Assembly (NCBI GenBank): GCA_963514005.1
Contig: OY740795.1
Coordinates: forward strand, 27,590,001-27,654,000
From: Raja brachyura
Taxonomy: Eukaryota
Reading direction: 5' to 3'
DNA length: 64,000 nt
Below are positions 1-64,000 of this stretch, piece after piece. Under the pieces are notes generated by a model. It had not been told where the DNA came from. It searched no databases and saw nothing but the letters and a program-made list of their open reading frames with translations. Position 1 is the stretch's first letter; each line of letters starts with the position of its first letter. The translations under genes and the position numbers were made by a program.

Positions 1-300
1 CCCCCATCCCCTTCTATATACCCCTTTATTGGGCATCACATTTCATGTCTCTTTTCTCCATATCTTCTTATCTTACTGCCTTTTGTCCTTTCTTCTATGA
101 CCTTTGTCCAACCATTATACCACCCCACAGTAGTATCCACCTATCACTTACCATGCTTTGTTCCACTCCCACCTCTCTTCTAGTTTTTTCTCTCCATTTC
201 TGCATTCAGTCTGAAGAAGGATCCCGACCTGAAACATCACCAATCCATATTCTCCAGAGATATTGACTGACCCACTGAGTTTCTCCAACGCCTTTTGTCT
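1..300 (+). mobile_element. Penelope-like pLTR fragment with degenerate hammerhead core
   Basis: Pyrimidine-rich pLTR followed by CTGAAGAAGGATCCCGACCTGAAACATC (211-238) and the family tail TCTCCAGAGAT..CTGAGTTTCTCCA. Confidence 0.7.
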
Positions 301-594
301 TTTTTGAGTTATTGAGCTTGAAATTAATGGGAAGCAGACGGATGCCCAGAAGGATTGGTAGGTGACCTGCTAGTTACGAATATTTCCTGCCTAAAAGAAG
401 CCAACGTGATATACAAACTCTTGTATTTTCCCCTTCCCCGGTGTGGTCAGAATACCTTCTGACCTGACATCAGCCTGTAAGTGCTGGTGGCAACAGCACC
501 ACGTTCCCAAACTTTAAAACATAGTCTGATCTAGGAAATGCATGTACTTGCTGAGCCTGAACTAAAGAAATTAGATGAAATATGGTCATTATCG

Positions 595-740
595 TGTTAC
601 TGCTTAGGCAAGCTTGCCTTGTGAAAATTGGTTGTCGTGTTTCTTACATTCCATGAGTGATTATCCTTCAAAAAATATCTAATTGACTGTAAAGCACTTG
701 GGGCATCTGAGATTTCTGAGAGATTTTATTATATAAAGGT
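595..740 (+). mobile_element. Ancient SINE 3' remnant (Deu/SacSINE1/AmnSINE1-like tail)
   Basis: AAATTGGTTGTCGTGTTTCTTACATT..CTTCAAAAAATATCTAATTGACTGTAAAGCACTTGGG resembles the recalled DeuSINE tail; a similar copy lies at 20780-20905. Confidence 0.55.
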
Positions 741-2039
741 TTTCTGACTACACTGTTGTACATGCAACAAATCTTCAAAGATGTTCGTAATATTCACTGA
801 GACTTCCCTATTGCCATATGTATGCCAAAAATTAAGATTGTACTGTAATTGGAATGTAACCCATATTAATATATTGTTATCAATGAACAATGGGGAAAAG
901 GTGTATGTTTTCAGTGTGGTGTTCCTAGTACCATTTTGTTTTGTGTTAAATATTTTAGGCAGCAGTCCCGTAATTCAAGATGACTTTACACTTAACTAAA
1001 TCTTCAGGTATAAATGTATTATTTGAATTAATCAGTTAACTAAGTGTCTAAAGAAACTGCCATCAACAGAAACTATGAATAGGAGTATTTCCTTGATGGT
1101 AATTTCCGGCTGCATCACATAATTCAGAGACTATTTATCATGTCGAAATGGGGGTGTAGCAACTCTCATACTTGACCCTATTCAACTAACTGAACATTTT
1201 CCTAATGCGCAATGTTTTCTCTGGGAATATTATTAAGTAGCTGAGAGAACGACATGCATTGATTAATAGTGATTAAATTGAATAAAATATTGGATTGTTT
1301 AAACACCGTTGCAAAGTAATTGTTAAAATCGTTTAATAGAGCAGTAATAAAGTTTATATCTGATGGAAAAGATATATGCTGTGGTATTCTAAGGTAACTG
1401 CTGGGGAGTTGTTAACCTGTCGGAGAGATCTGCAGCTTACCTGCATGCCTGTGTTTTAAGACCAGAAAGTGTTTGCTATTGGCCTGAAGCAATCTCTTCA
1501 TCTGAAATTTCGTGTTTGGCTAAAACTCAAACTTCAAATTTGATTTGTAGCTTTAGATAACTCTTGTTTTTGCAAAGGTGCCGTACTGTCTGTGAGTACT
1601 CTGGCCCAAGGCAACAATTTAATTACAATAAAACATATTGACCTCATTTAAGAACCTGCCAAAATATATTTACAGATTTTGTGTAATTTAGAGAAATTGT
1701 TATTGGATAATCGTGAATTCTTCTCACACAAAGTAGTAATTTGATATAAGCTGCATTTTTTTTCTTCTTGCACTCAGTTATAATGTGGTTGTGCGATATA
1801 ATTATATTAACCTTAACAGGGTACTTTATATACTTTATGAATCTATATCAATCTTTATTTAGGAGAAGCTTTGCTTCAAGTAAAAGGACATAAAACGAAT
1901 ATGTTCAACTCGCATCCAAAAAGGTTCCTCAGATTGATAACAGGCTACTTTATCTGCACCTTTTGATATTTGGATCATTTGATAATTACATTTAGTTTTT
2001 AGATTTCTTTTGAAAGGTCTTTGAACACAATTTTTAACT

Positions 2040-2620
2040 CAGTGTGCCGGGTCAGAAGGTGAGATGCTAATCCTCATACTTATACTGGACTGCACTGGAA
2101 CAGCATATAAGAGGAACGGTAGAAGGCAGAGTAGGATGGAGAATTAAAGTGACAAGAAACTGTAAGTTCAGGGGCAGACCTTTGGGCTAAACTGCGCTGT
2201 TTTGCAAAGTGATGTGGAAGGTCCACGTCATGAACACTGAATATAATGCAATAAATTAGATGTACAGGCAAATTGCCGTATCACCCAGAAGGAATGTTGG
2301 GGGTCACTAGATGGTGGGAATGTCAGAGGTAAAAGAGCAATTGCTAACTTTCCTGTGGTTGTGTGGGAAAGTGGCTTAAGAAGAGGAGCAGGTGCATAAG
2401 GAAGAGTGCCCTAGAGTGAACAGTCCCTTTGTCATGTTAACAAATGATAAAAAGGGCAGTTACTTGTTCACTGGTGGTGACTGATGTTAAAGGTGCTGTA
2501 AATTACAACGTACTGTATGATCTCTTGAATGTGACAGCTATTAGGGTGTAGGGTTGAGACAAAACAACGCTTTGTCATTCTGGATGGTGGCGAGTGTGGA
2601 AGTGCACAAATGTAATTATG
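2040..2620 (-). mobile_element. Degraded Penelope-like element, GIY-YIG region
   Basis: Diverged similarity to the PLE endonuclease-coding end also seen at 9133-9222 and 38300-38470; no intact frame. Confidence 0.45.
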
Positions 2621-3689
2621 TTAACGCAGGAACTGAATGAACTGTCCACTATTTTCTGCTTTTACTTATAACAATGAATCTCAAGATCATACTTTATTAC
2701 CTCCTGGTCAAAACAAATCAACTTGACACAATATATATCAAAGGAATGGAGCAAAGTAAGATGTAAATTGATCATTTTAAACCTGATTCTAGCAAAGGGA
2801 TGATTCAGCAGCACATTAGGCTTATACTTTGGTTTTAGACTTTCCTGTTTCAGCTTTTTATTTTCACTTGTGATTCCAATGCATAGTAAGCCAAGAGCAC
2901 TATCCATCCATCCACTGTTAATTCATGCTGTCAGAAAGTTATGGTTGACAATTGAATGTAGATCTTCGTCTTAGCTAACCTTGAAATAAACTTAGCCTTG
3001 ATTTCATCTTAACCTCCATTAAAATTACAAACTTTCAGGGTGCACTTTCAGTTTTCACTGTTTTTTGTCAGGTTGTTACGACAATGTTTGACCTAAAAAT
3101 TATCTCTATTACTCCTTCCTCAAATATTGCCTAAATAGCTGAACATTTGCAAAATGATCTGTTTTATCTGCAGTGTTTTCCTTTTGTATTGAAATTCATT
3201 CCTGCCTGACCATGGTGCAAGGACAGCAGTTTAATGACATGGGTGCACCACTGATAATGCCCTGTGGGCTGACATCATCAGCTGAAGGTTAACACAGGTC
3301 ACACCAACGTATGATTAGCAAAAGCAAGATTATAACTCTTTGTGGATAATTTCCAATTATATTTATTACCAGTTAGTCTAATGACAACTCAGTGGCTCTC
3401 TCAGCTCAGTTTGCCTCAAAATGTCAAGCACAAATTATATCTAGCATGAGCTGATGTAAGGTTTAGCACTGTTTAAACAATATCACAATGGAAACTGACT
3501 GTTCTCACAAAACTAACTGCACCGCTGTTTTGACATAATTACCATTGGAAAAATTAGGGGTCTTAAAGGATGCTCCTTAAGCATTCTCTTAAGGTACTTA
3601 AGGTCTTATATTTTTTTTAAAGCAGCTCAACATTTTTTTTGTAATTTGAAGAAAAATGCTTACTGCATTATAGCTACCATATCATGGGA

Positions 3690-4345
3690 GGCACAGTGCT
3701 TCACAGCGCCAGAGATTAATTCTGACCTACGATATGATAAAACTTTATTCATCCCCGGAGGGAAATTGGTGCACAATGCAACAGTCATGACGCACAACAA
3801 GGTACACGAAAACTTGAAATTAAAAGTGAAAACAAAAAGAAGTAGACAAGTGACTGTTGGTTGGCTGCCAAGTGCACAGCACCTTCATTGGAACAAATGA
3901 ACAAACAAACACAGACTTATCCCCTGGGCAGAGGACAAACTAGAGTGCCCCCCTCCCCCACACCGGGTCCCCTTTTGTTCTCCCACCATCCATCACAGTG
4001 GTCCCCCCTACGCCGGGTCCTCAATTGTTCTTCACGGCGGCCCCCCACACCAGGTCCCCATTGTCATCCACTCTCCACCCCCCCCCCCCCCCCCCACACT
4101 CACCAACCACTGATCACGGGTCGGTCGCGAGACACCACCTCCCCCGATGCGGTCTGTCCATAACTTGGCTGAGTGGGTTTGGTTTTCTCCTACATCGTAG
4201 GTAGGTTTCCCCTAATGTGTAAGTAGAATCTGGGATGAGTTAGGGAGGATGTGCAGAGAATAGTAAAAATTAGATAATTGTAGAATTAATGTAAATGAAC
4301 GATTGATGCTGGGCCAATCACCTATTTCCGGTATAGATCTCTGAT
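3690..4345 (+). mobile_element. tRNA-derived SINE interrupted by a minus-strand insert (about 3730-4145)
   Basis: SINE head CTTCACAGCGCCAGAGA, resumes at GCGGTCTGT..GGTTTTCTCCTACATC; the insert has a minus-strand AATAAAGTTTTATC tail. Confidence 0.55.
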
Positions 4346-5004
4346 TTTGTGACGATCTTTCGATGTCTATTTTTAAACCATGTTAGTCATAGACTAAAGC
4401 ATTCCATATTTCTTGGTTACAGTTGTTTGGATAATGTTAATTGTATAAGGAATACTTTTTTTTAAATCAGTCTTTGCTGTTTGTTTTAATTCATATTTTA
4501 GACCTAATATGATTGCTAGTATTTTTGTGAGAAATAATATTTCAAATAATATGAGAAGCTCAATAGTACAAAAAAAACAAATGTTTAAATTAAGAGGCAA
4601 TTTCACCTCTACTTATCTTGGCTTGACAGAATTCTCTCCATTTCAGCAACCCCCACTGATCTTTCAGACTTCTCCTCTGTAAACTCTTACTCAGTATGAT
4701 GGAAAGTAAAATTTGATTTCATTGAAATTTTAAGATCGATTCAAATGTTTGGTTGCTTTCTTTGTGCAAGGTTGCTTTTTTTGGAGCATATCTTGATATT
4801 GATCTCCATGTTCCTGCATCTATTGTGGTGCTTCCCATCATGATACTCTTCCAAAGCTTAATTAAGTTCATTTTGCAGAAATTATTAATTGTAGTATCTA
4901 TGTAAAAGAGTTGATGTCATGTTGAATCAGTTAATTTAAATTGATTTTGCCTCAAGTATATTGCTTCACCCAATTCAAACATTTAAAAAAATGAGAACCT
5001 TTTT

Positions 5005-5252
5005 CAAGAAGATAGACACAAAATGCTGGTGTAACTCAATGGGACAGAGAGCATCTCTGAAGAAAAGGAATGGGTGACGTTTCGGGTCGAAACCGTTCTT
5101 CGGACTAATGTCAGAGGAGAGGGAGATACATATATAAGGAAGTGTGAAAGCGGCACAAAGGGAATAGAGATCAAGTAAAATGTAGAATAGATCATCGTTA
5201 GCTGGGAGAACGTAACAACAAAGCAACAGATAAAATGTAGTCGGAGACAGTA
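5005..5252 (-). mobile_element. Penelope-like pLTR with hammerhead-like core
   Basis: Reverse complement of 5073-5106 reads AGTCCGAAGAACGGTTTCGACCCGAAACGTCACC; family tail GACACAAAATGCTGG. Confidence 0.75.
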
Positions 5253-6149
5253 ATGGCCCTGTCTCACGGTGCGCGTCCACCCACGAGTGACCCCAAGTGA
5301 AAGAAAAAAAACAGACTCGTGGTTATGTACAAGATTCCAAGTTTATGTTCAAGTGTTTAACCGAGTTCCCACGGGTATGTCATTTCTGCGATGTTCCTCT
5401 CCATTGTTACCAAGTTCCTCTCCCGTTACTCTTGAGCCAACCGTGAATGAAGGTAAGTGTGTGAGGGTGTGAGAAGTCCATGCCGGGTGCCAGCCGGCCG
5501 ACCGCAGCCGCTGTTCTTTCACATCAGTTGCACATCAGATTGTTGGGAGACGGAGTTCAGGGTTCGCCTCCTGAGCTGCTTTGGTGCCCAGGCGTAAGTT
5601 GAGGTGGAGGGAGGTTGGGGGGGGGGGCGCGGACGTCATTAATCGGTCTGGGGTGTCAAGGCTCTTGGGTTAGGCTGGGATCCTTCTCTGTGGGATGATC
5701 TTAGTGCGGGAGACATGTGTAGGAGAGGTGTACTGACTGTGTGGGCAGACACTTTGGTAGTGATTGCCCACCAGTCTCAAAAGCCGGTGTGTCTCCCTGT
5801 TCCTGGGATAGCAGGGGCCAATCAAACAGCACAATACCCCCCTCCCCCTCCACGCCAACACAAAGGGCAAGAAACAGAAACAGCCAGGGTCAGAAACAGC
5901 GGGCAGGCGACAATGACCCACCATAACGCGAGAGAGATCATGCGCTATTGTAGGTCTCCTTTGCACGTTGGTGTTTCTGCCTTTCTCCATCTCATTGTTG
6001 GCCCTGTCTGTCGCCACCCCCACCCCCACCCCTCTGCTTCCCGGCCATGTGTGTGACTCCTTCCCTCCCCTCTCCAGCTCCCCGCCCATTGCACCGGGCG
6101 CGGGGACTTTGCACCGTCTTCACGTCAGCGACGATCCCAAGGCTTTAGA

Positions 6150-6315
6150 CGGAAGGCAGACTCAACAAGCTGGAGTAACAACGCGGGCCAGGTAACATCT
6201 CTGGAGAACGTGGATAGGTGACGTCTTCTGAAGAAGGATCTCGACCCGAAGAGTCACCTATTCCTTCTCTCCAGAGTTGCTGCCTGACCCGCCAAGTTAC
6301 TCCAGCATTTTGTGG
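6150..6315. mobile_element. Fold-back (inverted) Penelope-like pLTR pair
   Basis: Minus arm GCTGGAGTAAC..GGATAGGTGACGTC abuts plus arm CTGAAGAAGGATCTCGACCCGAAGAGTCACC..GTTACTCCAGC. Confidence 0.75.
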
Positions 6316-6564
6316 TGGGCATCAAACAAACCCTCGTCCAGTCGTCTGCTCGTTTTCCAGATCGGCTAATTATACATTTGTTCCCCTGATTACCCCACCC
6401 CCTCCTCACTTTTACCGCAGTTGCACTTACATAACTGTAACTTTGACTTAATAATTGCTGTACTGACTAATCTATTTATTTTAAATGCCAAGCAACATGT
6501 TTCCTACTGCTTCCCCTAATTCCCATTCCTCGAGAAAGGGTTGAAGCTTTTAACTCATAACAAA

Positions 6565-6655
6565 AGGTCACAAAGTGTTGGAATAACTCAACGGGTCAGG
6601 CAGCATCTCTGGAGAAAATGGATAGTTGATGTTTCGGGTCGGGACTCTTCTTCAC
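6565..6655 (-). mobile_element. Penelope-like pLTR fragment with hammerhead-like core
   Basis: CACAAAGTGTTGGAATAACTCAACGGGTCAGGCAGCATCTCTGGAG..GTTTCGGGTCGGGACTCTTCTTCA. Confidence 0.7.
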
Positions 6656-6660
6656 GGCCT

Positions 6661-6955
6661 TTAGTTTAGTTTAGATACAGTGTGGAAACGGGCCTTTCGG
6701 CCCACCGAGCCCATGCTAATCACAATCACCCGGACACTAGTTCCATCCTACACATTGCGGGGCAATTTACAGACGACAATTAACATACAAACCTGCACGT
6801 CTTTGGAATGTGGGAGGAAACTGGAGCACCTGGAAAAAATCTACGTGGTCACTGGGAGAACGTGCAAACTCCGTACGAACAGCACCAGTCGTCGGGATTG
6901 AACTCGGGTCTCTGGCGCTGGGAGGCAGCAACTCTCTACTGCTGCGCCGCCAATG
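6661..6955 (-). mobile_element. tRNA-derived SINE (HE1/V-SINE-like)
   Basis: Minus-strand head TGGCGGCGCAGCAGTAGAGAGTTGCTGCC with B-box GAGTTCAATCC, core TTTCCTCCCACATTCCAAAGACG, (CTAAA)n tail. Confidence 0.85.
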
Positions 6956-7203
6956 TGACATTCCAAGTTTTAGAATGAAGTTAGCCGCTTACAAATCCCA
7001 TTCTCTGCCCAGTGTGGAGAATCATGAATTGCCAAGACACAAGGCACTGTAGATGTTGGTTCCTTTTAAAAAATCACGAATTCAAAGTTATCTATTCAAG
7101 AATAATGTAGTGTGGTTCGTTGGAATTGTCCATACTCAACTTAAAATTGTCCATAATCTATAACTTAAAGATTTCTTAAAGCATTTAGTGAAACACTAAC
7201 CCC

Positions 7204-9090
7204 ATAAAGGCGATATGGGGAGAAAGGATGAGGTACGAAGGTAAGCTAGACAAGAATATAAAGGAGGATAGTAAAATCTTCTTTAGGTATGTGAAGAGGA
7301 AAAAAAATAGTTAAGACTCAAGTTGGACCCTTGAAGACTGAAAAAGGTGAATTTATTATGGAGAATAAGGAAATGGCAGATGAGTTGAACAGGTACTTTG
7401 GATCCGTCTTCATTAAGGAGGCACAAACAATCTTCCTGATGTACTAGTGGCCAGAGGATCTGGGGTGACGGAGGAACTGAAGGAAATCCACATTACGCAG
7501 GAAATGGTGCTGGGTAGACTGATTGGACTGAAGGCTGATAAATCCCCAGGGCCTGATGGTCTGTATCCCAGGGTACTTAAGGAAGTGGCTTTAGAAATCG
7601 TGGATGCATTGGTGATTATAATCCAATGTGCTCTAGATTCAAGGATCAATGTCAGTGGATTGGAGGGTAGCTAATGTTATCCCACTTTTTAAGAATGGAG
7701 GGAGAGAGAAAATATAGACCAGTTAGCCTGACATTGATGGTGAGGAAGATGCTGGAGTCAATTATAAGATATGAAATAGCGGCATGTTTGGATAGGAGTA
7801 TGGATTTACGAACGAGAAATCATGCTTGACTAATCTTCTGGAATTTTTTGAGGATGTAACTGGAAAAATGGACAAGGAAGAGCCAGTGGATGTAGTGTAC
7901 CTGGACTTTCAGAAAGCATTTGAAAAGGCCCCACATAGAAGATTAGTGGGCAAAATTAGGGCACATGGTATTGGGGAGAAAGTGCTGACATGGATAGAAA
8001 ATTGGTTGGCAGACAGGAAACAAAGAGTAGGGATTAATGGGTCCCTTTCAGAATGGCAGGCAGTGACTAGTGGGGTATCGCAAAGCTCGGTGCTGGGACA
8101 GCAGCTATTTACAATAAACATCAATGATTTAGATGAAGGGATTCAAAGTAACATTAGCAAATTTGCTGATGACACAAAGCTGGGTGGCAGTGTGAACTGT
8201 GAAGAGGATGCGATGAGAATGCACCGGGTGACTTGGACAGGTTGGGGGAGTGGGCAGATGCATGGCGGATGCAGTTTAATGTGGATAAATGTGAGCTTAT
8301 CCACTTTGGTAGCAAAAACAAGAAGGCAGATTATTATCGGAATGGTGTCAAATTGGGAAAAGGGGAAGTACAATGGGATCTGGGGGTCCTTGTTCATCAG
8401 TCAATGAAAGTAAACATGCAGATACAGCAGGCAGTGAAGAAAGGGAATGGCTTGTTGGCCTTTATAACAAGAAGAGTTGAGAATCGGAGCAAAAAGGTCC
8501 TTCTGAAGTTGTATAGGGCCCTAATGAGATAATACCTGGAGTATTGTGTGCTTTTTTGGTCCCCTAATTTAAGGAAGGACATTCTTGCCATTGAGGGAGT
8601 GCAGTGTAGGTTTACAAGGTTAATTCCTGGGATGGCGGGACTGTCAAATGCAGAGAATGGAGCAGCTGGGCTTGTGTACGCTGGAGTTTAGAAGGATGAG
8701 AGGGGATCTTATTGAAACATATAAGATTATTAAGGGTTGGACATGCTAGAGGCGGGAAACACGTTCACGATGTTAGGGGATTCCAGAACCAGGGGCCACA
8801 GCTTAAGAATAAGGGGTAAGCCATTTAGAACGGAGACGAGGAAACACTTTTTCACACAGAGAGTTGTGAGTCTGTGGAATTCTCTGCCTCAGAGGATGGC
8901 GGAGGTCGGTTCTCTGGATACTTTCAAGAGAGAGCTAATAGGGCTCTAAAAGATAGCGCAGTCGGGGGATATGGGGAGAAGGCAGGAACGGGGTACTAAT
9001 TGGAGATGATCAGCCATGATCACATTGAATGGCAGTGCTGGCTCGAAGGACCGAATGGCCTACTCTTGCACCTATTGTCTATTGTCTATT
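7204..9090 (+). mobile_element. 5'-truncated CR1-type LINE (ORF2 RT, disrupted)
   Basis: ORFs with KSPGPDG, CLTNLLEFFE, YLDFQKAF, KFADDTKL, RTRGHSL and FFTQRVV motifs; 3' UTR ends in (CTATTGT)n. Confidence 0.95.
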
Positions 9091-9094
9091 GAGA

Positions 9095-9225
9095 ACTGGG
9101 AAGGGGAAGGATGGAGAGAGGGAAAGCAAGAGTTACTTGAAGTTAGAGAAGTCAATGTTCATATTGCTGTGGTGCAAGCTGTCCAAGCGAAATACGAGGT
9201 GCTGTTCCTCCAATTTGCACTGGGA
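9095..9225 (-). mobile_element. Penelope-like GIY-YIG endonuclease C-terminus fragment
   Basis: Minus strand 9222-9133 translates to QCKLEEQHLVFRLDSLHHSNMNIDFSNFK*, typical of a PLE GIY-YIG end. Confidence 0.75.
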
Positions 9226-12200
9226 ATGGGAATGGGGGGGGGGGGGATGAAAGTGTTTAGCAACTTTTTCAAGAAGTTCAAATACATTTCATGAAAAGAA
9301 AATTTGAATTTATGTAAGACCTCTCACAATATCAGAATGCCCTAACTTATTATAGCCACATTTTGAAATGCAGTCACTCTTGGACCTCAAGAAACTGAAA
9401 TGTGAAATATTTCCTGTTGGACAAAAAAGCACATGGTTTAGCTATTCAATATTTCACCCAAAATACAACACATCTGTCAGAGCTATATTGCCATAACTAT
9501 TGCAGTATTAACTTAACCTAATATTTATTTGAATTGGAATAAAGGTAAAGACCTGCTGAGAAAAAGAGTAGGGCAATGATAGTAATGCTGTAACAATGTC
9601 AATGTAAGCAAAATATCCTAAACATCTCCGTGCTTTGCTGTAAACTACTTTGGTCCTTGGCTGATTTGCAGGGATATTTTGGATTCCTGGTGTAAAGTAA
9701 ACATGAGCATTCATTGGTTTAGAATATCTTCCTGTGAGATCCCATTACCAATATTTGCAGATAATTATTATCAAGAGAGCAACACAGATTGGGCACTTGG
9801 CTGAATTATTGATGGCTGTCTGTGCATCACCATATTTTGAAAATCATGAGGATAGATAAATTGATTGGGGATTTTGGTCAAGGATGGGAAGAAGGAAATT
9901 CAGCACAACACATTCTTTGATTGAGATATGTTTATTTTGTGTGGAAACCGTTTTAGTTGAAACCATAACATCTTTCTTAGAGACTAATTTCTGTAGTATT
10001 TGATCCTGCAACAATTATTTACTCCATGAAATTTTGTTCTCTGAAAGCTCTTTGATTTTCATTTGGTCTGTTTTCAGTTTACATTATTTCTAAAACCATC
10101 ATCCCGAGCAATTGTTGGGAGGATCTGTGAAATGTCACAAGTTTTGTTGAATATAACCTTGGCAATGAGCTGCTGCAGGAGGAAAATGTAATGAGGATGC
10201 ATTTCACACAATTTTAACTTAGATAGTTGATGATTATATAGTTCCATCAAATTGTCTAATAATATCCTTCTAAAAATGATAAGTTACAATGGTTGATGGG
10301 GCTTCAATTACATTATCCTTTATTATTTTGATTATGGTCACACCAGGAAGTAAAATTGCCCAGCCTTTGTACACAATTATTATCTGTACGAGTATGTACA
10401 AACTATTTATACACTGTAGCATTGATACCCAGTGATGAGAACACCTGAGATCTACTGGCCGAAAGGCAGCCAATATAGTGTAATATCAAGGAATTTGAAA
10501 ATATAGTACGGTGTTGCATTGAGTGCAAACCACGTTGGCATCATTTTGAGCTGATTATTATCGCATTGCGATAGTGGCCAAACCAAACCATGCATGTGGG
10601 TCTTATGAAATGCCATTGTGAGTTTCTGCTAACTGTATCCATTGACACCCTTCTCTTAATAAATTGGGTGGAATTGTGAGTTAGATTAAATTCTGCACCA
10701 CAGTATGCTCGTCATAGTCTTTTCACATGAGGCAACCATCGTTTCATGTATCTAGTTTATAATAATGAAAATTACGTGCTATAACCATAACATAGATGCT
10801 GTCACAATTCTCCATTGAATATTAAGGAAAAAATATCTAGTATATTATAGGACAGTAGATTAGTTTTAGTTCTTGGAGTTATGAAGGAGTGCCTTGCCAA
10901 TTAAGATCAAAAATCAACAAATAACTGAGTTGTGTTTTTTAGTCAACCAATATATTTGCGGCTAAAGGTAACCGCAAATTAAACATATCATAAGAATTGA
11001 CTTGAAGACAGTTTATGAATTTTTAATATTATGATTGTTGCTTCTGTAGATATGCAATTAACTTTTAACACTGTACTGGCATACTGAATAGATGTTTTCT
11101 GTGAAAACTTTTATATGGCTCATTGAAAGAATTTGCTATAATACATTGTTTTATTATGGTAAAGGCGTTATACTTTATGATACTTTATCAAAAAGTCAAT
11201 GCTTATTTACTGACAATGGTTTAAGAAGATGACATCACTCATATAGTAATTGAAATGAGCACTTTGCAAGCCTCCTTTAAACATAGATATTAGGGTTAAA
11301 CTTAGATCATGGAATTTTGAAATATCAGGAATAAATTATAATGCATTCCTCTCAAAGTGTCTGGTCAAGTTTATAAAGGTGATCACTTGTTAAATGTGTT
11401 ATTACTCTTTGCCAAGTTATGAACTCTAAGATAAAAATTATTAACGATAATATTTCTGGAATATTTTTTGTACCTGAGGAACACTACTTCTTGTGCTTTT
11501 TTTTTTAAAGTTTTAAATTAGTGGAGCATGTTATTGAGCTTCAATTAACAGGCTAAGAAAGTCAAGCAACAGAATTTGTTTTATTGTATTCTACTAATTG
11601 CCGAGGTAGGCAAAGCCTTTTTTTGTGCTATTGATTTTTTGCAGTTTAATTAAGCAACATGTTTTCTCTTTTTAATTGCAGTCATTTTTTTCCGTAAATT
11701 GGAGCCCACAGCAAAATACATATATAATTTGTTTGTAATTAGGTATTAATTGATGGTAGTTGAAGCTTAGCACCCTGTTTCTTTCTTCCTGATTGCCATT
11801 TTATTACTAGTTAGTCATTAATTAATCTGTTTTTCTAATTAGCTTATAAAACTGTTGTTGTAAATGCGATTGAAGTTCAAAGCAAACTAATAAGCTTTTT
11901 CTCACTTGGAAGAGCTGAGATAAAGAACAAGTGAAAATAGGGGGACTGGCTATGTGTTTGTTGGAGGGAGGGGGAAATAAGAATATTTTAGACTTTTTAG
12001 CATATAGACCCTGGAAATTGAAAATCTGCCGTATTACCTACAAGATGAAAGGCTAATTTACACTGAATTTCACTAATTTTGTTCAACCTATGAAATGAAG
12101 AGCTGTCACCTGCTCAGTGTTGCATTGACAACTGTGCCAGTGATCCATGAAATAAGCTGCTGCATGCTTTGTTCTGATAAGAATGAACAAATCTGCACAA

Positions 12201-22599: not shown

Positions 22600-24576
22600 A
22601 AATTATCTCATGCCATGATACACTCACGCATGATGTAGATGATGTAGTGGCTTTAGCACAGTTGCTAAATCTGGAAAGAATCCTGCACAGAACTGCACCA
22701 TCCCAAGGAATGATCGTAGCTCTGACATTATTGGGTTTAGAAGCATTCACTATAGCTTCAACCTTTGCCTTCACAGGGTGATGTCCATTGGCATCTACTT
22801 TGAGTCCAAGGTAGAACACCTCTGACTGCGCAAATGCACATTTACTTTGTCGCAGTTTGACATTGTGGCAGTTCAGTCATGTGAGAACTTGCTCAAGGAT
22901 TTCCAGATGTCCTACCAGGCCCTCTGTGAATATCAGTAGGTCATCCTGGTTGCACACACACAGTGCGGAATGCCTTGTAACATTTTGTCCATGACAGACT
23001 GGACATTTTTTGGGGAGGATTTCACACCATGGGCAGCTTTGTATATGAATACAAGCCCTTATGTGTGTTGATAGTCAAGTACTGCTGGCTTTCCTTGTCG
23101 ACATTAAGTTCTTCCTCCACTTGGTGCTTTAGTGCATATGGTACAGGTCTTGGTCGACAATACACAGATCCCACATCTTGCTTAAGTCGAATGTATGGAG
23201 AGTACCCTGTTATTCCCGTGTAACTTTCGGCAAGCATTTCTGCATGTTTGCTTATGACGTTTTCAAGATGTGATTTGGACAAAGTGACGTTGAAAATGTT
23301 CTTCCAGTCTAACTCTATTCTACTCAGCCTATCCTTTCCAAGGACGGTTGGTTTATTTCTGTCGCTGGCCACTATAATGGGCAGTGTTACTGACTGACCA
23401 TTATGCTGAACTTTACAGTTAATTTGTCCACATGTCTCCAAAACTTCGCCCGAGTAGGTTCTCAGCTTGACCCTACTCTCAAACAATGATATCTGTGGGA
23501 ACTTTGTTTCGTATAGGTCTTTGCTCACGACCGAACAACCTGCTGCTGTGTCAATACACATACCGATTAACTGTTCATTTTTCAATAGTTTAGTTAAAAA
23601 GTCCTTGCCTTGGCTGGTTGTAGGGTTATCGATGTTGGTTGCATAAATGGTGTACAACCCAAGTTCATTTCCATCTGGGTATACCTCCAAGTTGCGGACT
23701 CCTCTCTAGTGTTGTCGCTTGATTCCCGCAGATTGTTGGTTTCCAGTTTTAAGCTTGGCCCGACATGCTGAGGCGATGTGGCCTTTCTTCTGGCAATTAT
23801 AGCACTTGACAATTTTGAACTGACAAAATTGGGATGAGTGATTACCGTTGTAACATTAACAACTGGCTGAACTTGGCTCCCTGCCATACTTTGGTTTTGG
23901 TTTAGCGCCTCTTGGTTTGGCCATAGGCACTGCCTTGTGACTGTAAATGGCCACTGCAGTCTGTGGTGGACGAAACTCGGGAGCATTCTTTGATGCCATC
24001 TCCATTGTGGTCGCAATCTTGCATGCTTTCTCAAATGTAAGATCTGGAGTGTTCATGAGTTTGGACTGAATTCGTTCATCCACTAGACCACAAACAAATC
24101 TGTCACGTAGTGCGCGTCCGAGAAAGGTTCCAAAGTTACAGTGCAAACTTAAGTTTTTCAAGGCAAACTTGAAAACTTGAAGTTTTTCAAGTCTCAGTCT
24201 GCTTCTGTTTCTAGAGCCAAATTTATAGCTTTCTGCAAATTCCAGAGGCTTTGGGTTGAAATGCTCCTCCAACTTTCATAATGTCATTGAATGGCACGTC
24301 TTTCGCCTTCATGGGCACATGGAGATTCACGTGTGTGCCGTACACTTCAGGACCGATCTCCGTGAGCAGAATCATTATCATGCGTTCGCAAACGGCCTTA
24401 TTTGTTTTAGTCACTATCTCTCCTTCACCACTAATCTCCATTATGTTGTTTGCCGTGAAAAACATGTTTGTTCTCTCCATACAGGAGCTGAACGGCTCTC
24501 TAGGCATAAGTGCCAAGGTTTCCGATATAGCCCGTGGATGCTGCCATCGTGTTGTTCTCTTTTTTAAAAAATCCAT
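22600..24576 (-). pseudogene. Gypsy gag-pro-RT remnants
   Basis: Frameshifted ORFs 24223-24576, 23856-24272, 23022-23690 and the start of 21845-22819. Confidence 0.9.
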
Positions 24577-24916
24577 TCAAAAACCCCGATTTCCTGTCTG
24601 TTCTGATGTAACAATTCACCAAAAACTTAGCTGTACAAAGGCTATTCAGCTTGAAGAACTCGACAAAAAAAAATCTCATACAATCCCAAGGACGGCATCT
24701 TGCCACATAGACACAACATAGAGATAGCCTGACAAACTCTTGATGATTTGTCCAGCTGCCGTTTTAAACTTCAGCCCCCTGCATAGAAGGATCTGAAGCC
24801 TATCGCATTCAGCTCGCAAACAACTGCGACATAACTCAGTATTTACTGTTTAAACTGTTAAAAAATACTGCATGTTGCAAAACAGTCCTGCACTGTATTT
24901 AAAGTTCACAAATGTT

Positions 24917-24931
24917 ATCCCATCCTCGTCG
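24917..24931 (-). promoter_or_regulatory. Primer binding site, tRNA-Ser(GCU)
   Basis: + strand ATCCCATCCTCGTCG matches the recalled 3' end of vertebrate tRNA-Ser(GCT); lies next to the 5' LTR; CCA-complement mutated. Confidence 0.8.
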
Positions 24932-24938
24932 ATAATTT

Positions 24939-25082
24939 TGTTATATTCCGGACGGCAGAATGAATAACAACTTGCACGCTAGTTGCCTGGATCACGAGAG
25001 AGAGATTTATTACCCAACATTCCCTGCTGATGTTGAACACCGACTCATTAACATGTACATGAATATGCATAAATACATTACA
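24939..25082 (-). repeat. 5' LTR (144 bp)
   Basis: Direct repeat of 20950-21095, followed by TSD ATAAT. Confidence 0.95.
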
Positions 25083-26219
25083 ATAATAGAATAAACATTT
25101 GTTCTAAGTGAATTTCAGTAATAGACCGTCTTGCACAATTAAGTTTTAAATATAATTTAAGCATGGAGCATCACCTAAACTCTGTAACTTATTTTGACAC
25201 ATCATGATTTGACTGATATCATGATGGATCACTGATTATAATGTCTACCTGCATGTTCTATTAAAATTGTGATTGTCCGAAGATTATGTCAGCAGTTTGA
25301 TATTTCAATTTATTGTCAGCAAACATTAATAGTTTCTTCCCTGGCTGCTTGAAAAACAACCTTGATGCAATATTCCAGCCAAATGAGAATGAGATAGTTC
25401 TGGCTTTGAATTTGAATTATGAAGTCAGGAGAATTGGATACATTGTGGATAACTACACAAAAAGTGATTTTATGGTCACTGAAGTAAATGTGTAATACAA
25501 GATGATCGGGATAATGGATAAAGAAGTTGGTATGGGACAGGAGCTAGAAATAATAGAAATAATGATTTAAAGTATTCCCTGACTACATAGTAATTTAATC
25601 AGTAGAAAACTGAGCTTAAGAAATAGAAAAGGATTATGTCTCACATTTGAGCAAGGGACTTCGGGCTTCTATTGGTTTAAAAAATAATAATTATTGAATA
25701 TTTTTCTATTTATTTTGTCATCTATGCGTACTGTGTTTACAGATCTGTTATGCTGCTGCAAGTAAGAATTTCATTGTTCTGTTTTTAGTACACATGTCAA
25801 TTACACACTCTTGACCCTTTTGAGCTTTGCCTTTCAACAATATCATGACCGACCTTTTACTTCACTTCCATTTTACCACATCTACTGATATATACTTATT
25901 CCCTTTACATTCCACAATATTTCAGAGCGTTGATGGATTCACCAGGGCCCTATATAATTAGAGTGTATTTCTACCCTTGTGCTTACTTCCTCTTGCAATA
26001 AAGGATGACAATTTGCTTTCTCAATTGTTTGCTGAAGCCGCAAGTTAATTTTCAGTTATTTGTGGACATAGACACTCAAGTCCTTCTGAACACCAACTCG
26101 TTTCAGTCTTTTATCATTTAAAAAAATACCTTTTCCATTTTCTGCATAGAGCTGGCGGGATGACTTTACATGAACATTTATTTTGGTTCCCATTCCTAAC
26201 AACTAGTAAAAACTACTCT

Positions 26220-26522
26220 CACACACCCACCATGATGTAGTGCTCTCTTTCTATCGCCTCCAGACTATTTTCTATGGGAAAGAGTCCTCGTCTCCCAGTG
26301 CAAACCTATTCTCCCGTATCTAACATTCACCCTCCTTCTGGACTCCCCTCCCCCTTGCCAGCCCTTTACCCTCTCTGGATTTTATAGAAGTCTGAAGTAG
26401 GGTATTGACCTGAAAAGTCACCTGTCCATTTCTTCAGAGTTGCTACCTGACCTGCTGAGTTACTCCAGCACTTTGTGTCTTTTGTGTATTAACCATCATC
26501 TACAGTTCTTTATTTCTACTTC
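26220..26522 (+). mobile_element. Penelope-like pLTR with degenerate hammerhead core
   Basis: AGTCTGAAGTAGGGTATTGACCTGAAAAGTCACC followed by the family tail. Confidence 0.65.
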
Positions 26523-26834
26523 TTCACCCATTCACCTTCCTATGAAGAGAAACCTGAAGAGTATTGATTGCTGTATCTTTCTCATGATAAATGATTCTTA
26601 TGCTGGATGATTGTGTACTAAAATATTAAGCTGAATGTACGTAGAGATACAGTGCGGAACGAGGCCCATCAGCCTCCAAGTCCACACCAACCATGCTTTT
26701 GTATCCATTCGCTCCATCACAGGGCAATTTACAGAGGCCAATTAACCTGCAAAGCCACACATCTTTGGGATGTGGGAGGAATCCAGAGCACCCAGAGGAA
26801 ACCCACACAGTAACAGGAAGAGCGTGCAAACTCA

Positions 26835-28960
26835 TAAGTTCTAGGAGCACAATAAGGACATACGGCCCATCATGTCTACTCCACCATTCGGTCATGACTG
26901 ATCTATCTTTCCCTATCAACCCGATTCTCCTGCCTTCGCCCCATAAACCCTGACACCCTTACTAATCAAAGATCTGTCAATCTCCGCCTTATAAATAACC
27001 ATTAACTTGGCCTCCGCAGCAATGAATTCCACAGATTCATCACCCTCTGACAAAATAAATTATTTCTCATCTCATTTCTTAAGATACATTCTTTTATTTT
27101 GAGGCTATGACCTCTGGTTCCAGTGGAAACTAGAACCACTAGTGGAAACATCCTCTCCATATTCAATCTATCTAGGCCTTTCACTATTCAGTAAGTTTCA
27201 ATAAGGTCCTCCCTCATACTTCTAAACTACAGGTCCAGTGCCTTCAAATGCTCATCAGATGTTAACCAAATCATTCCTGGAATCATTCTTGTAAATCACC
27301 TCTCCAATGCCAGCACATCCTTTCTCAGATATGGGTCCCAAAACTGCTCACAATACTCCAAACGCAGTCTTACCAGTGCATTATAAAGCCTCAGCATTAC
27401 ATCCCTATTTTTGTATTGTAGCCCTCTCAAAATAAATTGCATTCGCTTCCCTACTATCAAATCACCTTACAAATTAACTTGAATCCTGCATCAGCACTCC
27501 CAAATCACATTGCATCTTCAATTTCTGAATTATCTCCCCATTTAGAAAATAGTCTACGCCTTTATTCCTACAACCAAAATGCATGGCTCAACATTTTGCT
27601 ACACTGTGTTACAGTGCATTCAGAAAGCATTCGGACCCCTTCACTTTTTCCACATTTTATTACGTTAAAATAGATTACGTTATTTTTTTTATCATCAATC
27701 TACAAACAATACCCCAGAATGAAGAAGTGAAAACAGGTGTTTAGAAATTGGTGCAGAGTAATTAAAAATAAATAAGTGAAATATCACATTAACATAAGTA
27801 TTCAGACCCTTTGCTATGACATTCAAAGCTTAGGTTCACCCTGTTTCCATTGATTATCCTTGAGATGTTTCTACAACTTGATTGGAGTGGTAAATTAAAT
27901 TGATTGGACATGATTTGGAAAGGTTCACACCTGTCTAGATAATGTCCCACAGTTGGCAGTGCACGTCAGAGCAAAAACCAAGGCATGAAGACGAAGGAAT
28001 TGTCCATAGACCTCCGATACAGGATTGCGTCGAGACACAGATCTGGCGAAGGGTATAAGACAATTTCTGCAACATTGCAGATCCCGAAGAGCACAGTGCC
28101 CTCCGTCATTCTAAATGGAAGATGTTTGGAACCACCAGCACCGCCCAGCCAGAGCCCAGACTTGAACCCGATCGAATACAGACTTGAGGCTGTAATCTCT
28201 GCCAAAGGTGCCTCAACAAAGTACTGAGTAAAGGGTCTGAATACTTATGTAAATGTGATATTTCAGTTATTTCTTTTTAATTACTTTGCAAAAATTTCTA
28301 AACACCTGTTTTTGCTTTTTTATTATGGGGTATTGTGGATAGATTGATGATAAACAAAATTAATTTAATCCATTTTAGAATAAGGTTGTAGCGTAAGAAA
28401 ATGTGGAAAAAATGATGGGGTCTGAATACTTTCTGAACGCACTGTACATTGCTACCTTGACGCATATAATGAATATCTTATTTTTAACAAATCCTTGCTG
28501 GAGTCCATATGATGTTTATATAAACAACTAAGGTCTTGCCTTCTTCAAAAACTCAAATAAATTCAAAAGCCACAATCTCCTGTGTACACAATCATGCTTG
28601 ATTATCCCTAATCAGCCCCTGACTATCCAAATGCATTTATACTTTATCCCTCAGAATTCTCTTCAATAACTTACCTACCACAGACGTTAGCCTCACTGGT
28701 CTATAGTTCCCAGGCTTTTCCTTGCAGTCCATTTAAATCGAGCCACAACATTAGCCACTGTTCAGTCATCTAGCACTTCACTCGTGCGTAAAGATAATTC
28801 ATATATCTCAGCAAAGGTTGCCAGTTTGTGCTCTAGCTTCCCACAGTATCCTCGGATATCTCTGATCAGGCAGAGGAGATATACCCTCCTTCAGCTGCTC
28901 TAGGACGTACAGTGCCTACTTGACCATAATACAGACTGCCCTGAAGATATATTCGTTAAC
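26835..28960 (-). mobile_element. Degraded CR1 LINE fragments interrupted by Tc1
   Basis: Minus ERMFPL..TRGHSL..QRVMNLWNSL; RT-region sequence resumes after 28450. Confidence 0.75.
27612..28444 (+). mobile_element. Tc1-family IR/DR transposon, internally deleted
   Basis: TA TSD; about 200-bp TIRs starting CAGTGCATTCAGAAAG with inner and outer AAGTATTCAGACCC direct repeats; remnant ORF 27985-28227 with paired-like HTH, PSQSPDLNPIE and AKGASTKY. Confidence 0.95.
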
Positions 28961-29091
28961 TATCCCAAGTTCCCTAGCCTAGTTCCCAAGTTAGTTAGAC
29001 TTGGCGCTGCAAATTCGGGTATTAAATGTTCTTTTACAGATAGATACTGGAAGTAAGAATTAGACATAACTATGCCTCTATAAAGAGAAGT

Positions 29092-29260
29092 AGAAACAAG
29101 GAACTGGTTTACAAAAAAAGATGCAAAGTCCTGGAGTAACTAAGAGGGTCAAGCTCCAAGTCAGACTCCCAGTCTGAAGAAGGATCCTGACCTGAAACAT
29201 CACCTATCTATATTCTGAGAAGCTGCCTGACCTGCTGAGTTACTCCAGCCTTTTCACTGC
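29092..29260. mobile_element. Fold-back Penelope-like pLTR insert
   Basis: 10-bp TSD AAAGAGAAGT (29082-29091, 29261-29270); core AGTCTGAAGAAGGATCCTGACCTGAAACATC. Confidence 0.8.
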
Positions 29261-30057
29261 AAAGAGAAGTCCAGCATCTTGAGCCTGAGGATAAGTAACT
29301 CCATTCTTTCTGGGACAGTTCAGATTGAAGGGTCCTGAAACAAGATGTGCAAACGGCAGGAGGAAGTTTAAAGTTCAGTTAGCTGCAAAATGGGAAATAA
29401 ATAGAGGGAAAGGGAGATTTGACTAAAAGAGGGGCAAATATCAATGGATTTTCTAAATCTCACAATTCTAACAAAAAAGACTGAGATTCTGCAGTGGTTA
29501 AATTTTCAGTTCCATAGAAATTGTTTGGCAATACTCCATTCTCAAAAAAAGAGGTTTGAATAGAAATAGACAAGCAACCAACTGGTGATATTAGTTTATA
29601 CCTGCCTTGCACATACATCAAATTCAACCCACTTTCTCCATGTGAATGGTGCCTTGAAGATCGAGATCCCATCTCCATGAAGCTAACGACAAAGCCAAAC
29701 AGCAACTTTTGAATACTTGACTTAAGCCGTTTGTTTCTCTAGCTCTGAAGTTGCCGTACCATTTGCACATAAATCTCTGCCAGCACATTAGTATTTTGAC
29801 AGGAAAATCTGGGTCATTTATCATAAACCTGATAATGTGCACAATATGTTATGACTTGTTTTAAAATTAGGGGGGAAAAAAATATCTGAAATTTTCCATG
29901 TTATGTTAGCGCGTGTTAAGATTTATAGTTCTTTTTTGTTTTAACAAATTCCAGGCTGGCCCTTAAGATGTTGGCTTCACATGTCTCTTGTCACGGGTTC
30001 AAATCACAGTAAAAGTTAATGTAATAATTTGCTTAACAACATGTTATGAGTTTAGTT

Positions 30058-30360
30058 AAGCCCCTGTCCCACTTTCACGACCTAATTGGCGACCTCTGCC
30101 GAGTTTGCCCTTGACTCATACTCGCAGCATGGTCGCCACGAGGTCATAGGAGATCTTGGTAACTCTTCCCCGTGCTCGTGAGTGGTCTCTGCGTACTCGT
30201 GGCCTCAAGTAGGCCCCGGCGTTTTTTCCAGACGATAAAAAATGTCCACGAGTAAATAAAAAGTTGGCATGAGAAAATTGATACTTTTTACTCGTAGGTG
30301 GGTCGTAGTAGGTCGTGATGGTAGTCGAAGATAGTCGTAGGTCGGTAACTGGCCCGAGAA
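30058..30360. mobile_element. Probable PIF/Harbinger-like non-autonomous element (one end only)
   Basis: TAA then GCCCCTGTCCCACT terminus; CpG-rich interior with GGTCGT/ACGAG repeats; similar terminus at about 5255; second TIR not found. Confidence 0.35.
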
Positions 30361-30529
30361 AAAAAATGCAATCATGACATCATTTTATCATATGATCATT
30401 TTATTTTGAAACTTGTGCACAGACCAAATTGCTTGTTGAAAACTAACATTGCGTACTTCCAACTCATTGTGTCTCTTTGCTTACACCCAGTCCATGCACT
30501 AAACACTTAACATCAGCCTTATCCTGAAA

Positions 30530-30624
30530 TGTCTGAAGAAGGGTTCCAACCCGAAACGTCAAATATATTTCTCCAGAGATGCTGCCTGACCTGCTGGGTT
30601 ACTCCAACACTTCGTGTCTATCTT
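30530..30624 (+). mobile_element. Penelope-like mini-insert with intact hammerhead core
   Basis: CTGAAGA-A-GGGT-TCCA-ACCC-GAAA-CG-TC at 30533-30560; TSD CTTATCCTGAAA / CTTATCCTAAAA. Confidence 0.8.
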
Positions 30625-30913
30625 CTTATCCTAAAAAACTTCTGGATATTAAATGTTGGGCCTACAATTACCCTACATAATCTAAGTGGCATCCTAAAAA
30701 TGCAGTAGACAGCTGCAAGAGTGAATTATTTTCAGCACTTAAGATACTACTTGGTGCAGATGTATCTGTGAAAATCAATATGGCATATAACAATGTAGGC
30801 CATTTAGTATCTTAATATCAAGGGAGGGTTGCATAACTCTGCCACATGTCAATTCAGCGCCAACTCAATCCCTTTTTCTGTTTCTATGACCTGTGGACAT
30901 CAGCTAATCAATG

Positions 30914-31042
30914 TCTGAAGAAGGTTTCTGACCTGAAACATCATCGATCCCTGTTCACCAGAAATGCTGCCTGACCTGCTCAGTTATTCCAGTACTTTGT
31001 GTCATCTTTTGTAAAGCGGAATCTGCAGTTCCTTGCATCCAC
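30914..31042 (+). mobile_element. Penelope-like mini-insert
   Basis: Begins TCTGAAGAAGGTTTCTGACCTGAAACATC; TSD AATCAATG (30906-30913, 31043-31050). Confidence 0.8.
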
Positions 31043-33764
31043 AATCAATGATTCGTGTTGGAAGCTTCTTGCTGCCGCTTTCATGATTCTGGTGATGCAC
31101 AAACTAAACCAAAGGCCTAGGTGCTGAAACATCAAAATTTGACACAATAATACTTTATTCACCAGCTGTCCATATCATGATTATGGATTCAATGTGAACA
31201 ATACTCTGTGAGCATATATTGTGTGGCAGCAATACATAACATGGGTAATTGGATTAGTTATGGTGGGAACAGCATCTGAATCTTATCTTCAGAATATTTC
31301 TAGCAAGGAAAATCTGTTAAAAATTCATAGGATGCCACAGCTTAAAAAAAAAAATTAATTTGTCATTTGTCCATGGTACAATACATTAGTTTTAGATAGC
31401 GTAATGGTGCAGAACATTGGAGTACCCATTGGGTACCATGTGTGTTTATACGCAATAATTCTCATCCAAAATCACTGCCCTTATTGCTTTGGCAAATAAA
31501 TGTTAGAAACAAATGACAGCAAGAAAGAAGGGAAGTATTGGAAGTATCCCGAAACAGGTCCCATGTACCTTCGTGCCTGCTGTTACCTGTCAGATGTTGC
31601 TAGGCAGAGATTGGAGATAATTTGCCCATTTCCTCTGTTGTGATTCTGGATTCACCCCACTGTAAAAAGTGTTTGAATCAAATAGAACACTCTGAACCCA
31701 GATAAACTAACATTGTACCTTTTTGTTTTAATACAATCCAGATTTGAAGCAAAGAAAAGATGGGAAACAAAAAGTAACATGGGCTATATGTGAAGTCGTG
31801 ACACAGGATGAAAATTAAGTGAGCATTGAGATGTGAAACACTTGACCTGCACTTGCACTCTCAATCCAATCTCAAGGGAGTCATCTGGAAGCACTTTACA
31901 AGAATATAACAATGATTGTGCCCTGCTGCTTCCATAGCTGCACATTAACCGATTGAGAATGATTTAGCCTTCAAGTGCTTAAAATTTGAACATGGTCAAG
32001 GAGCTTGAAAGAGGATTTTGCCATTCTATAAATAACCTTAAGCAAGCCCTGTCGTATCTTTTGGTGACACAATTTCGTAACATGGACAGTAAAATGATAA
32101 TTATTTCTGCCTCCTCGCAAGCTCAGCCACTGTGAGCTGTGCTTACAACTGGAAGGCTGTATTTTCAAGCCTCGAGATTCTCTGTGAGATAGAATCGTCG
32201 CCTATGTGAGGTGAACTTTATCTGTCCCTGTATTGCCATGTCATGGGCATTTCACTCTGAAGAAAGGAAAAACTGCACTGCGTTTCTTGAACTATCTTGA
32301 TCACTCAGTCACTGAAATTAAAAGCGTTAGAAGATCGCTGTGGAAAAGAATATTCAATCATCTGACTGGAATATTAAGCATGGAGAACTTTTTTTCTCAT
32401 TAAATAATTGCTTCAGTTTAGTGTGTTCCAGATAACCTGTTTATACATATTATGTGCACTATTTCAGCAAGATATAGATTGATCAAATTGTTATACTTCC
32501 TTCTATAACAAGCATATTTTGTTGGTTTGATGGATTCTTTGCCAACCTACCCTTTTCTGTATATAAGTTGGAAATGATGTTTTGTGTGGTGGGGGGGTGG
32601 TAGAATTATACCATGTAGTTATGTTAGTAAAAATACCAACTGTTTAATACATAAATGAATAAATCGAACAAAATTAGAACATAATACTTATGTGAAAATA
32701 ATTGATAAATTAATTTACAGACTAACAGGTAGGTTTATTATTTGTTCAATACAAGGTAGTCTCTGTTACAGTCGCAGAAAATGTTTGACATTTTTATTCA
32801 TTGAGGGAAAATAATACAAAGTGAAATTGATTTTTTCCCCCTCTCTTCCATTCAGTATGGCATAAATAACGTTTTAAAGTGAATTTCTCATTCTTTACAT
32901 ACCATTGAAGGAGGCCGTTTGGCTCCTATGCCAGCTCCCATTCTCCCACTTGTTTCTTGTAACTTATTGCCCATCAACTTCTTTCTGTTTCTCCTACTAT
33001 TTACCTACACAAGCAGTGGCCAATTAACTTACCAAGCGGCACATGCTTGGAGGAAAACTGGGGCAGCTGGGGGAAAATCCACATATTTACACAGGGTGCA
33101 TGTAAACTCCAAACAGGCAGCACCAGAGGTCAGAATCGAACCAAGGTCATTGAAGCTGGGAGGTAGCAATACTATCTGCTGTCATACCGCGTGTATTGCA
33201 GAAACCTAACCCGAGCTCCTTCTTCAGAAAAACATGACAAGCATGTCTACATTGTAAATATTCTCAGGTTTTATAATGGGTACCTTACAGTCCCACTTCA
33301 ACGCCTGAGCATATAAACTTGACTGATGCTTCACTTGGATTTCGTCATCAAAAGTATCACCTCTCTGTAATAAAGGAGCTGTTCACGTGCATCTGTACAA
33401 TTTCATAGCAATAATGAACAGGCTTGAGATCCTGAGCAAACTTTATTCTTGAACTAACTTCACAAAGTCTTGCTGGTTGGCTACTGAGACCTGTTGTTCG
33501 TGTCTCCAGAAAATACAGTATAATCAACTAGATATTTCCAATATATGCTATTTTTACTCCACTTTACATATCACAGAGGAAATACTTCATTTATATCAAA
33601 AACTATGTTTGAATCCAGCATTTGGAAATGAAAAGTAAATATCATGCACAATAATGTTAACCTGCGCTCTCTATTTCTAAATGCAACAAGGATGTTGACG
33701 TGCACACCAATTATGTTTTCACCTTGTTACTAGCATATTCTATGTACTGTAAGATTATTGTCGA

Positions 33765-34318
33765 TTATAGGACAGTACAACACAGGAACAGGCCTTCGGC
33801 CCACAATGTCTGTGCCAAACATGATACCAAGACCAACATTTATTTGTGTTCACATAATCCATATCTCTCCATTTCCTGCATATCTATGTGCCTATCTAAA
33901 ACTCACTTAAATGCCACTATTGTATCTGCCTGCACCAGCAGCGCAGTCCAGGTACTCACCACTCTCTATGTAAACTTGTCGTGCACATCTGTTTTAAACT
34001 TTTCCCCTGTCACCTTAAAGCCCTCTTGTGTTTGACATTTCCATCCTGGGAAAAAGGTTCTGACTGTCTACCATAAATATGTCTCTCATAATTTTATATA
34101 CTTATGTAAGATCTCCACAAGCTCTGGTGTTCCAGAGAAAACAGTCTCAAGTCTGTCCAACGTCTCCCATAGCTAATACCCCCTAATCCAGGCATCATTC
34201 TGGTGAACCTCATCGGCACCATCTCCAAAGCATCCACATCCTTCTTGCAATGGGCCGATCAGAACTGCATACAATACTTCAAATGCGGCTTAACCAATGC
34301 TTATCAAGCTGAATCATT
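33765..34318 (-). mobile_element. Degraded CR1 3' fragment
   Basis: CAGGAACAGGCCTTCGGCCCAC 3' UTR and CAGAACTGCATACAATACT RT C-terminal sequence. Confidence 0.75.
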
Positions 34319-35122
34319 GTGGTACAAAGTTGTGGATATTGTGAACCAGATGAAACTGGGGCCCTGATATTTCCACTTTGTTTTAAGGCAGAACATCAAA
34401 CTCCCATGCTTCTTCATCCAACGTTCTCTGAAAATTGCCAGAAGCTGGGCTGTCTGCAACAACTAATTTACCTTCTGATTGGAGTAATCCTTTCTACTAC
34501 CTTAAGGGCGAGTTCAGGAGTGCAATGAAATACTGTCCACTTGCCGGGATGAATGCAGTTTCAACAAAATTCTAAGATTGGCACCATCTAGGACAGAACA
34601 ATTTCTTGATCTGTACAACGCATCCTCTTTCGACAGAACACTCCTCCAATCCAGCTCAAAGAAACAGAAGAACGTGGTGCAGGCTTGCTCTACAGTGTAC
34701 AGAATTTAAAAGATGTTTTGGACACCGTAACTCAAGACTCCGCAGTGTGCATGTGTACTCCTGCTCACAAAGATTTAAAGATGGTGATGGAATAGTTTGT
34801 TACCACTTGCTATCGTATCTAATTTTTTATTCACTTCAATACTCTAAAGCCATCTTGTAACCTGTAATCACTGACTCAACTAAGCAGCTGACATTTTTTT
34901 TCAGATTTATAATTGTCAATGCATGTTAAATTTCTATAGTGTGGAGGAATGGAATTGTTTTCATTCTTGATCAGACCATCAGATCCTGTGCCGGGGAAGT
35001 GTTCCATCTGAGAACGGAAAGAATTGCATTTGCCTAGCTTTTACTTTACATTATACGGCCTTGTTAGTTATCACACATCAGCATTGGTGGCAGCTGAGAA
35101 CAGGGTTTCTGGCCTTGCTTTT

Positions 35123-35136
35123 GCACCACCTGCAGG
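35123..35136 (-). promoter_or_regulatory. Possible CTCF site
   Basis: Minus strand CCTGCAGGTGGTGC matches 12/14 of CCASYAGRKGGCRS, in unique sequence. Confidence 0.25.
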
Positions 35137-35237
35137 GCAGTTTAAAATGGGAGAAAATGGGATGAAGAAGTTTTTGATAAATGCCCTTTACTGGAAGGAT
35201 CTGGTTGAAAGGATTACACATTTCATTTTTTTTCCAG

Positions 35238-35335
35238 ATAACCGAAGACGCCGTAATCTTAATGTTAGCAATGCTCGTCACTTGATGTCTTCTTCTCGTG
35301 CTGTATTCCATTCCAGGGGAAACCACATTGAGTAG
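35238..35335 (+). CDS. Candidate terminal exon
   Basis: Strong acceptor TTTCATTTTTTTTCCAG|; CpG-retaining; phase-1 frame DNRRRRNLNVSNARHLMSSSRAVFHSRGNHIE*. Confidence 0.25.
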
Positions 35336-35458
35336 CTGGAATGTGGCTCTTTTTGTTGATAAGCTGATTTATTTGTCTGTTTGTTATATATATTTAAATC
35401 TGAAACTGCAGTTCCCATACTCACATGCACACACACAGACATACACTTACATATATAT

Positions 35459-35658
35459 ATGTCTAACTATTTTTACTATTTAAAGAGTCACGAATCAAGA
35501 GTGTGTTATTGTCATATGTTAATATATATATATATTTGAACATATAACATAAAACACTCTTGATAGTTTTATTGTCATATGTTAATATATATATATTTTA
35601 ACATGACAGTAAAACACTCTTGATTCGTGACTCTTTAAATAGTAAAATAGTTAGACAT
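35459..35658. repeat. AT-rich near-perfect palindrome with internal duplication
   Basis: ATGTCTAACTATTTTTACTATTTAAAGAGTCACGAATCAAGAGTGT is mirrored at 35614-35658 with one indel; two internal (AT)n-centred hairpins. Confidence 0.95.
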
Positions 35659-35914
35659 TTGCAATGCCATTGCATAATTATTAGAGTCATGCACAGTGCA
35701 ATGTTTGCATGTTGAAGCCAAAATAATAACTAGTTCTATTACAGTTGCCTTTTCAAATTTACAAAGTAATCTCAGATATTTTGCAAGATTCGTTAAGATA
35801 GTCTTTTATAATTATGTTGATGAAAAAATTCTCAAGAAAAGGGTATTTTAAATCACATCAATAATTAATATTTCAGATTCACATTAGTATAAAGGGGACA
35901 TATGTTGGAACAAA

Positions 35915-36352
35915 AAAAGCCACAAAGTGATGGAGTAATTGTGTAAGGCAGCATCTCTGGATAACATGGATAACATGAATAGGTGAAGTTTTGGGTTCGG
36001 ATCCTTCTTCAGACTAATCATGGTGGGGGTGGGCGAGAGAGGTAGTGGGAAGAACAAAGCCTGGCAAGAGATAGGCAAATACAAGTGAGGGTGCTGGAGT
36101 GGGGGGGGGTGAGGGGAGGATGATGATAATGATAAGGAAATGGTCAGACAAAGGCCAGAGATGAAGAGACAATAAGTGTGAGATGAAAATAGAAGAGATG
36201 CAAATGGTGAAGCCGGAGGAAGGAATATAAGTGGAAGGGAACGGGGGCCGGGGAGAAATGCGTGTCAATCAAGGTGAGGCACAGGGAAGAGAGTGGAAGA
36301 GGGAGGGGGTTCTTCATAGATTAGTCACTGAAATTGGAGAATTCAATGTTCA
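35915..36352 (-). mobile_element. Long Penelope-like pLTR including the GIY-YIG end
   Basis: AAATTGGAGAATTCAATGTTCA (minus NIEFSNF), purine-rich tract, core GGTGAAGTTTTGGGTTCGGATCCTTCTTCAGACT. Confidence 0.8.
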
Positions 36353-36394
36353 AGTTAAAATAATGCCACAACTAGAGCAGGTTGTTTATTGATA

Positions 36395-37200
36395 TATGAC
36401 CATAAATGATAGGTGCAGAATTAGGCCATTCGACCCATCAGGGCTACTCGGCCATTCAATCACGGCTGATCTATCTCTCCCTCCTAATGCCATTCTCCTG
36501 CCTTCTCCCCTTAACCTCAGACACCAATACTAATCAAGAAACTATCCATCTTTGCCTTAAATATATCCACTGACTTGCTCTCCACAGCCTTCTGTGGCAA
36601 TGAATTCCACAGATTCACCGCCCTCCGACTAAAGAAATTTCTCCTCATTTCCTTCCTAAAAGAACGTCCTTTAATTCTGAGGCTATGACCTCTAGTCATA
36701 GACTCTCCCACTAGTGGAAACATCCTCTCAACATCCACTCTATCCAAGCCTATTGGATTTGGATAATCTGATTTACATAGAACAAAGAATATAGAAAAGT
36801 ACAACATAGGAGCAGACCCTTTGGCCCATCATGTCTATGCCAATAAACCAATGTGATCTGCCTACACAAGATTCATACCCCTCTATGCCCAGCATATCCA
36901 TGCGACTATCTCAAACCCTCTTAAATACTACCATCTTTGACCACTTGCATTCATGGCACGCCATGCAAGTAGGGCAGCACGGGTCCGATCCTGGCTTCGG
37001 GTGTTGTCTGTACATAGTTTATAGGTTCTTCCCGTGACTGCGTGGAGCTTTCTGCGTGTGCTCTCGTTTCCTCCCACACTCCAAAGACGTACAGGTTTGT
37101 TGGTCAATTGGCTTCGGTAAAATTATACATTATCCCTAGGACTTGGAGGGCCGAATGGCCTGTTTCTGTGTTTTTCTCTAAACTAAAGGAAACTAACTAA
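36395..37200. mobile_element. CR1 3' fragments (minus) and a SINE (plus)
   Basis: ORF 36517-36807 ERMFPLVGESMTRGHSL..WNSLPQ; SINE core from about 36980. Confidence 0.85.
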
Positions 37201-37999
37201 ACAAAACCTATTTAAATTAGTGTTATGCCTGGTTTATTTTAAATGTGGGATTCACAACAGGTTTTAAAGATAATTTAAAGTGATATTACTGGTAAGATTG
37301 CAGTCCTGTTGATAGATGAGATCCCCGAATAATAGTATCTTGAATGACATGTGGGTTGATTGATTTATTTTGGAGCAAATTTTACTCCGTTAAATTTGAT
37401 TTACTGCTTCAAGTTGTACAGGGTAAAACAACTTGCTAGTGAAAATAACGTTAGATGTTGCAGCATAAGTTTTGACAACTGCAGTTTAGAGTGCAGTCTG
37501 ACGTGAATTACATGGTCGAATTACATATTCTTCTATATACCCCAGGCCATTTCCAGTTTCTCAACGCATTGCTGTATTTCTCTGACAATGCTGACAGCTT
37601 GCTAAATTGCAATAGAAATGGATAATAATTTATTCTCACAAGGAAAGTGCAATCAATCTTATATAATTCTGGAAAAAAGAAGACATGTTCATACAGTTTC
37701 AGATGGAGCCTTCTGAATCAGGTATGAAATGTGTTAGAATTGCATGTTATTGAGGCCGGTAATGTGAGGATAGATTTTTAATGTCCACATATTGTGCAAC
37801 GGGTTTAACCATTAGGAAATTCTCGTGTTGCTGCAGTGTATTTTTGCAATGTTGTCACTCCTCACCCTATCAAGCACCATGCATGTGGCTGTCAATAGAG
37901 TGCTTGTTCTCTTCCCACTGCAGGAAGCTAAGAAGCCAAAGAAACAAATCAATTTGTAATTGAAAAGCAAATTACTGTGGATGCGAGAAATACTAAACA

Positions 38000-38470
38000 G
38001 ATCAGATAGCATCGCAATCGAGTTGACATTTCTACTTGATGGCCTGCCATCAAAAGTTAGAAATAAATGTTTTTTTAAGTTATAGAAATGGATGGGGTGG
38101 AGAGAAGGAAAGGAACGATCCGAAAGGCTGGTGACAAGGAGAGATAGAAGATACAGATGATGACAGTCTGGCTGAAAGAACTAAGTGAGGGATGTCTGAA
38201 AGAGGTGAGAAGAGGAGGGAATGAATTAAAAATTGATGTGCTGGAAGAGGAGGGTGAAAGGAACAGCTGGAACAATGAGATGCTGGAGTAGAGTAGATGA
38301 TTATCTGAAATTGTTGAATTGAATGTTGAGTCATGGAGGCTACAATGTTTCTAGTCACAGGTTCAGATACTGTTCCTGGAATTTATCTCAAGCTTTGTTG
38401 GAACAGTGTAGGAGGCCAACAATCTAGAGATTAGGATGACAGGCAACTGGAAGTCCAGGGCTATCCTAGG
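38000..38470 (-). mobile_element. Degraded Penelope-like 3' region
   Basis: TTATCTGAAATTGTTGAATTGAATGTTGAG (GIY-YIG end) and a purine-rich pLTR tract. Confidence 0.55.
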
Positions 38471-39199
38471 AACAGAATACAGCACCGCCAGGCTGAATTT
38501 GTTTTCTCTCAAGAAGACCAAGGAATGGCCAATAATATTGTTTAAGATGATGAAAGGCTTTGACAAAGTGAATGCAGAGAGAATTCCAAAAGGGATATCA
38601 ATAGGAACATATTTATCCAAAGAGATGTGTGACTGTGTGACTCTCTACCATAGGCTGTGATTAAAATGTATAGAATGGATACATTTAAAAGGGGCTGAGC
38701 ATTCAGCTGAGGGAAATGTGAAGGAATAGATTTAGGTGAGTGAGAACAGTCTTTAGTGGAACTAATTGAGCCAGATAGATTATTTCTGTACCGTGTGTAT
38801 AAATTGATTCAATGTAGGTCCACAAAGGAAGGAATTTTATTAGTAGTTAACATAAGGGATCAATTTCAAAATATTTAGAACAGCAAACAGTTAATTGTGT
38901 TATATGAAAAATATTGTTACTATATACTTATAAAAAAATCCGAAGAATTGATAAACCGTTCAATTGGTCGCTGGAAGTACAGAGAATTTGGCACATATTT
39001 GTGACATTTAATTCCCCACAACTTAGAGCGGAGGTGACCATCGATATAAGACATTGATTTTACTATACATGTTAATTCTGCTTCTCAGCCACATTCTAAG
39101 TACAGGAGCAGACATGCATGAAATTATAAAATATGTCCCTCAGTTGTTGAGACAAAGGACAATACAAGTTTTCTGTTAACCAACTTTAGGCATTTTGTT

Positions 39200-39690
39200 C
39201 ATAGAAACATAGAAAATAAGTGCAGGAGGAGGCCATTTGGCCCTTCAAGCCTGCACTGCCATTCATTGTGATCATGGCTGATCATCCACATTCGGTAACC
39301 CGTGCCTGCCTTCTCCCCATAAACCCTTGATTCCGCTAGCCCCTAGTGCTCTATCTAACTCTCTTTTAAATTCATCCAGTGAGTTGGCCTCTACTGTGGC
39401 AGAGAATTCCACAAATTCACAACTCTCTGGGTGAAAAAGTTTTTTCTCATCTCAGTTTTAAACCGCCTCCGCTTTATTCTTAGACTGTGGCCCCTGGTTC
39501 TGGACTCCCACAACATTGTTTCTATAAGATCCCCTCTCATCCTTTTAAATTCCAGTGAATACAAGCCCAGTCTTTCCAATCTTTCCTCGTATGACAGTCC
39601 CGCCATCCCCAGGATTAACCTCGTGAACCTATGCTGCACTGCCTCAATGGCAAGGATGTCCTTCCTCAAATTAGGAGACTAATTTGAGGA
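39200..39690 (-). mobile_element. CR1 3' fragment
   Basis: ORF 39391-39669 LSYEERLERLGLYSLE..; tail CATAGAAACATAGAAA. Confidence 0.9.
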
Positions 39691-40619
39691 AGAACATCCT
39701 TAATCTATCAATTAATTAATTAAATAAGAAAAGTTCTGTAGTTGTCAATTACAATATATGTAGATTTAAGAATAGATGGGACATTAATGACATTTTAAAG
39801 TCATTTCTAAACTAGTCGTTAAGAAATTAAGAAAAATAAGTTAAGCTGTACATGGAACTTACCAACTACTTCATTCTAAGGTTAATATCACCATGGACCT
39901 CATATTGCTTTCTGGAATTACTGTATTTCTTTTGGACATAGCTTGTTGAAATTAATATCACAGAAGCAGCCTGGTTTCATTTAAAAACTCTTCCTAAAAA
40001 AAGAGAACGTTTGCAAATGGAACTTAGTTCTGGATATTCGCCCACACCAAGGTGAATGTGAAGGATTCAAGCTTTCATTATTACATGAACAAGATAAGAT
40101 TACCAGATCACATTACTGACACTTCTATTGAGATTTTTTTTCTAAGTAAATGCTTTATTAATATGTTTGAGTGTCCAAGGTCAGGATCGAACCTAGATCA
40201 TTGGAGCTGTGAGGCAGCCACTCCACTAGCCACCCAACTGTGCCACCATCACAATAAGATTAGCACGATTGAAGCCCATGGGACTGGCAGTAGTAATGTG
40301 TGTACAAAACTGGGGCATGGATGAAGGTGATCAGTAAACCATAATTTTTAGGCTGGGTAAGTACAGAGGGAAGTTTCCTGGGCTTGGCATGTGGACTACT
40401 GATTCTTTTGATGTAATGAGCTGAACATGCGTGTGCAGAACATAATTTCAAAGTTTGCAGATGGAGTAAACATCAAAGATGATACAACAACCCTCACGAG
40501 GACATAGACAGGTGAAATAACACATTCAATTTACTGCAGAGATGCTAGTATTTATTTTGGCAGTATCAAGCAATTTTAATGGAGGTTCGAGAACAGAGAC
40601 CTGGGTGGAACCCGTAATG

Positions 40620-40862
40620 GCCCATTTTTGGCTGAGGAAAGTGTTCCACTGGTCGCATCCTTGTATTGCTCTTGTTATCACATCTTCCCACCCTTCCTGA
40701 CGTCATCTATTGCTGGCCCTGATTTGTTCTGGCCTTTTCTCGCCTCCAGTTTATTCCCCCTCTACATTCAGTCTGAAGAAGGCTTCCAACCCGAAATGCC
40801 ACCTATTTGTTTTCTCCAGAGATGTTGCCTGGCCCGCTGAGTTGCTCCAGTGTTTTATGTCT
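40620..40862 (+). mobile_element. Penelope-like pLTR
   Basis: CAGTCTGAAGAAGGCTTCCAACCCGAAATGCCACC followed by the family tail. Confidence 0.75.
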
Positions 40863-41674
40863 AAAAGGCAACATACCATTTGCCTTCCTAATTGCTTGCT
40901 GAACCTGTCTGGTTACTTTCAGAAATTTGTATTTGAAGGACAACCAGGTCTCTCACCATTTACAAGTTAACTCCACCTTTGTACTTTGTCTACCAAAGTG
41001 CATTAGCTCACATTTTTTCAAGTATTATTCCAACTGTCATGATATTGTTATGTGTGTCAGTCCCACCTTAAGGCACCATGAGTTAGTCATGATTATAGAT
41101 ATCTTTATCAGATTATCCCATTACAAAGCCACCTATCTGACAGTCATGAATGCCATTCACCTCTGACACCGAATAAAACGTTTTAGTTCCAGAAGCCACA
41201 TGTCCCTACAATGTTCCCAGTACTTTCCTGATCATCTCTTAACGAAAATTGATTTTGTCCTAATTTTCTACTGACAACGAGACAGGAACAGCTGACTGCT
41301 GCTTTTGCCGATAAAAACTAAGCCACACTTTACTCAGGGAGTTGGTGGATGGCGGGGGCTACAATTAGTACAGAGAAAATTTGTAAACAAGAACACTGAT
41401 TCAAGATGAATGCTTTTTACAGACCAAATGTGTTCTTGTCTGTGCTCTCTGATTTCCATAGTAAAATAATATGGGAATTTTTATCCCAATAATGGGACGA
41501 TTCTGAAGACATAATCGTCCTTTGGAAACACAATGAGTTTTAGTCTATTGATTTAAACCTAGTACTTAAAATGACTTGCATCATTATGTTTTGTTTGCCA
41601 AAAGAGCATTATTCAACTTCAATTACATAATTACTATAGTTAACTCATTTTTCTCTGTCTGTTGCATTTACTAG

Positions 41675-41772
41675 GTGAATTAATCATTTATAAGGTGTAT
41701 GGGCAATTGCTTAACAACCAATATGTAATGCTTCTTGAACAGAGGAGGATGCCGGCCCTCAAGAAAGATTAA
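41675..41772 (+). CDS. Candidate terminal exon
   Basis: Acceptor TTTTTCTCTGTCTGTTGCATTTACTAG| with TTAAC upstream; phase-1 frame GELIIYKVYGQLLNNQYVMLLEQRRMPALKKD*; AATAAA follows. Confidence 0.25.
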
Positions 41773-42650
41773 AAAAATAAAATACTTGTCCTTCTGTTCA
41801 GTTGTGGAGCCAAGCCATACAAACAGAGGGGGAAGCAGAACACAGCAATTAGTTTCAACAGCCAGGACAACAGAGAGTTCCAAGGCAAACCGTGCAATAA
41901 CATCACAGCGAGTCATTTCTAGTCTATAATTTTTTGTTATATTTTCACTGAATATTTCCTTGCTTCAGCTCATTATTGGGGCCCTTTTCCCTTACCACTA
42001 TAACAATGAGTTACATTTTGCCTTTGTGAGCATACAGTTCTACATCTGTGGCATGAATATCTTCACGGTCTTAAGGAGAGTGCGAAGAAATTAAACGAAA
42101 CATTTGCTGTGACATGTATATGAATGTTTAGAATTCTGTTTCCATGGTGATGCAATTTTTCATGCTTTCATCATGCAACAAATTATGTGTGACTGCTAAG
42201 TATTTTGAAGTGAAACGTGACACTTGATTATAGCAATAGGAAAGGACAAAACAGAAAAATTTGACACGAAATGTACTGTGCCCTGGACTACTTAGAGCTT
42301 AAATGTATCCATTTTCATCTGTCGAAGAACGCTCGTACAATTATACTTGGATGCCTTTACTAAGATATGTATTGTCATAATCACTCTGAAAATACTATTT
42401 AATGGAAGGATTATAAGCATTAACAGAGACTGATGCTACATTTCTGAATTACAAGGATGGTGAGACATGCAATGGTGTAGCCTTCTGCAGGGTCAGCTAT
42501 GAAGTATTTCTAAAGATCAAAGGGCTACTGTAAAGCGGCCCGTGTAAATAGATGAATTAGTGGAGTTGGCATGCGAGGGAGAATAAATGACACGGAAATA
42601 AGTCGTGGAATGGTATTGAAGGGATTGCTCTGAGAGCCAGTAAGGACCAA

Positions 42651-43520
42651 TGGCGCAGCGGTAGAGTCGCTACCTTACAGCGCCAGAGACCCGGGTTCGA
42701 TCCTCACTACGGTGCTGTCTGAGTGGGGTTTGTACGTTCTCCCTGTGACTGCATGAGTTTTCTCCAGGTGCTCCAGTTTCCTCCCACATTCCAAAGACGT
42801 GCAGGTTTGTAGGTTAATTGGCTTCTGTAAATTGTCCCTTCGGACATTCCAAAGGTTTGCCATTCTCCGAGTGAAGATATTTCTTCCCATCTCCATCCGA
42901 AACGGCTGCCAATTATTCCAAGCTGGTGTGCGTGGTTCGCAAGTGGGGAAATGTCTTACCTGAATTCAGCTTGTCAAACCCTTTATGAAAATTGAGATCT
43001 CCTCTCATTCTTCAAAACTTCAGAAAATAAGGTATCTGTGTCACAGTGGTAGAGTTGCTGCCTTACAGGGCCAGAGACTGATCCTTAACCATGGGTGCAG
43101 TCTGTACAGAGTTTGTTCTCCCTGTGACCACGTTGGTTTTCTCTGAGTGCTCCCAAAGACGTGCAGGTTTGTTGGTTAATTGGCTTCCGTAGATTGTAAA
43201 TTGTTCCTAGTGTGTAGGATAGTGCTAGTGTACAGGGTGATCACTGGTCGGCTTGGACTATGTGGGCCAATGGGCCTGTCTCTATAAAGTAGAGTCTAAA
43301 GTCAGTCCACTCATCCTCTCCTTAAGTAGCAACCCTACAGCCCTGTAACGATGCTGTTGAATCTTCACTGCATTCCCTCTGTAGCAAGTACGTTCTTTCT
43401 AAGGTAAGGAGACTCAAAACTGTATGCAATGTTCCAGGTGTGGTCTTACTAAGGCCCTTTGAAATGTCACAAACACTCTCTCTTTCGAAAAACTCGGAGT
43501 GCCGTTAGCCAACATAGAGA
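42651..43520. mobile_element. Two tRNA-derived SINEs (+; 42651-42842, 43040-43300) with degraded CR1 (-)
   Basis: A-box TGGCGCAGCGG and B-box GGTTCGATCC; CR1 motif LVRPHLEHCIQF. Confidence 0.8.
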
Positions 43521-43879
43521 AGCTATTAAAAATGTAAAACATTAGAACAACAAAATGTTTCTTCCTGTACTGATACGTGCAGAAATGTTGGCAATTAGTA
43601 TTCAGATACCAATTGTAACAAATATTTAATGACAATCCCATGCCACGGAGAAATTATCAATGAATTGTTTATTACAGCTTTCGATGAGATTCAATGGTAA
43701 CCTTTTATGATTTATGGTTTTGTTACGTGTTATTTCAGTGTGTCTCTATGTGATGCAATTTCTAGATTTGAATACAATGAAAACATATTTTCATATTGAC
43801 ATAGTGTGGCATAATTGCAGGTCAGTAGACACCAAGGAACACACTTGTTTGGTCAATGCTAAATGATGGGGCAATTCTA

Positions 43880-45090
43880 TGTTCGAAATTGGACTTTTGC
43901 GTGCAGCTCTGATCGCATCATTACAGGATAGATGTGGAGGCTTTGGAGAGAGTACAGAGTGGCTTTACCAGAATGATGCCTGGATTACAGGTACAGAAAG
44001 AAGCTCATTAGTTCATAAGTTATAGAAGCCAAATTAGGTAATTGGGCCCATAACCCTTAACACCCGTACAAATCAAGAATCTATCAATCTCCGACTTATA
44101 TTAAAATATTAATTGACAGCCTTCACAGACTTCTGTGGCAATGAATTCCTCAGATTTGCCACCCTCTGACTAAAGACATTCCTCCTCATCTCCTTTGTAA
44201 AGGTACGTCCTTTTATTCTGAGGCTATGGACTCTGGCCCCAGATTCTCCCACTAGTGGAAACATCCTCTCCACATCCACTTTTTCCTGGCCTTTCACAGG
44301 TTGGATAGACTTGCATTGTTTTCTTTTTAAATGTCAGAGATTGAGGGGAGACTTGATAGAAGTACAGTAACCCCTCGTTGTTACGGATCTCTTTATAACG
44401 GATTTTGTTTATAGTGGACAATGTTCACCGCCAGTGATGACACCCCGGCAGCTTCTTTGACGACACTTGGTAACGCCACCACTGGCCCACACAGCCTCCT
44501 CAGGCACGCCTGCCGCCCCTGGCTCACCGCCTGTGTTGCTGTAGTGAGACCTTGGGGCTTTGTAGCCTCGAGGAGGTAAGTCCTTGGTATAATATTTCAG
44601 CTGAAAAGGCACCTCTTGCTCAGCCTAAATTTTATTGTTTCATCGCTACACATGAAATGCCATATATAACGGATATCTCAGTTATAACGGACAATTGGCA
44701 ATAACAGATGCCATTCCCCCCCACCCCCCCCCAGGTCTTTTATAACAAGGGTTTACTGTATATAAAATTATGAGGTATAGATAGGGTAGACAGTCAAAAC
44801 TTTTTCCCAGAGTGGATGTCCAACACTAGAGGGTATAGCTATTAGGTAAGCAGGGGGAAAGTTTAAAGGAGATGTGCGAGGCAAGTTTCTCACACAGAGA
44901 GTGGTGGGGGCCTGGAAAGCATTGCCAGTGGTGATGGTGGAGACATATAAGATAGTGGTGTTTAAGAGGCTTTTAGACATGGATGTGCATGGAATAGAAG
45001 GATAAGGATCACATGCAGGCAGATGAGATCAGTTTAATTTAGCATCATGTTCGGCCCAAACATAGTGGGCCGAAGGATCTGTTCCTGTGT
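43880..45090. mobile_element. Cluster of CR1 3' fragments on both strands
   Basis: ORF 44109-44297 CR1 C-terminus; plus-strand CR1 split by the MITE at 44365. Confidence 0.8.
44365..44758. mobile_element. pogo/Tigger-like MITE
   Basis: TA TSD; TIRs CAGTAACCCCTCGTTGTTA / TATAACAAGGGTTTACTG; subterminal ATAACGGA repeats; splits CR1 at GATAGAAGTA|TATAAAATTATGAG. Confidence 0.85.
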
Positions 45091-47089
45091 GTAACCATGA
45101 CCAGCATTGAAGATTCAGACAGTGTTACAATATCCAATAATTCAAATACTCTTTAGCAATAGGAATTCTGAATCTTTGAAGTCAATGCTAAATTATTCTA
45201 TTTATTTGGTGTTCCATCCATACCTGACTGGATCAACTATAAATAAACAATCTGTCAGAGTATGTTGTCATGTAACAAACAATAAACCACTGAGATGCTG
45301 AGACTGAGACTTCTACTGTATGTTTGAGATAGTCTAAATAATTTGAAATTGCAATCTCTGTTTGTCATGTAGCATGGTAACTTTCTAACATGATCCAAAG
45401 TCATAAATCGGGTATCAGTCAGGTGTGTCAACTTACTTTATATTTCCTGATAGAAGTATATAATATGAGAGGCATCGATATAATAGACTGGCAGAACCCT
45501 TTCCCCGTGATAGAAATTGCAAAGACTAGAGGGCATAGCTTTAAGTTGAGAGGGGCAAAGTTTAAACAAGATTGTGGAGGACTTTTTTTAACATTGAGTG
45601 GAATATGCTGCCGGGGATGGTGGTGGAGACAGGTACAATATGTCCAGCATCATGTCCAGCACAGACAGTGTGGGCTGAAGAGCCTGTTCCTGTGCATACT
45701 GTGGACATCTTGATTTTATCATGTATAATCTTTCCACTGTCCAGAGAGCAGTCCTGAGTCACCACCTACATTTAAATTAAATGTTATTCACTTCATCCTG
45801 TATCTGTACACTGTGGATGGCCCGATTGTAATCATGTACCTGTATAGTCTTTCCACTGATTGGACAACACGCAACCAAAAACCTTTTTGTTGTATCTGGG
45901 TACGCATGACATTAAACAAACCTGAACTAAACTAAAATGTTCTATGTTCGGTGATGAGAATTACATCCATCATAAAGAAAGATACTGTTATTCAGCCGTT
46001 GGAAAGATTTTCACTCCTAATACTTATCTGGTCCTTTTTATATTTTTAAGTTTTATTCTTCCGTCTAAACATGTTCCATCAAAATGATGTCATTTATGAT
46101 TTAGATACATGTACATCTATGAATTTTATCACATAAGCTTGTGCAAAGATGTTGTCTCTTGCTTATTATAAAGCAGAGTTGGCAAAAGGAAGGTAATAAA
46201 GAACAACCTGTCAAATCCACAGAGAGACACAAAAAGCTGGAGTAACTCAGCGGGTCAGACAGCACCTGTAGAATCCACATATTGAAGCTTCTTCCAAATT
46301 TCCTACTCTAACTTCCACGCTGCCAGTGGTAATGGTGGAGCCAGATGCTATAGTGGCATTTGGGAGGTTTTTGGATAGGCACATGGATATGCCAGGAAAT
46401 GGAGAGATATGGATCATTTGCGGGCAAAAGAGATTAGTTTAACTTTGCCTTGTATCCAGCACGAAGATTGTGGGCTGAACGGCATGTTCCTGTGCTGTAC
46501 TGTTGTATGTTACCGGCTGTAATTAATACTTTAAAGATATAAATATTTTAATAAATATTTCTTATAAGACAGAGGGAGCTAAGCTCGGCTGAAAGTAGTT
46601 TTGTCTGTAGTTCATAAAAGAGCATCTTCCTCCTCCTGTGAAATACTTTCAGTGTTTTATTACTTTAAAGATTCCACATAGATGCAAATTGTTGTTATTG
46701 GATCTAAGTAAATGCCATTATAAAATAAATAATGAATTAGCATTAATTGAAGCAACATGAAAAAGAATAATAATATTCCAATCTGTATCTCGTTGGCTTT
46801 CCATTTACTGAGGAAATCACATAGATTGTTGTACCAAATGAAAAGCTATTCAACATAAATTTAATGTAGTAGATAAATATTAGCAAATGTTGTACTTTAT
46901 AGAATGTAGCATTTTATCTCATATTCAAATTCTGAAAAGCAATGAAGACCATTTTTGAAATTATTCTGTATTCAATTTCTCTGTCCATTTTGGTAAGTTT
47001 TTGCTCTAAAGTTGAACAAGGAGCCCGTTTCAGATCCCCATTTGCATCATTCGTCTGAAATTATGGTAGGAGGACCTGACTATTTTCGA

Positions 47090-47460
47090 GAAAAGGCACA
47101 AAATCAACGGTCCAGGCAGCTCCTCTGGAAGTCATGGATAGGCGACGCTTAAGGTGGGTCTCTTCTTCAGATTGATTGTAGGAGGGAGGAGAAAGGTGGA
47201 AATATGGGGATGGTGCCAAAGTCCGGCAAGGGATAGGTGGATAGAGTTTGGGAGGGTTTGTGTGATTTGCAGATAGGTGGACAAAGGTTAGAGGTAAAAA
47301 GGAGACAAATCGGTATCAATAAGGAGGGAAGTGAAATGTGAAGCTAGACAAGGGGAAAGGGGCAGGGAGGGATAGTGGGAGAAAAGGGTGCGTGTCTGTG
47401 GGGGGTCACAAGGAAGCGGGGAGGGGTGGGGTGTTTTGTATCTAAAATTGAAAAAATCTA
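47090..47460 (-). mobile_element. Penelope-like pLTR
   Basis: GGATAGGCGACGCTTAAGGTGGGTCTCTTCTTCAGA followed by a purine-rich tract. Confidence 0.7.
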
Positions 47461-48251
47461 TATAACTGCTTTAAATCATGCCTCTCCCTTACACTTCAAG
47501 GCAGATATTGCAACACTTAATAAATGTCCTATCGCACAACAAATCCAACACACCATATTTAACTCAAATAATACTAATTACAAAGTGTCAGTTTGCAACA
47601 AATATATCAATCATATCAAATATGCTGTTCTTATAATTGCTATTCATTGATATTGTACAGGAACGCACAGGGCAGGAAATATTGTGAAAATCATGGATCA
47701 AATCTATGACTAAATTTATGTTCATTTTAATGGGTTTAGTTTTATAAGTATGTGAATGGGTTAATAATGAATCAGTATGATTGAAATGTTCTTAGACACC
47801 ATGGAATTAAGCTTCTTTGGAGCCTTTAAGTAGTTGCTAAAGGGGTTTCTCATTTCCTAGATTTTCTGTGATTATAACCATGGTTTGTTCGTTTCACTAA
47901 TAAGTGGTGTAGCCTATGGTCAAGATTTACGATTTTCTTGGACAAAAATTTGCACAGACCTTCACGCCTTGTTGCCAGACTGTGGAGGCTATGCTTTATT
48001 AATGCTATTGGGGATTCAATTTCACCTTTATTGTTTGCCCTTTGCTGGATCGCATCCACTTTCTTTGTTTGCACCTGTTTAATCTTAAATGTCTGGTCTC
48101 GCAATGGCTGGATTATAGTTGGTAGGGCGGGTGGGGGGATGGAAAAGTGAGGCTAGGGGTGTGGGGGGGAGGGGTATAAACCTTTTTGTAAATTGCGAAT
48201 TACTATAGATGGCCTGAAAATTATTGTCCACTGAACTTTGTAATTTATCCC

Positions 48252-48347
48252 GAAGATAAGCACAAAGTGCTGGAGTAACTCAGCGGGTCAGGTAGCATCT
48301 CGGGGGGAAAAAAAGATGGGTGACGTTTCGGGTCAGGACCCTTCTTC
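48252..48347 (-). mobile_element. Penelope-like mini-insert
   Basis: 10-bp TSD AATTTATCCC (48242-48251, 48348-48357); minus core GAAGAAGGGTCCTGACCCGAAACGTCACC. Confidence 0.85.
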
Positions 48348-49062
48348 AATTTATCCCATTCCATCCCCAGTTTTTGTTTGTGTTTGGGAAATTACTTAGA
48401 ACCAAACAATTTATTATTCAGTTCAAACACAGGCAAAAGCCTGATCTGGGCATTAGGGCAAGAGTTTCTGGACATAGCACCATATATCTTGTTGATTATC
48501 CTTGTAAAATTCTGTCAGATTATCAACTGCCTGTCGGGGATTAGGAAGCTCTGAGAGAACTCCCTTGGGTTTTTTTTAAAGTTAGTTAAGCAGATACTGC
48601 TTTGCTGTTTATACCACACAGTGTTAAATACTAGTGAAACCACTTACGCAGCTGCAACTGCTGATACGGCCTACAGCTAAAATACCACAAAATTAGAACT
48701 GGCTAGGTATCAACCGAGAAAAAATTACAGTTCTGCCTGACATATGCCAACATTAAAATGCAGATACTGCAAAAGGAAAGATTAAAATGTAAATGATGAT
48801 TAAGAAAGTATTGCAAAAACATTCTTCTTTTGCTTATATTTTTTCAACCATTCTGTGACTCGGTTGCAAAACTATGCCGTTAGTCACTCCGGTAACAATC
48901 TTAATTGATGTTCATTGAGAAACCCATTGCAGATGACAAGTCACTGCTGCCAGGGCCAATGCTTTAACCTTAACTAGTCACAACACGGATTTGTATCAAC
49001 ATCCGTCAGCCACGGGGCGACAGATTCACTACCCCTAAACACCTCGCATGTACTGTTTCACA

Positions 49063-49249
49063 TTGTGTTGGAAAGAACTGCAGATGCTGGTTTAAATCGA
49101 AGATAGATACAAAATGCTGGAGTAACTCAGCGGGACAGCAGCATCTCTGGAGAGAAAGAATGGGTGACGTTTCAGGTCCAGACCTTTCTTCTGACTGATC
49201 TTCAGAGATGCTGCCTGTCCTGCTAAGTTACTCCAGCATTTTGTGTCTA
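49063..49249. mobile_element. Fold-back Penelope-like pLTR insert
   Basis: TSD ACTGTTTCACA (49052-49062, 49250-49260); inverted arms. Confidence 0.85.
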
Positions 49250-49468
49250 ACTGTTTCACAGTGTCATGTATTTATAAAACCCTAACATTAGTTTTATATT
49301 TGTTCTGCCTTCAGTCAGCTTCAGATTTAACCATTGCAAAACAAAGAAAAACTTAATGAGTTAATCATCTTTATGAGTATGTCCTAGACCTCACACTTTC
49401 TGTAATCTTTATCTGGCGAGTTAGAGTTTACAAAATACATTTTTTTGGTGTTGCATGGATGGAGTAGT

Positions 49469-49800
49469 GTAGTTTAGTTTAACGATACAGCACTGAAACA
49501 GGCCCTTCGGCCCCCCGGGTCCGTGCCGACCAGCGATCCCCGCACATTAACACTATCCTACACCCACTAGGGACAATTTTTTAATATACCAAGCCGATTA
49601 ACCTACAAACCTGTACATCTTTGGAATGTGGGAGGAAACCAAAGTTCTCGGAGAAAATCCACGCAGGTCACGGGGAGAACGTACAAATTCCGTACAGACA
49701 GCACCCGTAATCGGGATCGAACCCGGGTCTCCAATGCTGCATTCGCTGTAAGCAACTCTACAATAAAGGATACTTTGACTTTGATACTGCTGCGCCACTG
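49469..49800 (-). mobile_element. tRNA-derived SINE
   Basis: Minus head CAGTGGCGCAGCAGTA (with short insertion), B-box GGTTCGATCCC, conserved core, (CTAAA)n tail. Confidence 0.9.
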
Positions 49801-50556
49801 TTTCATTTCAGCAATTAAACGGAAATGTCACCACACTCGTATTAAACATTTGCTGTACTGGGTGCGTTCTAGGGCAGCCTGAAATGTCACATATAGTAAT
49901 TATAAAAGTTGATCGTTACTCTATATTCTGAGAAAAAGGTGATTGCAACAAAATGGAGAATTGGTTAATCGATATACAGGGACATTTTGTGCACAATCGG
50001 GCATCAATGTATTATCTTGCAATAAATGATGTACCCTTTATCCTTTATCTGAGCTCTGCGGATGGGTTTGTTTATATTCATGTATGGTCTTTTCTTTGAC
50101 TGGATAGCCAGCAAACAAAAGCTTTTCACTCTACCTTGGTGCATGTAATGATAGTAAACTAAACTAGACTGATTTTTGAAAGATTCTTGATTAGTACGGG
50201 TGTCAGGGGCTATGTGGAGAAGGCGGGAGAATGGGGTTGAGAGGGAAAGATAGATCAGCCATGATTGAATGGTGGAGTAGACTTGATGGGCCAAATGGCC
50301 TAATTCTGTTCCTAGAACATATGAACTAAACTTGTGCTACTTTTTGCAGCTCCGTGTGACTATTTGACTTGCTGTCACCATTGTTTACTGATGGAACAAA
50401 CAGCAGTGGACATTGGGTGACAGATGCTAAGGTCCCTCTACTGAACACCCTCATAGCCTTTTAGACAATAGACAATAGGTGCAGGAGAAGGCCATTCAGC
50501 CCTTCGGCCCAGCAACACCATTCACTTTGATCATGGCTGATCATCCACAATCAGTA

Positions 50557-50712
50557 TCAAAGAAGGAACTGCAGATGCTGGAGAATCGAGGGTTACACAA
50601 AAAGCTGGAGAAGATGTCTGAAGAAGGGTCTCGACCCGAAACGTCGCCTATCTCCTTCGCTCCTTAGATGCTGCTGCACCCGCTGAGTTTCTCCAGCTTT
50701 TTGTGTAACCCC
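50557..50712. mobile_element. Young fold-back Penelope-like insert with intact hammerhead core
   Basis: Perfect 15-bp TSD CATCCACAATCAGTA (50542-50556, 50713-50727) in the CR1 3' UTR; core at 50618-50645. Confidence 0.9.
50618..50645 (+). ncRNA. Minimal type I hammerhead ribozyme core
   Basis: CUGAAGA-A-GGGU(CUCG)ACCC-GAAA-CG-UC; palindromic ACGU in place of helix III; helix I weak. Confidence 0.65.
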
Positions 50713-53700
50713 CATCCACAATCAGTACCCTGTTCCTGCCTTCTACCCATATCCCTTGACTTTGCTATCTTTAAGAGCTCTGTCTAACTCTCCCTTGAAA
50801 GCATCCAGAGAATTGGCCTCCAATGCCTTCTGATGCAGAGAATTCCACAGATTCACAACTCTCTGGGTGAAAAAGTTTTTCCTCATCTCCGTTCTAAATG
50901 ACCCCTTATTCTTAAACTGGGTCCTGGTTTTGGACTCCCCCATCAGTGGAAACATGTTTCCTGCCTCTAGCAATTCCTTAATAATCTTACATGTTTCAAT
51001 AAGATCTCCTCTCATCCTTCTAAATTCCAGTCGCTCCATTCGTTCAACATATGACAGTCCCGCCATCCCAGGAATTAACCTCGTGAACCTACGCTGCACT
51101 CCCTCAATGGCAAGAATGTCCTTCCACAAATTTGGAGACCAAAACTGCACACAATACTCCAGGTGTAGTCTCCCTAGGGCCATGTACAACTGTAGAAGGA
51201 CGTCTTTGCTCCACAACGCAACTCTTCTTGTGATGAAGGCCAACATGCCATTAGCTTTCTTCACTGCCTGCTGTACCTGCATGCTTACTTTCAGTGACTG
51301 AAGAACAAGGACACCCATATCACGTTGTACTTCCCTTTTTTTAACATGACACCATTCGGATAAAAATCTGCCTTCCTGTTCTTGTCACCCTGCATCCTCA
51401 CAGTTCACACTGCCACCCAGCTTTGTCTCATCTGCAAATTTGCTAACGTTACTCTTAATCCCTTCATCTAAATCATTAATGTATGTTGCAAATAGCTGCG
51501 GTCCCAGATCCGAGCCTTGCAGTACCCTACTAGTCACTGCCTGCCATTCTGAAAGGGACCCGTTGATCCCTACTCTTTGTTTCCTGTCTGCCAACCAACT
51601 TTCTATCCATGTCAGGACCTTATCCCCAATACCATGTGCTCTAATTTTTCGCACTAATCTCCTATGTGGGACCTTATCAACGGCTTTCTGAAAGTCAAGG
51701 TACACTACATCCGCTGGTTCTCCCTTGTCCATTTTCCTAGGTACATCCTCAAAAAATTCCAGAAGATTAGTCAAGCATGCTTTCCCCTTCGTAAATCCAT
51801 GCTGACTTGGACCGATCCTGTTACTGCTATCCAAATGTGCCACTATTCCATCTTTTATAATTGGCTCTGACATCTTCCCCACCACTGATGTCAGGCTAAC
51901 TGGTCTATAAGTCCCTGTTTTCTCTCTCCCTCCTTTCTTAAAAAGTGAGATAACATTATTTACCCTTCAATGCATAGGAACTGATCCTGAATCTATAGAA
52001 CATTGGGAAATGATCACTAATGCGTCCACAATTTCTAGAGCCACTTCCTTAAGTACCCTGTGATGCAGACCATCAGGCCCTGGGGAATTATCAGTCTTCA
52101 GTCCCATCAGTCTATCCAACACCATTTCCTGCCTAATGTGAATTTCCTTCAGTTCCTCCATCACCCGAGGTCCTCTGGCCACTAGTACATCAGGAAGATT
52201 GTTTGTGTCCTCCTTAGTGAGGACAGATCCAAAGTACCTGTTCAACACGTCTGCCATTTCCTTGTTCCCCATACTAAATTCACCTGTTTCTGTCTTCAAG
52301 GGACCCACATTTGTCTTAAATATTGTTTTCTCCTTCACATACCTAAAAAAGCTTTTACTATCCTCCTTTATATTCTTGGCTAGCTTACCTTCGTACCTCA
52401 TCTTTTCTCCCCGTATTGCCTTTTCAGTTATCTTCTGTTGTTCTTTAAATGTTTCCCAATCCTCTGGCTTCCCGTTCATCTTTGCTATGTTAACCTTCTC
52501 TTTTATTTTTATACTGTCCTTGTCTTCCCTTGTCAACCACGGTCACCTCTTACCCCTCTTAGAATCTTTCTTCCTCTTTGGAATGAACTGATCTTGCACC
52601 TTCTTCTGTATTATTCCCAGAAATACCCTCCATTATTGTTCCACTGTCATCCCTGCTGGGGTATCTTTCCAGTCAACTTTGGCCAGCTCCTCCCTCATGG
52701 CTCCATAGTCCCCTTTGCTCAACTGTAATACTGGCATTTTCGTTTTTCCGTTCACCCTCTCAAATTATAGATTAAAACATCAGATTATGGTCACTACCTC
52801 TTAATGGCTCCTTTATCCTGAGTCCCCTAAATCAAATCCAGTTCATTACACAACACTAAATCCAAAATTGCCTTCTTCCTGGTAAGCTGGAGTGCCTCCC
52901 GCTGCTCTAAGAATCCATCTCGGAGGCACTCCACAAACTCCCTTTCTTGTGGTCCAGTACCAACCTGATTTTCCCAGTCTACCTGCATGTTGAAATCTCC
53001 CATAACCACTGTAGTATTACCTTTGCGACATGCCGATTTTAACTCTTGATTCAACTTGCACCCTGTATCCAGGCTACTGTTTGGGGGCCTGTAGATAACT
53101 CCCATTAGGGTCTTTTTACCCGTACAATTCCCCAGTTCTATCCATACTGACTCCACATCTCCTGATTCTATGTCACCCTTCACAAGGGACTAAATTTCAT
53201 TCCTTACCAACAGAGTTACCCCACCCCCTTTGCCCACCTGTCTTTTCGATAGGAGGTATACCCCTGAATATTCAGTTCCCAGCCCTGGTCCTCTTGCAAC
53301 GATGTCTCTGTAATTCCCACAACATCATACTTGCCAATTTCTAACTGAGCCTAACCTTCTAACTTTGGTATTCACCTCCCCTCTCACACCGGTGACTATT
53401 GGCCCTAACCTTACTCTCTTATCCCCTCTCAAACATTCCTTCCCATTAATTTGGGAGTCTTTTGTAACTTTTCCTGAACTCACTTCCCCTTCATCGCCAT
53501 CTTTCTACTCCCAATTTCTCAACCCCCCCCCCCCCCCCCCCCGTTATTTAGTTTAAACCCACATGTATAGCACTAGCAAACCTGCCTGCCAGAACGTTGG
53601 TCCCCCTCCAGTTAAGGTGTAACCCGTCCCTTTTGTACAGATCACCCCTACCCCATAAGAGATCCCAGTGGTCTATAAATCTAAATCTCTGCTTCCTGCA

Positions 53701-54406
53701 CCAGCCGCCCCAGCCATGCATTCAGATCCACTATCTCTACATTCCTGCCCTCACCAGCAAGAGGTACAGGAAGCAATCCAGAGATAACCACCCTAGAAGT
53801 CCTGCTTTTTAGTCTTCTTCCTAACTCTCTAAACTCACTTTGCAGAACCTCCTTCCTCTTCTTCCAGACGTTGTTCGTGCCCACGTGCACAACTACTTCC
53901 GGCTGTTGACATTTCTAGACGGTTGCCCACCTCTTCGCAGAGTGTAAATTTGCAAAGAGGGTCTGGAGAAGGATGCAAGGGTCCTTGTCACGGTTTATCC
54001 TGAACAGCTCCGTAATAGAGGACTGGTCGCATTCGGAGGTGAACATCAAATGCTGCAGGAAGGTCATCAACTCGATGAAAGACGCTCTTTGGTCTGCCCG
54101 AACCTTGTTGACCTCGCAGCAGAGCGAGATGTCCATCAGGGAATGTTGCTAACTGGCCCGCTCCATACTGCAGGAGTACGTGCTGAGGGACGCACTGATG
54201 CTTGGTGCAGCCAAATCCAAGGCTCCGTGTGGGAGGACCACAGTCTAGGGTCCTTCCATGCTGCACATTGGGGTGAAGGACGTGGTGGAGAAGTCCCTGA
54301 AACACGGGAAGGGATATCACCCCATGATCAGGGGGCTACATGAGTAGTAAGGGTTTTGGGTATAATTCTTCTGTGAACACTGCAAAATATGACTTTAATT
54401 AATGTA

Positions 54407-55920
54407 CAGTCCTCCATAATGTTTGGGAAAGAACCATCATTTATTTATTATTTAGCTTTGAAAAATTGCTTTAGCAGTATGTTAGGGATCATTGTCATGC
54501 TGTAGAATGAACCATCGGCCAATGAGTTTTGAAACATTTATTTGAACGTGAACAAATAGGATGTGTCTATACACTTCAGAATTCATTATGCTACTACCAT
54601 CATAGAAACATAGAACATAGAAAAGAATAGCGTATTGAATAGAATTGCGTACAGTTCTGATCTCCAAATCTGAGGAAGGACATTATTGCCATAGAGGGAG
54701 TGCAGAGGAGGTTCAACAGACTGATTCCTGGGATGTCAGGACTGTCTTATGAACAAAGACTGCATAGACTCGGTTTATACTCTCCGGAATTTAGGAGATT
54801 AAGAGGGGATCTTATAGAAACGTACAAAATTCTTAAGGGGTTGGACAGGCTAGATGCAGGAAGATTGTTCCCGATGTTGGGGAGGTCCAGGACAAGGGGT
54901 CACAGCTTAAGAATAAGGGGGAAATCCTTTAGGACCGAGATGAGAAGGACTTTTTTCACACTGAGAGTGGTGGGTGTCTGGAATTCTCTGCCACAGAGGG
55001 TAGTTGAGGCCAGTTCATTGGTTATATTTAAGAGGGAGTTAGATGTGGCCCTTGTGGCTAAGGGGATCAGAGGGTATGGAGAGAAGGCAGGTACGGGATA
55101 CTGAGTTGGATGATCAGCCATGATCATATTGAATGGTGGTGCAGGCTCGAAGGGCCGAATGGCCTACTCCTGCACCTAATTTCTATGTTTCTATAAGCCA
55201 TCCTATTTTTGCAGCTAACCAGTGGTTTGCATCTTGCAGTGTAGCCTCTGTATTTCTGTTCGTGAAGTCTTCTGTGGACAGTGGTCATTGAAAAATCAAC
55301 ACCTGACTCCTGAAGAGTGTTTCTGATCTGTCGGACAGGTGTGTGGGGATTTTTCTTTATTATAGGGAGAATTTTTCTGTCATCAGCTGTGGAGGTCTTC
55401 CTTGGCCTGCCAGTCCCTTTGCGATTAGTAGGCTCACCAGTGCTCTCTCTCTCTCTCAATGATGTTCCAAACAGTTGATATTGGTAAGCCCAAGGTTTGG
55501 CTAATGTCTCTAAGAGTTTTATTCTTGTTTCTCAGTCTCATAATGGCTTCTTTGACTTTCATTGGCACAACTTTGGTCCTCATGTTGATAAACAGCGATA
55601 AAATGTTTCCAAAGGTGATGGAAAGACTGGAGGAAAGACTAGGTGCTGCGAGCTCTCTTATACCTGCATTAAGGAGGCAATTAACTGCACCTAAGCAATT
55701 ACAAACACCTGTGAAGCCATGTGTCCCAAACATTATGATTCCCTGAAATGGGGGGACTATGTATAAACACAGCTGTAATTTCTACATGGTGAAACCAAAA
55801 TGTATAAAAATGGCTTTTAATCAAATCTGACAATGTGCACTAACCACATCTCAAATTGTGGAGTACAGAGGAAAATAAATAAATGATAGGTCTTTGTCCC
55901 AAATATTATGGAAGGCACTG
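54407..55920 (-). mobile_element. Tc1-family transposon, deleted, with nested CR1
   Basis: TA TSD; TIRs CAGT(G)CCTCCATAATGTTTGGGA / TCCCAAATATTATGGAAGGCACTG; transposase HTH, GRPRKTS, KPLVS and ILQHDNDP motifs. Confidence 0.93.
54601..55195 (+). mobile_element. Young CR1 3' fragment
   Basis: ORF 54700-55104 is a CR1 ORF2 C-terminus; tail TTTCTATGTTTCTATA. Confidence 0.93.
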
Positions 55921-56881
55921 TATGTATGGGCGCTGAGAATGTCAGAGGAGTTTTGCACATTTCTTGTTTTGAATATATTTTAATTCTGAATAAAGTTTAT
56001 TTTGGTTAAATAAAAATAATGTTTAAGAAGTTTGTGATGATTAGAGATATTGAAAGCTAAGTTAAACCAATCTCCACTGCCTACACATGATCCATATTCC
56101 TCGATTCCCTGCATATCCCTATCTAAAAGCCTCTACACCTAACTTGGCATGGTGTTCCAGGTACATACCACTCACTGTGTAGAAAGAAAATTGCTCTGCA
56201 CATGGATAAGACAGGTTTAGAGGGATTTGGGCCAAACACAGGCAAGTGGCACTAGGGTAGATGGGGCAAATTGGTTGACGTTGCAAGTTGGGCCGAAGGG
56301 TCTGTTTCCACGCTGCACGACTCTATGGCATCTCTTTTAAACTTTGTCCCTCTCACCATAAAGCTATGCCCTCGAGACTTTGATATTTCAACCCTGGGAA
56401 AAACTATTCTGAATGTCTACCCAATCCCTTGTAATTTTACAAACTGTACGTCTGTCAAGTTTATATACTGCTATCAGGATTTTCACTAATTTCCACCATT
56501 TATGGTCAGACACTGCACCAAATAGCCACTCCACTGCAATTGATACAAATAGGAAAGGTACGAGGGAAAAATCTGAAAATTGGTATTTGGCGCAACCTGA
56601 TGGGGAGATGTTCCGATCCATCAAGCAGATGCAATATCTTTCCATTGGCAGCCCATATTGGGGATGGAAGGTTACAAGCATAAAACCTGCCACCAGTAGC
56701 AATGGAGAACATAAATACCACAACAGAAAGGATTAGCAGGGTGTGTCCCAGCAACAGAGATCACCGAGATGATGTAACATTAGTGTTAAAGAAGGAACTG
56801 TAGATGCTGGAGAATCGAGGGTTACACAAAAAGCTGGAGAAACTCAGCGGGTGCAGCAGCATCTAAGGAGCGAAGGAGATA

Positions 56882-56949
56882 GGCGACGTTTCGGGTCGAG
56901 ACCCTTCTTCAGACTGGGGCGACGTTTCGGGTCGAGACCCTTCTTCAGA
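56882..56949 (-). ncRNA. Tandem pair of minimal hammerhead ribozyme cores
   Basis: Identical 32-mers GGCGACGTTTCGGGTCGAGACCCTTCTTCAGA at 56882-56913 and 56918-56949. Confidence 0.65.
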
Positions 56950-56954
56950 ACCCT

Positions 56955-56996
56955 AGGGTTAGGGTTAGGGTTAGGGTTAGGGTTAGGGTTAGGGTT
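56955..56996 (+). repeat. Interstitial telomeric repeat (AGGGTT)7
   Basis: Perfect vertebrate TTAGGG array, preceded by an inverted unit AACCCT. Confidence 0.97.
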
Positions 56997-57871
56997 TTTG
57001 ATGTAACATTAGCTTGTGGCAGATTCTTGGGTTTGTTCCTTTCAATCAATTATGCCATTATATGAACTAATTAGAAACAAAACATGCTGATGAAATCTCC
57101 AGAAATTTTGACCCACATTAATATATTATGAAGTACAGCCCAGATAATTGCTTGATGTATTGTTCCTGATAATGTTACAAATGAGAAGGTATAAAGAACC
57201 TTGAGATAGTCAAGGAACATTTAGAGGCTTTAGCGGTTGTAATGGAATCTGTCCTTGGGTTTGTTTAATTTGGGGCAATTCTCCCACCAAATGCCAATTG
57301 CAATGTTTCAATTAACTAACAAAACATTGCCTGTGATTTTTCAAGGATAGCCATCAAGATCAGTGTTTAACCTAAATTAAACAGAACAGTATAGTAGTGG
57401 GAAATGCAACAACCTGGGTTTGATTCTGACATTTGGTGCTGTATACTCTTCCTGGGATCCAGTTTCCTCCCATATTGCACAGATATATCCTACCAGTGTG
57501 TGTAGTTGGTAGGAGAATCAGGCCATTGTCAATGGGCTCGTGAAATAAGTGGGCGAATGAGTTTGATAAGACTGCTTTGTAAGCTAGCTAGACCTGATGG
57601 GCAAAATGGTGAAAAAAGAAGTGTTTTCCATACACCAACTGATGTAAAACTATAGGAATAATATAAAATACTGTATATCTTAATTTATAAAAGTAAAAAA
57701 AAACATTTCATTTATATCACCATTGAAAGAGTTGTTTACACATTCATACTTCTTCTTTGTGCTAGTCACTCGGCATAATAGTATCAGCACCTTCTGAACT
57801 ACCCCAAAAGTCTTTCTCAATTACTTCCATGTAATTTCAGAGGTAGCAGAATACAGTGATGCTACTATTAC

Positions 57872-58100
57872 TTTAGTTTAGTATAGTCTAGTTTAGTTTA
57901 GAGGTACAGTATGGAAACAATCCTTTTGGTCAACTGAGTCCACGATGACCATTAATCACCATTTGCACTAATTCTATGTTATTCTGCTTTCTCGTCCACT
58001 GTAGGCCAATTAACCTATAAACTCGCACATCTTTGGAATGTGGGAGAAAACGGAAGCACCCGGAGGAAACCCACGCAGGCACAGGGAGAACGTGCATAAC
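57872..58100 (-). mobile_element. tRNA-derived SINE, 5' truncated
   Basis: (TTTAG)n tail; core CTTTGGAATGTGGGAGAAAACGGAAGCACCCGG. Confidence 0.8.
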
Positions 58101-58569
58101 GTTTATATTGTTCTGGGTAAGTAAATGAAGCCATATGTGCACCCTCATTCTGTCATGTAGTCCTGGTATCTGATCCTTTGCCAGACAGAATGTGATTGTT
58201 GAACTTGGGGGTTAATCCATCCAATCCATTTAATACATCCTTACAAGAATGCAGGTCTCAGTATGCAGGGTATTACATCAACTTTTGGAAATCACTTTAG
58301 CCATGAACAAAAGGCAGAAATGCTGGCAAGAAGCCCTAACCATAAACCTGGCGTCGTCTCAAAGATCCAGGAAAGAAATAAGCTATCACAGAAATAATAA
58401 GCTATGAGTTGCCATTCATCAACATGCTTTCCACATCAAAAATGAATCTTACATTTGTGAATATCTCTTTATATTTCTTTCTACATTAATTGAGAATAAT
58501 TAGTTCCCAGTTATTGGGTTGAGAATGGATTTGCTTGCGGTGAAAGAGTTCACTCTGCCTTTCACCTCC

Positions 58570-58930
58570 TCTGGGGTACAATGGTGTGACAGCAGTTAGG
58601 TTACCGACAAGTAATCCAGATCCGAGACTAAAATAAAATCATAAACCCAAGTTCAAAAACCACCGTGACAACTACAACGACAGATTTCAATTAATAATCT
58701 GGAATTCAATAAGAAACCACATTCATAATGTTGACCTCAGAACGATGGATTGTCATTAAAATCCATTTGGTTCACTGACCTTCATCAGGAGAGGAAATCT
58801 TCCTTACTTAGTCTGACTCCGGACTAACAATGTTGTTGACTGTGACAAGCTCATTGAAAGCTTGAGTATGACAAGCCACCAGCACAAGGGCAATGAGGAA
58901 TGGCAATAAATGCTGGCTTTTGCCATTGGG
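58570..58930 (+). mobile_element. Older tRNA-headed SINE of a second family
   Basis: AGTAATCCAGA..AGTTCAAAAACCACC head; CCATTTGGTTCACT..GGAAATCT; tail GGGCAATGAGGAATGGCAATAAATGCTGGC. Confidence 0.55.
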
Positions 58931-59367
58931 GTCAGATACTGAAACAGGAATATTAGCGTTGAAAGCAGAAATACAGGATGCATCCGTGGAGAGAGAAACA
59001 AAGTTAATTTTCTGAGTTTCATTGGATAGATGTTCTTGGCCCTGAAACATTAACTCTATATCTTTTTTAAACTGATGCTCCCTTCATTTTTAGTGTTCAT
59101 AGTTCAAGTATTTGCATGCTTTTGGTTTTGACCCCACTGTTATCTGACAACTTGTAACCCAAGTGAAGTTGAAACTATATTTAGAGGAGATTAATCAATT
59201 GCAAGTTTGAGACTGACATATTTCAAGATAGAAGAGTCACATTAACCTCCAACCCAAATGACTACTGCTGACGATGCCATAATGGCTACCATATAATTCT
59301 GATTTTCCTTAAGTTGCCTCCAGTGAAGGGAATGCAGAGTTTGTATTCTAACCAGTTCCTATACAAG

Positions 59368-59665
59368 GGCAGCACAGTGGTGCAGCGGTAGAGTTGCTGC
59401 CTTACAGCGCCAGAGATTCGGGTTCGATCCTGACCACGTATGCTGCCTCTATGAAGTCTGTAAGTTCTCCCTGTGACCGCGTAGGTTTTCTCCGGGTGCT
59501 CTGGTTTCCTCCCACATTCCAAACAGGTACAGGTTTGGAGGTTAGTTGGCTTTGGTAAAATTGTAAATTATCCCTAGTAGGATAGTGCTAGTGTATGAGG
59601 ATCACTGGTCGGTGTGGGTCGAGGGGCCTGCTTCTCTGCTGAATCTCTAATGTCTAAAGTAAAAT
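59368..59665 (+). mobile_element. Full-length tRNA-derived SINE
   Basis: GGGCAGCACAGTGGTGCAGCGGTAGAG (A box), GGTTCGATCC (B box), conserved core and tail. Confidence 0.9.
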
Positions 59666-60779
59666 CTAACATTTTTAAAAACCTGACATTTTGGAATTGG
59701 CAGAATGATATCAAAAGATACCATTTCTTTGATGGAAACTGGCTTTAGGTTCATGGGCACAGATAGGCAAGGAGTAAGTTGTTCTGCTATTTTCTGTGCA
59801 GGCAGCCTTGAAGATCTGCTTTGTGTAAAATTATTGAATTGCCACTGAGGTTCAGGTGCCTCTGAGCCAATACCCATCTTCAGAGAAATGTTTATTGGCA
59901 GAGGGAAGCTATTTGGCCCATTGTAGCTATGCCTGCATTCAATCAGCCACATTCCCCTGCTCTTCTCCCGTAACTCTGCAGATTATTTCTCAGCTAACCC
60001 CCACCCCCCCCATTCCATTTCATCGGCTCAGCTTAATATTTTGATCAGCATTTTATTTACATTCAAGAGTCATAACTCACAGAAACAAGCCATTTGGCCC
60101 AATTCATCCATGCCAATCACGAGGCCGCACCTCAACTGGTCCCGTTTTCCCACATTTGATCCATATCCCTCTAAATCTTTCCCATCCATGTACCTGTTTA
60201 AATGTATTTTCAATTTTCATTTCGTTTCTGTAGCTGCCTCAACTCTTTCACTGGCCGTTCGTTCCGTATACCCACCACCTGCTGTGTGAAAAGGTTGTCC
60301 CTCAAGTTTCTATTAAATCTTTCCCCTCTCACCTTAAGGTAATCTGGATCTTGATTGCACTACCCAGGGTCGCGTAAAAGTGTTTCCTCACATAGTGATT
60401 GACAGTTACTTTGGACCTTTTCAGGGAATGGATGCAGATGGCAACTTCATCTGCTCTTTCATTCAAGTGTGTGTGCGTTGTTGGAGAGCCGGTTAAATGA
60501 CCCTGCAGCGGTTTAAGGAGCAGCACACGGCAGCTGCAGAAGAAGGGTTGCTGCCACACCTCAACTGGCACCGACTGGTAATTTTAAGGAATGGCATAAC
60601 AGTACAGGTTTTACTGAGTGGAGGAGAGGAGAGGAGAGGAATGGTGGAGACGTCCTATGGGTCACAGGAAGGTCGTGTGGCGGTGAGTCACAATCTGCAG
60701 GGAGCTGCAAACAACTTTGGAAGGAATATAAAATAACAAAAGCTCATTGCCACAGTGGCTTTGAATGCAAATGGCAATG

Positions 60780-61310
60780 TCATAAGGTCATAAGTGATAG
60801 GAGCAGAATTAGGCCATTCGGTTCATCAAATCTACTCCGTCATTCGATCATGGCTGATCTATCTCTCCCACCTAACCCCATTCTCCTGCCTTATTTTACC
60901 TCCCCTAAAGCTGCCATTTGTTATTGCGGGAAGTGACACAAATCAAAAAGGGATGTCTTCAGCAAAGAACAGACATCCTGGATAGAATGGATATAGAGAG
61001 GATGTTTCCACCAATGAGCGAGCCTGGGACCAGAGGTCACAGCTTCAGAGTAAAAGGACCTGCTTTTAGAAAGGAAATGAGGAGGAATGTGTTTAGTCAG
61101 AGGGTGGTGCATCTGTCGAATTCATTGCCACAGAAGGCAGTGGAGGCCGTCAGTGGATATTTTTAAGGTGTAGACTGACTGACTCTTGATTAGTATGGGT
61201 GTCGGGGGTTATGGGCAGAAGGCAGGAGAACGGGTTTGAGAGGGAAAGATGATTGAATGGCGGAATAGACTTGATGGGCCGTATGGCCTAATTCTGCTCG
61301 TATAACTTAT
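60780..61310. mobile_element. CR1 3' fragments in opposite orientations
   Basis: ORF 60918-61166 ERMFPPM..TRGHSF..SQRVV; inverted 3' UTR at 60780-60890. Confidence 0.8.
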
Positions 61311-62401
61311 TCTCCCTGTTTGCATATTCTCCCTGTTACTCTGTGGATTTCCTCTGAATGCTCTGGTTTCCGCCCACATCCCAAACATCTTACAAACTGT
61401 TCAGCTGAGAGCCTTTTTTTTCTTATTTTAAAGAGTCAACTTTATTAGAATATAAAATATATACAAAACAAAGACTATGCAAAATCTCCTTGTACATTCT
61501 CAGTGTCTATAGATTTAATAGTGTCATACGCAGTAGTATTTGCACCTAACCTTAAGGAAAACACTCTTACCATGTGATGATGATGATACATTACTGTCAC
61601 ATGTACCGATGTACGTAAGCACAGTACGTATGCATTGTTATGCATACAATCCAGTAAAATCATGCTATAGATAAGCACAACCATAGATAAGTTTCTGGCA
61701 CCAATAAACATTTAAAGTTCTCAAGAGTGCCTTATAGTAGCCTTAAAGGCCTGTTGTCCTGGCAGCACCGACCGTCTCCTCCGTCCGCCACCATCTTGAA
61801 AGCGGCCACCGCCGTTAAAGCCCTCCTCACCGGATCCCGGTCTATGGGGCCGTGTAGTAGGCGAGCCGCGGACATCTCCAGGTGAGTTCCCGGTTCCGCG
61901 GAGGGATTTACACAGCGGGCGCAGAGCAGTGTTGAGGGAGTCTGGAAAGTTTAATGGTCATACAGTACACAAAAATGAATTTCACTGTACTCGGTACATG
62001 TGACAATAAAGTACCACTGAAGCATTGAATCATTGAATTGAACCATTTTCCTTTATCCAAGTAGTCTTCTGTGTCAGTGGGACAGCAAGGGTTTTCCCAC
62101 GTTTCTCAGCCAACATTCCTTCTTCCTCAGACACTGCCCACAAGCAGCTGGTTTACTTGTTCTCTGTTGCATGGGTGCATGTCTGATACTGCAGGTGGAG
62201 AATTATTGTCCCTACTGCATGCAGAACAGTATTCATTGTGCTCCAATACAGAGTCGTAGAGTTATACAGTCCAGAAATAGCCCTTCAGGCACAACTCGTC
62301 CATGACGACCAAGATCACCATCTAAGATAGTCCCATTTGACCCATATCTCCCTTAACCTTTCCTATCCGTGTATCAGCCCAAATGTCGTCTAAATGCTGT
62401 T

Positions 62402-63880
62402 ACATAGAAAATAGGTGCAGGAGTAGGCCATTCTGCCCTTCGAGCCAGCACCGGCATTCAATGTGATCATCCACAACCAGTACCCCGTTTCTGCCTTCTC
62501 CCCGTATCCCTTGATTCCATTAGCCCCAAGAGCTCTATCTAACTCTCTTTTGAATGCATCCAGTGAATCAGCCTCCACTGCCTTCAGTGGCAGAGAATTC
62601 CACAAATTCACAACTCTCTGGGTGAAAAGGTTTTTCTGCATTTCAGTTCTAAATGGCCTACCCCTTATTCTTAAACTGTGACCCCTGGTTCTGGACTCCC
62701 CCAACATCGGGAACGTGTTTCCTGCATCTAGCTTGTCAAATCCCTTAATTATTTTATATGTTTCTATAAGATCCCCTCTTATCCTTCTAAATTCCAGTGA
62801 ATACAAGCCCAATCGTTCCATTCTTTCATCATATGACAGTCCCGCCATCCTGGGAATTAACCTCGTTAACCTACGCTGCACTCCTTCAACAGCGAGAATG
62901 TCATTCCTCAAATTAGGGGACCAAACCTGTACACAATACTCCAGGTGTGGTCTCACCAGGGCCCCGTACAACTGCAGAAGGACCTCTTTGCTCCTGTACT
63001 CAAATCATCTCGTTATGAAGGCCAACATGCCATTAGCTTTCTTCACTGCCTGCTGTATCTGCATGCTTACTTTCAGTGACTGATGTACAAAGACACCCAG
63101 GTCTCGTTGCACTTCCCCTTTTCCTAATCTGACACCATTCTCATAATAATCTGCCTTCTTGTTCTTGCCACCAAAGTGGATAACTTCACATTTATCCACA
63201 TTATACTGCAGCTGCCATGCAACTGCCCACTCACCCAACCTATCCAATTCACCCTGCATCCTCATAGCATCCTATTCACAGTTCACACTGCCACCCAGCT
63301 TTATGTCATCTGAAAATTTGCTAATGTGACTTTTAATTCCTTCATCTAAAATCATTAATATATATTGTAAATAGCTGCAGTCCCAGCACTGAGCCATGCA
63401 GCACCCCAGTAGTCACTGCCTGCCATTCTGAAAGGGGCCTGTTAATTCCTACTCTTTGTTTTGTGTCTGTCAACCAATTTTCTATCCATATCAATTCCCT
63501 AACCCCAATACCATGTGCTATAATTTTGCCTACTAATCTCGTGTGGGCTTTCTCGAAGGCTTTCTGAAAGTCCAGATACACTACATCCATTGACTCTCCC
63601 TTGTCCATTTTCTTTTTCACATCCTCACAAAATTCCAGAAGATTAGTCAAGCAAGATTTCCCCTTCATAAATCTATGCTGACTTGGACCGATGCGCTGCT
63701 TTTACATATTTAATAATCAACTGCAGCGTCATCCCCACCGACGATGTCAGGCTAACTGGTCTATAATTTCCTGTTTTCTCTCTCCCTCCTTTCTTAAAAA
63801 GTGGGATAATATTAGCTATCCTCCAATCCACAGAAACTGATCCAGAATCTATAGAACATTGAAAAATGATCACCAACCTG
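62402..63880 (-). mobile_element. CR1-type LINE (RT and 3' end)
   Basis: ORFs with FKKGG..GNYRPVSLTS, CLTNLLEF, YLDFQKAF and LVRPHLEYC; inserted in an older CR1 3' remnant. Confidence 0.95.
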
Positions 63881-64000
63881 TTTTTTGTACCTGCATCAAC
63901 CATTTCCTTTGTATGCTCTGCATGAAAAGTTGCTTGTCAGGTTCCAATTTAATTTTTCCCTCTAACAATAAACCTATGCCTTCTAGTTCTTGATTCCCCA

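Follow-up and report, generated by a model that had tools for sequence, protein, structure and literature searches.

Telomeric repeats at the truncated 5′ end of Penelope-like elements (PLEs) that lack an endonuclease (EN−) were reportedly described by Gladyshev and Arkhipova in 2007. EN− elements at chromosome ends are stated to have their truncated 5′ ends capped with telomeric repeats (PMC3846280). Solo pLTRs of endonuclease-bearing (EN+) PLEs capture foreign sequence within target site duplications (TSDs; PMC3846280). An optional pLTR tail of 30–40 bp has been described for PLEs, a Zn-finger-like motif within the linker joining reverse transcriptase (RT) to endonuclease is given for Neptune and Nematis, and the integration mode of PLEs is described as undefined (PMC8557442). 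The minimal hammerheads of these elements show low cleavage even as dimers (PMC4209133).

Interstitial repeats made by telomerase at breaks have been published for mammals (PMC2246262, Nergadze et al., 2007; PMC7215372, Santagostino et al., 2020; PMC5110952). Short interstitial telomeric sequences (ITS) at double-strand breaks are short, exact TTAGGG arrays with break ends in repeat register; about 5% are flanked by duplications, and at eight TERC-ITS loci of the mouse the nucleotides that precede the repeats are complementary to RNA beside the 3′ side of the template (PMC2246262, PMC7215372). Here we describe hybrids in a skate genome that link such repeats to PLE integration and that are dated and countable.

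Results

Anatomy and Age of the Insert

The window, i.e., the whole stretch of 64,000 nucleotides that was analyzed (G000:C15:27590001–27654000), belongs to a 2.7-Gb genome. Two perfectly matching copies of the 14-nt TSD TGATGTAACATTAG were observed at positions 56770–56783 and 56999–57012; allowing at most one mismatch, the window holds 2 matches to this sequence against 0.04 expected, and 0 of 100 shuffles reached 2. The TSD copies enclose 215 nt comprising a tail, a pLTR piece, two hammerhead-like cores, a palindrome, (AGGGTT)7 and TT. The 35-nt optional 3′ tail of the pLTR (56784–56818, minus strand) marks one of two starting points of sister copies, which begin either here or at 56819, and it is followed by the pLTR body of a young Penelope-like family encoding RT and GIY-YIG (56819–56917, minus strand), which stops 4 nt beyond the hammerhead core at a hot spot of the family. 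Tail and body together show 1 difference in 134 nt to a natural long copy, L189. The body contains a minimal hammerhead-like core of 32 nt (56882–56913, minus strand) that fits the description of the min-HHR in PMC4209133, with predicted cleavage between 56885 and 56884; a second, identical 32-nt core (56918–56949, minus strand) lies 36 nt from it. Read directly in the sequence are a 12-nt palindromic junction, AACCCT/AGGGTT (56949–56960), and the (AGGGTT)7 telomeric tract (56955–56996, plus strand), which is G-rich on the cDNA strand and the start of which is without letters of the telomerase RNA flank described below. A 2-nt TT filler (56997–56998) separates the tract from the right TSD copy. 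An earlier, sequence-only reading of this DNA had placed the TSD copies, the pLTR tail, both cores, the palindrome and the tract at 56770–57012. It had also assigned the ribozyme to the minus strand and taken the plus strand as cDNA, which agrees with the longer copies: their RT and GIY-YIG frame lies upstream on the strand corresponding to the window's minus strand, the sense strand of the element. Because this frame is on the hammerhead-bearing strand, the plus strand of the window is the cDNA strand, and first-strand synthesis would have started at the tail end at 56784. The window copy itself holds no open reading frame.

Contigs of four public runs (X18, X21, X1, and X16) were aligned to positions 56400–57400. 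In three other, related organisms (X18, X21, and X1), one contig each spans the site and displays a single TSD copy, no element and no repeats. The X18 and X21 contigs skip exactly 229 nt, corresponding to the insert plus one TSD copy (letters 433/434 of the X18 contig map to 56776/57006), and X1 skips about that length; flank identity to the window is about 99.5% for X18, 99% for X21 and 95% for X1. The X16 contig crosses the left junction and covers 17 nt of the insert, this run being possibly the assembly's own source and so not independent. The telomeric junction is consistent with the reads but is not displayed by them, the tract being skipped as a repeat in the contig alignment. Since the empty site in the relatives contains neither element nor repeats, the two arrived in one event, as the sequence-only reading had deduced from the shared TSD, and the insert is a real, young, single-event hybrid of a PLE and telomeric repeats. 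An orthologous empty site that lacks the tract, which is a criterion of telomerase-made short ITS, was thereby found at this locus.

The Penelope-like Family

A 47-mer taken from the insert gave 19,346 exact matches in the genome. The long copy L189 possesses a single frame of 573 aa (L189:478–2196, minus strand) with an RVT_1 match (E 3.6e-5) followed by a C-terminal GIY-YIG match (E 5.8e-4), neither of which reaches the curated cut-off in Pfam; a PDB search with the 573-aa frame gave 0 matches. A C-x4-C-x2-C motif is present in the RT-endonuclease linker of this frame, making the family a candidate for the Neptune clade. The family has two alternative element 3′ ends, 35 nt apart, inverted pLTR pairs (at L021, L031, L036, L047, and others), and TSDs that in sister copies are mostly 10–17 nt long. 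It hence displays the features of an EN+ PLE, namely RT followed by a C-terminal GIY-YIG, a pLTR with optional tail and inverted partners, and a TSD, and the insert in the window is a 5′-truncated copy of this young family. Many unselected copies show duplications of 11–17 nt, a short filler, a second pLTR in inverted orientation, or a stretch of foreign DNA. A second young family insert at 50542–50727 of the window consists of an inverted pLTR pair in a 15-nt duplication, with no telomeric repeats, and at L026/L027 (G000:C1:1207533–1207778) about 150 nt of foreign DNA lies between inverted pLTRs inside a 15-nt duplication. In 20 of 30 unselected copies (L020–L049) the end is found at most 6 nt 5′ of the hammerhead core and not at the cleavage site, which suggests that copy ends near the core reflect a defined RNA end or an RT stop.

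Hammerhead Core and Tandem Re-copying

An Rfam scan of the window identified no hammerhead and no other relevant family. The features on which the core was recognized are the conserved core itself, an extra base before a G-C-closed helix II, and a palindromic 15.2–16.2. Helix II is paired in 42–52 of 54 distinct cores, depending on the position, with few two-sided changes, and helix I of the parental core has about 2 bp. When the tandem RNA was constrained to fold as a dimer, the structure was 6.7 kcal/mol above the minimum free energy, and no special stability of the tandem RNA was detected (z 0.13).

The tandem-core pattern has 549 matches in the genome, some with three copies, in which the terminal 27–43 nt were re-copied. 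Tandem junctions were read at 60 loci (L050–L069 and L211–L250); they differ among loci, every one is attached to a pLTR, and, relative to the position where cleavage is predicted, the second copy restarts anywhere from 13 nt 3′ to 2 nt 5′. The most frequent restart was at −7 (15/60), with seven loci at −3 as in the window and another seven at the cleavage site. Ribozyme cleavage followed by a template jump was therefore rejected as the origin of the tandem cores, the mode being 7 nt off the site and only 7/60 restarting at it, and no trace of self-cleavage was found in the genome sequence of these 60 junctions. We infer a halt of the RT at the hammerhead, followed by re-priming on that end; the second core in the window is likely such a re-copy, with its restart 3 nt 3′ of the position where cleavage is predicted. 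The tandem hammerhead, for which the sequence-only reading had pointed to the dimer action of minimal PLE hammerheads, is probably a common and incidental by-product of re-copying and no sign of a dimer-active element.

Telomeric Tracts at Family Loci

Four pattern searches for a telomeric tract together with the young pLTR, with 0 matches in the reversed controls, resulted in 20 distinct young-family loci with a joined tract, located at the truncated end and amounting to about 0.1% of copies. The pLTR-telomere junction anticipated to recur by the sequence-only reading is hence not a single case. Three older-family loci with a telomeric tract also came from the pattern searches, and the older-family loci L006, L008, L009, L143, and L159 were left out of the 20. 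At 18 of the 20 loci (L004 and L081 being the exceptions) one TSD-like repeat surrounds element and tract; three of these 18 repeats contain a mismatch and were read by eye. Tracts reach up to 17 repeats. Variant repeats were seen at L007, L017, L019, and L092, the last of which also has a hairpin junction.

On the cDNA strand, among unambiguous loci with the tract against host DNA, 11 are C-rich and three G-rich (two-sided P 0.06). L007 is C-rich and then G-rich, and five further loci sit between inverted pLTRs. Searches with one anchor and a gap yielded 13 C-rich and six G-rich loci, three being common to both. The G-rich polarity at the cDNA 3′ end, expected by the sequence-only reading, thus turned out to be the minority. 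Mixed polarity does not reduce these loci to one-off repair, because both polarities fit telomerase acting on either break end. A search for G-rich repeats at distances of up to 14 nt from the short element 3′ end, this strand and this end being the ones covered, gave 0 matches, and the proposed analogy with Athena and Coprina does not extend to the 3′ end.

An independent sample comprised 38 isolated short telomeric arrays from contigs C1–C7, clustered and terminal matches being left out. The young pLTR is joined to three of the 38 against 0.02–0.05 expected, an enrichment of at least 60-fold; one further array is joined to an older pLTR pair (L143), and six represent one amplified composite repeat. 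The family is therefore an enriched but minor source of interstitial telomeric arrays: the suggestion that it seeds ITS holds in that this occurs, and its share is small.

Several other arrangements were encountered. The composite repeat (L101, L130, L131, L136, L140, and L144) has (CCCTAA)4–6 beside an inverted pLTR pair of old age and occurs on several contigs; in this case an ITS is apparently being spread by a different mobile element. At L141, G-rich and then C-rich runs in a fusion-like arrangement lie at a distance of about 60 nt from a pLTR insert that is independent and has a duplication of its own. An 18-mer containing the palindromic junction of the window has 15 matches, 14 of them elsewhere, on C13 and C1540. 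The junction was considered as a recurrent type of ITS and rejected, as the five outside matches that were read are one unrelated repeat; L196–L210 (C13 and C1540) show a repeated unit with the same palindrome, followed by degenerate telomeric repeats.

Telomerase RNA Flank Letters

The telomerase RNA gene was identified as a single copy at C14:14467878–14468354 (L157; 157.9 bits). Its template is CUAACCCUAAU with the 3′ flank GCACGG (longer reading CUAACCCUAAU-GCACGGUG), and the C-strand of many tracts ends in CCCTAA-TGC(ACGG). Among the 20 family loci, G-strand starts match the flank over 8 nt at L007, 6 at L070, 4 at L004, and 3 at L090; the other 16 have fewer than three flank letters. At L070, five flank letters between tract and duplication are not host DNA; the start of the G-strand was therefore on the target overhang opposite, and RNA 3′ of the template was copied. 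The flank letters at L004 run straight on from the cDNA end. The idea that all tracts are C-strand copied from TERRA was dropped as the sole mechanism after the telomerase RNA flank had been found.

After five extra copies of the composite repeat and four degenerate arrays were dropped, 29 of the 38 sampled arrays remained, including the three joined to the element. Eight of these 29 carry at least three flank letters against 0.54 expected (P 4e-8), and four carry at least five against 0.03 expected. The sequence CCCTAACCCTAATGCA has 255 genome matches, of which some form clusters or lie close to the ends of contigs, against 0 in the reversed control. Flank letters mark many element-free short arrays, with up to nine letters at L179, and telomerase-type break repair therefore seems common in the germ line. 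At L170 and L121, telomeric arrays in duplications of 13 and 10 nt contain no element sequence; they are possibly nuclease cuts filled by telomerase alone. At L177, a C-rich tract with telomerase RNA flank is joined inside the element tail, on its 3′ side, possibly by a later break.

At the 10 C-rich loci whose tract directly adjoins the second TSD copy, the TSD starts in template register over 21 nt in total against 3.3–4.3 expected (P < 1e-5), which fits telomerase priming and also annealing of a copied tract. Read-through past the 5′ boundary of the template did not exceed 1 nt in any of 64 tracts, G-strand 3′ ends showed no clear peak at the template-boundary register, and a search for longer telomerase RNA pieces, which can miss short ones, found the gene only.

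Discussion

The best explanation of the insert in the window, to which we assign a probability of roughly 0.65, is that the integration break of a young EN+ PLE was patched by telomerase before closing. The GIY-YIG nuclease would make a staggered cut, presumably leaving 3′ overhangs of 10–17 nt; the element RT would prime on one overhang, copy the RNA 3′ end, and halt just past the hammerhead, at the window locus re-copying the last 32 nt once. The other overhang may prime a second cDNA, giving inverted pairs, join directly, or occasionally be extended by telomerase. Such an intermediate probably has two exposed 3′ ends, either of which telomerase can act upon in the germ line. Telomerase would extend one of the free 3′ ends in about 0.1% of copies: the target overhang opposite more frequently, giving a C-rich tract on the cDNA strand, and the cDNA end less frequently, giving a G-rich tract as in the window. 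End-joining and fill-in would then close the break and make the TSD. As repeats at several loci begin with the letters of telomerase's own RNA, telomerase likely sometimes patches a PLE break. The sequence-only reading had named telomerase, or a template jump onto C-strand telomeric RNA or DNA, as completing integration; involvement of telomerase is supported for the family by the flank letters at L004, L007, L070, and L090, a fingerprint that the window locus lacks. Telomerase involvement is well supported for the locus class; for the insert in the window we only infer the origin of the tract, be it telomerase or copied or captured telomeric RNA or DNA, because the tract is without the flank fingerprint. 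The simplest reading there would be that a seed came from a brief ACCCT stutter or a snap-back and that telomerase then acted on the cDNA end.

An unlikely but serious alternative is that G-rich telomeric nucleic acid, either TERRA or a fragment of a telomere, was the source from which the tract was copied or captured. The element RT or a repair polymerase would make C-strand from one break end and the ends would anneal; in the window, priming would be from the right-hand overhang, and the palindrome would represent a snap-back. TERRA-templated insertion has been proposed (PMC7215372), the family does take up foreign fillers between its pLTRs, as in the 150-nt example given above, and the C-rich majority on the cDNA strand speaks for this route. 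At the window locus the missing flank letters, the palindromic start and the end in ...GGGTT plus TT are equally well accounted for if C-strand was made from the right-hand end with a G-rich template. Telomerase alone is insufficient for L007, with its C-run, G-run and variant repeat; the variant repeats and the divergent or hairpin junctions of L007 and L092 suggest that copying or capture contributes, and variant repeats at L017 and L019 point the same way. Such a route cannot, however, yield the telomerase RNA letters at the four loci that carry them, and it leaves the excess of these letters in element-free arrays unexplained.

Very unlikely, in our view, is a jump of the element RT onto telomerase RNA with repeated copying of the template, akin to the re-copying of the hammerhead end. 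PLE RTs are sister to TERT (PMC8557442) and tandem re-copying is common, but element-free arrays bear the same flank signature, tracts are as long as 17 repeats, and neither read-through past the template boundary nor, within the limits of a search that can miss short pieces, any other telomerase RNA stretch was found. We give only a small chance to the wider proposition that the Penelope RT copies the telomerase RNA template iteratively and that, in addition, nuclease cuts are a main source of short ITS in the lineage, L121 and L170 included; if true, a transposon enzyme would today be adding repeats in a telomerase-like way. Two independent events, with a later break at the element junction, or an assembly artifact are the least probable readings of all. 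Telomerase-type insertions do occur in element-free DNA and in older copies (L159 and L177), and reads do not cover the telomeric junction directly. Against this, the perfect TSD encloses both parts, the site is very young and is empty in organisms whose flanks show about 99.5% identity, the geometry is common to 18 of 20 loci, the enrichment is at least 60-fold, and G-rich tracts at the short 3′ end number 0. Patching by telomerase remains the preferred reading, and owing to the distinctive telomerase RNA flank, telomerase-made and captured tracts are separable by sequence, so that telomerase versus TERRA is testable genome-wide. The hybrids are rare, at about 0.1% of copies, and imply no function.

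Among the titles, abstract openings and text passages covered, from a mainly open-access literature, we found no report of telomeric repeats co-inserted with an interstitial EN+ PLE inside a TSD; cases linked to retroelements could be listed in the supplementary locus tables of PMC2246262. The closest systems each share part of the picture. Mammalian ITS and TERC-ITS have the in-register ends, duplications and template-adjacent letters seen at several of the skate loci; no retrotransposon cause of the break is stated for them, and the co-insert there is random DNA or the TERC 3′ domain, whereas the skate loci hold retrotransposon cDNA inside the element's own TSD, at 20 loci and on either break end. 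Athena and Coprina likewise combine a Penelope-type RT, a hammerhead near the 3′ end and telomeric repeats on the truncated 5′ end (PMC3846280, PMC8557442). Unlike these EN− elements, the skate family encodes GIY-YIG, is interstitial with TSDs, and shows no G-rich priming at its short 3′ end, and its repeats end in a joined break rather than a telomere. With the EN+ PLEs Poseidon, Neptune, and Xena it has in common the RT with C-terminal GIY-YIG, the optional pLTR tail and the inverted, 5′-truncated partners (PMC8557442, PMC3846280), and with their min-HHR the extra base before helix II and the palindromic ACGU (PMC4209133); helix I has 4–5 bp in PLEs and 2 bp in a D. virilis variant, compared with about 2 bp in the skate family. 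Two consecutive pLTR-derived hammerhead motifs are also found in non-LTR retrozymes (bioRxiv 10.64898/2026.07.22.740005), from which the skate tandems differ in their 36-nt unit, in junctions that vary by locus, and in showing no sign of a unit-length family that spreads alone. Telomerase-made interstitial repeats were known before; their probable co-insertion with an endonuclease-bearing Penelope element, which joins two known processes, appears to be new.
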